Part shown: positions 1 through 64,000 of the stretch, piece by piece
Layout: each line of letters starts with the position of its first letter
How positions within the stretch are numbered: the stretch's first letter is position 1
Source of the DNA: Octopus sinensis
Taxonomy: Eukaryota
Direction: 5' to 3'
DNA: 64,000 bases
NCBI RefSeq assembly: GCF_006345805.1
Contig: NC_043003.1
Coordinates: forward strand, 80,290,001 to 80,354,000
The notes under the pieces: generated by a model
What the model saw: the letters and a program-made list of their open reading frames with translations, nothing else
The model's database searches: none
Told to the model about the DNA's origin: nothing
Made by a program: the position numbers and the translations under genes

Positions 1-683
1 TTATTTTGGGTTGAAGGTTTAGCTGAGGTTAATTTTGTTACTGATATATTAATAGGTGTCTGTTAGTTTTAGCTGGGTGTCTTCGTATCTTTCTTTGGTT
101 CTAATATTTTTGCACCTTCTTTAATTTTGGGTTTGATAGGTTTTCTTACTTCCATTAACATATTATTCTCACTATTATATATTTATATACATTGATAGAT
201 ATAAGTTACGATAGATATTAACTCTTTTTAAATGTAGATATATATATATATATATTTATATATAAAGTGATCTAATGAATTACACTTAATTTAATTTAAT
301 TTAAGAATTTATGTAGGCAGACATTATATTATTTTTGTTATTAGGTGGCTTATTTATTTGTAATATTAAATTTTAAGATAATTTGGTATTATATTATTTG
401 ATATTTAGTCAAATTTGTTATAGATTCTTATATTAAATCTATAGATACTACACATGTATATTGATTATATGGTTAGCTTATTTAAGGAGTTTGCCTATGT
501 TTGAACCATTTCTTATTTTGATTACTATTTAAAGACTTGTTTTAGCTTTGTGTATTTTATTTAATTTGAAAGTATTTAATAATTTAAGTATTGTTTTAGT
601 TTTCAATTATGTATATTTAGTATTTTCATATATATATTAAAGTATATTTATTAATTAATTATTTTATTATTCTAGTTTATTTT

Positions 684-771
684 TAACCTGATGAGTGACT
701 ATATTGATATCGAAGTGATTTCTCTGCCACTATAACCATTCTTAAATACAGCCACGAAACACGTGTCGTTA
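684..771 (+). ncRNA. Candidate type I hammerhead ribozyme (Penelope-type minimal HHR)
   Basis: taac-CTGATGA-gtgact...(long loop)...agccac-GAAA-cacgtGTC-gtta. Both core boxes present, stem II gtgact/agccac (one mismatch), palindromic short stem III (ACACGTGT), GUC cleavage triplet, stem I taac/gtta. Confidence 0.6.
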
Positions 772-930
772 TTCTACAATTTATATACGTTATTATTATT
801 ATATTTTTGCAATTTACGTAATCTTTGATATTTTATTGGTATTTTTTAATGTTAATATTTTTATTATATGTAATTTTCTAGATGGTATAATTTATTGTTC
901 ATTTTGAATTGATAAAAGGTGGTTTTTCTA

Positions 931-932
931 AT

Positions 933-968
<36 letters not shown>

Positions 969-980
969 ATATATATATAT
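931..980. repeat. (TA)n microsatellite
   Basis: Direct reading; one of many (TA)n/(CA)n tracts in the window. Confidence 0.95.
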
Positions 981-2248
981 CAAATAGCACTCACTTTACA
1001 TAGTTTTAATATTAAAAAAATATATATATATTTATAGTGTTTGTCGACCGGTTTGACTTTTGCTACACATGACATTGAAATTTCTGTAATTTCGTATCTA
1101 ACCAAACTTCACAGTTTTCCCCGTCTACTAGAGCAAAGAAACAATTTCTCTACAAGATCGTTTAGAGAAAGAAAATTTGTTCATCAAAAATACAGAACAC
1201 GTCTATATATGAACAGATAGCCAACTTTGATCTCAGTATATATCTTAATTCATAATCACAAACCTATCTCTGTACATATTTCATCTCGCTACTTCAGCTT
1301 CTCAGTTTTCGTGTATATTTATTTATCCCCCAACCACGGTAAGATGAACAATTACCTCCTCTTCCCTTACAATAATGATCAGCAATTACCTCCCTTTAGA
1401 TTTTTCTACTTGTTGAATCATTCATAAACTCCACACGCAACAGGGACTAAAATCGTCTTAAGATAATAAGAAATTACAATAATTCCAATGTCATGATTAG
1501 TGAAAGCGAAAGCGTTTGACCAACACTATAAAATATTTATTTCCTTTTATTTTCATTTTTGTTTCGTCTAGTTTCAGCTCACGAGATGATGCCATGCTGG
1601 GGCACCGCAATTTGGTGTTGTTACATAACTTTACTTCACGAATGTTTTTTAGTAATTGATATTTGGTGCACGAGAGAGTTTGATGCAGTTGCCCTCATCT
1701 GCACCTTCCGCGGCGAAGTTGGTTCCTCTGTGACATCTGATAGGAAGAGGTCCAGCTTTATTTTGAAGACACCTACATCCACCCAATATATTTAAAAGTC
1801 TACTAAAACTATGTGAAGTGTGTGCATTTTCATTCTCTTGTTTTATATATATATATATATAATATATATATATATATAACGTGATCTGTGATAGAAAGTT
1901 CAACAAAAAGTACTCCATCTCGTGAGAGATAATTATTGTTTATCTGAAGGTCACTATACATGTATTTAAACGCTAGGAAATATTCAAATGTGGAGAAAAA
2001 TCAAACATATTCTACAAGCGTAAACCTCCTATCATAACGAACTAAAGAAATTGAATAATAGAAGAAATGCGAAAACACTGTGAAGACAGCTTATAGAAAG
2101 AGCAGAGAGTAAAATAATGGAAATCGAAATACAGAAGCTAAAATGTAAAAAGATGAAGTGCTATCCTCCTTAGACCATAAATGATAAGGCCACAAAGATA
2201 TAAATTCAGTCTGGTATAGGCGGCATTTTTGAAATGTTCAAAATATAT

Positions 2249-2653
2249 TTATATATATATGTAGACAACCTCTGAAACGTTTTGACCTGGGTCCAATAAA
2301 CTGTTAGGGGTCTTAAATCTGAACAGGATCTGCGGTCTTTCAACCAATGAAAGTCTACATTTACTCGATCCAGTCACATAAGTTAAGCATTTCTCATTTA
2401 CTCTCCATTTAATCACATGCTTTGTTTTGTTATCTTTCAAAGTCCATACGTAGCTAGTCAAATTTGTAGCCTTACCTTTATCCCTATTTTGGAAGGAGAC
2501 TGTGTGATTAGGATAACGTGTTTTAAATCCACCATCACATAATCCACTATAGGTCATCTTATTAGTTGTGCTAGTATTTAGTGTTGCAGTAACTTCTGCC
2601 TTATATACAGGGGGCGTAAGATGTTTGAGGACAGATTTATGTTTATGAAGCAA
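2249..2653 (-). mobile_element. Penelope-like element relic, GIY-YIG endonuclease domain
   Basis: ORF PVYKAEVT...TYSGLCDGGFKTRYPNHTVSF...TNLTSYVWTLKD...IKW...CRLSLVER follows the PLE GIY-YIG pattern (VIYKA..., YIG.TE..FK.RY.NH..SF, LS.YIW.LK, C.LCL.EK). Confidence 0.75.
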
Positions 2654-2737
2654 TGAAAATATATATTAAAACAGATAATAACTTTTTTTTATCTAAAAAC
2701 GCTATGAGGATAAAGATAAACCTTCTTTCCTATCATG

Positions 2738-3300
2738 CTATTCAATAAGGCCACCTTCAACTTCAATGACTACTTCTATATGAGGTCTAAATCATCTACA
2801 TGCTCCAATCAAGTGGTTCTGGTTCAGTTTGGACATTACTCTGATTATGGCATCTACTGAAGAATCTTTGGTGTTATGGGCGTATTCATTGATCTCTGTG
2901 TCAACAACGCTCCACACATAATATTCTAATGGATTGAGATCTGGGGAATTAGAAGGCTAGACGTTAGGAGTTAAGTGACCACGAAAAGCTTCAGCCATCC
3001 ATTCTCGTGTGACTATAGCAATGTGTGATAATGCAGAGTCTTACTGAAACACATATGGCCTTCCGTTGCATACGCCGTCTATACAGGTCTTAATAATTAT
3101 TTCCAGGACATCAAAGTAGGCGGCAGAGCTAACGCTAAGGCTACGTCGAAAAACATAAGGAGGCATCACGTGTCCTTCATTGCTGACAACCCCTAAAACT
3201 ATGACATTTGCAGGAGATTTTGTATGCATGACACTTGGAACTTCAGGAGGGTCTACACATAGTCATCTCTTATTCCTTCTGTTAGCTTTTTGATCTTGAC
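2738..3300 (-). mobile_element. Degenerate IS630-Tc1-mariner transposase, maT/DD37D-like, catalytic C-terminal half
   Basis: Manual translation through stops: KSPANVIVLGVVSNEGHVMPP...GRPYVFQ*DSALSH...PSNSPDLNPLEYYVW...FRPHIEVVIEVEGGLIE*. Confidence 0.75.
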
Positions 3301-3379
3301 CGAAGTTTTTCTCGTTTTAGGAAAACCAAATCAAATATTCTGCCCATACACCAACTTATATAATATTTTATTTAAAGAT

Positions 3380-3880
3380 AATATGTAAACCAATTGTTTG
3401 GAAAACAAACATACTCGTTGATATAGTTGCGCTCTCTGAAACTCGTCTCTCTGGTGAGGGTCAATAAATAAACTTACTATCTTTTGGAGAGGCCTACCTA
3501 AGGGTAAGCGTAAAGAATCTGGTGTTGGGTTTTGCTCTCAAGAATACATTAGTATCCTCCATAGCAGAGTTTCCAATTGGTATATCTGAACGGATCATGT
3601 CATGCGGTATGAAACTGACACAAGGTAGGTTTCTTACCGTTATCAGTATTTACGCACCAACAATCTCCCATTCTGATGAAACTGTAGGACAGTTTTATGA
3701 TGATCTAGCACAATTATTGGGGAAAGTAACAATTTCTAACAAGCTGGTCATGTTGGGAGATTTCAATGCAAGAGTTGGAAAGGATTATGTTTCATAGCCT
3801 GTTTTAGGTTGACATGGGATTGGAGAATGTAATAAAACTGGAGTAGCTCTTTTGAGGTTTTGTACTGAGAATGATCTGTA
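3380..3880 (+). mobile_element. LINE apurinic endonuclease (APE) fragment, RTE-like
   Basis: VGF-like VLGFALK, TVISIYAPT, FYDDL, LVMLGDFNARVGKD, HGIGECN..G..LLRFC motifs; truncated at a (TA)n tract. Confidence 0.75.
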
Positions 3881-3913
3881 TATATATATGTGTGTATATA
3901 TATAATATATATA

Positions 3914-3964
<51 letters not shown>

Positions 3965-4041
3965 ATATATATAGATAGATAGATAGATAGATAGGTAGAT
4001 AGATAGATAGATGGATGGATGGATGGATGGATGGATGGATG

Positions 4042-4092
<51 letters not shown>

Positions 4093-4110
4093 TAATAGAT
4101 AGATAGATAA
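3878..4110. repeat. Compound (TA)n-(GATA)n-(GATG)n-(GATA)n microsatellite
   Basis: Direct reading. Confidence 0.95.
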
Positions 4111-4874
4111 GTTTCTTTATTGGCCACACAGGGCTGCACACAGATGGGACAAGTTACAAGGTAGAGCTTTTCTTTTGGGGGATGAAGAAAACAAAAAACA
4201 AAAGAAAAAAGGGGGTGGCGTAGGTTTTCGATCAAGAGGGATCGTAAAAGGGAAGAAAAGAACAAAAACAAAAAAAAATTGAATAAAATAAAAAGAATAA
4301 AAAGAATAGATAGATAGATAGATAGATAAATAGATAGACAGATAGATACCTACGCTTATTTTATTTATTTATTTACCTATATATTATGAGCGATAGTCCA
4401 TAATTTTGTTATTTATATAGGTAAAAAAACAGTAAATTCTTTGGATATTTAATATCCCTTAGGTGGTTATTTAACACATAACTAAGTTTTTATCTTTTGC
4501 ATAGATTCTGCTTATTTATTTGCTACTTTTTAGCATCAGTAAATATATTTGTCTGATATAGAATATTACTAGATAATAGAAACTATTACAATTGACACAA
4601 CTCTTAAAGACATACCAATACCTCAAAAAAAAATTTATATGATAGAACGTATAGCCAAAATAACAAACTTCATGCATAGACTAAGATAGAGAAATTTTTA
4701 TTACGATGAAGACCAAATGAATATCACTAATTACAATACGGATAATAGCATGGATTTTACCTCTGGACTATTTAAAACCAGGAATAAGCCATTACATAAT
4801 AACCTCCTCGAAACATTTGAACAAGAACTATGGACATTTTAGCTATAAAGCCAATCTCCCTCTTTCTTTATAAT

Positions 4875-4945
4875 AAATAATAATAATAGTAATGATATTA
4901 ATAATAATAATAATAATAGTAATAATAATAATAATAATAATAATG

Positions 4946-4979
<34 letters not shown>

Positions 4980-5003
4980 CAACATCAACAACGATAATAA
5001 TAA
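4875..5003. repeat. (TAA)n microsatellite
   Basis: Direct reading. Confidence 0.95.
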
Positions 5004-5235
5004 TAAGTAGGTGTAAACACCTGAACAAAATAAAAATAAACAAAAACAAAAATCAAATTATACGAACAGGAGATACAAATATTACATGCACTTCCCCCCA
5101 CCCACACACTAACTAAACATAGACACATATAGAGGTATACGCATGCGCAAATGAAGACACATACAATAGGAATACAAAATACAAAATGTCTGACCGTTAG
5201 TAAGGCGAGACACACAAATAAGAAAGAAGAAAGCA

Positions 5236-5284
5236 TAGGACCACTGATGAGGTCACAGGAGTGTGACGAAAGAACTCTGGCCTA
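5236..5284 (+). ncRNA. Candidate type I hammerhead ribozyme
   Basis: taggacca-CTGATGA-g-gtcaca(ggag)tgtgac-GAAA-gaaCTC-tggccta. Perfect 6-bp stem II with one extra G, stem I of 7 bp with one bulge, CUC triplet. Confidence 0.65.
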
Positions 5285-5452
5285 AATAAGATTAAGATTA
5301 ATGTAAAAAATGAATAACGCTGAAGTAAAATAACACCAAATATATAGTGCGTGTATTTTTGTTGGCTAAACTGGTAAAATGACCATTCCTAAATACAACA
5401 ATATCTGTTTCAACACACGATTTCACATTAAAAAAAAAATCTTGCAAAACAA

Positions 5453-5495
<43 letters not shown>

Positions 5496-6145
5496 CAGAC
5501 AGACAAACAGACAGACAGAGAGTGTGAAAGAGAGAGATAAATAGACAGACAGATAGTCCGGCAGATAGATGCAACATAGGGAAGGATCCAGCTAAGGCGT
5601 TTACGTAAAACAAGAACACAAGTGTGTTTAAAGATTCTGTTTTTATGGAATACTTCCATTACACATTTTTATGGAATACTTCCATTACATAATAGAAATC
5701 AGTTTACCTTGCCTCTTAACTAAATTTTAATCGCACGATAACAATTGTTTTTCATGACGGAATCGTTGTAATCAAAGAAGTCATCAATAAGAAATGCGTC
5801 TGAAAGAGCTGTAATGAAACTTTAAACCCATTTGTGTTCTTGTTTTGCTCAAATGCCATATCTGGAATCTTTCTTAAGTTAGATATTTGATAGTGAGCAC
5901 GCATGTGTGCGTGTATATATATTTATGAATATGTTTGCATATTTTAACTGTACATATGTGCTGAATTAGATAGTTTCCTGGTGTCCTGAATACATTTATA
6001 TTTGGATTGACTAGATCATCCTTATTCAGTCACAAACCTCAATGATGTACTGATAGAAGCATTACCACTACCTCTTCCCACAGATAGCTATATAATATAA
6101 CGATGAGATCGACCGCCCTGATTTTGGTATTTTTTTAATTTATGC

Positions 6146-6441
6146 GCCTTTTTCAAGCCTAACCAGGCTCATGGGCCCGGTTTCCCGGTTTCTATGGCGT
6201 TTGTGCCCCCCATCAGCTGGGCGGGACGCCAGTCCATCGCAGCATTACTCAAGAAGCAGGAAGAAAGAGTGAGAGAAAGTTGGGCCGAAAGAGTACAACA
6301 GGGGTCACCACACCCCCTGCCGGAGCCTTGTGGAGCTTTAGGTGTTTTCGCTCAATAAACACGCACAACGCCCGGTCTGGGAATCGAAATCGCGATCCGA
6401 CCGCGAGGCCGCTGCCCCAACCACTGGGCCATTGCGCCTCC
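6146..6441 (-). mobile_element. tRNA(Arg-like)-derived SINE
   Basis: Minus-strand head ggaggcgcaatggcccagtggtt (A box)...ggtttcgattccc-like B box; body shared with the 26799 copy; 3' module gcgatggactggcgtcccgcccagc. Confidence 0.85.
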
Positions 6442-9400
6442 GCTTATTTTCGTATGCTTTTATGTTATTGCTCAAAAGATTTGCTAAAATTTGGTTCCTT
6501 GTCATTTTCTCAAGAAGTATAACTTCTGTAATCTACTGGCCTCCTATCAAAATCAAGATGACTATTAGCTGAATGTATATAGCAAACTTGATCGGCTTCT
6601 TGAACTATTTTAGGCTCAATATATTTTTAGCGATTTAAATATGAAATACAATATTATCATTGCGTTGAAGTCTCTTTCTTGATAGTAATTATATCCTCAT
6701 GTACTAAAAGCAATTTTAATAAGAGATCAATAATATGATTATTATCATATAGATATATTGCAATAACAGTAAATATTAAAATGATTTGTTGATTCATAGT
6801 GATACTGTAGTAACCGCGTTAGGCACAGAACAATCTCATCCATTTGCGTCCCCTATGACGTTTCCATTTTTGATAGAAAGCAATTTCGTTTTATTTCCGT
6901 CCACTGAATCATATGGGGGAGCGTATTACTAACACATCATTCCGTTTTCCTTCCCCTAAAATTATAATATTTTGCTTCTAGTCTAAACAAAACCTCTGTC
7001 ATCTGAGTGATTTTAGTGCAAGTGTATAAACCTTTAAGTATAGTATTGTAAGTAGTTAATACATTGTATCGAACATGAGAGAATTGAGATATAATGTAAT
7101 TTTGATAGCAATAAAAAAAATCAAATCTTTAAGCTATAGAGATGTTTCGTTTGGATAGTTATCCCAGTATAATTCTCTATACCCTCAGGTCAAATAAATC
7201 ATGAAAGATGTTGGTGTATCTATGATTAATGGCAGCACATATAATTTGGACGCCGACTGATAATCGTGACTTCTGTATTTTCAACAGAAAAATGTTGAAA
7301 TACCAAAAACATGATTCTCGGTTGAAACTTAGAGACAAAGATCTATAATCTATAGAAGAATTGTGTACTGTATATTTTAAGGAAGAGAAATGATAGAAAA
7401 TTTCATAACTGATCACACAAACTTACACATTCGTGCACGCACTTTCATGTCTACATATTCACACACATAACCTCATATATACACACACATATCAATGGCG
7501 TTTGAATCTCCGTACAATCTAATGAAAGGCATAACTTTGGCTGGATTAGATGTTTAGTGTAAAGTAGGAAATAATTTTCTGGCAATCCTGTACCAATCCC
7601 AGTGTTAGATTGCTAAATTCTTTAGTTTGTTTGGGTTATTACAAGGTTTGATTATGTTCAGGCGTTCAATGTCTTGCCGATTTTTTCGGGATGTATGGCA
7701 CTATGTATATGCATGATGACGCTAGTGTTTAGTGGTGCTAGACTATTGGTGATAATATCACGAGTTTGATTCCTGAAGCGAAAGATGCTCTATCTTCTTG
7801 TCAATGACGTATCCTTATAAGTTGCTTCAGTAGTCAATGATGTTGAAAATTGCTACTAGTCTAATGATTGTGCTGCATTCTTTCTCACTCCCACCTTCCT
7901 CTGTTACGGTCATTTTCTACCCCACCTCTCTCTCTCTCTTTAACTGTCGCAGCTCGATGTTCCTTTCGGTCAAGTAAGGCAATCCCAGTAGGCTATATTT
8001 GCTCCTGGCTACGTGATCACCTAAAACAAGCGTGGAGCAATTTGTTATGCAATACGTATTTTTCTGTGATAAAAAAGCTTTTATATGTGACACTTCTAAT
8101 TGATGGATCAACACGTTTATGCAAGGTGTTCTCCTTTGATTGTAGACACATGCAGATGGCTGATGGGGTATGCTTATACGAGGTCCATCATGTTATCTTT
8201 TGAAATATTCAAAGGGAATTGGATCACATTTTATAATCATTCGATAAGCTAGTTGTATAATTGCCGGTCTATAAATGCGAAACTGTTGCTGTTAAGAGAT
8301 TTACTAATGTGGAAGTATGAGAGACGACTCTTTGGCATTTGACAGTACCTCCATAATTGACCCGCAACACAAAACATTAAGTGCAATGTTCATATGCAAT
8401 CCAGTACATAAATGCCCTTGATGTATCAAGGGAATGGTATTCAATCACTCTAGCTTTCACCTGCAAGCGTGCAGTCTCCTTTTTCCATTTTTCCATCATT
8501 ACTGTAATGGCTTCTGGTTCATGGAGTCGAATATTCTCGATTCGGCATCAAACTGGTATTTCTGGTCTACTCGTTTTCCCACGCATTATCAACAATGTTA
8601 CGTCCATTGACCAAGCTTGCACAAAACGTTATACCGAGTCCTGCTTTCCCAGAATATCAAACTTCTGAAATTTTCACCCTGTTTATGTTCTGTATCTAAG
8701 CGTTGAGTTACAAGAGTTTAAATGAAACTTTAACTGTATTGTAAAGCCAGAAAATATTTTAGGCACGCTTTCTCTCTTTTCTCTGATCTTGGCATTAAGA
8801 ACTTAATTTAAATCATGCCATATATTGAATATGAATGCATCATCTAAGCACTGGTATATGTATATATACACCATGTATAAACACACAGAACCACACACTC
8901 ACACAGACGCAGACACATATATATCATTGACACCTCGTTTTTGGAATGGGATCTCGTAGCACATAAATGCTATAAATAATGGCATGTAAATATAGGTCGT
9001 AAAAATCCTTTCAGACAGAAAAGTCGAAATCTGCTTCACCGATAAGAATAAAGATTCTAAACGGTTTAGGAAACTGGAAAGATTACTTTAGTTCATCAGA
9101 TACATCAGATATGGGGTCGTATCCTGTGAGTAGCCTTCGACTTATTCTATCCTAACTGGAATTTTCAACCCAATATTTACATGCTATCATTTGTAGGATT
9201 CATGAGTTTCAAGAACCAATTCCAAAAAGAATATTTTTGCATAAACTGTATCATAGATACGTATATATCCATTCTCTATTCATCATACGCGCGCGCGTAT
9301 ATATGTATACCTGGGTTCAATAAAATAGTGGACACAATTCTAGGCCGTGACTTTCATTATATAAATTATACATGACTTGTACTTTACGTAATAAACTCCT

Positions 9401-9959
9401 GTTATTATTTTCAGCAAATATTTATGATTACATAAGTTAAATGTGCCCGAATTGGAGAAATTGTGCAAGATGGTTAGGCTATCAGTCATTAAACGACAGA
9501 TTTGGGGATTATTTCGTGATGTACTTTTTCTAAATTCGAGTTTGACTCCAAATCCAAGGCAAAATCAGCACCTAGCAAGCATAATTCTGGACAGAGGGCA
9601 AACTTCACAGGGAGGGACGCAAAATAGTGAAATATATCTGAGAAAACCATGAAACTAGCAGCAACTGGAACAGAAGAGCTACAATACCTCCTTGCGAATC
9701 ACTTTGCTCGTGTGCTCTATAAAGCTAGATTCCAGAGAATGTGTGCAATTCTTTAAATCCTCCTTTCACACACGATCATTTATAAGCGGGGAAAAATTGT
9801 GTCTGGTTTATCAAAAGTGGTTATTAATTAAATGGCCCAATGTCATCTTCTCCGATTAATTATTATTCAATTTTTTTTCCAGCTTCAGACCGAGTTTATG
9901 TCAAGAAAAAGCCCCCAACCCCGCAAAAAGCCGTCAATTTTGATAGTTTGGTTCTTACC

Positions 9960-10470
9960 GTGTGCAAGTACGTAGCTCTGTGATTATATGAGGGGCTACT
10001 CTTGGGCCTTTAGTTATTCTACATGACAGAGTGGAAGCCTTGGATTATCTGCATATTTTCGCAGATCCTGCTCGTTCTGTGGTACAAATATTGCTCTCTG
10101 ATGATAACGCAGTCTTCAACGATGATAATGCACCGAATCACACGGCTAATGTTATTTAAAATTGGTACGTAGAGTACCTCGATTGCTCATCACTACTCAC
10201 TGGATCTCAATACAATCGAACAATTAAGATGCATTTCGGAGCAACAACAAACGAAGCGCTGCTTCTCTCTTCCATCATTGTCGAAAAAACTAAAGCCGTC
10301 TTAATGGAAAAGTGGTTCAGAATTGCCTGACAACCGTTCAGAATCACTTGTACGAGTTAATTCCTCGACATAATAAAGCCGTGATTGTGATCAAATGTAC
10401 TGTAACTTCATGTTAAATGATAAAACTGCCGTATAACAAGATGCTCCCATTATTTCCTCCAACCCATGTT
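9960..10470 (+). mobile_element. Degenerate Tc1-like (DD34E) transposase C-terminal fragment
   Basis: VFNDDNAPNHTA at 10112-10147 (FQ.DNAP.H motif) and LDLNTIEQ at ~10200-10223 (SPDLNPIE motif); many stops. Confidence 0.55.
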
Positions 10471-10940
10471 TGTGTGTTGTATATGTTGTGTGTTGTGTAT
10501 GTTGTGTATTATGTGTTGTGTGGGTGTGTATGTGTGTGTATCTGTTTCTGTGTGAGTGAGTATGTGCAGATATAGCATTATGGAAATTTCCTATATTGTC
10601 ATGTATTGAAATTAAAATGCATCTTTAAATATGGATTAAAATTATAATTATTGTGCTATTCTCTTAACGCATCTGTAAGCCTCAAATACACATAGATAGG
10701 TAGGGGCATCCTGGATGAGTAATGGTCATAAATACGGACTTATTAAAATGCACCTAAGAATGGAATCCTGTCCTAGGTAAACGAAAAAAAAAAAGAAATC
10801 TTACAACACATCATAAACATAATAATACAAAGAAAAATTAGAAAAGAAATGAAAAATAGACAGTCGTAACATTCAGAACATCAGAACATAAATGTTTGTG
10901 CGACCCATCTTAAATTGATTCTGGAGTATTCTGTTTTTGT

Positions 10941-10991
<51 letters not shown>

Positions 10992-11061
10992 ACTATTCTA
11001 GAACGGCTTGTTTTACAGCTTAAATCATCACGATTATCTCATACTCAGCCACTCGGCTTCA

Positions 11062-11453
11062 TACTCTTTTACTTCTTTCAGTCATTTGACTGTGACCGTG
11101 CTGGAGCACCGCCTTTAGTCGACCCAGGACTTATTTTTTGTTAGCCTAGTATATATTCTATCGGTCACTTTTGCCGAACCGCTAAGTTACAGAGACGTAA
11201 ACACACCAGCATCGGTTGTCAAGCGATGTTGGGGGAACAAACATAGACACAGAAACACACACGCATACATATATATATATACATATATACGACGGGATTT
11301 GTTCAGTTTCCATCTACCAAATCCACTCACAAGGCTTTGATCGGCCTTAGGCTACAGTAGAAGACACTTGCTCAAGGTGCCATGCAGTGGAACTGAACCC
11401 GGAACAATGTGGTTCGTAAGCAAGCTACTTACCCCAAAGCCATTCCTACGCCT
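11062..11453 (-). mobile_element. tRNA-derived SINE with CORE-like segment and internal microsatellite
   Basis: Minus-strand head ggcgtaggaatggct...gggttcagttcc (A/B boxes), then ccttgagcaagtgtcttc (CORE-like). The 3' half recurs at 35025-35240 and more diverged at ~26390-26570. Confidence 0.8.
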
Positions 11454-12023
11454 ACTTAGGCAAGTATTCCGATGAGTGCAGGAAATGAATATAATTCTTC
11501 ATCACTAAAGTATCAAAATTTACGTACGGAATTCAGAGTAACCTCAGTATATAAGGTAAAACGGAACTGTAATGCCAAAATATCTCAAAGGTCAGTGAGT
11601 TGGGAAGCAACGTTGAAAACAAGAAGGGAGGGTACCGAATTACATCAAATTTATTTTAAATAAGCTGTATCGCAATCCAACATAATGTCAACTATTTAGA
11701 CCCTCAGACGTTGGAACTAGATATTTATATCGTTAGACGAATTTACTTGTCTGTTCATGTTTGCATCTATTTAACCGTAACATAGCACGGACACTTTGTC
11801 AACTACATTGCAGAATCAACATAGCTAAATATATATTTTTTTTTCATCAGACCCGGAAATTTCATCGGCCCATTTAGATGAGCCGCTGCAAAACGTCCCT
11901 TGAATGAGTTTCAAAAAATATAGTAAAACGTTACCGAGAAGAATTTTTCCAGAACCGTTTCAATCAATTGTACATTTGAAAAAGATGTATGTGTTTTGGT
12001 CCCAATCTAAGAAAATATTTCGG

Positions 12024-12085
12024 AACATTCCTGTCAGTTTTCTGAGCATTTCGTAACATTCCTGTCAGTTTTCTGAGCATTTCGT
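12024..12085. repeat. Two-copy 31-bp tandem duplication
   Basis: aacattcctgtcagttttctgagcatttcgt x2. Confidence 0.9.
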
Positions 12086-12472
12086 ATTATTTTTAACTGG
12101 ATTTGTTAGTGTTGAATGAACTAATTATAAATGCATTATTCATTTAAAGACCTCAGAGAAAGAATGTGAATAAAATGTAAAACTAAGAGAAAGCGAGAGC
12201 GAGAGATAGAGAGCGAGAGAGAGAGAGAGAGAGAGGCGGGGAGAGGGAACGTTTAATATTAGATACCTGAACTGCTCAAATTTCAAAGGCACATTTCCGT
12301 TTCCTTTGCTCATTTGAAAAGAAAAGTAAAAGATTGTTTTACATCTCTGAAATCTTTAAATGAGCGGCTTCGAATAATTATCATTCAGTGTTCTCGAGAA
12401 AGTGGCAGAGGTGAATTTAGTGAAAGAGTCTTCGACAATGACAGTACAAGGAAGAACAGTACCGACATAAAC

Positions 12473-12489
12473 TACTGCTGCTGCTGCTG

Positions 12490-12540
<51 letters not shown>
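12473..12540. repeat. (CTG)n(CTA)n microsatellite
   Basis: Direct reading. Confidence 0.95.
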
Positions 12541-15500
12541 GATGACCAAACTAGAGACACAAAAGTTTCCGAAAGTGAAAGTATGAACGAAATTGTGGGA
12601 CATGCCAGTTCTAGTGATCAGAAAAAACATAAATCAGTGAGACATTCATGTCAAATATTTCCATGCAAGAATAGGTTTGCTGGCAGATAAATCAATCTCA
12701 ACAAATAACAAATGTATCTCTAATAAACATTATTCCAATACAAAGATCTGGAAATATAATGTCAGGAATGTAGATGGGGTATAAAAACTGAATAGATGTA
12801 GTACTAGCAAAAAATGTATTAACATATTTAAAACAGGAATATCAAAAACTTAAAAGACACACATATGCTGTGAGGATATAATGTTGCTAGTCAATATTAC
12901 TTTTGCATTTCTGCTAAGTTTGGAGACCAACCTAGGATATATTTCAGTTATACTTTTTTCCTGGATGTTCAGTTCATTTCAAACGATTTATGTGACTACC
13001 GTAGACACATTGTACTGTCGGCATCATAGAAAACTTTTATTCTACAAAGGAAAACGATTTAATTTAAAAGTAAATCATGTTAAATACGAACTGCTTGTTA
13101 AAAGATCGAATTAAATGTAGAAATCATTAATCAAGCACTACATCTGCTTGGAGTCAGATTCAATCAGGAATCAGCTGTAATGTTGTTAACTAAATTACAT
13201 AATGAATAATCTAAGCTTAAAGAAAATACGCCATTGTCTCAGGGACATAAAATCTTTGATACTGTAACTCACAGTTATACTATATACTGAGCATACTTCA
13301 CTGAATTGATAATACCATTACTAATTTGCTTGATAAATTGTCATTAAATAATTGGAAATAACTGTGAATTTAGTAATCTCTCGCATTAAATTTTTTTTAT
13401 CAATTTTGACTGTGACATTTTTTGTCTGTTCATTTTACTTGCATCCAAGCAATACCTGGAAAAGAAAAGCAATCACACAGGACTGTGGTTGAATTATTTT
13501 TCTAGCGAGGATATTTTCTATCTCTGTGATCACTTCTATGCTGTCAAGCTATGGTAGTTCTTGATCAAAGTATATGTAGAACGCTTAAGTGAAAAAGACA
13601 ATTTTCTATATCAAAATAGAAAACTGATTAGTTTAAAAAAAGTTGCGACAAAATATGCGCTAAAAACGAGACAGTAACACAGAGATTCAAATTCTAAGCT
13701 GTACTGTCTTTATTTCTGTAATCTGTATAATTCAGTGGCCCTTGAATGAAGGATCTCAGCTGGAGGAATTTAATTCTGTATATTTCACAAAATTGCTGCC
13801 ACAGAAGAAAACTTATGAGGCAAATATTGATTACATCAGGAAGGGATTGATACCTTATGTGGTTTAAATCATTATTTCGCTGTTATTTTAAAAGTAAATT
13901 TAATATAATTAATTACGATGGTGTACTTGCGTGGCAAGTCTTTTGAACCGAGTCCATGTGCTGAAACGAAAGGGATAGAAGCATGGAAAGCATATGTTAC
14001 CATTCAGAAACACACAGACACTATTATCTCCATTTACATTTATGTAATACGGTGTCAAAATTTTCGTCGCTCCAAACTGCAGCCTGATCAGTGACATTAA
14101 TGCACTAACGTTGTCAGTGAAATTCCAGAGATACACAAACACTGTTAACACTGCAGTGAACAAATTTTGTGTGTTGCTAAATGGCTTATATGTGTCTTCC
14201 ATACTGCAATATTCTTAATAAAATAAAGATTTTGAAAGGGGTAATCTAATTCTGAAAATCATCTCAAGACTATATCAATGTTCACACCTGGCTTTCAGTA
14301 TAAAGGGTAATCCACTCCTAGAAATATGCAATGTATTAGTGCACTTCTCGCCACGTCTCCAATGAACATATTCAGAACTACTTGCTGAATCTTTGCTTTC
14401 CCATTTTATTAAGGTGAAATATATTTCGCATCCGTATAATTCTTCTTTCTTCAGTGTATTGTTGGACGAGTAAAAAATGTTTCAGTTTGTCTTTAAAAAC
14501 CAACAGGAAAACATCGGTGAGCCTTCAGCTCAGCTTAGTAATTAAGTGCGAATTAAAATTAAAGATTCATATCTTAACATAGTTAATAGACTTGTGACTG
14601 CTTCCTGCTCCTAAAGAAACATATACCGTGTAACTTGCTCGTGTCTAAGTTTTCAAATATAATTCCATTCATATTTAAGATACATTATTACAATGATTAC
14701 AACAGAAGGAAAATATTCTTCGGGTAACGTAAGGGTTTAAAATAGGGCAGACAAATTACAATGCCTAAAATTTTAACAACCTTCGAAGCATTTAAAATTC
14801 ACATGTTTAAAACGTGGTGTATTCTAGATTTTTCTCGAAAAAGTCAACATGTCCAGGCCGCTATTACATCGGACTGCTTAACAAGTCATATTTCATGTAA
14901 TTGCTTTCAAATTAGCGTCGTTTCATTCATCTTCTGCTGCATTATTGGCATTTAACTGCTTCCTCTCCGATTTCCCGCGGGCACAATTTTTATACAATTT
15001 ACTTTCTTTCAATTTATAATAAATTATTCTATTCCTACTGTTTGAACACTTGAAAAGATTCATTTTATCATTTTTTATATTTTTTGTGTATTTATCAATA
15101 ACAATGAAATTTGGCAGTAAAATGTGTTGTCTGCAAAGTAACAGAGTAGGAAAAAAATGCAGGTGCAGGAGTGATAATATTTTCAATTGATGACAAAGGT
15201 TGAAAGTAATCATGCTGCAGCTGAAGTAGAAATGTATATTGTTTTTAGGTAGATTATATATAAAATTGTTCGCCGTCTTTAGATTATAACTTCGAATATG
15301 AAGAAAAACTTTATATACAAATTTGTATTTTATTTAAAATATGGAAGATGGTGCGAGTGGCTTGAAGTACTGGCATATAGTGGGGACTTAGCCAGTTTTC
15401 CAGAATTTCAAAGTGCTCAGCTGTTTTCATCTCATGACATTGTTTACAATCATAGTTGAGCTGACATTTAAGCATATAGAAATATGAGGCCATTGGGAGG

Positions 15501-18500
15501 GAAGAGCAACTTGAATGCGCCTAAATTTCCTTAGTAAGAATCATATACGCTATATTAAGTTATCAGCTCAGAAATAATGAGGGACATTTGTTGACGTGCA
15601 TTTAGTGATATCTATGTTGTCCACGAAAAATTTACCTATCATGCGCATCAGAGAAAATGAATTCAGAATTTATACACAAGGGAGCCTGGAAATTTAGCTC
15701 TCGTTTTCAAATGTGATCGGTTTCCCAAACATAAATAAATTTAAATTAATACTAAAGAGTTAATGCCATGGAAATACTCCAATTGCCATTTAGCAAAGCC
15801 AAATGGTTCGGATAACACGGTGATATTTCCTACCTGCTAATACCTAAATATCTCAACACATCTGATTTTCTCGCTAGCAAGTGTATTCCTAGTTTTGACT
15901 CGCATTTTGCGGGCATAGGAATCAACCATTTCGGTATATAGAGTTAATTCGTTTTATTGTATTGAAGACGTTTCTCATGGATCAAGCCTCATATGCTGCA
16001 TACATGTTTTCTCCTTCTGCATGAACCTTATTCTCAGTATCTCAAGCATAATATACATAAAGAATAAGGATGACAATAATTTCTAACAATTGCGCAAATT
16101 CACAATCGTTTCGTTGCAAGCATAACTCCAATGATGTGCCGTATCGGCGTAATCGAACCAGCACTTAACTGGATTTGAACTCAGAACACAGCAGATCTAA
16201 CTAATGAACACTCATTTAAATACACTGTCGATTCTGCTATTCCATTGCTCCATTTTTAATTATATCAATATTAATGATGCCTAGCATTATCACAAGTCAA
16301 AAATCGATGCTTTACCTGGAACTTAGTGCATCAATATCAAAAATATGGCAGACAAGAGTCAAAGCTTGTAGGTGTTGAATTCTGGACTTAAGCTGACAAA
16401 GCAAAATAATCTCTGGGGAGGGGACCATTACTGTTGCTGTCACGGTTTTTTGTAGATTCAAATTAGGTTGAAATTTTCAAATTTGGCTAATTGATGTAAT
16501 TGTTCAGTTTGAACCTGATGTTGTCATCCACTTGTTCTAAAAAAAAAGAAAAAAAGGAAAATGTTACAAAACTTTAAAATTTGATAATTTTTAAGCAATC
16601 AGAAAAGACGATTTGGAGGCTGGCATTCTGTGCGTGATGATAGTCTAGGCCAACATTACGATAACAAAGTTGTAAGAAGCTTTAAAGTTTTAATAGGCAT
16701 GTACGCAATATAGAAAGGAAACACTTTCGGTCATATGCATGCATTCATTAGAACACAAAATGTTTATGTACACTGTCAGTCTATATATTTTCACACAAAT
16801 AGCGTTTAGATGTAAGAATTCGCCATAAGATGTTGTTGCATTGCGGGTAATCATCTTGTGTTTCATATTATTTAAGTTTATATCTTTTACACCTACAGGA
16901 AGTATTTCCTAGCTATAGGATTCCGTTGAATTGGTAAAATATCGTTTATAGATAAGATATTTAGACGTTTAAGGCTTGTCAGCGGAACAAAGTATGTAAG
17001 TGGATTACAAGTGTGAGTTCTAGTGACACTCAATTGATTACAAAGAAATACTGGGAGGCTTATAGTTCAGAGCAGCACAGGTTTTACCTACTCTCCGGTA
17101 AAACGATTAGGATTATTAAAGTGGTTAAATCGTTCATATGAAAAATATCTGCAAAAATAACATTATATATCATTGAAAAGTTTTATGACGATAATATATC
17201 ATCATGCATTTAAGAAAAAAATATAAGTAATCTAAACTACGTTTACGAGTAAAAAGAGCAACGACGTTAAATATTTATTATGGAAAGTGACAAAACACTC
17301 CAATAAAGCAAAGAACATCGAAATTCAATGACTAAACTTGTTGACAGAATATGGTCTCTCCTGGTACATATAAATCTACAATAAAATGTCAGATAAAAAT
17401 TGACAGCAGTTTAGAAATGATGAACGATTCATAAATTCACAGACCCATGTTTTCTACAAACTGGTCGAGAGAAAGTTATTTGCTGTGTTAATTCTCCAAT
17501 AAATTTTTAATGTAAATATACAGTGAAGCATACTGTTTTATGTACCGGACATATTCACAAAGTTATTATACTGTAAAAATTTACTTTAGTATTTGACATG
17601 TTTTCCTTGTTCTTCCAAATCTTATTTAGATTGATAGTTTTATTAGAGTAGATAGGAAAAATTAATAAAATCAAATTTAATGGTATGTTTAGTAGCCGTA
17701 ATATATAGATTATGATGCATGGACTAATGCCAGAATTTACTACTATACGAAACTGAAAGTTATTCGCATGTCTAGAATAAATGTTTCCGATCAAAGTTAT
17801 AATTGAACGTACACCATACTTCCCAGCTCCCAAGGTAGCTTGTTGTTTGAAAACAATCCCGAAAATCATCTTGTGTCTTTTTAGAAATCTATATCAAGAA
17901 TACTTTGATTGTGGGGTGGATGAATTACTATATTTATTAGGTTTGTTATACTCTAGTGGTAACTACTAAGAACTCTACAAAACCAATAAATGAACTCATT
18001 TTGCTTTGTATAGTTAATGTAAAACGACAATAATAAACACCACATACATCGTTTGAAGTGTAGTAGGTGCAGCACCAAGCTAGACGTTAGCCATTATTTG
18101 TTAATAGAGTTAATAAGATTGCAATACGAAGAAGATACTATACAAAGTCAAATAAGTGGAAAATACAAACACAGTACCAAGTTATTGAGTATGCAAAACA
18201 GCACTGCAACCAGAAGCTGAGCTCATTATGAGCCATCACGGAAAAATTATTGTGAATAGACAAAATATGAGGGGCATCGATGAAAAGGAGAATATGGAAA
18301 TACCGCATTTATCATTGAGGAAAATTAAATTCCCCAAACTGTTGGATTATTTATGCACAATGAGGGAAGTATGAGGCATATATTCTCAAGAAAGTTTAGA
18401 ATGTACCAAGAGACATCGGCTCGGAAACAAAATTTTCTTAGGGGTTGTAGACCAAACTCCCTAATTGTTATGTTTTCTTTATTTCTGTTCTTTGTTCTTT

Positions 18501-18742
18501 GAGAAGAAGCCTAACTTCATGCTGCTTTTTACAGATCACATTTTACACTCTCTTTTCTAAACCTGAGAAAGTAAGAAAGGATGCAAATTTTGATTTTGCA
18601 TCCCACAAAAATTTCAGGAGAGGCGATTGTAACCCTACATATCCTGTTCCTGAGTCCGTGCGGAGAGAGGAGACTGGCATAAAAGGGAAAATTTATAAGT
18701 ACAGAAGTATTGAGTTTCATGGATTTTCGAATTGGGACTACC

Positions 18743-18972
18743 TGTTTCTTTATTACCCACAAGGGGCTAAACACAGAGGGGACAAACAAGGACAGACATA
18801 GGTATTAAGTCGATTACATCGACCCCAGTGCGTAACTGGTACTTAATTTATCGACCCCGAAAAGTTGAAAGGCAAAGTCGACCTCGGCGGAATTTGAACT
18901 CACAACGTAACGCAGACGAAATACCGCTAAGCATTTCGCCCGGTGTGCTAACGTTTCTGCCAGCTTGCCGCC
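18743..18972 (-). mobile_element. Full-length tRNA-derived SINE (tail ...ccccttgtgggtaataaagaaa)
   Basis: Minus strand: ggcggcaagctggcagaaacg (A box), gagttcaaattcc (B box), body gcctttcaactttcggggtcgataaattaagtaccag, 3' tail. Other copies at 35245-35603 and 51070-51310. Confidence 0.9.
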
Positions 18973-19964
18973 TTTTGGGACTACCGTTGCCTGAAGCAGA
19001 TACGGATTGCACACAGTATTTCCGAAGAATAAGGAGACAAAATATTGTGTTATAACTATGTATAAGATTTTCTTGTTTTGTAGACCACACATCAGCTACT
19101 GTTTCACCAAACATTAAACGAGAAACAATGCAAATGAAAATTATCACATCTTGTTGTTTTCCCTTGATGTTGTGTATTTTTCAACACAAGGATTGTGTGG
19201 GTGAAGGAAGTTTGAAATTGGGTGGCGATTTATGGTACCTGTGTCCAAGTGTCTACTCGTGAATATAAATTTTCTTGAGTGAGATCTGTTCGACAAGGTA
19301 AAAGCAACAATTGAAAAATAAAGCAAAGCTCATAGTTTTATATATGGAAGTGAGAGAATTACACGTATATTCCACTCTTTCAGTATCTCTCTCACATATT
19401 TTTTACAAGAATATAATAAGGTCCAAAGTAGACTACTGATCTCTTCAGTATGTTACAGCAGGGAACATAGGCAGCGGCGACTTGGAAATACATCTAAAAC
19501 ACCTGCACAATTAACGGAATGTAGACGAACAATATGGAAGTCGTAGCGGGCATATCTAGTGGCGTTGTGCTAAATGATATTGCACAACTCGTCTGTATTG
19601 AATTATATGCATTGCTATCTAAATGTAGTGCTTATCACTTGAATTTCTCCAGCCCTTGTAACCGAAAGTAGGGCTTTATAAAAGCAATTTTTATGATCGT
19701 CTGCAACTTATATATCTTCTTTCTTGAGAAGTTTTTATGTAACATTCCTAAAATTTTAAATGACTGAAGTGCAATTGTTTATATGTTGCAGACCGTCATA
19801 AAGTATTTTCTACATGTATTCGTTAGGTGATTGAAATTTCTGTTTGGTTTTATCCAGGTTACTGTGGCTTCAGTGTTCGATTAGAAAAGCATTTTGTATT
19901 CATTTTCATAACGCTTTGTAATATCTGTATATGAATTCTTTGTGAGTGTGTGTATGTGTGAAAA

Positions 19965-20155
19965 AGAGTGAGAGAGAGAGAGAGTGAGAGAAAGACAAAA
20001 AGAGAGAGAGAGAAAAAGATGGAGAGGGCGAGAAAGAGGGAGAGAAGGTGGAAGAGAGAGAAAGAGGGCGAGAGAGAGAATAGGGGAGAGCGAGATAAAG
20101 AAAGACAGAGGAAGTGAAATCGAGAAAAAGAGAGAGAGAGGGAGAAATAAAGAGA
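19965..20155. repeat. (GA)-rich low-complexity tract
   Basis: Direct reading. Confidence 0.9.
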
Positions 20156-23100
20156 AAGAACCTTATATTTCTTTTGAAGGTCATAGTTACATTCTCCTAT
20201 AAAATATACAAACGACTGAATAGATATAATTTCTATACATCAGAAAGAATAACAAAAGCGATTCTAATAAATTAACAAAAAAGGTGTCAAAACGTTTTAC
20301 ATTATGCTTTATTTCGTAGAAACAATCTTATATTTTAAATGTTTTACATGTAATTTTGTATTGTGTTTTCCTATAATTTATAACACTCTTTTGTTCTTAG
20401 AATATATTTCCTAACTTTTACAGAAGTTTGATTTATAGATATTCATTTCTGCTAACAAAGAACAAAACCAATTTTTGCGAGAGAACGAAGTCAGTTTAAT
20501 CGATTCAGCAGTATATATATTATTGCTGCTTATTTTATCGATCCAGGTGGATAAAACAGCATCGTCAACAGACTTCTACGGGATTTACATTTAGAACAGG
20601 GATAAGAAAATCTAAATATTAAATGTCATTTTCTGTTATACGATATTGTTTTTAGAATCCCATCGACGCTTTGGCATATCAAATACCATTATAAGGAGAG
20701 CTATAAAAAGTGATCAGTTCTTGTCTATATGGATCCATTACGCTATTTCCAATCTTATTACGTATCTCACCTACAGCTTCTAAAGGTGTCGGATTCGTAG
20801 GATATTTTTGATATCAGATAAGACAAATAGAAGTATATATGCTATCCTCTAAGGGGAACTTTGTCTTTCATCCTTACGGGATCAATACGATAAAGTACTA
20901 GTCAATTACACAAGTCAATTTTACCTGTTGATATTTGTATCGGCCGGGCTTCTTGAAACCAGAGACTACCGTTTAGAATTCAAAATCAATCTTTTCAGTC
21001 ATACTTCTACTGTAAGTGTGAGTGAGAGTGTAAAACTTTATCTACCCTTATAGGTGTATTATCCTCTAAACAGTATACCAGTTAGGAATAGCAGCCCCGG
21101 TATTTATAAACTTTGAAAGATATAATGACGACGCAACAAAATGTTTTGCATAAATTTGCATATATCCATAATATACTGTATAAACAAACATGTAGCATTG
21201 CAAAAAATATACCAAAATACGTTTTGTTATAGGTATAAATTCCTTCCCTGCCCTGAACCATCCAACGCTGAGTATAAGCCACTTATAATTGAATTCCACG
21301 TCGCATAACTTTTCGCTTCTGTACTTATACTCTGTCATGATGGTCCCCCCTTCTCTAGTTCCTTTTGTGTTGATGTACGCCACGAGTTCTTAGGCCTACC
21401 TTTCTTTCTATATCCATCCGGATTCCACTGTAAAACACTTTTCGCTACATTTGGTGTGTCTTTTCTAATTACGCTACCAATCCACTTTCACTTTTTTCTT
21501 AAATATTTCCTCCATAATCAAAACTTGATTTGTTCTTTGCCATAACAATAGCCAGTATATGTGCAAAATACTGTTTAAATGATGGAAGGTGAAAAAAATT
21601 CAGTATATGAATATGACAAAAATGTAAACATTTTTTCCAGGCAATTGATGCACAGAATAAGTGGGATGGATTCTCCTGATAGACCGTTTCATACTTTATC
21701 TCCCCTCGGAAATTTTATCCAGCTTTCTTTCCTGATTGGTTGCTTAGTCGCTTGTTATAAATTAGGAACTTGTCGGATAGTGTAGTTTGCAGCTCGTCAT
21801 TTACTGGACATGTATTTTATGCACTACAATTCTTATATCAGAACTGGACTTAATATTATAGAAAGTCTCTCTGTCTGGCCTTATACCAAACTTTGAAACT
21901 AATATTATAGAAAGTCTCATTTTTATTGCTAACTTAATTTATGACTCATATATAACTACAAATATACGCTGCAGATCGGGAAAGGAAGCCAGGCGTAGGT
22001 TTACTGAGGAGCGGTAATTACATCGTTAAACGTTCCATCAGAAGATACCTCCTTCCTTTTTATGAGCATATCAGTCGTATATAGAGAATGTTATTTAGAG
22101 TTATTTAACTTAATCTGTACATATTTCTCCAATTTTAGAATATATAATTAACGTGCTCACAAAAACACACACGTACATATGTAATTCACAAGCATAAATC
22201 TACCGTGTCTCCCTCTCCCTCACACGCATATCCATTTTGTGATTGCTTACGTGAATGGAAAATATAAGAACGGCATGAAATAATCATCTTAATATAATGT
22301 TTAGGTAGGTTCAAGGATTGGCATGAAAACATTAGATATTTTAAAAATATATCATGGATGGAAAATACTTACTGACATAAACTGCATTTAAAGCAATAAA
22401 CAAGCTGCTGTCAACATATGATGCAGCGAGTGTCGGAAATGTTTTTCTGGGATTGTCTTCTGTACTTGTTAAACGATTCAAAATGATGTCTTTTATTCAC
22501 TCGTGGCCGCCCAAACGGTTCCAGCCACCGCTAGTGTGAATCATTATGTCATAAGGACTTATTTTAGAAAAATTAATAAAATACGTATTTTTAATATTTT
22601 CTTTACATATCATGATGTTTTTAAATTCTCTATTCGTTGTTAGTCATGTACAGCACTACTCCATTCTTTTAAGAAATCATATGCATGACATACCAGAAAA
22701 ATATTATTAAATATTTTATGAAGTGAGACATTTCTTTAAGGATGGGAAAATATTTACAGTCTGGAGGTAATTCACGGACGGTGTGTTTCATGTTCCTCGA
22801 ACGTTAATTACGAATCAAAAGAATTGAGAGAAAGAACTTAATGTTTGCAACATATAGAATAATAACAGTTTCCAGGAAATTCTAAGATGCGAAAATGTCA
22901 CACAGTAGCCAATAATTCGACTAGAGTTTGGACTAAAAGCAACTTCACAAACCTTTTCCCAATGATATTCTTTGAGGTGTAGACACTTATTTTATTCGAT
23001 TATATTTTAATGGTATTACATCATGTGTAGAAGGGAAGATATATCTGCTTATAAACATCCGCATCTTGATCATAGTCAAGATTTTCAAAATGACTTTCAC

Positions 23101-23489
23101 GAATTCAGTGTTAGAATTAAATAATGCCTCAATTGTGTACAATAGAATATTCATCAGACGGGCATTTTAGGCAACATCAGTGAATGTTTTATTTACATTT
23201 CCAATTTCTGTATCAGAGGCAATATATCCGTCCGATCATGTGACTGGGCTGCAAGTGCGCGCCAATTAGAATGTCCCGAAGTTTTTGTCTGTCTAATGTC
23301 TATTAGGTTTTGTACAGATGAAATTCATAACTGACGTTATCTCAGGAGAAGCTGTAGTAACTTGCCTGTCGAGTGTGTATATACAGTATGATTCATAGCT
23401 GGCCATGTTAATTAAATACTGACTCAGTTGCGTATGCTATGTATGTAGGAAGCTATAAAAGATTTTGTATTATTTATTCATAGTTGCAC

Positions 23490-24640
23490 ATGTTTACATG
23501 TTAGATGAATATGTACATGGATAAGCAAGAACGCACAGCACTCAACATCTGCCGCTCGTGCATTTTCTTCTCCAGGTACGTTGATGATATGCTTATCATC
23601 ACGTCCTCCAGGGATGAGGCCATTAATATACACCAGACCTTCAATAACACTGACATAAACATCAAATTCGAGATTGAACATCCAGACAAATCCAGAATCT
23701 CAACTTCCAACTGAAGATCACAGAGGAAGATTCCATATTTGCCAAATTCTACAGAAAAGCCGCTAATAGAAAACTTTTCGTTCACTACCAATCAGTCTTA
23801 CCCACCAGAGCCAAAGCCGCATATGTGAGAAACGAGATTGTACGTATAAACAACTATTGCAGTAACGTGACCGAAAAAGCCGTCAACAGCAAACAATTGC
23901 TCAGAAACCTAACACTGAATGGCTACACACCATCTTTAGCTAAACAAAAGCGCCTGAAGGACATCAAGGTCAATAAACTCTGGAAGAATAATCATACTCC
24001 CAAGTTCGGCAAGTGCTTCTTAAAACCACTAAACTTTGACGATAGAACTACTGCAGCGATACAACACGCAGTTCGCAGGGAAGGACTCGCCATACAGATA
24101 GTGTACGCTGGCCCTTTCCTGAAGAAAGCTCTTTCCAAGAACAACACCTCTCACTACTCCGAGGAGTGCACATTGTCGAACTGCCCCATGAATGACCCTG
24201 AATTGTGTCAGAGGACCTATGTTGTATATGAGATCATCTGTGGCGCTTCCTACAGAGGAATTATGCAGGAAAATTGCATATACGGATTAAGGAAGACATG
24301 CAAGCAGGGACTGCCGTGAAGAAAGATCTACGGAAATGCCAGATTCGGGAATACACAGTGCACATCAAGGCAACATAACGTAACAGGGACAACTTTAGAA
24401 TCTCTGAGGCCATCCTCATACACCAAAAGAAACTGAAGAGAGTTATAGGAAGCTAGCCGATTACTATAGCAACACCTTTCTGCACATGTCCACTCCACAC
24501 ATGCTCACACGCACGGACATCGGCAACATTAATTTATTTCTTGAAAATGGGGTCATAACCCCGAAATATTGAATACAAAGTAAGTCTACATTAATTCACA
24601 TATTTGTTTTCTTGTGATTTACCTTGCATTTACTTTGCAT
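23490..24640 (+). mobile_element. 5'-truncated Penelope-like element (RT C-terminal half, linker, degraded GIY-YIG, tail)
   Basis: FFSRYVDDMLII (RT YxDD), IKFEIEHP, FYRK..N..F.HY.S (thumb), VRNEIVRINNYCS...NGY, VVYEIIC (GIY-like). Frameshifted. A degenerate hammerhead-like hairpin (ttgaaaat-ggggt-cata-acccc-gaaa) lies at ~24541-24566. Confidence 0.85.
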
Positions 24641-25842
24641 TATTTTGGCCTTACCCACGATTCTTTATACAATATATATTATTAACTCTATTAGTCCATT
24701 CATTAACATATGAAATTTAAAATAAAAATAAACCCCATAAGGTCTTAAAATAGAAGTATTGTCCAGTTGGACAAGAAAATGGTAGATTGAAGAAGACAAG
24801 TAATAGAGGTAAAATAATAAAAAGAAATTAGACATGTAAACACATAAAACACATTTAAATTTACACAATTCTTATCCCTTAGAAGTCACGTGTCAGTAAG
24901 TTGTCTTAAAAACTCAGTCTAGTTTTCCCTATAAATCTGTACCTGGTAGTCGATACCCATAGACGGTATGTACGTATGCATACATATGTACGTATGAATG
25001 TATGTATGCATATCTATCCATTTATCTGTATGTTTGTACGTCTGCTTATCTATCTATCTATACTACTTGGTGCTACTACAATTAGCATAGAAGAGAATGA
25101 TAGTCCTGAAGAAGATATCGATTAAAGCTTTTACAATGCTAGAGACTGAAACTGAGCAATGACAAATTCCTCTTAAATACTTGCCTCAATTGGACAGCCA
25201 TCAGCCGTGGCAATGCTCATCATATTTAAGCTGGCTGAAAATAATTTTCACAACACAAATCAATCAAAATAGCCATTATGTTTACGCTATCAATAGTTGC
25301 CAAATTCATTAAAATGCAACAATTACAGCACAGTCTGAGAATAATCATATCTATTTCATGATACAAGACAATATTTTAACACATCTCATATTAATTGCAA
25401 AATTAAGTCTGTTTAATAGAAAATGAATTAATCAGTAGACTATATGCATACAAAAATCGGTGTAAAAGCATTCATATATCAACGTATCTTTCATTACATA
25501 GCATTCACATGTGAATATATATGTCCGGATATTTGTACATATATATATACATAGAGAGAGAGACGTATGTTTTCTTATTCGTTGGAATAGTGATGAGTGA
25601 CTTGTAGTTTATTTATATGTTTTGATGTTGATTTACAACAAACAAAAATTATGAAAAATATCTCAAAGTAAAAAACTTAATTGGAAAATAAAATGATTTA
25701 CATCAGAAAAGAACTGAAACAACACACTCACATGTCAGATTATTTGCTTTTCTATAAAGCGTTAAATCGATTTGGTGATGTAGTACATGATAATGTAACA
25801 GAAAAAATGTCATTTAGAGAAAAATAATTTTATAGCTATATA

Positions 25843-25873
<31 letters not shown>

Positions 25874-26289
25874 CATATATACAGACACTTATATATTCTC
25901 ATACACTCGCAAACACATATATACCAGTAGTTCTATGTAACATTACGGAATAAAATGTACCAGTGATAATCCGTTGTATTTAAACGTCCAATTGCAAATG
26001 GAAGATGGAAAGTAGTGTTCCAAACAGCTACAAATGTGATATATTACTGGGGGAAATGGGATATAAACTTGTGTTTATCATAATTTGATCTGTCTTTTAT
26101 GATTTATCTATAAAGGCTACGGTCATGCTGGGCTACTGCTTTGCAATTTTTAAAATTGTCTGGTCACATTATGCCTAAACATTAAGTTACGGGGACCGAA
26201 ACAACTCAATACCGGTTGACAAGCAGTGGCGTGCGACAAACGCAAAAACATACCATGCATGCATACATAAATATAAATATTTAAATATG

Positions 26290-26330
<41 letters not shown>

Positions 26331-26344
26331 TGTGTGTGCGTGTT

Positions 26345-26377
<33 letters not shown>

Positions 26378-26798
26378 TCGCAATTAAGCTGGGGCACCGC
26401 CCTGAAGAATTTTAGTAGAATAAAACGAATCCAGTAATTGTTATTCTTTAAATCCAGGTACTTATTTTATAAAGCTCTTATGCCGAACAGCTAAGGTACT
26501 GTGATGCAAACACAGCAATACCACTTGTCAAGAGTTGGAAGAAAGTCCCAAGCACAAAGACGCACACACATCGACATATTCATACACACACACACGTATA
26601 TATATATATATATGATAAAAGAACATGCACAGTATATAGATATAAATTAAATTATTGATATAGAGTTAAGTAAAAATGTCTACTATTGTCTAAGTTTTAC
26701 TCAATGCTAATTACAAATTTATAAATGAAATAAAATATAATTTCTATTTAGAATATTTTATTTTATTCATTAATTTGTAATAAGTATTAAGTAAAAGT

Positions 26799-27171
26799 GG
26801 AGGCGCAATGGCCCAATGGTTAGGACAGCGGACTCGCGGTCGTAGGATCGCGGTTTCGATTCCCAGACCGGGCGTTGTGAGTGTTTATTGAGCGAAAACA
26901 CCTAAATCTCCACGAGGCTCCGGCAGGGGATGGTGGTGATCCCTGCTGTACTCTTTCACCACAACTTACTCTTACTTCCTGTTTCTGTTGTACCTGTATT
27001 TCAAAGGACCGGCCTTGTCACTCTCTGTGTCACGCTGAATATCCCCGAGAACTACGGTAAGGGTACACGTGTCTGTGGAGTGCTCAGCCACTTACACGTT
27101 AATTTCACGAGCAGGCTGTTCCGTTGATCAGATCAACCGGAACCCTCGTCGTCGTATCCGACGGAGTGCTT
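26799..27171 (+). mobile_element. tRNA(Arg-like)-derived SINE
   Basis: Head ggaggcgcaatggcccaatggttag...ggtttcgattcccag, long non-tRNA body, 3' tail gcaggctgttccgttgatcagatcaaccggaaccctcgtcgtcg (tail also at ~49725-49790). Confidence 0.9.
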
Positions 27172-27445
27172 CCTCATTAAGTAAAATTGAAACAAAGGTT
27201 GTGAAGCCGGTAGGCCAAGAGACACACACGCACACACACACATACAATTTTATTTAACAATAAGTTTAAGCATTAATTCATATCTATGTACTTTCCATTT
27301 TCTTCTTGCTTATCATATTCTACAATTTTAATATATCCATTTATATCGATGTAATATTTCTCGTAGATATGTTGTACTAAACCAGTACAACTGGAATGAT
27401 TTCATCCCTACAATAGGGGTACATATCCTCGCAGTGGAACACACA

Positions 27446-27519
<74 letters not shown>

Positions 27520-27670
27520 GCCAAAGTTGCCACGTAGTAACACTGGGCCCAAAACATGTGTTTGGGAAACAAGATTCTTACCACACACCCACACCTGCGC
27601 CTATATTTGTCTATATATACACATAAATATATATATAATGCATGTATGTATATGTTTATATATAAATACA

Positions 27671-28844
27671 TTGGGTCATCAAAAATGAAATATACGATTT
27701 CCTTATGCTCCAAGTTTGCCACCAAGCTTGCAACTCTAATGCCATATCATGACAATTCTTTGTTTTACAATACTGAAGAGTTACACCATCATTTTTGGAA
27801 ATGCAATTCATAGTGTCTGATTACATTGTGTGTTTTTTCTTGTAAATCAATCTTTGCGAACCACTGGATACATGAAAAATTCTGTTGTTTATGAATATGA
27901 CATCTGTCGTGGAACCACTGCATCCCAGGGAGCTTCAAATATCAGGGTGTTTGGTGAAAGTGTGGTAAATGAGTGTATAGTACGTTGATAATTTGAGAAG
28001 TTCCGATCTGTGTGACTTTCCTCTTGAAAATCAAGGTAGATAATGATGAGCTGGAAACTAGTGAAAGCAGATATATCTCAAACTACGCAAGGTTTGATGT
28101 TTCGATTCCAACTGTATTGCACCATTTGAAACAAATCAGCAAAGTAAAGGAGCTGGAAAACTGGGTACTACACGAACTGAAAGACCATCAAATGACACGT
28201 CATCTTGAAACTTGCTGTTCTTTGCTGTCAAGGCATAAAAACGAACCATTTGTGCATCATATTGTTACGTGTGATGAAAGATAGATTCTTTTCAACAATA
28301 GCAAACGTTCTGCATGGTGGTTGAATAGAGATAAAGTGCTCAAACACAATGCAAAAATGAATATTCACCCAAAAATTCTGATGATGTCTGTTTCGTAGCC
28401 CATTGTTGGTGTCATCCGCTACAGTTTCGTGAGACCTAGTAAATCAATTATAGCGGACGTATTCATAAAGCAATTTGATGAAATGATGAGTGATCTTGCA
28501 ATTAAACAACCGAGATTCAAAGACCGCTACTCAAGTTACGAGAACTGAACTTGGAGGTACTTTCTCATCCACCATGCTCACCATACCTTTCACCTACTTA
28601 CTATTACGTTTTCCTGGCATTAGCCAAATTATGGCAAGAAAAATCTTAAGATGTGAAAACAGCTTTCATGAATTCATCACCTCTTGCTCTCCAGAATCCT
28701 TCACTGCTGGCATAAATTAACTACTAATAAAAGGGAAAAATTGTGATGCTAATATAGGTCCATACTTTGATTAACTGCATTGCTTTTTGTTCAGAAAAGG
28801 TAAAATAAACCTTCAGTTCAAAATCAGACATTTCATTCTTAATG

Positions 28845-28850
<6 letters not shown>
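27671..28850 (+). mobile_element. Degenerate mariner (DD34D) element with both TIRs
   Basis: TIRs ttgggtcatcaaaaatgaaa / tttcattcttaatgacgtga followed by TA. WVLHEL (WVPHEL motif) and HIVTCDE(R/K)W. Same family as 57200-58464. Confidence 0.85.
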
Positions 28851-28875
<25 letters not shown>

Positions 28876-28944
28876 GCATTTAAGTATTTATGTATGTAAC
28901 TTTAGCTGAGTTACAGGTTAAAATAACCATTTAAAGGATAGACT

Positions 28945-29000
<56 letters not shown>

Positions 29001-29320
29001 AATCAACTTATAAAGGAAACTGAAAATGGAGAAATATTGATGAACAACAATTGTCTTAGATCAATTATTATTTATTAATTCAATACAAATGAACTGCACC
29101 CCATCTAACAGCTGTTTCCGCTTTCAATATCGTATGATATTGCCATTGATATGCTAGAAATATTTATTATATTTCGTAATAAAAGTGAACTGAAAGATGG
29201 CGTTTCGTCAGAGTGAAGAATAGATAAAAAAGAAAAGCATAGAGACGAAAAAGGAAATGTTGAATATGATTGTAATCATACCATTCGGCTTGTGTATCTC
29301 TTTGGGACGTTAAGTAAATG

Positions 29321-30478
29321 ACTAAACTTAAAAGGTATTTGGCGGATTAAGCCTTTGTACGGGGCGGGTGTAGGATGGGTAAAAAAATTAAAAAGTAATA
29401 AATAATAGTGGGATACAGCAACAGGTTTTAGACGGAGGTTTTATATTATATAATAAGATATATAATCTAATATATAATATATATTATAATTGATTGTGTG
29501 GATGTTGTATTCGAGTGCGAATACGTGTGTGTAAGTGTACATAGGTGTATATGTACGTACATATATATATATATATTTATGTGAGTGTGTGCACATAAAA
29601 GTAAATGTATGTTCGGATTTTTTTTTGTATGCGTGCATGAGTAAATTGTAGTAAGAGCTGGCATCTGTAAAAATAATTTGCAAATATTTTAATTTTTAAT
29701 TGTAATCATTAATTTAATTAGGGATATTTAATTTTAGTTAGTTAATTGATCACTAGCCTGACTGCTTTATAAATTGTTTAGCTAATTAGCTGTCTGATGA
29801 GCTAGTTAGCTCACTGATTAGGTGTATTCGATGCTAGTCCAGCAGTCTCTAATTTAGGCCATTTACCCTAGTTATTACCCCCCTTTAACCATCAATATTT
29901 CCCCAATTTTTCTACGGAATAAATTCCTTTCAATTTTTTTACTAATTTTACATTCCTATTTGGTGTATTTTACCCCAACCGTTTTATCTCATAATTGTCC
30001 GATTTGTTTCTCTCTTAGTATTTATTTTTAAATCTAGCATATACTGTCCTAAACATTTTATGGCCCCTTACAACATACACCAATTTTCCATTCATTTATT
30101 TCCTTATCTTACCACGTATAGCAGTCTCAATAGCTGGTCTTTTGTTTTTAAGTTTCAACTGACCAATTATATCGAAAGGTGGTCCTTGGCCTATCTTAAT
30201 TCGGACAACCGGTGGAAGAGCTTAACAACCTACTAGTAAATAAGTAAAAATTCCAATAATCGATTAGCCCTTTATTATAAATACTATTAATTAATACTAT
30301 AAACATAATGATTAAAATTATTATGATCAATTTAAAACCTTATTGTATTTTTCCCCTTCTCCGACTAAAACCTATTGGCGTATCCCACTATTATTTATTA
30401 TTCTTTTTGTCAGTTATCCATCCTGTCCCCACCCCCGTACAAAAGGATTAATCCACCAAAACCTATTTTAAGTTTAGT
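29321..30478 (-). mobile_element. Penelope-like relic (GIY-YIG remnant) bounded by ~115-bp imperfect inverted repeats
   Basis: 29321-29437 is the reverse complement of 30359-30478 (shared aataaataatagtgggatac, tttgtacgggg, actaaacttaaaa). Internal minus-strand remnant GIYSVE...RLLD*HRIHL...SSDS*LAKQFIK. Confidence 0.55.
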
Positions 30479-30729
30479 TGGTATTTCCCAACGTGTTATA
30501 CAACAGCATCTTAAATGAGCTGAGACCCTGTACACACTCACACACACACACATATATATATATAGATAGATAGAGAAACAGAGATAGATAGATAGATACA
30601 GATATATATATACATATGTATACATATAAATATAAAATACACATACACACGTATACATATAAATATAAATGCACATACACACGCATATACATGTACATAT
30701 ACTCATGTATGAGCGTGTGAGCATATGCG

Positions 30730-30761
<32 letters not shown>

Positions 30762-30886
30762 TAAAAAGGAATTCCAACCTTGTCTGATTTTCACATTTTA
30801 TTTACAATCTTATAATGATATATTATAAGATAATATAATATAATAGAATGAAATAAAATAGTAGAATGTAAAATGTTCATTCTGAT

Positions 30887-30931
30887 TGAACTAGTACTTT
30901 CATGCATTAAATTCTGCAATCTTCAGGTTCA
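30887..30931 (-). ncRNA. Candidate minimal type I hammerhead ribozyme in PLE tail
   Basis: Minus strand tgaac-CTGAAGA-ttgca(gaatttaa)tgcat-GAAA-gtacTA-gttca. 5-bp stem I, 4-bp stem II, palindromic AGTACT stem III; lies downstream of the PLE ORF ending at 31355. Confidence 0.65.
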
Positions 30932-30994
30932 TGTAGTAGTGGTGACAGTCATACTTCACAATTTTTGACTGTAGCGAAATGATTGAATCTGTGC

Positions 30995-31108
30995 CTTAAA
31001 TACAGCTGGGTAGTCTCCAGATTGCTAGGTTTTGCAAACTGTATTCTGACCAATCAGTGTGTAGTATCACTCAATTACTGAAGCTGATTGGTTGGTTGAG
31101 CTGATTGG
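30995..31108 (-). promoter_or_regulatory. Putative PLE pseudo-LTR promoter (three CCAAT boxes and a TATA-like box)
   Basis: ctgattgg at 31084 and 31101, ccaatcag at 31050, minus-strand tatttaag at 31002-30995, all upstream of the hammerhead. Confidence 0.45.
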
Positions 31109-31354
31109 TTTAGGCGTCACGCTTTCTTGAACATGTCAAGAGTCCTGTATCTTAACCCTGGGCGAGGCAGCAATTGTTGGGCTATTTTTAGAAATGTTGT
31201 AAATAGCCTTTGTCAGAGATTTTTATATTTTTATATTTCAATTGTCATCATCATCATTGTCAGCACCTTAATTATTGTTGCTAGTGGTGATGGTGGTGGC
31301 AATAGAACTTTTAACTCTAAATAAGATAATTTTCCTGCTATCTAGGTATTATTA

Positions 31355-32296
31355 TTATTGCTTATTTAGCTTGGGTTCGAATTTATCAATAAAATTCTTT
31401 TCTCTGATTTTCCTCTCGATTTTACTTGCGCTGTGTAATTTGTAGAATGGAAATATTATATATATTTTCAAACCACATGTTGCTAGGTGGTTACTCAAAG
31501 GTATCTGACGGACCTCTGGGTCTCTAATCTGTTGTCGGTGTACACGCGAGCGTTCTGATAGTGCATTTCCCGTCTGACCTACATATATTTCTTCACAATT
31601 TTGGCATTTGATGCAGTAAATTAAATTTCTACTTTTGCAGTTCATATTCGCGTTTGTGAATATTTTCCCGGTTTTTGTATTTATATATTGGCCGGTATGT
31701 ATGACTTGGCATGTGCCACACCGGCTATCATTGCATTTAGATACAGTGAATGTTTGGTCTTTGTTGCTAAGGTCAAATTTCGCCTTTGTTAGTAATTTTT
31801 TCAAGTTTTTAGGCTGTCTTTTACTAAGAACTATAGCTCGATCCGTGATTATGTCTTTTAATTCATTACTTTGGGCAATGATTGTTAGGTTTGCTTTGGC
31901 AATTTTGAAGATATTCTGGTGACATGGGTTGTGTGTCACTATGAATGGTAGGACTTGTTCTTGTTTTCCTCTTTCTTGGGTTACCCTAAGTTGTTGTATG
32001 GGTATTTTTATAACCTGCTGTATGTCATTTTCTATAAGTAGAGATGGGTATTTTTGTTTGAGCAAAAATTCTCTTAGTTCTGTTAGGCGTTTGTTCCTGA
32101 TATTTGCATCTTCTATAATGGTACAAATTCTTCTGGCTAGGCAGTATGGGATGTTGTGTTTTGTATGTGGTAGATGGCACGACTTAAAATGTAGGTACTG
32201 ATGTGTGTCTGTGTGTTTATAGTATATATCTGTGGTGATGGTGGTGTCTTTTTTAATTACCATTATATCTAGGAATGGTAATTTGGTACTACTCAT
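31355..32296 (-). CDS. PLE polyprotein C-terminal part (RT thumb + GIY-YIG endonuclease), 313 aa open
   Basis: ORF track; CxxC in the linker (KCNDSRCGTC) and the LIYCIKC...YVGQT GIY-YIG signature. Confidence 0.85.
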   Translation of the reverse strand: MSSTKLPFLDIMVIKKDTTITTDIYYKHTDTHQYLHFKSCHLPHTKHNIPYCLARRICTIIEDANIRNKRLTELREFLLKQKYPSLLIENDIQQVIKIPIQQLRVTQERGKQEQVLPFIVTHNPCHQNIFKIAKANLTIIAQSNELKDIITDRAIVLSKRQPKNLKKLLTKAKFDLSNKDQTFTVSKCNDSRCGTCQVIHTGQYINTKTGKIFTNANMNCKSRNLIYCIKCQNCEEIYVGQTGNALSERSRVHRQQIRDPEVRQIPLSNHLATCGLKIYIIFPFYKLHSASKIERKIREKNFIDKFEPKLNKQ

Positions 32297-32699
32297 CTCC
32301 TTTGTAAATTGGAGAGATGGGTGTAGGTTGTTCAGGAGGATATTGAACTCTTCCAGAGTATTTAGAGATTCTGTCCAGATTATGAAGCAGTCGTCAAGGT
32401 ATCTCTTCCATGCCTTTTCAATATACTTTCTAAATCCAGTGCTTGGTAGAGTTGTTATAAGTATTCCATTACAGAGTTGGCGTAAACGGGAGCAAACCTT
32501 GTTCTCATCGCCGTGCCTCTAATTTGGATGTAATTCTTTCCATGGAAGAGGAATGTGTTGTTTTCTAGAATAAGTTTGACTGTGTCTAATATAAATGGCA
32601 TTGTGAATCTGCTGGGGATCATTTCTCTATGTTTTTCTACCCAGTATTTAATCGCCTTTATTCCTAAATCATTCCTAAAACCTTTATTCCTAAAACTTA

Positions 32700-32970
32700 T
32701 TTTTCAATTTCAACAAGGAATTGAAAAGTAGCATACATAATACCAAAAACAAGACAGAAAACATAACGAAACCTAGTAAAATACCACAACCAAAACGCAA
32801 AATTTATCAAGCAAACATCAACAGGAATATAAATCATAATCAGAAGAAAATCCATTTTTTTACGTCAGGACAACAAACACCGGAGAAAGAAAAAATCCAA
32901 GAGGAAACATACCCAAAACAACTGAACGTATAGACCCTAAAATAATTAATTTATCAAAAAGAGATCTTAT
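32700..32970 (+). mobile_element. Inverted PLE N-terminal fragment abutting the RT fragment
   Basis: K/N/Q-rich reading frame ending ...TLKIINLSKRDL (PLE V.NLS..L motif) on the opposite strand to the RT. Confidence 0.45.
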
Positions 32971-33514
32971 GAAGATATTTTCTTCATTTTTAGGTCAACG
33001 TATTCAGACAGGAATTTGGCATGCTGCAACGTAGGTTGCTCATTCATTTAGGTTCATTGTATTTCGTTCTGTACTTTCTAAGTCGCATTGTTGGGGCGAG
33101 ACAGTTGCTCAGTCGTCATATAATGGATTATAGACACATCTGAAAAACGACCGAACTAATACTCTGCAAGCTGGTGTGCAGGGTCATGCCATTTCAGAAT
33201 ACATGGAACTAATATATAAAGAAAAGAAATGGTTTTACTTTGATAGCATCAATATCATCTGTGTCGACCAATAGAGGTCTAAATGCCTACAAGCCACCTA
33301 GATTTTATGTCGAACCTTCCATTTTGCTCCAAATGTCTGAGGGACTGCATGTGTCACACGTTGCGAGAAGTCTTTAAGTAAATCGGAGGTGAGTCGAACT
33401 TATTAAAAGCATATGTAACTCTTCTGTTAAGTGAAACTATCTTTCGTATCATCACTCAAACTATATGTACTCACTCCCACAGACACACATACACACACAT
33501 TATATATCTATCTA

Positions 33515-33561
<47 letters not shown>

Positions 33562-34957
33562 CGCACACACATATAACGCAACTGTGCATCTCATTTGATC
33601 ATTGAGTTAATTACCTGCTGATTACACTAATCAAATCATGTGGCTTAAAATGAATCAAGACAACATTTAAATTTCGTTTATAGAAACATGCTCAAGTTTC
33701 CAGTAGAGTATTAAATGATACTAATATATTCTAGTCACTAACTTTTCAGGATGTAAGTTAACATTTATCATCTCTATTACAATAAAATTTACATTTTGCT
33801 AAGGAGGTGTAATAAGCGTGGAAGATGTCCGGATTTGTAGCTATACTATCTAGATGTGTGTTAATCCCCACTGCTTTGTTGCATGTTATTTTTAATTAAT
33901 ATTAATTAATTAGAATTCAGTGATACTGTCTCTTCTGGTTTACTTGACCATGTTTATGTATTAATTAAGCTAATGACTCTGTGCACCACGGGTGTGATTT
34001 TAATTAATGAGAATTATTCGGCTCACTTCATTGTGCTATATAACGTAATCATATATACAAGAACTCTTTATATAGTATGAGATATTAATTAAGAACTTAA
34101 TATTACTTAGTATATTATAAAAACAGCATTCTCAACGTTATTGGATTTTAGCCCAGAGTAAGTTTTGACCTGGCAGAAATAATATCGAAATATTCCAGTA
34201 GTGACCAACACATCTTTCTATAACGATATCATCCAACAATAAATTTTGTTTTTATTTTATGGTGCTAGTATATGATTAGACGACGATTTAATTATTATTT
34301 CTAGTTAGTCAAGTAATTTTCATGGAATTCATTTAATGGTTTGTTAATTATGAACATGATATACAACAATACCTCTATTTTGCTCTTAATATGTCCGGTG
34401 ATACAGGAAGTGTAGCACGAGTTATTTTACAACTATCGTTAGGCAATAGTTACAATAGCACAATGTTATTGTTACAGATTATATCTGTAATTACATCTTT
34501 TATATTAACACGCAACACTGATTACCTGCTAATGAATAAAGCTGTTTACTTGGGATGGAGAGACAAATGAATTTGTAAGAATTGAACATCGAAGGAAGGT
34601 TGAGTCTAGTATTCTACAATTCCTCTTAATTTACAGATGTTTTAAAGATATTTTCTATATTCCCATCATCAAAATATTACGATATTCTTTTCATTATGTA
34701 GTTGTATTAAAACATCAAAATACCACAATATTATACTTTTAACTTTCCGGTAGTTTCAGCAACTGGACAAGCAGTCAGCCTAGGGCTTTACTTTGAAAGC
34801 GTTTAGATTATCATAGCGACACTAGGTAACAGACACGTAGCAATTTTATTAATCTACATTTATCGATAGCTATCTTACAATTTTTACCACATATTTCTGT
34901 CATATGTGTGTATACATATGCAATATATATATATATATATATATATATACATTGTGC

Positions 34958-35004
<47 letters not shown>

Positions 35005-35024
35005 ATATATATATATATATTCTT

Positions 35025-35240
35025 TTACTTGTTTTAGTCATGTGACTGTGGCCATACTGGATCACCGCCTTTAGTCGAGCAAATCGACCACAAGAATTAT
35101 TCTTTGTAAGCCTAATACTTATGCTGTCGGTCTGTTTTGCGGGGACGTAAACACACCAGAATCTGTTGTCAAGCGATGTTGGGGGGACAAACACAGAAGA
35201 ACAAACATATACACACACATACATATATTCATACATAAAT
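35025..35240 (-). mobile_element. 3' half of the CORE-like SINE family
   Basis: ttttacttgttttagtcatgtgactgtggccatactgga...gtcaagcgatgttggggg matches 11062-11260. Confidence 0.8.
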
Positions 35241-35244
35241 ATGA

Positions 35245-35603
35245 CGGATTAAGTTGATTATACTGACCTCAGTGCTTAACTGGTACTTATTTAATCGACC
35301 CCGAAAGGATGAAAGGCAAAGTCGGCCTCGGCGGAATTTGAACTCAGAACGTAGCGGCAGACGAAATACCTATTTCTTTACTACCCACAAAGGGGCTAAA
35401 CACAGAGAGGACAAACAAAGACAGACAAACGGATTAAGTCGATTATATCGACCCCAGTGCGTAACTGGTACTTAATTTATCGACCCCGAAAGGATGAAAG
35501 GCAAAGTCACCCTCGGCTGAATTTGAACTCAGAACGTAACGACAGGCAGAATACCGCTAAGCGTTTCACCCAATGTGCTAACAATTCTGCCAGCTTGCCA
35601 CCT
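35245..35603 (-). mobile_element. Head-to-tail SINE dimer
   Basis: The full copy at 35371-35603 has its 3' end (aaagaaata) joined to ggtatttcgtctgcc inside the head of a second copy at 35245-35370. Confidence 0.85.
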
Positions 35604-35768
35604 TTGAATTACGAATAACCTTCAGACTAAAAATGTCCGACTGCTTTGGTATTAACATCGCAACAAGTTGTTTAAATATTGCAGTCTATTTACATATGCG
35701 AGAAATAAATGCCCTTCCACCCGACGGGACTATGGTAATGAGGTTTATTTCTGTGTGTTTATAGTTTA

Positions 35769-36118
35769 CTAGCAGTATCGCCCGGCGTTGCTCAGGTTTG
35801 TAAGGAAAATAACTATAAAGCATTTTTAGAGAGTTATAGCCAAAAAATAGCAAAAAAGTTAAAAAAGGTGGAGTTGCGTCCCCTAGACGGTCTGTGGTTT
35901 GGGTTTCTGATTCTCGACCCCATGTCGAATTTATCGATTTTTTTCAGAACTGGGGGAACTTTTCAAAATTTTCGCTGCGTTAGTTTTGAATTATGACATT
36001 GGGCTATGTGTGTGTCAAGTTTCATCAGAATCGGTTGAAAGCCGTGGTCAGGGTGAGGGTACGAGAAAACAGACACACAGAAAACGCACAGACAAACTGC
36101 CGTTTATATAGAGAGAGA
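35769..36118 (-). mobile_element. Non-autonomous Helitron (~350 bp)
   Basis: Minus strand starts TC (tctctctatataaacggc), ends with the GC-rich subterminal hairpin cctgagcaacgccggg followed by CTAG; flanked by A and T with no TSD. Confidence 0.8.
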
Positions 36119-36447
36119 TGAAAATTGAGAACATTAGTTACGAGAACATTCAACAGATATTGCATTACTTATATTTAATGTGAGAAATCGTTACGTAATC
36201 TTTAAAAATAACGCTTAAATATTTCTGTATTGATTCAGATGATACAGAAATGCGTTCTTTTCCCTGCAACTCAAAGAATTTTACGACCTGAAGCAACAAT
36301 ATGTATCTAACACATACATATTTTCACAGGTTAAATATGTATCAAAATATATCAAGCTCGCTATTCCTTCTGATAATTGGTGAACAAAATAAGATCACTA
36401 AGTAGGCTGTTGGACTTACGACGTTTACTTTGATAAATATTCTCGTG

Positions 36448-36483
<36 letters not shown>

Positions 36484-37899
36484 AGCATCGTTATACGCAG
36501 TTGAGGTATTGTATAGGATAGCCTTCTATGTAGCCTAATTAATATATCTATTATGTTCATAGGTCAATTACTGTAGTATTTGTCTTAAGATAACCTATCT
36601 CTTAATTAGCCGCAAGCTAATAGAAATTTAGGCTATGCAAGAACAGCACTAAATAAATCAACAACATTACTGCGAACTGTGAGAGAATGTGTGGATGTGT
36701 AAGTGTATTTGTGTGTGTGTGTGTGTACGTGTGTATTGGAAATATAATTTCGGTACTTTTATTGAAAAGTACTCCATGAAACGGTTTCTTCAGAGCTATG
36801 ACTATTGTCTGAAGAGCAAATGAAGCGAATAGAAAATATATGGTCTATTGCACACAAAATACACATTTTAAATACCTTATTAGTTCATGTCCTATGTATA
36901 TTTTCGCTGAATATAATCAGCCGGAGTTAAAGAAGTTTATGCTAGCTTGTCTGCCTTATATGCCAGGAGCTATCTATAATCGTTGTGGAACCTTTGACCG
37001 AACAGAAAGCGAAGACGAATCATCCGCTGAATGGAGTCGGTGTGAAAAGAATTTCTCTTAAAAGAGACATGTTTATCATGGCTTACACAGCGAGATAATC
37101 TCACAAAGCCACAAACTCCATCTCTGTCTGTCTATCTGCCTGTAACGTCTGTATACCTCTCATTCTCTCTCTTTGGTTCACGTATTGGTATCTGTTCCAT
37201 AATTTTCTGTTTATTGGTGTGAACAAAGTTTTGTATGAACAAGGTTACTTAACGGTTTGATAAATATGGATCAACATCCTAAGCCAGGGGTCGACATGAT
37301 CGGTTAAACCACTAACGTTGGGTGCCCAATCATAGCGGCATTCGTAGTGACAACAATCGTGAAAGGAATATAAAAAAAATACGGCACAAATGTTGAAAGT
37401 ATATGTTGAGACAATAAACGTTGTGATGATAATAATTTACATGCTATTATTTAAAGCATTTGTTATGATATGGGTATACACGTCTGATGAAAAATGGTAT
37501 TACACAAATAAATTGTTGGCTGTGGTGTTCTAAAATAACCTAAAACATAAATGTTAACACAGAACTCACTCCGAACATAGATAAAATATTCAGCATTCAC
37601 TGTTCAACTACCGACATCTAAAACGACGAATTAACACAGTAAACTAACCGGGTCGAACTAACACCGTCAATTACTATTTCTTTATTAGCGAATAATGACC
37701 CAATATAGAGAGGGCAATACATGGATAGACAAGACAAGTGCGGATATAAAACATAAAACAAGGAATGATAATGAATTATAAATAAATGAATGTGCAATGG
37801 CTACTCGAATCCCACTCTACTTAACTGTTCTTTATCAAAGTTTTTTATATCTTTTTGTCTGTGGTAGCATGTGTGTGGTCGTTCCGTATTTTTCTGTTT

Positions 37900-39130
37900 T
37901 ATAATATTAAAACTACTTGCATGTTTTTCCAGTTTATATACGGTTTCAAATCGTCATAGTCCACGACTGAAGGTACGGTGTCATATGACACCTCTACTCC
38001 TAATGGGTCTATGTTTAAACCGAACAATACATTTAATTTAGCATATCTTTCCTAGTCTACTAGTATATATTTTAATGTTTTCTGTATAATCTTCAGTCGG
38101 CAATTTAACTCTAATCACCAATTTGTACTTGATGATTTTTCGTTCAATTGCCGTGCTCTTTCTGTACGGGGCCTTTTCAGGGACTGTGTGTTATGCCTGT
38201 CTGTTTCTGTTTGTTTTAAGGTGAACTTGGACTATCTGGGGCGGTTTCTTTTCTTTTTGTTAGTGTTACTGGTGGTGATGCATGCTGTGTGAATGTATCG
38301 TGTGTGTTTGCCTAACAATTTCTTCTGTTTCACTATTCTTCCTTTTCTTTTTGGGACTCTTTGGGAGGGTATTTATTATTTCCTTTCTCTTTCTTTTGAG
38401 TACTTCTGTAAATCACTCTTCTTCTTTACCAACCGTACACATCTCCTGGGCTGGCCTTGTCATTTCGGTAATCCAACTTTGTTCGTGCTGGTTTCATTGG
38501 TTGTCTGGGGACACTTCATTTTAATGTGCACCTTTTCTCCGCAGTAGTAGCATGTTGGAGGTCTCCCTTCTAACACAACTCTCAGTCTTATATCCTCAGG
38601 CAGCAACACATCTTCTGCTAATTCGTTCAGGTCTTGCTGGATGACCTGAATAGCCATTTCCAAACCGTAACCGTACCAATTCATTTTCTTTGTTCTTGCC
38701 ACTTGTAAAATCTTTGTGTCCTCGTGGGTTCCATGCATCACGGCTTTTACCAGCCACGCTTCTTTAATTTCCGGTGGTACCCTGACTATCCTAATTCTTG
38801 CTACTCTTTTGCTGAAGTTGGTCGGCAGGAGTACTCATTCTTGTGACCCCAGCGTCACAGTGGAGTGATGTATTGTCTCTTGTTCGGTGGCAAACCTCAC
38901 ATCCACTGTGCCGTGTTTTCTACCTGTAGTGTAGAATGTTACAACGCTACTTCTTCCAGACATTTTTCTATAGCTTCTTCTGTAGCTATCTCAATCTTTT
39001 TACTGTTTGTTGACAGTGTTCTGTAAACCACTGTCCTCCTGACACCTCCTTCCGGATCAACGCGTTGTACTCTTGCACCTTCTCCATAGCTCCCGGCAAG
39101 TTCTTGAACTGGTTCTCAATTCATTTCATT
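37900..39130 (-). pseudogene. Unit A: divergent, decayed ORF1-like gene
   Basis: DVLLPEDIRLRVVLEGRPPTCYYCGEKVHIKMKCP (38460-38741) matches unit E PDETRLRVVVEGRPPICYNCKSRGHMKDVCP. C-terminal SYDTVPSVVDYDDLKPYI (~37930-37990) matches RYDKLPDVIDHTDLLDYM. Confidence 0.85.
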
Positions 39131-39599
39131 TTTCGAGTCTCTTCACCCAAAAATGAGGGAAAGAAAAAAAACACAAAAAAACACAGGCCCACAAACAAAA
39201 CGGCAACAGTATTCAATAAAATTCAACAACTTCAATCATAGCACACCCGCAGGGTAGAGCCTTTAGCAAAATATAACACGACATATCTGCGACAGGAATC
39301 ACAAATGATTTAACAGAACTAGCAACCATTTTAAAGAATTAGTTTGGCACTACGGCCATAACATAGAGGGGACAGCACAAGGACAGACAAAACAATACAT
39401 TGGGGCGTATAAAAACACATTATGAATATAATTAATGTGAGAATAACATGGCTTTCCTACCCCTCAAAGTAGGTAGTTCCATTTTACTCTTATTTTAATT
39501 TACAGTCTTACTTTACAGTCTTGTGTCTTTTCCTTAACACATAATTGCAACAAATGCGGCTTTATATCGTCAAAACATGCAACAGCCGGCATCACGTCG

Positions 39600-40815
39600 T
39601 ATCTATACTTAAATGATGTTATTTCAGCTCTTTTTTTCCCCTAATAGTTCTACTAACCACTCCCCTCTTTCTCTCTCCAACAGCACACCCTTCTTACCGT
39701 CATGGTTTGCCATTTTCACTCTGATAATATTTCTCGTTTTTGTTACTCTTTTCAATTTCGGCGTCTTTTTCATATACTGTGAGACTTCATAAGCTTCTCC
39801 CTGTAGGTATCGTTCTCTGATATACTTTACCACTCTCTTCGTACATCATGAATATCTCTGTCTCTACTTCGCTGTCTCTTTCGTTTCCTTCCTTGCTAGT
39901 TGAAGGTGACGGTTCGTGCGTTCGCATTTCACTTGATTTTTCATTTGGTTTTCCATTTCTTCTCTTTTCTTTCTTATTCACCTCTTCGTTTGTCTTTCTT
40001 TTTTCTCCTTCGAACTTTTTGGTGGTAATTCCAAGTTCCTTTTCTTTTCACCGCCGTAAATGGCTCCTCCTTTACGGCTGTACTCTCCTCTTCTTGAATT
40101 TCTTTTTCTGTTATTTCCTCCTAGTGTTTCTGGGGACACTTGGCCTTCATGTGTCCCCTTACACCACACACAAAAAAATATTGGAGTTCTACCCTCCACA
40201 ACAATCCTCAACCTAGTCTCATCCGGCAACACCAGCTCTTCCACGATGTTATGGATGTCTGGCAGACATATAAGGGCTGTCATATCTAACCCAGTAGTTC
40301 ACATCGTAGTTTGGGACATGGTAGAGGTTGGCTGCCACCAGTGGTGCCTTGTCAGTTTCAGGGGGCACTCTACCTATCCTTACTCTGGCCGCAAGCTTGC
40401 CACAGTAACGCAGTAGTGCTCATTAAGCTGATCTCAAGGACACAGTGGAGTATTTCTTTGCTTCATTTTCATTTACAAAGCTCACCTCTACCGTGACGAA
40501 ATTCCGTCCTCCGGTGTAGAACGTGGTACAGTCCTTCACCTCTCTTAAACACTCCTCTACTGCTTCCGTCGCTATTATTTCTACTTTCTTCGTTGTTTAA
40601 CGTTTTGTAGATACTAGTTCTTTTCTCGGTATTCTCAATAACTTCTTTGGGAGGCGTCACACTAAGACAGTCTCCCTCCTTTTTCAACAAGTCGTTACAC
40701 TTCTTGAAATTCTTGTCTTTAACTTTTATTTCACGGACTTGCAGTAGCTCTGCTGACAAGCTTTTGTCAGTCACTGTAGCATAACTTCCCGCTTGTACTG
40801 GACTATTTTCCATGT
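39600..40815 (-). pseudogene. Unit B: divergent, decayed ORF1-like gene
   Basis: LKKEGDCLSVTP..EKRTSIY (cf. LKREGDCVRVTP..EKRTITY) and EELVLPDETRLRIVVEGRTP; knuckle broken by a frameshift; C-terminal-domain remnant at 39624-39833. Confidence 0.85.
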
Positions 40816-41283
40816 TATTTAGCACTTCAACCATAAATAGGAAAGACAAATAAAAATTCCAACAAATTCAGGAAATAACAGGTTTACAATAACAGGTTAA
40901 GAATTACAGTACCAACATGGAACTGTCTCGAACACACCAATTGAACAAACACTGCCATTAACAGAACTAACAGCGGATTTTTTTATTACCCACAAAGGGG
41001 CCACGAAGAGGGGGACATTACAAGACGGGACATGGGGTACATAAAATAAAAATAAAATATGAAGTAAAGATGAATTATATGTAATGAGATGGAACGGCTT
41101 ACGAACCCCCAACTCGCAGTTCCGTTTAAAATACAATTGTACATTTCATATATTCCAGTTCAAAATACAATTTTACAGTTACATATATTCCAGTTCAAAG
41201 TACAATAACTTTACAATTTACATTACATATATTCCTGTTCAAAATACAACTTTACATCTTACAATTTTACAATTCTAATTCTT

Positions 41284-42626
41284 TTATATTGGACGTTCGT
41301 CCGTCATATAATCTAATAGGTCCATTTGGTCTATTACATCTGGTAATTTGTCATACCGTACATAACGCGTTATATGAATAGCATTAAATATCTTTTTTAA
41401 TTTTGTGTATGTTTCTTTTTCTATAATGACGCCTTTTACATCGTCACCATACAGTTTTGGGTTCACCTTCACCCTGACCAACCCTTTCCTACCTGCAAGT
41501 CTCTTTTCCACTTCTGTATTCTTGATATACATCACAACTGCTTTCAGGTTTTTTCCTGTAGGCCTTCTTCCATATTTACACGATTCCAACTGTTCGTTCA
41601 CTCTTGTCTCCCATTCTTGTTCAAACTCTGTCCTTGGCCGCTCTCTCGCCTTCTCTTTCACTTCCTGTTCTTTGCATGTTCTCTCTTCTCTCTCTTCTGC
41701 TATCTTGCTTTTGATTTTTTTCTTTTTAAGATCTTTCGGTGGTGATTCCACCCTTGATCTCTTCCTATCTTCTGTTTTTTCCTCTTCTGCACTTGCTCGT
41801 TCTTCCTCATTTAACTGCTCCTCCATTCGTGTTTCCTCCGTTTTCGCTTCCTCCACACACGCATCTTTACACTCCTCTATCACAACCTCTGGTGTTTTTG
41901 TCTTTTCCCGCGGGCACACATCCTTCATGTGGCCCCTCGATTTACAATTATAGCAAATTGGGGGTCTTCCCTCTACCACAACTCGGAGCCGAGTCTCGTC
42001 AGGGTAGACCAACTCCTCCGGGATGTTGTACAGGTCTCGCACGGTTATGTGTGCCAGAACCTGCACTGTATATCCCCACCACTTCACCTCTGCTGACTTC
42101 TCCACCTTCAGTACCTCCACATCATCCTTGCAGTTAAACAGCACTGCTGCCAGAACCTTTCCATATTAAATTCGGGTGAGATTCTATTGATTCTCATCCT
42201 CACTGCTCTCCTTCCGCAGTAACTTGGTAGCAAAGTCCACTTATCCGATTTCAAAATCCTTGTTGCATTCTTTTTTGCCTCATTTTCTGTTTCAAAATAT
42301 ACCACCACCGTGGCATATTTCTTTCCTCTTTTGAAAAATGTGGGTTCACCCTCAATTTCCTTCAGACACTTTTCTACTTCTTCCATTTCCGCTACTTCAA
42401 TTTCTTTCGACTCCACACACCACGTCCTGTACGTTATAGTACGCTTCTCTGCACTGCTTTCCTCCTCCTCGGACGGTGTGACTCTTACGCAGTCACCCTC
42501 CCTCTTTAAACTGTCGAAATACTTTTGTAAAGTCTTCTGTTCGACCACCACCTCCTCCATCTCCAGTTCACCGGCAACCAGGCCTCTGCCTGCCGCTCGC
42601 GCGTAAGTCTGCTCTTGCATTATCAA
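41284..42626 (-). pseudogene. Unit C ORF1-like gene, 1-bp frameshift
   Basis: Split into ORFs 42108-42626 and 41284-42144; gccagaacc versus gccagcaacc in the other units (~42155). Confidence 0.9.
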
Positions 42627-43028
42627 GAAAAAACTTTATTCCACGTCCTCCAACGAACTCTAACTCACAACCTCTTCACTCGAAATAAACACACCAGAAC
42701 AACTCCAAATAACTCACAAACAGAACTAACAGCGTATTTCTTTATTACCCACAAGGGGCCACGAAGAAGGGGACATTACAAGACGGGACATGGGGTACAT
42801 AAAATAAAATAAAATATGAAGTAAAGATGAATTATATGTAATGAGATGGAACGGCTTACGAACCCACAACTCGCAGTTCCGTTTAAAATACAATTGTACA
42901 TTTCATATATTCCAATACAATTTTACAGTTACGATAATTTTACAATTTTACATGTTAACATTACATATATTCCTGTTCAAAATACAACTTTACATCATAC
43001 AATTTTACAATTAACAATTCTAATTCTT

Positions 43029-44375
43029 TTACATTAGACGCTCGTCCGTCATATAATCCAACAGGTCCGTATGGTCTATCACATCTGGTAATTTATCATA
43101 CCGTACATAGTGCGTTATATGCATAGCACTAAATATCTTTTTTAATTTTATATATGTCTCTTTGTCTATAATGACGCCTTTTACCTCGTCACCATACAGT
43201 TTTGGGTTCACCTTCACCCTGACCAACCCTTTCTTACCTACAAGTCTCTTTTCCACTTCTGTATTCTTGATATACATTACAACTGCCTTCAAGTTTTTCC
43301 TGTAGGCCTTCTTCCATATTTACACGATTCCAATTGTTCGTTCACTCTTGTCTCCCATTCTTGTTCAAACTCTGTCCTTGGCCGCTCTCTCTCTCGCCTT
43401 CTCTTTTACTTCCTGTTCTTTGTGTGTTTTCTCTTCTCTCTCTTCTGCTATCTTGCTTTGGATTTTTTTCTTTTTTAGATCTTTCGGTGGTGATTCCACC
43501 CTTGATCTCTTCCTGTCTTCTGTTTTTTCCTCTTCTGCACTTGCTCGTTCTTCCTCATTTAACTGCTCCTCCATTCGTACTTCCTCCGCTTTCGCTTCCT
43601 CCACACACGCATCTCTACACTCCTCCATCACAACCTCTGGTGCTTTTGTTTTTTCTCGCGGGCACACATCCTTCATGTGGCCCCTCGATTTACAATTGTA
43701 GCAAATTGGGGGTCTTCCCTCTACCACAACTCGGAGCCGAGTCTCGTCAGGGTAGACCAACTCCTCCGGGATGTTGTACAGGTCTCGCACGGTTATGTGT
43801 GCCAGAACCTGCACCGTATATCCCCACCACTTCACCTCTGCTGACTTCTCCACCTTCAGTACCTCCACATCATCCTTGCAGTTAAACAGCACTGCTGCCA
43901 GCAACCTTTCCATATTAAACTCGGGTGAGATTCTATTGATTCTCATCCTCACTGCCCTCCTTCCGCAGTAACTTGGTAGCAAAGTCCACTTATCCGATTT
44001 CAAAATTCTTGTTGCGTTCTTTTTTGCCTCATTTTCTGTTTCAAAATATACCACCACCGTGGCATATTTCTTTCCTCTTTTGAAAAATGTGGGTTCACCC
44101 TCAATTTCCTTCAGACACTTTTCTACTTCTTCCATTTCCGCTACTTCAATTTTTTTCGACTCCACACACCACGTCCTGTACGTTATAGTACGCTTCTCTG
44201 CACTGCTTTCCTCCTCCTCGGACGGTGTGACACTTACGCAGTCACCCTCCCTCTTTAAACTGTCGAAATACTTCTGTAGAGTCTTCTGTTCGACCACCAC
44301 CTCCTCCATCTCCAGCTCACCGGCAACCAGGCCTCTGCCTGCCGCTCGCGCGTAAGTCTGCTCTTGCATTTTCAA
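43029..44375 (-). pseudogene. Unit D ORF1-like gene, 4-bp (CT)n slippage frameshift
   Basis: gccgctctctctctcgcc at ~43381-43398 versus gccgctctctcgcc in C and E; split ORFs 43365-44375 and 43029-43292. Confidence 0.9.
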
Positions 44376-44739
44376 GAAAAAAATTATTCCATGTCCTCCA
44401 ACGAACTATAAACACACCAGAATAACTCCAAATAACTTACAAACAGAACTAACAGCGGATTTCTTTATTACCCACAAGGGGCCACGAAGAAGGGGACATT
44501 ACAAGACGGGACATGGGGTACATAAAATAAAAATAAAATATGAAGTAAAGATGAATTATATGTAATGAGATGGAACGGCTTACGAACCCCCAACTCGCAG
44601 TTCCGTTTAAAATACAATTTTATATTTCATATATTCCAATACAATTTTACAGTTACAATAATTTTACAATTCTACATGTCAACATTACATATATTCAAAG
44701 TACAACTTTACATCGTACAATTTTACAATTCTAATTCTT

Positions 44740-46083
44740 TTACATTAGACGCTCGTCCGTCATATAATCCAACAGGTCCGTATGGTCTATCACATCTGGT
44801 AATTTATCATACCGTACATAGTGCGTTATATGCATAGCACTAAATATCTTTTTTAATTTTATATATGTCTCTTTGTCTATAATGACGCCTTTTACATCGT
44901 CACCATACAGTTTTGGGTTCACCTTCACCCTGACCAACCCTTTCTTACCTACAAGTCTCTTTTCCACTTCTGTATTCTTGATATACATTACAACTGCCTT
45001 CAAGTTCTTTCCTGTAGGCCTTCTTCCATATTTACACGATTCCAATTGTTCGTTCACTCTTGTCTCCCATTCTTGTTCAAACTCTGTCCTTGGCCGCTCT
45101 CTCGCCTTCTCTTTTACTTCCTGTTCTTTGTGTGTTTTCTCTTCTCTCTCTTCTGCTATCTTGCTTTGGATTTTTTTCTTTTTTAGATCTTTCGGTGGTG
45201 ATTCCACCCTTGATCTCTTCCTGTCTTCTGTTTTTTCCTCTTCTGCACTTGCTCGTTCTTCCTCATTTAACTGCTCCTCCATTCGTGCTTCCTCCGCTTT
45301 CGCTTCCTCCACACACGCATCTCTACACTCCTCCATCACAACCTCTGGTGCTTTTGTTTTTTCTCGCGGACACACATCCTTCATGTGGCCCCTCGATTTA
45401 CAATTGTAGCAAATTGGGGGTCTTCCCTCTACCACAACTCGGAGCCGAGTCTCGTCAGGGTAGACCAACTCCTCCGGGATGTTGTACAGGTCTCGCACGG
45501 TTATGTGTGCCAGGACCTGCACCGTATATCCCCACCACTTAACCTCTGCTGACTTCTCCACCTTCAGTACCTCCACATCATCCTTGCAGTTAAACAGCAC
45601 TGCCGCCAGCAACCTTTCCATATTAAATTCGGGTGAGATTCTATTGATTCTCATCCTCACTGCTCTCCTTCCGCAGTAACTTGGTAGCAAAGTCCACTTA
45701 TCCGATTTCAAAATTCTTGTTGCATTCTTTTTTGCCTCATTTTCTGTTTCAAAATATACCATCACCGTGGCATATTTCTTTCCTCTTTTGAAAAATGTGG
45801 GTTCACCCTCAATTTCCTTCAGACACTTTTCTACTTCTTCCATTTCTGCTACTTCAATTTTTTTCGACTCTACACACCACGTCCTGTACGTTATAGTACG
45901 CTTCTCTGCACTGCTTTCCTCCTCCTCGGACGGTGTGACTCTTACGCAGTCACCCTCCCTCTTTAAACTGTCGAAATACTTTTGTAAAGTCTTCTGTTCG
46001 ACCACCACCTCCTCCATTTCCAGTTCACCGGCAACTAGGCCTCTGCCTGCCGCTCGCGCGTAAGTCTGCTCTTGCATTTTCAA
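44740..46083 (-). CDS. Intact 447-aa Tx1/L1-type ORF1-like nucleic-acid-binding protein (unit E)
   Basis: Uninterrupted ORF. RRM-like segments (YATVMVYF; RMRINRISPEF), VVVEGRPPICYNCKSRGHMKDVCP = CX2CX4HX4C knuckle in the context typical of L1/Tx1 ORF1, E/K/R-rich linker, conserved ~80-aa C-terminal domain. Confidence 0.88.
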   Translation of the reverse strand: MKMQEQTYARAAGRGLVAGELEMEEVVVEQKTLQKYFDSLKREGDCVRVTPSEEEESSAEKRTITYRTWCVESKKIEVAEMEEVEKCLKEIEGEPTFFKRGKKYATVMVYFETENEAKKNATRILKSDKWTLLPSYCGRRAVRMRINRISPEFNMERLLAAVLFNCKDDVEVLKVEKSAEVKWWGYTVQVLAHITVRDLYNIPEELVYPDETRLRVVVEGRPPICYNCKSRGHMKDVCPREKTKAPEVVMEECRDACVEEAKAEEARMEEQLNEEERASAEEEKTEDRKRSRVESPPKDLKKKKIQSKIAEEREEKTHKEQEVKEKARERPRTEFEQEWETRVNEQLESCKYGRRPTGKNLKAVVMYIKNTEVEKRLVGKKGLVRVKVNPKLYGDDVKGVIIDKETYIKLKKIFSAMHITHYVRYDKLPDVIDHTDLLDYMTDERLM

Positions 46084-46475
46084 GAAAAAAAAAAAAAAAA
46101 AAAATTATTCCACGTCCTCCAACGAACTCCAACTCACAACCTCTTCACTCGAAATAAACACACCAGAATAAACACACCAGAACAACTCCAAACAACTCAC
46201 AAACAGAACTAACAGCGTATTTCTTTATTACCCACAAGGGGCCACGAAGAAGGGGACATTACAAGACGGGACATGGGGTACATAAAATAAAATAAAATAT
46301 GAAGTAAAGATGAATTAGATGTAATGAGATGGAACGGCTTACGAACCCCCAACTCGCAGTTCCGTTTAAAAAACAATTACACATACAGTTTTACAGTTAC
46401 AATAATTTTACAATTCTACACGTCAACATTACATATATTCAAAATACAACTTTAAATTTTACAATTCTAATTCTT

Positions 46476-47799
46476 TTACATTGGACGCTCGTCCGTCATA
46501 TAATCCAACAGGTCCGTTTGCTCTATAACATCTGGCAATTATCGTACCGCACATAATGCGTTATATGCATGGCATTAAACATCTTTTTTAATTTTATATA
46601 TGTCTCTTTGTCTATAATGACGCCTTTCACGTCGTCACCATACAGCTTTGGGTTCACCTTCACCCTGACCAACCCTTTCTTACCTACAAGTCTCTTCTCC
46701 ACTTCTGTATTCTTGATATACATTACAACTGCCTTCAAGTTTTTTCCTGTCGGCCTTCTTCCATATCTGCACGATTCCAATTGCTCGTTCACTCTTGTCT
46801 CCCATTCTTTTTCAAACTCTGTCCTTGGCCGCTCTCTCACCTTCTCTTTTACTTCCTGTTCTTTGTCTTCTCTCTCTTCTGCTATCTTGCTTTTAATTTT
46901 TTTCTTTTTTTGATCTTTCGGTGGTGATTCCACCCTTGATCTCTTCCTGTCTTCCGTCTTTTCCTCTTCTGCACTCTCTCGTTCTTCCTCACTTAACCGC
47001 TCCTCCATTCGTACTTCCTCCGCTTTCGCCTCCTCCACACACGCGTCCTCCATCACAACCTCCGGTGCTTTAGATTTTCTCGCGGGCACACATCCTTCAT
47101 GTGGCCCCTTGATTTACAATTGTAGCAAATTGGGGGTCTTCCCTCTACCACAACTCGGAGCCGTGTCTCGTCAGGGTAGACCAGCTCCTCCGGGATGTTG
47201 TACAGGTCTCGCACGGTAATGTGCGCGAGAACCTGCACCGTATATCCCCACCATTTCACCTCCGCTGACTTCTCCACCTTCAGTACTTCCACATCATCCT
47301 TGCAGTTAAACAGCACTGCTGCCAGCAACCTTTCCATATTAAATTCGGGTGAGATTCTATTGATTCTCATCCTCACTGCTCTCCTTCCGCAGTAACTTGG
47401 TAGCAAAGTCCACTTATCCGATTTCAAAAGTCTTGTTGCGTTCTTTTTTGCCTCATTTTCTGTTTCAAAATATACCACCACCGTGGCATATTTCTTTCCT
47501 CTTTTGAAAAATGTGGGTTCACCCTCAATTTCCTTCAGACATTCTTCTACTTCTTTCATTTCCGCTACTTCAATTTTTTTCGACTCCACACACCACGTCC
47601 TGTACGTTATAGTACGCTTCTCTGCACTGCTTTCCTCCTCCTCGGACGGTGTGACTCTTACGCAGTCACCCTCCCTCTTTAAACTGTCGAAATACTTTTG
47701 TAAAGTCTTCTGTTCGACCACCACCTCCTCCATCTCCAGCTCACCGGCAACCAGGCCTCTGCCTGCCGCTCGCGCGTAAGTCTGCTCTTGCATTTTCAA
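46476..47799 (-). pseudogene. Unit F ORF1-like gene, two frameshifts plus in-frame deletions
   Basis: 1-bp deletions at ~47070 and ~46535; in-frame losses (MEDACV vs MEECRDACV; REDKEQE vs REEKTHKEQE). Confidence 0.9.
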
Positions 47800-49659
47800 G
47801 AAAAAAAAATTATTCCACGTCCTCCAACGAACTCTAACTCACAACCTCTTCACTCGAAATAAACACACCTGAATAAACACACCAGAATAACTCCAAATAA
47901 CTTACAAACAGAACTAACAGCGTCAAATACAGTACATTCAGTTCTTATTTATTGTAATCGGTTAGTCCACTTTCAGTCATGTGGGGTGTTCAGGATTTTC
48001 TCATAACAGCATTATGTGTGCGCTTCGTGATATTTTAAAAAGGAATTATTTAATATGTGGTGCTAAATTTCTTTTGCACACTTTCCACAATCCATGTAAA
48101 TATCTTCACATCATAGATTTGTCCCCGGTTTAATGTAAAAGATTTACAATAATTTACTGACGGGTTTCGCGTCGTTGGTGTCAAGAAAATCACTAAGCAC
48201 TCAATTAGAAGATTGTTCCTTTCACTTGGATCTAGCAGTCCTCGGGACATTAATTTAACTCACACCTCCTGGCATTGTATCAAATTTCTGGCAGCTTCTT
48301 ACTAAATCTCGAAGTAAAGTTTGTCAGCTTTGCGCATTTATGTGTCTATCCATGTGAGCTTGTGCGTACCAGGTGTGTGTGTGTATACGTCTGTGTGTGA
48401 TCAATTGTTATAGTTATGCAACCATCCTCTTCTGTTCATGACAACACTATATTCTCATAGTGTAGAACACGTTCTACAGAAAATTGATTGGTTCCGTAAC
48501 ATATGCAGAGGGATATATGCGTCAAGACTACAGCTAAGTTTCTGAATTTATCTCAACGGTCATCAAAATGGTATTATTAAACACTGCTTCTCTAAATCAC
48601 TTATACCTTCGGCAATAAATTCTAATATAATATGATAATTAAAGTTCCAAATGTTACGTAGTATCTTATTAAGGCACCTAGGGATAATTTGAAAATCACT
48701 GTTCATTAATCTATTGATTGATTTAATTATCAAATGATATAGTTTCACATGAAAACCTTGAAACAAAAGGCTACTATGTGAAGACAGGTTTCCAAGGCAA
48801 AATGTCTTTTTGTCTAGTTACTAGCTCCAATTCATCATCTTCTATCCGTTAAAATATTTCTGTCGGTCTTCTGGTACGTTTCCTTACAAGATTAAGATTG
48901 CTCTTTTGAGACCTGTATTTATGTGTACATACATGTATGTATGTGAGTGTGTACGTGTGTGTATATGTGTCTATGTGTGTATATATTTCGGTTAAATGAA
49001 TAATAGAGCATGTAATCGTTTTTTTCTTTATTATAAGTGCACATTATCGGTATTACTGGAGTTAGGTTTATGAATTCCTCATGTGCTTTGTGGTTATTGT
49101 CATTGTGCTTCTTGCTTCTTCCCAGCATGCTGTTGCTGTTGACAAAATGGCCGATACCATACATGTTTTACTATTGCTGCGATACCTCTAGTTTCTTAGA
49201 TAGGATTTATCAGCTGAGAACTTTAAGGTATAGAAATATGTGTCAATGAAAGTTTTGTCTATTATGCTGAGTTGCTAAGCAACTAGAGCATGCTGAAAAT
49301 GCTCCTCATCGTAGAACACTTTAATCAGGATGAATGGTTATAGTGTTCATAACTGGGCATTTAAAGCATTATAAATCAGAACTTTCGAGTGAACTTAGTG
49401 TCAGCAAGTAAACCTTACAAAATAGCATAGGTTGCTACCAAAAGAAGTATTGATTTTCTTTGCGTCACATGTTTTTGTCCTCCATTTTATGATCTTGAGC
49501 GTTTTGATCAATTCTACCTCTCACTACAAACTTGTGGCTTCAGTGTAAAATTTATATGGTAAAATTTGTGTCTCAACTCAAATTCTAACAAAGTGTATGT
49601 TCAGAAATAAATTCTCAAAACGAAATTCAAATCCTTTGATTCCCTCATAAATATTAAAC

Positions 49660-49790
49660 TAGCGTGGCTTAGGAGTTAGGCTATTCAGCTCCCATTTGTA
49701 AGGTCGCTTTCACGTTGGTTTCACTAGCAGGTTGTTCGGTTGATCAGATCGATGGGAACACTCGTTGCCGCATTCAATGGACTGCCATTA
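49660..49790 (+). mobile_element. Deleted SINE fragment (head remnant + tail of the 26799 family)
   Basis: gcaggttgttcggttgatcagatcgatgggaacactcgttgccg resembles 27112-27160. Confidence 0.55.
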
Positions 49791-49929
49791 AAATATTAAA
49801 CGATAAGAAATATTTATTGTAAACCCGAGAGGAAATTTATTGTAACAATTACCAATTAAATTTCCTTGTTATATACTTCTGTAAATTCTATTGACCTTAA
49901 CTCTACAGATATTCTTCCGAGCTTAAACC

Positions 49930-50060
49930 TAGAAAAACTTGGACATTCCAGTTATTCAAGAGGGTTTCAAGAGGTCGCTGCCTAGACGCGTAGTCAATAT
50001 TCGTAACAGGTTGGTGTATAGGAAATATATCTGACCAACGAAATACTCCTGACCCCTGTA
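49930..50060 (+). mobile_element. Possible CR1/L2-type LINE 3'-end remnant
   Basis: GHS... followed by RRVVNIRNRL, similar to the RVV..WN.LP motif at CR1 ORF2 ends; short and degenerate. Confidence 0.3.
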
Positions 50061-50840
50061 ATAACGCCGAAAGGATGAAAATAATTTTTATCATTTGCAG
50101 GATATGGGTACAGAAAAATGAAAAGAAGCTCTAGATATCAAAATTTGTTAGTATTCTTAATGTTAAAACGTATTTTCTGTGAAAAACCTCACTTAGAAAA
50201 TGACAAAAGAATGAAAATTTTAGCTTTATGCAAATCTCAGTGATGTTGTATAAAACAAAAATACGTATATACACATAAATATAGACATAAACATAACTGT
50301 ATACGAACGCAAATTTCAAAAGTAGAATTGAAAGGAACACTAATTTGCAGAAAAGAGTAAAATTAATGTTCTCAGATACTTAAAAGAAAATGATAATTGA
50401 AATAGAGAAGAAAGATGAAGTAAAAACAAAGTCAGAATACTGAATATAAATATATTAGGAGCACACATTAAGAAATAATATAAAACACGATGCAAGAATA
50501 TTGTTAAGACGTGATAAAACAAAGATAAAAATGTAAGGAAATCCTACTAAAGAATTGAATGGTTCATTTGGCAGAAACTGCGATTAGTTTGGTATATTAA
50601 ATTGTTCATTATTTTATTTATCTTACTTGAGTGTAATCGACTAGGTGAGACTGTTGACACCTCTCACAAGCTTCTCACAATCTTTTGTATTATTTAACAG
50701 ACAAAACAGGTTTTCTTTTATCTACTGAAACTAGAAAGAAATCAATAAAGACATTATTGCAACAAATACGACAAAGTGAATGTAAATATCCCCTTTATAG
50801 CGAACGCAACGTCCTCAAAAACAAGAACAACGGAGACGAT

Positions 50841-50867
50841 GACAACAACAACAACAACAACAACAAC

Positions 50868-50902
<35 letters not shown>

Positions 50903-50935
50903 TGATGATGATGATGATGATGATAATAATAATAA
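50841..50935. repeat. (CAA)n(TAA)n(GAT)n microsatellite
   Basis: Direct reading. Confidence 0.95.
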
Positions 50936-50939
50936 TTCT

Positions 50940-51372
50940 CTTTTAATTTTGGCACAAGGACTTCAGTATTGAGGGAAGGAAGACGTGAAGTACATCTAAA
51001 CCAGAGCTCAACCGGTAACCACTCTATCGACCACGTAGTGTTGAAATTTTAAATCAAAACGTAAATACCTATTTCTTTACTACCCACAAGGGGTTAAACG
51101 CAGAGGGGACAAACAAGGACAGACAAACGGATTAAGTCGATTGCATCGACCCCAGTGCGTAACTGGTACATATTAAATCGACCCCGGAAGGATGAAAGGC
51201 AAAGTCGACCTCGGCGGAATTTGAACTCAGAGCGTAACGGCTGACGAAATACGTCTACGCATTTCGCCCGGCGTGTAAACATTTATGCCAGCTCGCCGCC
51301 TTTTCTAGCTCGCCGCCTTCAAAGCGTAAATACCGTTAAGTATTTTTCTGGCAGGCTAACGATTCTCCAAGT
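50940..51372 (-). mobile_element. Young SINE (51070-51310) nested in an older SINE with ~16-bp TSD
   Basis: tcaaaacgtaaatacc on the left (ending ~51069) and tcaaagcgtaaatacc on the right (~51319-51335); the flanks are body and head remnants of the same family. Confidence 0.75.
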
Positions 51373-51538
51373 CAAATAATAATAATAATGGTTTCAAATT
51401 TTGGCACAGGGTCTTGATAGAATTACTAGTAAAATGATGACACTACAAATGGAGAAGTTGTGTCTATCACGACTGAGAGGAGGAAGAGGTCTTATTGTCA
51501 TATTAGCTGTGAAATGTGTGTGAAACCAGCTGAAAATA

Positions 51539-52108
51539 TTGGGTTGTCCAGAAAGTTCGTGCCGATTTTTAAAGGAAAGTAAAAGGTCAATAAATACTTG
51601 CCATTGCATTTTTAATCAACCAGATATGAAGCATTTTGTTGCATAATGCGTCTCCATCTTTTCTTTAACTTGAAAATATCCTCTTCCCAGAATTGCGGTG
51701 GTTTCATAGCAAAGAATTCATTAAAGTATCTTTTTACGTCATCCAAGGAATTGAAATTTTTACCATTAAGACTATTCTGCAGAGAGCTGAATAAGTGGAG
51801 ATCCAAAGGAGCAACATCTGGTGAATATGGAAGGTGGGGTAACACATCCCAGCCGAGCTGTAGCAATTTTTGTCTGTTTCCCAAAGCATCAAGTGCCGAA
51901 AATAAACTTTCTTATCTTCTATTTTAAAGGGTTACAGAATTAATACAGATTATATATAGGAACATAAAACTTCTTCCACGAAAAGATAGCTTAAACTGTG
52001 CTTTAAATGGAGGTGTAGTCAAATCCTATTTTATGGACACAACCATGGCCTAAAATAAGTCGAAATGCAAGCTACTATAAATCGGCACGAACTTTCCGGA
52101 CAACCGAA
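51539..52108 (-). mobile_element. Internally deleted mariner with both TIRs and TA duplication
   Basis: TA-ttgggttgtccagaaagttcgtgccgattt ... aaatcggcacgaactttccggacaaccgaa-TA; ORF LPHLPYSPDVAPLDLHLF (YSPDLAPSD motif). Confidence 0.92.
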
Positions 52109-52110
52109 TA

Positions 52111-52996
52111 ATATAGTATATAAAATATATAAAGAATGCAAAAGAGATATTGATGGAGCGTGTAAGAAAGTTAAACGCGCTAAGCAGTGATGAAGTAAAG
52201 CAAAATGGAAAAATTAAAGAAGACAAGATTTTATGACAGAGTGAAGAAATGGAAAGAAAAAAGGCATGGTTAATTACTACGGGAAATGGCTGAGACAGTT
52301 GAAATACAAAAGAGCTGGAAATGGACTAAGAAAGGTGACTTGAAAGTTGAAACTCAAGCTTTTATCTTGGCACCTCCAAAACAGTCACTGAGGACGAACT
52401 ATATCAAGTTTGATATTGACCTACTTTGTAGGTTGTGTGGTAAGATAGGTGAAACAATAAACCACATTGTTTGTGAATGTTAGAAGTGAGAAATGGTATG
52501 AACACCAACCGGAAGAAGTTGGTGAAAACTAACAATATATGATCTTGTGTGACGTGATCATTTCATCGTGGCTAGAAAACCCGACATGGTTACAGTAGTA
52601 AGGAAAAGAACCAAGCAATTATTGTAGATATTGCTTTACCTTGGGACCTAATAGTGGACGAGAAGGAAAGTGAGAAATTTGGGAAATATCAAGAACTGAG
52701 GAAGGAAATCAGGAAAAGATGGAAAACAAGACAGTTGGAAAGGGTACAGATTGTGGTTGGCGCGGTTGGAGCAGTTAGTAAAAAGGCTAGATACATGGCT
52801 TGAGAAGCCAGGAATAACCATCAATGTAGGACTGTTGCAGAAAACAGACTTGTTAGGAACAGCCAGGATTCTACGGAAGATGTTAAAACGTACAAGGAAA
52901 CGGAATGACTAAAAGGACCTTTGGCTATTCGATATGGTTCGCTCTGTGTTGGAATAGTGTCTGGTAGAGCAGAAGCGTAAAAAGAGATGCTGCTGA
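52111..52996 (+). mobile_element. 5'-truncated R4/Dong-like non-LTR retrotransposon (CCHC finger + restriction-like endonuclease)
   Basis: WKEKRHG...KSWKWTKKGDLKVETQAFILA...CRLCGKIGETINHIVCEC, KWYEHQPE, RKPD, K..KYQEL, IVVGAVG; ends in (CTA)n(TAA)n. Confidence 0.8.
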
Positions 52997-52998
52997 TT

Positions 52999-53070
<72 letters not shown>

Positions 53071-53087
53071 TTAATAATAATAATAAT

Positions 53088-53627
53088 ATCGCAGTGCCAG
53101 ACAGTGGCTCTCCTAACTGATTGCAAGTGTTATCATGTACATTGTTTTGTCTTGGTATAAAAGATGGGCTACAGCAAATATTCTGCTCAATACCATAGAT
53201 TTGCTTGTCAGTTGTGTGATCTTAACCAGTTGAGTATGTCCCTTAGTGACTGACGATATATGCATCTCTGACGACGAGCAGAAGTAGTTGGGGGAAGCAT
53301 CATAGCCGTGTGTTGAAAGGAGTTCTTAGAGGTTTGGATCATTCACCTGTGGAAACATGGGTGGCTCATTCAACATCATTAAACAATTTTTATTCAGGGA
53401 CCTTTTGAGCGGGATGGGCTACTCGACCAGAAGAAAATTCTAAGTGGGCCCCACTTGCAAGGTCATGCGATGTTTATCTTGATATGAGATCACAATGTCG
53501 CGCATATATGGTTGTGATGCATGTGCTTGGTGTACCTTTATCAGACGGGTAGTCATGATGGCTATACTGGCCTTCGTATATTTTACCCAGGTGTCAAATT
53601 TTCATGGCATGCACCGCTCTCTCACTC
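53088..53627 (+). repeat. ~540-bp non-coding interspersed repeat embedded in (TAA)n
   Basis: Reverse-complement similarity to 55386-55800 (atgtacattgttttgtcttggtata, gcaaatattctgctcaatacca, gggaagcatcatagccg, gggccccac); (TAA)n on both sides. Confidence 0.85.
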
Positions 53628-53654
53628 AATAATAATAATAATAATAATAATAAT

Positions 53655-54055
53655 AATCCTTTCTACTATAGGCATAAGGTCATAAATTTTGGGGGAGGAG
53701 CCGTTGAGTGCATCGACCCCAGTGCTTAGCTGATACTTGTTTTACATCGAACCTGAAAGGATGAAAGGCAGCGTCGACTTCTGCGGAATTTGTACTCAGA
53801 ACGCCAAAACGGACGAAATGCCGCTACGCATTTTGTCCGGTGTGCTGACGATTCTACCAGCTTACCGCCTTATAATAATAATAATAATAATCATAATGGT
53901 TTCAGATTTTGGCACTTAAGTCAATTACATTGCTCAACTGGCACTTACTCAATAATCCCCGAAAGGACGAAAGCGATGAAGACCTCGGCAGAATTAGAAT
54001 TTAGAACATAAAGACGGAAGAAATGTCGCTAAGTGTACTTACGATTCTGCTTGTC
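53655..54055 (-). mobile_element. Two older SINE copies with an alternative (ATT)n-ending tail
   Basis: Body aaaggatgaaaggc / cggaatttg shared with the 18743 family; tails ...cctatagtagaaaggattatt and ...gtgccaaaatctgaaaccattat. Confidence 0.7.
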
Positions 54056-54058
54056 CAC

Positions 54059-54094
<36 letters not shown>

Positions 54095-54097
54095 GTA

Positions 54098-54143
<46 letters not shown>

Positions 54144-55385
54144 GTATTCTTCTTCTTCTTCTTCTTCTTTTTTCTTCTTATTGTTGTTGTTATTATTATT
54201 ATAGTGCAGTTAATTATTACAATAGAAAGATAAACATAAGGGGAAAATGAGAGGTTTGGGTATAGACATTATGGTTGTAATGAAAATGAATGATCGATAA
54301 TATAACAAAAAAAAAAGAATAAATTTTGAACTGTGGAGGGTAGAATGGATAAATTCATAAAAGGAAAATACAAAGGTGAATAAGTGACAGAGTAGGTAAG
54401 GGTGAATGATTAAAAGTCTAAAGGTTAAAATGGTTTAAAAAAGGTTGTGCATTTTATTACAAGGGATAGGACAGAAATGGTGTTTCTTAGAATTTTCAAT
54501 TGTTTGTTGAGTATGGCAGGTCAGTAGTTTTATGTATGGAGGAGGGTAAGAAACAAAATAGATCATAAATGGTGAATGGGAAACTCGAAGAATTAGAAAC
54601 AACAAATGAGAAAAGTAAGAGGAACTAAGAGGGCGTTTGCAGTTATTGGGGAGAAATTTAAAGTTAAAAGGAATTTTGGAAAATATCGAAATATGGAAAC
54701 TTTTGGGTAAAATGTATGGACGTAAGAAACAGACTAAAAATATGAAAGAAAACTTCTAATCAATATGTAACAAATGTACACTTCGTTAAATAATTAAAAA
54801 CCGCCAGTCACAGGATTACGGTTGATGTTGTTACCCTTTCCCATAAGTTCTGCTGTTGGTTGTCCTTCCGCTACGGCGAGATAGAAATTTGCAATTTACG
54901 GTAATTTGATCCTTGTTCCTATACCTGTGCTTATAAAATAAGCAAATTACAAACCTTGACAAAGAGGTTGCTGATAGAACAAGGAAATATCTTGATTACA
55001 TAAACTTATCGTTCATCGAAGACGTCTCAACCTGGCCTATGACATTCGAAGAGAAAACTTACGTGGGCGATAAAGGACAACCTATAAGATAATGACCAAA
55101 GACCTATGGTTATGAAATTCATTTCTTTGATGGAAATAGAAGCAGTTGATATATCTCAAAATAATTCGATATATTAATGTCCCGAAGAATATTATGAAAA
55201 TGACTTGCTATGATCTAGAAAATTCGATTCTAAATCATGTTGCTCCTTCAGATAAACTGATATTAGCCGAAAGAACAAAATTCTTCTCCACTGTACAACC
55301 GCTCAATGAATCAATTTCTTTCAAATCTGTGGCATGCCAGTGAATACTGCGATTTGAAAATCCAAATACCTCCGAAACGCCAGGA

Positions 55386-55797
55386 ACATGGTGATCTCAT
55401 ATCAAGATAAACAGCACAGGACCTTGCAGGTGGGGCCCAGTTAAATTTTTTTTCAGGTTGAGTAGCCCATCTCACTTAAAAGGTACCTGAATAAGGGTTG
55501 TTTAAGGATGTTGAATGAAACACCCATGTTCCCAGAGATGAATTATTCAAACCCCAAAGAATTCCTCTCAACACATGGCTATGATGCTTCCCTCACTACT
55601 TCTGCTCGTCATCAAATATGCACATATCATCAGCCGCTAAGGGACATGGTCAACTGGTTAAGGTCAAACAACTGAGAAGGAAATCTGTGGTATTGAGCAG
55701 AATATTTGCTGTAACCCATCTGTTATACCAAGACAAAACAATGTACATGATAAAACTTCCAATTGATTAAGATCAGGGTACTGTATCAGGGCATTTG

Positions 55798-55800
<3 letters not shown>
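55386..55800 (-). repeat. Second, inverted and truncated copy of the 540-bp repeat
   Basis: See 53088-53627; abuts (TTA)n at 55801-55960. Confidence 0.85.
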
Positions 55801-55846
<46 letters not shown>

Positions 55847-56288
55847 CATTATCATCATCATCATCATTATTATTATTATCATTATTATTATTATCATTAT
55901 TATTATTATTATTATTTTATTATTATTATTATTATTATTATTGTTATTATTATTATTAACAGCAACAAGTTTATGCTCCTTTCATATTATACAACCATGC
56001 TGTAAAACAATACCCACGTAAAAACCTTGGAAATGAAACATTCCGGATATCGATGTAACGATTCCAACAGACAAGCTACCTGTTGAAACATGCACACACA
56101 CACACACACACACCACACACACACACACTCATTTATATGCATATATTCAAATATCCCTATGTAGGTATATATATGTTTATATATATATATATATACACAT
56201 ACACACATACACACATTTTACATATATATCTTTATAGCTATAAATAAATAAATAAATACATAATATATATATATATATATCTATATAT

Positions 56289-56320
<32 letters not shown>

Positions 56321-57199
56321 ACCACCTATGTATCTACGCGCTCGCGCACGCACACAAGCACATATGAAGGAACTGGAATCACTTAAACGAAAATACAATA
56401 TCGACATCACACGTAATGGAATGTACACATAAGCAACCAAAATATAAATAAAATGATACTGACACGGTAAATCACGAAAATATACCGAACACGTGCAAAG
56501 GAAGTATAACAAAACAAAACCATAAAACACCTACAGTATACTAACCAAGACAAACTGAACCAGACCAACACGAACACAATATAATGTAAAGGAAATGTGT
56601 AGATGAACACTTCAGAATAGGAAATTCTAAACGTGGAGGAAATCATAAGCATGACAATCTAGAGGTGGGAATTATTAACAAACGAGAGAAAAATCAAACA
56701 CAAGAGCTTCCTCTCTTCCAACGAAATAAAACCTCACCAAGAATAAAAGATAACGTTAAAAAATAGCAGCAGTAATGGAAATCGCAATCCTTGCAATAAC
56801 AGAGTTAATGAAAACAGAAACGAACACGAGTATCTGCAGGTTAAACGAAATATTATATATACAGTAGAAAATGTAGTTATAACGGGATATGTGTATTTCC
56901 GCGGATCAAATCATATACGAATAACAAAACCCAGCATGGAAATCAAATTTATAGAGAAGTGTGGTATCTACGAGAAAAAAGATCTCTCAAATTTTATTGA
57001 AAGCAATAGCTAAACAACACAAGGGAAAACAGGTTGACAAAAACAAATATACATAGACTTAACAGAAGAGACCTTTCCTAAATTGCAGTGAATCTGTTGC
57101 AATATGAAAGCGGCAGAAATTATTCTTTCAACGAAACATACAACTTGAGCTCAATCGCAAACGACCCTTTACCTTAAAGAACTACCTAATTATTAATTA

Positions 57200-58464
57200 T
57201 CAGATCATTAAGAATGAAGTATCCAAGTTTCTTATACACTAACTTTCACCGTCTATAATCCTGTTTTATCCAGTCAATTATTTGTGTTACAACATTGATG
57301 AGTTACATCACCGCTTTTCGAAATGCAGTTAATGGTGTATGATTATATAATGAATTATCTCTTGTAAATCAATTTTTGTGAACCCATGGATAGATAAAAA
57401 AATTCGTGTTGTTTATGAATATGGGTGTAACCAATACATTTCGGTCAGCTCGAAACATTAATGAGGTGTTTGGTGAAGATGTGGCAATTGAGCGCATTGT
57501 GCGTCGATGGTTTGAGAAGTTCCGGTCTGGTGACATTACTCTTGAAAATCAGCCCCATGGTAGACCAAAGTTCAAGGTAGATAATGATGAGCTGGAAACT
57601 GTAATGGAAGCAGATGCATCTCAAACTATGCATGAGTTAGCAGGAAGGTTTGATGTTTCGATTCCATTTGTATTGCATCATCTGAAACAGATCGGCAAGC
57701 TAAAGAAGCTGGACAAGTGAGCACTGCACGAACTGAACGAGCAACAAATGACACGCCGCCTTGAAACTTGCTGATCTATACTGTCGCGGCATAAAAGCGA
57801 ACTAGTTTTGCATCGTATTGTTACATGTGAGGAAAAATGGATTCTTTTCAACAATAGGAAGAGTTCTGCACGGTGGTCGGATTGAGACGAAGTGCCCAAA
57901 CACAATGCAAAAATGAATATTCACCACAAAATGCTAATGATGTCAGTTTGGCGGTCTAGCGCTTGTGTCTTCCACTACAGTTTCATGAGACCTGGTAAGT
58001 CAATTATAGCGGATGTATACATCAACTAATCGAATAAGATGATGAGTGAACTTAATTAACAACCGAGTTCGGTCTATAGAAAAAGGCCAATTCTCTGGGA
58101 GGAAAATGCTCGACGACATGTTGTCGAGAGAAGGCTACTCAATTTACAAGAATTGAACTTGGAATTACCCTGTCATCCACCATATTCACCAGACCGTGCA
58201 CCAATTGACTATCACGTTTTCCAGGCATTAGACAGCTTTTGAAAGGAAAACAAACTGAAGAAGATGCAAAAACAACTTTTCGTGATTTCATCACCTCTTT
58301 CTCTGCAGAATTATTCGCTGCCGGCATAAACAAACTATCAATAAAATGGCAAAATTGTGTTGATAATTTAGATGCATAGTTTGATTCACTGCATTGCTTT
58401 TTGTTGAGATAAGGTAAAATAAATTTTTAGTTAAAAATCGGACATTTCATTCTTAATGACCTGT
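57200..58464 (+). mobile_element. Full-length (1265 bp) degenerate mariner with TIRs and TA duplication
   Basis: TA-tcagatcattaagaatgaag ... atttcattcttaatgacctgt-TA. RSARNINEVFGED...VRRWFEKFRSGDITLENQPHGRP (HTH), HRIVTCEEKW, YSPDRAPIDYHVF. Confidence 0.92.
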
Positions 58465-58469
58465 TAGAA

Positions 58470-60300
58470 ATGAACAGCAAGCGAAAGAGAATTTGTGGAA
58501 GGAGTACGAGTAGTAAACGAATCGCAACAAAGAAGATTAATCAAAACACAGACCATAAGATCCTGTATCATTACAAGAAGTGGTTAACAGCTACAAAAAT
58601 ATGACAACCGCAAAACAGTAAACCCTAAAATCTAATCACCTATCTTCCTGCACCTTACAAGTCATCATTTGCAATAATATTGCAAAGCACAAATATTTGG
58701 AAAAGAAAAAAAATCAAAGGATATTCTTCTGATTAGAAGAGATGCTGCAAAGGCTAACGTGGTTATTATGCTACGGTCCTTATCAGCAGACATATATGAA
58801 GATTATAAGCATGAGAAATAACAACAAATGGCGGCGAGTAACTAGTAGAATGATTTAGACTGCATGTTTATCACGCGTACTCTGTAAACATTGGTCATTG
58901 AGAAGTTGACACGTAGAAGGCAGATGCATTAAACATAAAGGAAACATATAATTGATGGTATTATGTAACCTATACCCCCTACTGCAGAATATAGAATTCA
59001 AAAGGACTTCCTCTGTGTGTCGCTTTATTGTTTGGTGCTAACACCTTCAACCAATATGTTAAACGGCATTAATATGTTAAACTTTCACACAAATGTTATG
59101 ATAGGTAACACGATCATATTTTACATATGGTCGACTTTAAGTTGTACTATACAGATGATAAAAAAAACCCCACCAAATAGAGTAGTGCAAACATTATATG
59201 ATATTACAAGCGGAATTGATGTTCGAAATAGATTTTAAAAATTCGCAGTGGAAAACATGGAAAGAGTTAAGGTCTTGCGAAAATAGAAACTATTACAAAA
59301 CACCACAGTAGAAATAAAACATATCTTGTAAAGAATGATGGAAATGCTAATACAAGTAAAAACACGAAGTAGGAAGCAAATAAATTTGTTGATGTGACAG
59401 ATAGTTTTAGCGAAAGACGGGAAACAAGAGTGTAAATTATGAGAATTCTCAGAAATAATCTAAAATGGCACTAGAGAATGACAGCTTAAAGTGCTTGTAA
59501 GAAAGGGCCTTCATGTACGAAGAAAATATTGTTTATATACAAGAAGAAAATATTGTTTATATAAAACAAGGAAATATTCATATACAGAAAATATAACAGC
59601 AACTCTGGTTTGAAAACGCAGGGCTCAATATTGAGACTGAAGGATACCAGACTGTAACAAAGATTCAAATTCTTCCCTGTAGAAACAACCAAATGCAGGA
59701 AATTATGTGGAGAGAGAAAATATGCTATTAACTATAGTCTCCAGCCGCCAAAGTGTGCATAAATCTATAGGCAGTGACAGTTGGGATATTCAAAATAGCA
59801 ACACTATGATATACTAACGGATAATATGTGTTACATATACGAAAATATTATTTTAGGGAATGTTACATTTACCACAATACAGCATAGGTAAAACCCCACG
59901 AACAAGATCGAGGATAATTACTCAGATAGTTGTAAAGAAATACTGATAACAAAATTAGCTGCTAACAGAAGTATGCTTCACAGCATACGGTAATTTATTT
60001 GTGAAACAAGCGGTAGTTAACAAACACTGGGGAGTGAGCACAGAAAAATAATCCAATAATAATTGGTACCTTAGCAATTACACAAAATATTCATGCAAAT
60101 AAGCAAACAGGATGTACAATTATGCAGGATATACAGAAAATAAAAGTATTAACCACTGCACATATATATTACACAAAATACTTTGAATGTATCAGGAAAA
60201 AAAAACCTTTTCGTATATTTAAGCACAAAAAGCTGAAAAAGCACAACGGAAATAATTTAATAATATTAATTAAAAGCAATGCTAATAATAATAATTCCTG
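58470..60300 (+). mobile_element. Highly decayed R4/Dong-like LINE ORF (RT + CCHC)
   Basis: Remnants in the expected order: KRCCKG*RG (~58730), RIQKDFLCVSLYCLVLTP (58993; cf. GIFQGDSLSPLLFCLAL.P), HILHMVDFKLY (59115; cf. HLLYMDDLKLY), GLNIETEG (59621), KCRKLCGE (59691). Confidence 0.6.
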
Positions 60301-62224
60301 GCTATATGTGCATACTACCAAAAATACAAAAGGTTTATGAAAAAATTAGTAGAACGTAACATGTTGATGTCTGCATATACAATAAGTTGGACAGGCAAAA
60401 CGTAATACCTTATGAAAAGCAGATTAAATATTTAAATAATCTATATTCTTCGGCGTGTTACACTATGCACTCAAAGGGAAATAACCCCAACTTGACCTCG
60501 ATTGTTATTCTTACTCACTATTGTCGTCAGACCGGTAAGAGAGTGAAGTAGTACGGGGTGATCGAACAATTGCAAGTGAAGCAGAGAGGTTACAGCAGTC
60601 AGTGATAGAAGCCACGAGGAGCTTTGCTTAATATTTAATACATTTTTACTAACTCTATAAGTGATCTAACGCCTAAGTTTTCAATAACATTAATTTGCGG
60701 TCGCGTTCATTTTCATAAAAAAATCTTTAAAATATGACGATATATAAATGTGTGCATCAAAATAAAATACAAAAAATTATAAAACTTGAAATTTCCTCGG
60801 ATTCCAAATATTGATATTTACAAAATATGATTAATTGCACGTAGTCACTAATTAGACTGATCAATAATTAGACTTATTAACCGAAGGAAATAGGACTCAT
60901 GTTGTGATGGCAGAATTTTTACAACAGTCATAAGCATCAGAAAGGAACAGCTACAAACAAATGGAATTCAGATCATTAACATGGTTTTCCTGGGATATAA
61001 ATTTTGCTCTTATTATCATTAGGATTTATCATTTGCATAGTTAAATTAAATACTTTATAAATTTCACGAAACCGAGTGTTATGCACTTTCATTTTGCATG
61101 GTGAAAGAATATTGTCGCTTCCTTGCGAAGTTTGTGTCAGGAGTCTGTATCAGTAACTACTGTCCATGAATTTACAGCAGAAGTCAAACACATTATTAAT
61201 TTTAGAATTTAATAAGTATTTGTCATATTTTAAGAGAATCGTGTTTCATACCAACATAATTTCTTTGCACGTTGTAGTATCTTGTTGCAAAATATATGTA
61301 GAGGTTTTAAATGCTGCTCATCACTTAAAATTCCTAGCGGCATTCCTTCTCCAATGCCTACTGATTTTCGAATATTCGAGATAGTATTCATTCTGTTATC
61401 ACCTGAGATATAAGTCTATGATTAGTATGTCTTTCATTTGAAATTGTTAGTGAGACTTTAATGATAAGTATTCTGTAATGTGGCTTCAAATAATTAGCAT
61501 TACAAAAATAATTACGCAGAAGTATCAAAACAGTGCAGATGGAGAAAAATCATGCTTCTAACTATAAATATACAATATTCATGGTTACTTTTACGTAATT
61601 CGATATGTTACCATGTGTACTACTTTTTTTTATTGTTTTTATCTCATTATTCTTCGCAGTTATTTTATTGTTCATCTCGAATATTGTTCGAGAAGTTACA
61701 TATTCTAAAGTTTTGAAAATGACATGTCATTAGTATTTCCTTTTTAGTTTTAAAGCATTTTAAATATATAATTTATCCTATCATATGTATTACACAATTT
61801 TTCGAACTCTCGTTATCTCCATCTACGCTATTATAAAGGTACCCTCGAGTGAGTATAGTTTTCAGTTATATAATTAATTCATAACCAAAGAATCCAAAAG
61901 AACGAAAATATTCCGTAAAGGGACAATTCTACTCTAATTTTCAGGTCATACGGTTTATTTATTCATTTGATTTTAATTTTCGTCTGGGTTTTCTTTTCTC
62001 TGAATATTTTTTTTAGTCCGGAACTTATATTTTTTTATGTAGTAACAAATATCTTATCATATTGGATTTCTCTGCTATTAAATTAGAGTAAATCTATTAA
62101 AAAAATCTGTGCATTGCATTGCACAGCCAAGTCTTAATAGATTCGTAGGGGATGCACTTGTGACATACGATTTATGTTATGCATATAAACCCGTCGGAGA
62201 CCAACATTCTGTGGGTCTAATCGC

Positions 62225-62235
62225 AACCAATTTTT

Positions 62236-62308
<73 letters not shown>
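62225..62308. repeat. (GA)n microsatellite
   Basis: Direct reading. Confidence 0.95.
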
Positions 62309-62312
<4 letters not shown>

Positions 62313-63349
62313 GAAGAGAGATATGCCCTAATCTTAATGTTGGAGGAATTCAAGTATTTGCTCTCTAGGAACTACATATTTTTTCGTGTATGACATTGTA
62401 TAGTATTAATAACACATATTACTCACGAAAAGGCATTGCGTAGGATTATACGCCTTATGTAGTGGCAGAGGGCTCTTTGTAGTAGTTTAACGCAGATACT
62501 ATTCTGATCAATGAATGATATGATGAAAAGAGGCCCAGCTGTAAATGCTCTTTCAGACAGGACTGTTCCAAGTATTATTATGTCGATGAATTGGATTATC
62601 TACCTGTTAAATTAAGGTAAATTTCGCACTTGTAATTATTGAGCTAACAATCGCGATGTACGACAATCATTGCAATATGTGATAAAAACGGACACTGGGA
62701 TTCTGTACAACTTTGTGGGTTACCAGAAAAATAGAGTTCCACGTTATTCTGAGCATTAGGGTTGCAGGTACATCTTCCGTATTGACAAGCATGTATCTTA
62801 GGTACTAGACTTACCTTACGTTCTAATACCCAAGAACAGTGGATTTCGAACACATTAATCAATGTTTATTGCATATTCCAAAGAGTTTAGCAATAGTTTG
62901 AAGCAAATTTGCTTGCTATGTCAGTGATATCAAGATGCAATGCAGAAACACTTGTGGGAGAGATTACATTTATACTTGTTTCAACTGTGAATTTTACCAC
63001 TTTAATCACCTTGTTTATTACTGTAGGAAGCTAATAATTGCAAGGAGTAGAGATGTTTATTTTGTTGTTTACATATCAACACTGACTCTTATTCACATTC
63101 ACCATATCAAACGAAATATTAGGAATACTATATTTTTAGTTAGTCAGAATTTCCAAATTTTGCCAGATAAAGTCGGAATTTCCTGATTCAGCAATATATA
63201 AAAATATTTTAGTATAACATACTACCTTTCCTTTCAGGTCCTAGGTATTTTGTGATAAAGAAATAAACTACAATTTCTTTTTTTCTTTTCTTCTGTGAAA
63301 GATATAACTGTTAGTATGTAAAGATGTGACCAGCGTCGGAAATGATGAT

Positions 63350-63398
<49 letters not shown>

Positions 63399-63507
63399 TG
63401 TGTGTATTTGTGTGAGTGAGTGTGTATGTATGAGGCTATGCATGTATGTGTGTACATAAATATACATAGATATGAATACACAGACATATATGAATATGTA
63501 AACATGC

Positions 63508-63566
<59 letters not shown>

Positions 63567-63903
63567 TGTAAACACACACACATGCATATATGTATGTAAG
63601 TATGTATATATGTATGTATATGTATATGTATGTGTGTATGTGAATTCCAAATTGGTCATCAAATCGCACCTTTCTATTTTCCTCGTTTTGTCTTCCGAAT
63701 ACTTTCCATTTAATTTAATTTAATTTTTCCATAAAGGGATTCCTCCTGAACATTAAATTCTTTTTCGTCTATTACCGTATCTAATTAGATTGTGCATTTT
63801 TTGTTGTTTTTACCCCCTTTTCTACGCTTTTTTCACTCTATTTTGCACGTATTATTTATCTTCACTCAGTTTCATTATCTCACACGTGTCATACTTAGAC
63901 ACA

Positions 63904-63936
<33 letters not shown>

Positions 63937-64000
63937 CACACACACACACACACACACGAACACACACAGACACACACATACCAAAATAGTTATGTGTTGT

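Follow-up and report, generated by a model that had tools for sequence, protein, structure and literature searches.

Head-to-tail arrays of non-LTR retrotransposons from several families (HeT-A, TART and TAHRE) are found at Drosophila telomeres, and HeT-A is gag-only and depends on the reverse transcriptase of another element. HAL1 (half-L1) is an ORF1-only derivative of mammalian L1 with dispersed copies and poly(A) tails. Tx1L recognises Tx1D as its target. Tandem SINEU-3 copies of crocodilians that sandwich a target-site duplication (TSD) were credited to sequential insertion by Tx1 elements (Kojima 2015, PMC4494074), and recent activity of L1-Tx1 families is reported for O. vulgaris (PMC13282606).

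The window analysed here (64,000 nucleotides of Octopus sinensis contig NC_043003.1, positions 80,290,001 to 80,354,000) contained a six-unit cluster inside one TSD. The array is a variant of a known behaviour, repeated Tx1-type insertion, and not a new kind of system. As in Tx1-clade LINEs and SINEU-3, the ORF2 domain set is of the L1/Tx1 type, the non-autonomous partners carry the 3' tail of the LINE, and repeated insertion at the same site would re-create the duplicated target between head-to-tail copies. Unlike in those systems, only 12 of the 20 duplicated bases recur and the 5' terminus of the element supplies part of the joint; the units, of three subfamilies, are 1.7 kb long and protein-coding with ORF1 only, and no multicopy host target was found in the window and 215 kb of related loci.

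Like the arrays of HeT-A, TART and TAHRE, the octopus array is head-to-tail, with several families and gag-only elements. Unlike them, it comes from another LINE clade, is internal, has a TSD and lies between stretches of unique sequence, and is without oligo(A) joints or variable 5' truncation. Nothing indicates a role at telomeres; an array of the HeT-A/TART type was rejected on the TSD and on the flanks, which are unique, non-repetitive and 37 kb and 16 kb long. Like HAL1, the units keep ORF1 and the partner's 3' end and have lost ORF2; unlike HAL1, they are clustered and have a specific tail without poly(A). The block of C units resembles tandem genes in concerted evolution (homogenised centre, diverged edges, mosaic units), a process that does not explain why three 50%-diverged subfamilies share one junction nucleotide within a TSD that is still well preserved.

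Units, flanks and encoded protein

Sequence comparison showed six complete units, head to tail with genes on the minus strand, filling positions 37675-47922 (Table 1). All six had the layout 5'UTR, ORF1 and 3'UTR with a length of 1.65-1.76 kb, and throughout the array the exact 3' end of one unit lay against the 5' end of the next. Three subfamilies were distinguished (A, B and C1-C4), with nucleotide identities of 49-54% between A, B and C and 94-98% among C1-C4. Profile searches of both flanks found no seventh unit, ORF1 remnant or 3'-tail remnant, the flanks gave no significant alignment to the unit UTRs under two scoring schemes, and no alternative TSD was found farther out in them.

Table 1. 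Features of the array in window coordinates
Feature	Position	Strand	Remarks
Downstream flank repeat	37655..37674	-	GTAATTGA 37667-37674 + CGGTGTTAGTTC 37655-37666; directly after unit A 3' end
Unit A, ORF1-only, old pseudogene	37675..39327	-	~7 in-frame stops, at least 1 frameshift
Unit A ends	39316-39327 (5' joint 12-mer GGTTGCTAGTTC)	-	3' end ..GCTAATAAAGAAATA
Unit B, ORF1-only, second subfamily, old pseudogene	39328..40975	-	several stops, at least 3 frameshifts; exact 12-mer 40964-40975
Unit C1, young subfamily, mosaic	40976..42734	-	one frameshift; 12-mer 42723-42734
Unit C2, nearly intact	42735..44457	-	336-aa ORF, one frameshift near C-terminus; 12-mer 44446-44457
Unit C3, sole intact unit	44458..46217	-	12-mer 46206-46217
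Conserved 3' tail (..TGTCCCCTTCTTCGTGGCCCCTTGTGGGTAATAAAGAAAT[A/C])	44458..44519	-	in 6/6 units
Intact 447-aa ORF in C3 (ATG at 46077)	44740..46083	-	LINE ORF1-type protein
Unit C4, 5'-most	46218..47922	-	frameshifts and in-frame deletions
Upstream flank repeat (gene sense)	47911..47930	-	GTATTTGA 47923-47930 + CGCTGTTAGTTC 47911-47922; taken as upstream TSD copy; starts GTATTT

The C3 protein began with an N-terminal domain and ended with a conserved C-terminal one; a single CCHC knuckle and an acidic/basic linker lay between them. The Pfam zf-CCHC match at residues 222-237 (E=0.0018, 18.7 bits) was below the 20.8-bit cut-off; the pattern CxxCxxxGHxxxxC was visible, and the homologue P0002 was above the zf-CCHC cut-off. 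No matches came from word-indexed protein searches, whether the query was the full-length protein or its first 239 aa, an exact look-up gave no record identical to it, and no solved structure matching by sequence was found. The relatives were obtained by exhaustive HMMER search instead, which gave 384, and those with names were all octopod. Homologous ORF1 followed by an ORF2 with endonuclease (Exo_endo_phos), reverse transcriptase (RVT_1) and zf-RVT domains was present at three loci (L001, L006 and L009). The protein is thus the ORF1 of an octopod LINE whose ORF2, typed by this domain architecture, is of the L1/Tx1 type. A tblastn search with the L006 ORF2 found no ORF2 in 37675-47922, so the units are non-autonomous. 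A Penelope-like tandem/pseudo-LTR arrangement was rejected, the partner ORF2 being of the APE + RT type. The GIY-YIG ORF at 31355-32296 is a separate element.

Flank repeat, joints and 3' tail

In the whole window, the 20-mer GAACTAACAGCGTCAAATAC occurred only at the two array edges, exactly at 47911-47930 and with 2 mismatches at 37655-37674 (expected 0.00); the two copies were 18/20 identical and their likeness ended abruptly on both sides. Each copy was made up of 8 bases before a 12-mer, and in gene sense the 8 bases read GTATTTGA upstream and GTAATTGA downstream. This outer repeat looks like a true TSD, because its first bases are GTATTT, the usual insertion motif of the family. A second motif-like copy, CCGGTTAGTTTAC, lay ~3 nt beyond the downstream repeat. 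A spliced-leader operon and a terminal redundancy of the retroviral R-U-R type were both rejected, since each predicts unit-12mer-8mer at the 3' edge and unit-8mer-12mer was seen.

The 12-nt core GAACTAACAGCG was present at the end of every unit. Its longer form AACAGAACTAACAGCG was exact at 40960-40975, 42719-42734, 44442-44457, 46202-46217 and 47907-47922, and had 3 mismatches at 39312-39327; with up to 3 mismatches, the window gave 7 matches against 0.52 expected, a number that no shuffle reached. In gene sense, all joints read ..AATAAAGAAAT(A/C), then CGCTGTTAGTTC, then TGTT... The internal joints carried 12 of the 20 repeat bases and had no GGTA/GTATTT start, the 8-nt GTATTTGA part being confined to the edges. 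They were therefore not all made like the founding insertion, and later events needed a different first-strand nick (between GA and CGCTG). The same full TSD at every joint, as in a Tx1-type sandwich, was not found.

The inner motif part YTAGYTC, which here precedes TGTT, looks to be the 5' terminus of the family in the sequences compared. The 5'-terminal sequences were TTAGTTC/CTAGTTC in the window, CTAGCTC in L005 and GCTACTC in L004, L005 and L008, and TTAGTTC(TGTT) matched 5' ends of related elements at other loci and in other species. The motif is a composite of target and element sequence. The downstream flank already contains an element-like TTAGTTC. To account for it, either a 7-nt microhomology arose by luck, or the target specificity is genuine, or an earlier resident has since been lost; none of the three was demonstrable from flank alignments and profile searches.

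A sequence-only reading of this DNA had described the array, and exact and mismatch searches returned its motif coordinates, strings and 18/20 outer repeat unchanged; its unit types agreed with the identities given above, and its identification of the units as retrotransposon copies was upheld. Its view of the motif as a target or TSD stood for the outer 20-mer, which behaves as a duplication from target-primed reverse transcription (TPRT), but not for the composite internal joints. The alternative it had offered, that the motif is the element's own 5' end and possibly an initiator, was partly right given the matches of TTAGTTC(TGTT) to 5' ends elsewhere, but 5 nt are read as target.

The 3' tail profile matched all six units, SINEs and full-length LINE ends, and a tRNA-like SINE had the same 3' tail as the array units. 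Readable SINE TSDs (9-16 bp) adjoined the same tail end and placed the start of reverse transcription at ..GAAATA. After each of the six SINE 3' junctions the sequence was GGT(A/T), extending to GGTATTT in four, and of the six SINE TSDs or 3' flanks observed, four began with GTATTT. A 3' end in common with a LINE and flanking TSDs, the marks of a LINE-mobilised non-autonomous element, were both found. A conserved 3' stem-loop by covariation is not claimed, because the possible stems lay in different alignment registers.

Ages of the units and related arrays

The C units are far younger than A and B. Both A and B had ~7 or more stops, but none was created by private changes in C; the C copies thus came later, exactly upstream of B, which supports repeated insertion at one spot. 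Stops, frameshifts and the ~50% subfamily identity all showed insertion at different times, as in Tx1-type sandwiches. In the C block, the outer C1 and C4 were diverged and the central C2 and C3 youngest, so that the 5'-most unit was not the youngest. C1 had a 5' half of the C2/C3 type and a diverged 3' half, and C4 a diverged centre with both ends of the C2/C3 type. Private coding changes (synonymous:non-synonymous) were 19:16 in C1 and 27:16 in C4, where random mutation would give 79% non-synonymous. With dN/dS ~0.2 on both branches, the ORF was under purifying selection until its copies began to decay.

Similar arrays, some of full-length LINEs, were present in three Octopus species. L002 and L003 were ORF1-only arrays. 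Those at L006 and L009 contained full-length and mixed units with 75-99% identity, and their full-length units abutted directly without a sandwiched repeat. In L005, an 11-nt repeat stood on either side of an intact unit, and next came a degraded 5' piece of a second unit. At the other loci, full-length LINEs shared arrays with ORF1-only units from different subfamilies, and the joints of these arrays bore different sequences.

Origin of the array

The best explanation, with about an even chance of being correct, is that the cluster of six ORF1-only units from three subfamilies was built by repeated insertion within one TSD. Unit A would have been inserted first by ordinary TPRT, with the founding nick at a GTATTT site and ~13-20 bp duplicated (GTATTTGA-CGSTG-TTAGTTC). 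B-type and then C-type RNAs would have been copied by the reverse transcriptase of the partner LINE and inserted into the same few bp just upstream of the resident copy's 5' end. The new cDNA end, complementary to the YTAGTTC-TGTT terminus, may have annealed to the copy of that terminus present at the boundary of the resident element, re-creating the 12-nt joint each time, and such pairing would make the joint 5 nt of target and 7 nt of element terminus. Any joint would be open to new hits, so that growth would be only roughly polar. The older C1 and C4 at the edges and the mosaic units point to internal-joint insertion and/or gene conversion and unequal crossing-over, by which the C block would later have been reshaped. 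Four features count against this explanation: the internal joints without the 8-nt GTATTTGA part and the GGTA/GTATTT start, the element-like TTAGTTC in the downstream flank, the direct abutment in L006 and L009, and a 5'-most C unit that is not the youngest.

The sequence-only reading had placed new copies upstream of older ones. This holds for the young C units upstream of the decayed B and A but not within C, where C4 is diverged; the strictly polarised growth it proposed was contradicted by the diverged C1 and C4, the youngest C2 and C3 and the mosaics, and its analogy to CRISPR spacer addition was superficial only. A single-event origin, an ancient in-place gene family and strict polar growth all ranked below sequential insertion.

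A single event is unlikely. In it, the reverse transcriptase would jump end to end between RNAs in a single TPRT, or a multi-unit read-through transcript from a different array would be retrotransposed, the 12-mer being each RNA's 5' end. It agrees with the single TSD for six units, the exact 3'-to-5' abutments at the internal joints, the usual GTATTT-type site adjoining only the 3'-most unit, and the direct abutment of diverged units without sandwiched repeats in L006 and L009, a feature that fits end-to-end template jumping or exact boundary insertion equally well. The stops in A and B, with none from the private changes of C, give the units different ages unless dead copies were mobilised, and both CGGTGTTAGTTC after the 8-nt GTAATTGA in the downstream flank and the identity of the target-derived and internal 12-mers are left unexplained.

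The preservation of the flank repeat (90% identical, 18/20) around A, B and C units only ~50% identical makes an old tandem gene family quite improbable, since a neutral 20-mer cannot outlast saturated divergence. Here one retro-inserted ORF1 gene would have been amplified by unequal crossing-over and have diverged in place to A, B and C, with the motif as a transcription start or initiator. Purifying selection on the ORF (C1 and C4 branches), the concerted-evolution pattern of the C block, the conservation of YTAGYTC across families and the annotation of relatives as genes in Octopus genomes speak for it. Crossing-over between the 20-mers would however leave the full 20-mer at the joints, where only 12 nt are found; in arrays elsewhere, ORF1-only units from different subfamilies occur together with full-length LINEs, and the unit 3' tail is that used by a mobile SINE.

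True sequence-specific targeting, in which the machinery recognises a multicopy target containing GTATTTGACGSTGTTAGTTC and this array is one of many, is very unlikely. In its favour, many elements of the Tx1 clade insert at specific targets, with TSDs sandwiched between tandem copies (PMC4494074), and the L005 repeat TGCTGGGTTCG is similar to the 12-mer, both having GCTG..GTTC. Against this, the 12-mer and 20-mer were absent from 215 kb of related Octopus loci with homologous elements, the window flanks matched no repeat in related loci and were not SINE-derived, and the joints of other arrays differ in sequence. An Rfam scan of 36500-49000 found no RNA gene or ribozyme (including hammerhead) at the joints, and the check proposed in the sequence-only reading, whether the motif lies in a multicopy RNA gene or repeat, gave no match there or in the related loci. 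Chance miRNA-like matches within a TG microsatellite were the only ones in the scan. Three particular targets were rejected: a known RNA gene (rRNA, snRNA, spliced leader, tRNA), with motif and flanks matching no Rfam family; an old SINE copy as the empty site, the reconstructed site having no match to the SINE profile; and the palindromic element beside ORF1 units in L004 and L008, which is absent from the window.

Starting from repeated insertion, a wider reading is tentative and rather doubtful: octopod LINEs whose ORF2 is of the L1/Tx1 type, together with the ORF1-only elements that parasitise them, may 'home' to resident relatives at their 5' boundary, with the conserved 5' terminus as landing pad. 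Head-to-tail arrays of mixed subfamilies would in this way be built at internal sites genus-wide, a counterpart away from telomeres to the arrays at Drosophila telomeres, and selection would keep the ORF1-only units. If confirmed, reinsertion at the 5' boundary would give a simple rule for the nucleation and growth of LINE arrays away from telomeres and rDNA, and would suggest an ORF1-only lineage whose protein is under selection, in genomes where LINE activity is debated. For annotation, a warning applies to many Octopus 'uncharacterized CCHC proteins', which are array-borne retrotransposon ORF1 copies.

Units of the array and their protein

The array comprised six units of 1648-1760 bp, lying head to tail on the minus strand and named C4, C3, C2, C1, B and A in gene-sense order. 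Units A, B and C were 49-54% identical to one another, and C1 to C4 shared 94-98% identity. The protein encoded by the intact ORF of C3 gave a weak match to a CCHC knuckle, and an exhaustive search returned 384 relatives; those with a species name all came from Octopus bimaculoides, O. vulgaris, O. sinensis and Argonauta hians. An ORF2 with apurinic-type endonuclease, reverse transcriptase and zf-RVT domains followed a homologous ORF1 in three comparison loci, two from O. sinensis (L001, L009) and one from O. vulgaris (L006). The layout is that of L1/Tx1 elements; for O. vulgaris, recent activity of L1-Tx1 families has been reported (PMC13282606). The units in the window contained no ORF2 and are therefore non-autonomous, ORF1-only derivatives. 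Profile searches of both flanks of the array found no more ORF1 or 3'-tail remnants. At the position equivalent to the T-run of the C units, the L006 units carried an A-run of about 30-35 nt.

Coordinates of features in the window and in comparison loci
Feature	Position	Strand	Remarks
Outer repeat, upstream copy	47911-47930
Outer repeat, downstream copy	37655-37674
Intact ORF	44740-46083	minus	447 aa; C3 is the only unit with one
T-run directly upstream of the ATG	46083-46105	minus	equivalent in C1, C2 and C4; about 6 to 23 nt among C units
Short tandem repeats, C-unit 3' UTR	41120-41263, 42940-42995, 44618-44747		21-60 bp; copy number variable
14-bp duplication AATAAACACACCAG, 5' UTR	46153-46182, 47858-47890		only in C3 and C4
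SINE copies, window	18743-18980, 35371-35605, 51070-51305	minus
SINE copies, other loci	L007 460-693 and 10441-10674; L009 ~420-649
Further element end	4112-4161	minus	matches the 3'-tail profile, E=2.9e-8; adjoins a (TATC)n microsatellite
GIY-YIG-like ORF	31355-32296	minus	313 aa; ends in motif ..NLIYCIKCQNCEEIYVGQTG..; by inspection only
Shorter ORFs with similar GIY-YIG-like motifs	23825-24319 (+), 2249-2653 (-)		by inspection only
Palindromic module	L008 8760-9240, 11117-11325; L004 9340-9887, 11706-11780		~330 bp
Array joint with 28-nt spacer	L009 9333-9360		spacer repeats, with stutter, the 5' end of the following unit (ACTGAA..)

Junction motif, outer repeat and unit ends

The strings and coordinates given for the junction motif and the flank repeat in the sequence-only reading were exact on re-check. 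The 16-mer AACAGAACTAACAGCG occurred in five exact copies and one with three mismatches, each at a unit boundary, and a search allowing up to three mismatches gave 7 matches against 0.52 expected. The 20-mer was found only at the two outer positions, the downstream copy with two mismatches (18/20 identity), where zero were expected. On the minus (coding) strand, the joints read ..AATAAAGAAAT(A/C), then the 12-mer CGCTGTTAGTTC, then TGTT.., with the variant GGTTGCTAGTTC at the B|A joint. The outer copies had 8 additional bases ahead of the 12-mer (GTATTTGA upstream, GTAATTGA downstream), and similarity between them was lost sharply at both edges. The downstream flank read CGGTG-TTAGTTC and diverged (GACC) from the exact point where a duplication would end. 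No alternative duplication was present further out in the array flanks, and the 12-mer and 20-mer were absent from 215 kb of other Octopus loci with homologous elements. A second motif-like copy, CCGGTTAGTTTAC, lay about 3 nt beyond the motif of the downstream flank.

The final ~60 nt of the units (..TGTCCCCT..GGCCCCTTGTGGGTAATAAAGAAATA) were common to full-length LINEs and a tRNA-like SINE. SINE copies with clear duplications of 9-16 bp ended exactly at ..GAAATA, without poly(A), which identifies the 3' boundary of the units as a true retrotransposon 3' end. The sequence after the SINE copy was GGT(A/T) in 6/6 available copies and GGTATTT in 4/6, and the readable duplications started at GGT(A/T). 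The 3' end of unit A was directly abutted by the outer repeat beginning GTATTTGA / GTAATTGA. With a GTATTT-type start at this edge, the array ends 3' in an ordinary junction of target-primed reverse transcription at the family's preferred site, and a target-site duplication (TSD) is the best reading of the 18/20 repeat. The SINE was about 230 nt long and carried the same 3' tail as the array units; its TSDs started mostly at GGTATTT, and two of its copies were nested within further copies, at the GTATTTC site that the SINE itself contains.

The 5' starts of related ORF1-only elements were CTAGCTC-TTTTGAG in L005 (O. vulgaris) and GCTACTC in L004, a second L005 fragment and L008; when aligned, their counterparts in the window were TTAGTTC-TGTTTG and CTAGTTC-TGTT. 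By this alignment, the last seven bases of the 12-mer plus TGTT look like the 5' terminus of the family, and CGCTG is possibly the sole part of the 12-mer remaining as pure target. The motif had alternatively been proposed as the element's own 5' end, which probably holds for the seven 3' bases and TGTT and may fail for CGCTG. ORF1 profile and sequence-comparison searches gave no support for the downstream flank as an older unit.

Unit ages and formation of the array

Units A and B each contained about seven or more in-frame stops, plus frameshifts, whereas the private changes of the C units created 0 stop codons, with 0-3 frameshifts or deletions per unit. It follows that A and B were in place long before the C copies, whose point of arrival is precisely the boundary upstream of B. 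Private substitutions numbered 45, 8, 13 and 45 in C1 to C4, respectively; the 5' half of C1 was of C2/C3 type, and C4 had a diverged centre between C2/C3-type ends. The pattern of the C block is non-polar. The synonymous to non-synonymous ratio of private coding changes was 19:16 in C1 and 27:16 in C4 (chance expectation, 79% non-synonymous), a strong bias to synonymous sites; these changes therefore accumulated under purifying selection, in active source lineages or functional copies, and not through decay.

Repeated retrotransposition into one site of a few bp fits most of the facts. Each new copy would have inserted into the same few bp bordering the 5' end of the copy already there; its cDNA end would have paired with the conserved terminus, so that the joint was re-created every time, and the C block would later have been reshaped through gene conversion or unequal exchange. 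This process predicts the empty site ..AATGTACT-GTATTTGACGSTGTTAGTTC-GACCCGG.. once, or intermediates (A only, A and B). Two observations do not follow from it: the later joints are without the 8-nt part or the usual nick motif, and the original target already had TTAGTTC. The proposed process is close to that described for Tx1-mobilised SINEU-3 as 'tandem copies sandwiching a TSD' (PMC4494074). Repeated insertion at one boundary, the main proposal of the sequence-only reading, is supported by the age gap and the outer TSD, but its strict polar growth is contradicted by the private substitution counts and the mosaic C1 and C4, and the analogy with CRISPR spacer addition does not hold; both of its readings are partly supported.

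A single-event origin via template jumping or a multi-unit RNA ranked lower, as it accounts for the one duplication and the exact abutments but not for the age gap between A/B and C or for the resemblance of the downstream flank to the 12-mer. An ancient gene family diverged in place does not fit, because a neutral 20-mer could not keep 90% identity while units fall to 50%, and crossing-over between 20-mers would leave the entire 20-mer at the joints.

Arrays at other loci and further elements

Two O. bimaculoides loci (L002, L003) held ORF1-only arrays with joints reading ..TAATAAAGA(N)4-5, directly followed by the next 5' UTR. L006 contained at least three full-length LINEs head to tail (99% identical, 5.28 kb period), and in L009 one ORF1-only unit headed a series of four full-length units with an identity of only 75-89%. 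In L005, a single intact ORF1-only unit was flanked by two copies of TGCTGGGTTCG, and downstream of it lay the decayed 5' part of another unit; in L008 a unit was followed by a 215-nt 5' fragment. No description of octopod LINE arrays of the ORF1-only or mixed kind turned up in the literature searched.

The stuttered spacer in the mixed LINE array of L009 was reminiscent of the doubled motif in the downstream flank of the window (37640-37666). The palindromic module lay upstream of the ORF1-only units in L008 and L004 and was partly repeated downstream, with an identical end base (..ACTTTAT) in both loci, a layout that is LTR-like or partial-tandem. The ORF1-only unit of L008 was within the range of an annotated O. 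sinensis Wtap-domain gene and was annotated as a separate protein-coding gene. The longest GIY-YIG-like ORF in the window resembles the C-terminal portion of a Penelope-like element.

What the first reader, a model, noticed from the sequence alone, without database searches (positions are those of the whole stretch)
37675..47922. Six-unit head-to-tail array of ORF1-only 'half-LINE' elements with no reverse transcriptase
Seen: six contiguous 1.65-1.76-kb intronless units, same orientation, no spacer DNA. Each has a 5'UTR, one ORF (RRM-like x2, EGRPPxCxxC...H...C knuckle, charged linker, C-terminal domain) and a 3'UTR with AATAAA about 10 nt from the end (eroded in unit B); no ORF2 anywhere. Known: this knuckle context typifies L1/Tx1-clade ORF1. 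ORF1-only non-autonomous elements exist (mammalian HAL1; Drosophila HeT-A, which forms head-to-tail arrays), and many Tx1-clade families are target-site specific. Inference: a non-autonomous, site-targeted ORF1-only family stacking at an interstitial locus. I know of no description of this in molluscs, but cannot search. Alternative: a domesticated ORF1 gene cluster or a TE-silencing (piRNA or dominant-negative) locus.
Basis: partly seen in the sequence, partly recalled or inferred. Interest (0 to 1): 0.92.

Follow-up and report, generated by a model that had tools for sequence, protein, structure and literature searches.

The report
ORF1-only half-LINEs stacked at one site
An octopus chromosome carries six copies of a retrotransposon that kept its RNA-binding gene but lost its reverse transcriptase, all inserted one after another into the same 13-bp target site. 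The full-length LINE that most likely mobilises them was found elsewhere in the same genome.

Summary
On the minus strand, 37655-47923, six head-to-tail units of 1.64-1.75 kb each carry one ORF and no ORF2. Only unit E is intact (445 aa). C-F are 90-94% identical; A and B are old, distant subfamilies.

The protein is a genuine LINE ORF1p of the RRM+CCHC type. The AlphaFold model (pLDDT 83) matches tandem-RRM proteins. The same module is ORF1 of bicistronic endonuclease-RT LINEs.

The likely partner is a 5.15-kb LINE (L039). It has a 445-aa homologous ORF1, an endonuclease-RT-zf ORF2, an identical 3' tail, and sits at the nucleotide that many half-elements target in a foldback-like repeat ('Q').

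Arrays form by sequential same-site insertion, not duplication. Units of one array scatter across the family tree, and a 13-bp target-site duplication occurs seven times around six units. Stacking is family-wide (20 of 67 sampled loci), and the LINEs stack too. dN/dS of 0.08-0.34 shows long-term selection on the ORF.

Each ingredient has a precedent (HAL1, HeT-A, Tx1L/Tx1D, tandem SINEU-3). This is a new variant in cephalopods, not a new kind.

The parts
47911..47923 (-). TSD copy 1 (ACGCTGTTAGTTC), upstream of unit F
   Evidence: 13-mer found 8x in the window vs 1.1 expected; six matches lie exactly at unit boundaries
46219..47910 (-). Unit F: ORF1-only element, ORF broken (frameshifts and stops); a different subfamily from D/E
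46206..46218 (-). TSD copy 2
44459..46205 (-). Unit E: the only intact copy; ORF 44740-46077 (445 aa), 5'UTR 128 nt, 3'UTR 281 nt
45673..45900 (-). Unit E, RRM-like domain 1 (aa ~60-135)
   Evidence: AF2 model pLDDT >90; Foldseek tandem-RRM hits
45427..45669 (-). Unit E, RRM-like domain 2 (aa ~137-217)
45370..45411 (-). Unit E, CCHC zinc knuckle (aa 223-236)
   Evidence: Pfam zf-CCHC E 0.0018, below cut-off; family profile hits only CCHC knuckles in the PDB
44764..45006 (-). Unit E, C-terminal beta-alpha-beta-beta-alpha-beta domain (aa ~358-438) after a charged helical linker; conserved family-wide, no detectable homolog in the partner LINE
44459..44483 (-). Unit E 3' module: 4-bp covarying hairpin plus TAATAAAGAAAT terminus, shared with the partner LINE and a SINE
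44446..44458 (-). TSD copy 3
42736..44445 (-). Unit D: full-length ORF with 2 stop codons
42723..42735 (-). TSD copy 4
40977..42722 (-). Unit C: frameshift near aa 155
40964..40976 (-). TSD copy 5
39328..40963 (-). Unit B: old, distant subfamily (40-55% aa), heavily broken, eroded tail
39316..39327 (-). TSD copy 6, degenerate (GGTTGCTAGTTC)
37668..39315 (-). Unit A: oldest-looking, distant subfamily (27-39% aa); ends ..GCTAATAAAGAAAT at 37676 plus 8 extra nt (AGTAATTG)
37655..37667 (-). TSD copy 7 (ACGGTGTTAGTTC), followed by unique flank

Best explanation
The locus is a stack of six independent insertions of a non-autonomous, ORF1-only LINE derivative (a 'half-LINE'). Each unit is a retrocopy: a 5'UTR, one ORF encoding an RRM-RRM-CCHC ORF1p with a charged linker and a family-specific C-terminal domain, and a 3'UTR ending in a small hairpin plus TAATAAAGAAAT. 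No unit has a reverse transcriptase. They are copied in trans by the ORF2 protein of a low-copy autonomous L1-superfamily LINE in the same genome, which carries the same 3' module (inferred, not shown). Integration is by target-primed reverse transcription with a 13-18 bp staggered cut. Because the cut duplicates the target, an intact target copy remains next to the inserted element and can be cut again. Repeated insertions give unit-TSD-unit-TSD chains in one orientation. The family's preferred target is one nucleotide position in the inverted repeat of a foldback-like repeat (Q). A CCAAT/TATA arm there sits about 31 nt upstream and probably supplies the promoter for master copies (inferred). 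The window's array is an off-target site that became a hot spot after the first hit, possibly because the element's A-rich 3' end resembles the left half of the Q site (speculative).
For: Shown: (a) Family dispersal. 97 scored matches on about 25 chromosomes, 52-97% identity, many intact. (b) Fixed 3' end; a retrocopy outside Q with its own 17-bp TSD (L004) still carries the Q-derived leader. (c) Filled versus empty Q site in one locus gives an 18-bp TSD. TSDs match the local Q variant in L003, L008 and L018. Q is a repeat with about 274 candidate TIR copies, many uninterrupted. (d) The window has 7 copies of a 13-mer around 6 units, also flanking the unrelated subfamilies A and B. (e) Units of one array are not monophyletic, in the window and in six other arrays. 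(f) 20 of 67 sampled loci hold 2-4 same-strand copies at about 1.7 kb, with no opposite-strand neighbours. (g) Partner: L039 holds a 5154-bp LINE at the same Q nucleotide with a 16-bp TSD, a 445-aa ORF1 (36% id, E 7e-35), an ORF2 with Exo_endo_phos + RVT_1 (1.8e-29) + zf-RVT, and a unit-type tail (GGCCCCTTGTGGGTAATAAAGAAAT; last 46 nt 91% identical to unit E). (h) Partner-clade LINEs also lie at about 5.1-5.3 kb same-strand spacing and next to half-units (vs 11). (i) The 3' hairpin covaries: 92% of cells paired vs 71% in shuffles, 0/500. (j) dN/dS is 0.08-0.34, with dS saturated between deep subfamilies. (k) Precedent for sequential tandem insertion sandwiching a TSD, and for use of a flanking promoter, in Tx1-dependent SINEU-3 (PMC4494074).
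Against: Trans-mobilisation is inferred from the shared tail and target; no activity data exist. The one partner copy examined has a frameshift in its endonuclease region; the ORF2 status of other copies is unknown because the ORF2 genome search failed. The window's site is not Q-like, so why it was re-used six times is unexplained beyond the speculative half-site mimicry. No consistent age polarity along arrays was found. A few arrays contain near-identical or identically truncated units (C5:6229; L007), so some DNA-level duplication also occurs. The promoter role of Q rests on sequence motifs alone. All genome-wide counts come from capped samples.
Confidence: 0.8

Rival explanations
1. Local tandem duplication: one inserted unit was amplified in place by unequal crossing-over or replication slippage, as in a satellite or gene cluster.
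For: Regular ~1.7-kb period and single orientation. A few arrays elsewhere have near-identical units (C5:6229) or an identically 5'-truncated unit repeated (L007).
Against: Window units belong to at least four subfamilies. F groups with chromosome 3/4 copies, C sits apart, and A/B are 27-55% aa identical. D and E are no closer to each other than to copies on other chromosomes. Duplication would copy one subfamily.
Confidence: 0.06
2. Single-event concatemer: the reverse transcriptase jumped end-to-end between several template RNAs during one integration.
For: End-to-end template jumping is known for R2 RT (Bibillo and Eickbush 2004, listed in PMC4494074). Units abut without other DNA.
Against: A single event leaves one TSD pair, not a locus-specific 13-mer at every junction. 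F's closest relatives elsewhere carry a different (Q-type) leader. A and B are far more decayed than C-F, implying different ages.
Confidence: 0.05
3. Host function: a domesticated ORF1 gene cluster, or a uni-strand piRNA or dominant-negative silencing locus.
For: One intact ORF under purifying selection. The uni-directional TE stack resembles uni-strand piRNA clusters (own knowledge).
Against: Five of six window copies are pseudogenes. Near-identical intact copies are dispersed genome-wide with TSDs, so selection is explained by TE master lineages. No expression or small-RNA data were available.
Confidence: 0.05
4. Penelope-like or retrozyme-type element: arrays made by a GIY-YIG retroelement, as PLEs typically form tandems.
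For: A PLE fragment (RT + GIY-YIG) lies 6 kb away at 31358-32703. A CTGATGA..GAAAC motif occurs near one diverged copy.
Against: No hammerhead or any other Rfam family at units or junctions, even at E up to 1-5. The PLE lacks the shared tail. An APE-type LINE with the identical tail and target was found.
Confidence: 0.01

Closest known systems
HAL1 ('half-L1') of mammals (Bao and Jurka 2010, cited in PMC4494074)
   Same: A non-autonomous L1-superfamily derivative that keeps ORF1 and the 3' end, lacks ORF2, and depends on a full-length relative.
   Different: Type I (RRM-RRM-CCHC) rather than Type II ORF1p. Stringent hairpin tail, no poly(A). Site-targeted and stacking. Deeply diversified: ORF1 is only ~36% identical to the partner's, with no DNA similarity beyond ~100 nt and a distinct C-terminal domain. 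No trace of a recent internal deletion.
Drosophila HeT-A with TART/TAHRE (PMC5537684, PMC4700185)
   Same: A gag/ORF1-only element without RT that forms head-to-tail, single-orientation arrays mixed with RT-encoding relatives.
   Different: HeT-A extends chromosome ends without TSDs and serves a host function. These arrays are interstitial, flanked and interleaved by TSDs, and made by endonuclease-dependent insertion.
Xenopus Tx1L in Tx1D (composite Tx1; PMC4494074)
   Same: An L1/Tx1-type LINE that inserts at one specific site inside a non-autonomous TIR DNA element. The octopus partner and half-elements do the same in Q.
   Different: The target element is unrelated. Here the dominant occupant is an ORF1-only derivative. 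Tx1-clade membership of the octopus LINE was not tested.
SINEU-3 tandem insertions in Mariner-N4_AMi (Kojima 2015, PMC4494074)
   Same: A dependant of a target-specific LINE, with a 16-bp TSD at one site of a DNA transposon. 'Tandem insertions sandwiching a TSD' arise by sequential insertion, and master copies may use a flanking promoter.
   Different: SINEU is a short non-coding SINE, usually seen as dimers. Here the dependant encodes a selected 445-aa protein and forms stacks of up to six, including at a non-canonical site.

Membership tests
LINE ORF1p, Type I (Khazina and Weichenrieder scheme, as summarised in PMC5203782) | At least one RRM domain | tested here: met
   AF2 model pLDDT 83, domains >90. 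Foldseek top hits are two-RRM modules (SFPQ/NONO, IMP3 RRM12, Sxl, UP1), prob ~1, E 8e-5 to 1e-3. Pfam RRM models do not hit by sequence.
LINE ORF1p, Type I (Khazina and Weichenrieder scheme, as summarised in PMC5203782) | CCHC zinc knuckle following the RRM(s) | tested here: met
   C-x2-C-x4-H-x4-C at aa 223-236. Pfam zf-CCHC E 0.0018 (18.7 bits, below the 20.8 cut-off). The family profile hits ZCCHC8 and nucleocapsid knuckles. The partner ORF1 knuckle passes the cut-off.
LINE ORF1p, Type I (Khazina and Weichenrieder scheme, as summarised in PMC5203782) | Homologous protein occurs as the first ORF of a bicistronic endonuclease-RT LINE | tested here: met
   L035, L036, L039.
HAL1-type ORF1-only non-autonomous LINE | Carries ORF1 and lacks ORF2 as a family trait, not as random truncation | tested here: met
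   No ORF2 in the window or downstream of diverged members. Same architecture in subfamilies with saturated dS; dN/dS 0.08-0.34.
HAL1-type ORF1-only non-autonomous LINE | Shares the 3' recognition end with an autonomous LINE | tested here: met
   Identical 25-nt tail in L039's LINE and ~100 nt at 75% identity. Covarying hairpin.
HAL1-type ORF1-only non-autonomous LINE | Derived from the autonomous LINE by internal deletion of ORF2 | tested here: inconclusive
   ORF1 homology and equal length (445 aa) fit. No DNA similarity remains outside the tail, and the C-terminal domain has no detectable LINE counterpart.
HAL1-type ORF1-only non-autonomous LINE | Mobilised in trans by the partner's ORF2p | not testable with these tools
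   Needs a retrotransposition assay. Indirect support: same target nucleotide and TSD length.
Tx1 clade of L1-superfamily LINEs | RT phylogeny places ORF2 within Tx1 | not tested
   No reference Tx1 sequences at hand. The related L035 ORF2 is closest to human L1 ORF2p among solved structures (E 2e-27), far better than R2. zf-RVT is present.
Tx1 clade of L1-superfamily LINEs | Target-sequence-specific insertion | tested here: met
   Partner and half-elements at one Q nucleotide. A sister LINE is flanked on both sides by (ATCT)n.
HeT-A-like telomeric retroposon | Arrays at chromosome ends, added to free ends without TSDs | tested here: not met
   The window lies at 80.3 Mb of a 117.5-Mb contig. 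TSDs are present at every junction.
Penelope-like element / hammerhead retrozyme | Hammerhead ribozyme in the terminal repeats; GIY-YIG RT partner | tested here: not met
   No Rfam hit at permissive thresholds. The partner has an APE-type endonuclease.

The most novel reading that the evidence does not exclude
The half-LINE may be more than a passive parasite. It could be a long-lived lineage whose protein (with its own C-terminal domain) is selected to capture the partner's ORF2p. Its A-rich TAATAAAGAAAT end might then do three jobs: RT recognition site, mimic of the left half of the endonuclease target so that every insertion creates a new landing pad, and TATA-like promoter about 30 nt upstream of the next unit's start. 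That would be a HeT-A-like 'neighbour-driven' promoter at interstitial sites. Arrays would then be self-propagating, self-expressing units that free the family from its Q promoter.
Probability: 0.15. Interest if true: 0.8.

Novelty: new variant of a known kind. Interest (0 to 1): 0.58.

Why it matters
ORF1-only LINE derivatives are well documented essentially only in mammals (HAL1) and at Drosophila telomeres (HeT-A). This is a third, independent case in a cephalopod. It has a Type I ORF1p, a defined partner, a defined target and TSD-marked arrays that record insertion history base by base. It gives a tractable system for three questions: what ORF1p contributes in cis and in trans, how a dependant outnumbers its autonomous LINE, and how target-specific LINEs re-use sites. 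It also matters for annotation. Octopus gene sets contain these ORFs as 'uncharacterized' proteins and as parts of chimeric gene models. The same LINE clade appears to drive an abundant SINE.

Tried and rejected
1. Word-indexed homology search with the full protein found nothing, probably because of the charged linker. Restricting it to aa 20-245 gave one hit. The exhaustive HMMER search was needed.
2. No ORF2 lies within 4-5 kb downstream of diverged members L032-L034.
3. The Penelope/retrozyme idea, raised by a neighbouring GIY-YIG fragment, failed: no hammerhead.
4. The Pfam RVT_1 genome scan gave 60,160 candidates, and the top 150 were not near any unit, so it was uninformative.
5. The abundant (ATCT)n-specific LINE (L036-L038) is related (ORF1 31% id, similar tail), but its tail and target differ, so I rejected it as the direct partner.
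6. The idea that the window's site is a decayed Q copy is not supported: 88 of 300 shuffles score at least as high, and the site-level score is at the null.
7. The idea that the C-terminal domain is a fused ORF2 remnant found no significant match in any frame of the partner LINE.
8. The first AF2 model, from 11 sequences, had pLDDT 51 and was unusable.
9. The genome search with the partner ORF2 failed twice for technical reasons. Intact ORF2 copies of the partner were therefore not counted, and the 445-aa ORF1 was used instead.


Full report
**Observation.**
The feature lies on the minus strand. Six same-orientation units occupy window 37655-47923. Four of them (C-F, 40977-47910) are 90.4-93.5% identical to unit E at DNA level, with periods of 1708-1749 bp. 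Units A and B are detectable only at protein level, at 27-55% identity, and are riddled with frameshifts. Only unit E has an intact ORF (44740-46077, 445 aa). D carries two stop codons, and C and F have frameshifts. Each unit ends in ...GGGTAATAAAGAAAT with no poly(A) tail. tblastn with two LINE ORF2 queries finds nothing in the 64 kb. The 6-10% divergence and the different lesions among C-F argue against an assembly artefact.

**The protein.**
- Pfam sees only a sub-threshold CCHC knuckle, and PDB sequence search sees nothing.
- An exhaustive HMMER search found 384 relatives. All ten looked up by name, among the best hits, are either 'uncharacterized' octopod proteins (Octopus bimaculoides, O. 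sinensis, O. vulgaris, Argonauta hians) or unnamed metagenomic sequences. Five of the ten long hits scanned are chimeric gene models (WD40, RGS, LDLa, astacin, CCHC repeats), and none of the ten has an RT or endonuclease domain.
- With 149 sequences, AlphaFold reached pLDDT 83, with domains above 90. The model shows two beta-alpha-beta-beta-alpha-beta domains (aa ~60-135 and 137-217), the knuckle (223-236), long charged helices, and a third beta-alpha-beta-beta-alpha-beta domain (358-438).
- Foldseek returns two-RRM modules as top hits (SFPQ/NONO, IMP3 RRM12, Sxl, hnRNP A1 UP1).
- The family profile matches only CCHC knuckles in the PDB.
- This arrangement is the Type I ORF1p architecture as summarised in PMC5203782.

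**It is a LINE ORF1.**
A Tara Oceans contig (L035) encodes a protein whose aa 306-499 align to aa 58-256 of the window protein (29% identity, E 3e-20). Ten nucleotides downstream, a second ORF starts with Exo_endo_phos (E 1.2e-12) and the beginning of RVT_1. Upstream lies the zf-RVT end of another ORF2. That ORF2 is closest to human LINE-1 ORF2p among solved structures (E 2e-27). The window's genome holds an abundant related LINE whose ORF1 is 31% identical (E 3e-31). Its 3' end has the same build, CTTGTAAT...hairpin...TAATAAAGAAAC, but it sits in (ATCT)n on both sides.

**The family.**
Searching the window's own 2.72-Gb genome gave 97 scored matches out of 14,954 loose first-look candidates. 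They lie on about 25 chromosomes, at 52-97% identity, and many are intact. dN/dS between intact copies is 0.08-0.34, and dS is saturated between deep subfamilies. Three diverged members have no ORF2 within 4-5 kb downstream, and one of them is itself a three-unit array. The ORF1-only architecture is therefore old and selected, not a set of random ORF2 truncations. A and B are closer to this family than to LINE ORF1s.

**Target and promoter context.**
At about 11 of about 22 sampled loci, the first unit is preceded by the same arm (CCAAT ... TATAAAA ... about 31 nt ... CGTCTTAGG) and the last unit is followed by ~50-nt repeats. Dissection of one locus shows a foldback-like element, Q, with ~360-bp inverted repeats. 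One repeat is empty (...AAAAATAA|AGGTCTTAGGTTTTTAGT|TCTTC...). The other is filled, which gives an 18-bp TSD. TSDs match each local Q variant (L003, L008, L018), so the insertions are independent. Q has about 274 candidate TIR copies, many of them uninterrupted. A retrocopy outside Q (L004) has its own 17-bp TSD yet carries the Q-derived leader. This indicates that masters are transcribed from Q (inference).

**The partner.**
I reasoned that the partner should also occupy Q sites, so I fetched a Q hit with an unidentified insert (L039). It holds a 5154-bp LINE at the same nucleotide, with these features:
- a 16-bp TSD (CTTAGGTTTCCAGTCC);
- an ORF1 of 445 aa, 36% identical over aa 38-243 (E 7e-35), with a CCHC knuckle;
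- an ORF2 with Exo_endo_phos, RVT_1 (E 1.8e-29) and zf-RVT, with one frameshift in this copy;
- a tail, GGCCCCTTGTGGGTAATAAAGAAAT, that matches the unit-type tail exactly.

At DNA level only the last ~100 nt are shared. The lineage is low-copy, with about 17 ORF1 matches at 70% identity or above, several with an intact ORF1. Three SINE-like copies in the window share the same tail. The 4-bp hairpin before TAATAAAG covaries across LINEs, half-elements and the SINE: 92% of cells are paired vs 71% in shuffles, 0 of 500 shuffles reach that, and two pairs carry double changes. This is a small sample.

**How the array formed.**
- A maximum-likelihood tree of 37 units shows that units of one array are not monophyletic. 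Window F groups with chromosome 3/4 copies, C sits apart, and only D and E are sisters. The same holds for arrays on C1, C3, C8, C17, C30 and C5.
- The 13-mer ACG[C/G]TG[T/C]TAGTTC occurs seven times: upstream of F, at all five internal junctions (degenerate at B|A), and after A. It also flanks the unrelated subfamilies A and B. The window has 8 matches against 1.1 expected, and 0 of 100 shuffles reach 8.
- Other loci have their own junction sequences. This is the n+1 TSD signature of sequential insertion into one site.
- Among the best 97 matches, 20 of 67 loci are same-strand stacks and none has an opposite-strand neighbour.
- Partner-clade LINEs lie at 5.1-5.3-kb same-strand spacing and next to half-units (vs 11).
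- Kojima (PMC4494074) described the same logic for Tx1-dependent SINEU-3.

**Limits.**
The window's reconstructed empty site is not Q-like, so its sixfold re-use is unexplained. Mimicry of the Q left half-site by the element's tail is speculation. Trans-mobilisation, promoter use and Tx1 membership are inferred or untested. Sampling was capped throughout. I found no description of an ORF1-only stacking family in cephalopods, but that search covers only the held library.

Noticed in passing
window 31358-32703 (-): 5'-truncated Penelope-like element: RT C-terminal part (YLDD) plus a GIY-YIG endonuclease domain (Pfam E 6.7e-6). It has no shared tail with the half-LINEs.
   Followed up: partly
window minus-strand 3' ends at 51071, 35372, 18744; L034 3373, 3534: tRNA-like SINE copies (~165 nt; ...GAGTTCAAATTCC...GGGGTCGAT...) end in the same hairpin + TAAAGAAAT tail as the half-LINE and its partner. 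Some are followed directly by the head of another copy, so the SINE appears to stack too.
   Followed up: partly
L002/L031 (G000:C3:56745000-56753864); one search hit list: 'Q' is a foldback-like repeat: a long palindrome around a 21-nt centre, with outward-facing CCAAT/TATA arms, three ~50-nt repeats and a 640-nt loop. There are ~274 candidate TIR copies, often clustered (e.g. C15:25469688-25474313 in + + - - order). Its class and mobility are unknown.
   Followed up: partly
L031 (-) 4020->3463: A Helitron/Pif1-like helicase fragment (…GLPPHHLCLKVGAPIMVLRNL…) lies immediately beyond the second Q copy. It was recognised by eye only, not tested.
   Followed up: no
L035 (Tara Oceans contig ERZ907901, 6159 bp): An autonomous relative from an unidentified marine organism is itself head-to-tail: ORF2 end (zf-RVT), ~890 nt, then ORF1 (861 aa), then ORF2 (APE-RT).
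   Followed up: partly
L036-L038 (G000:C3:74657000-74664300; C8:62234900-62236100): An abundant, very uniform LINE of the same clade (28,059 loose candidates; many intact ~1149-aa ORF2 frames) is flanked on both sides by (ATCT)n, which suggests a microsatellite-specific and possibly active LINE.
   Followed up: partly
G000:C2:29611307-29617658 (-); C9:71067370-71070349 (-): Apparent mixed arrays: a partner-type LINE ORF1 lies on the same strand just downstream of half-element units. Based on coordinates only; no sequence was fetched.
   Followed up: no
window 18896-18908 and 51223-51235 (-): Two further near-matches to the 13-mer TSD motif lie ~150 nt upstream of SINE 3' ends, at homologous positions in the SINE's tRNA-like head. 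Probably coincidence.
   Followed up: no
P0028, P0043, P0145, P0114: Public octopus gene models fuse this ORF1 domain to WD40, RGS, LDL-receptor or astacin domains. These are likely annotation chimeras caused by unmasked half-LINE copies.
   Followed up: no
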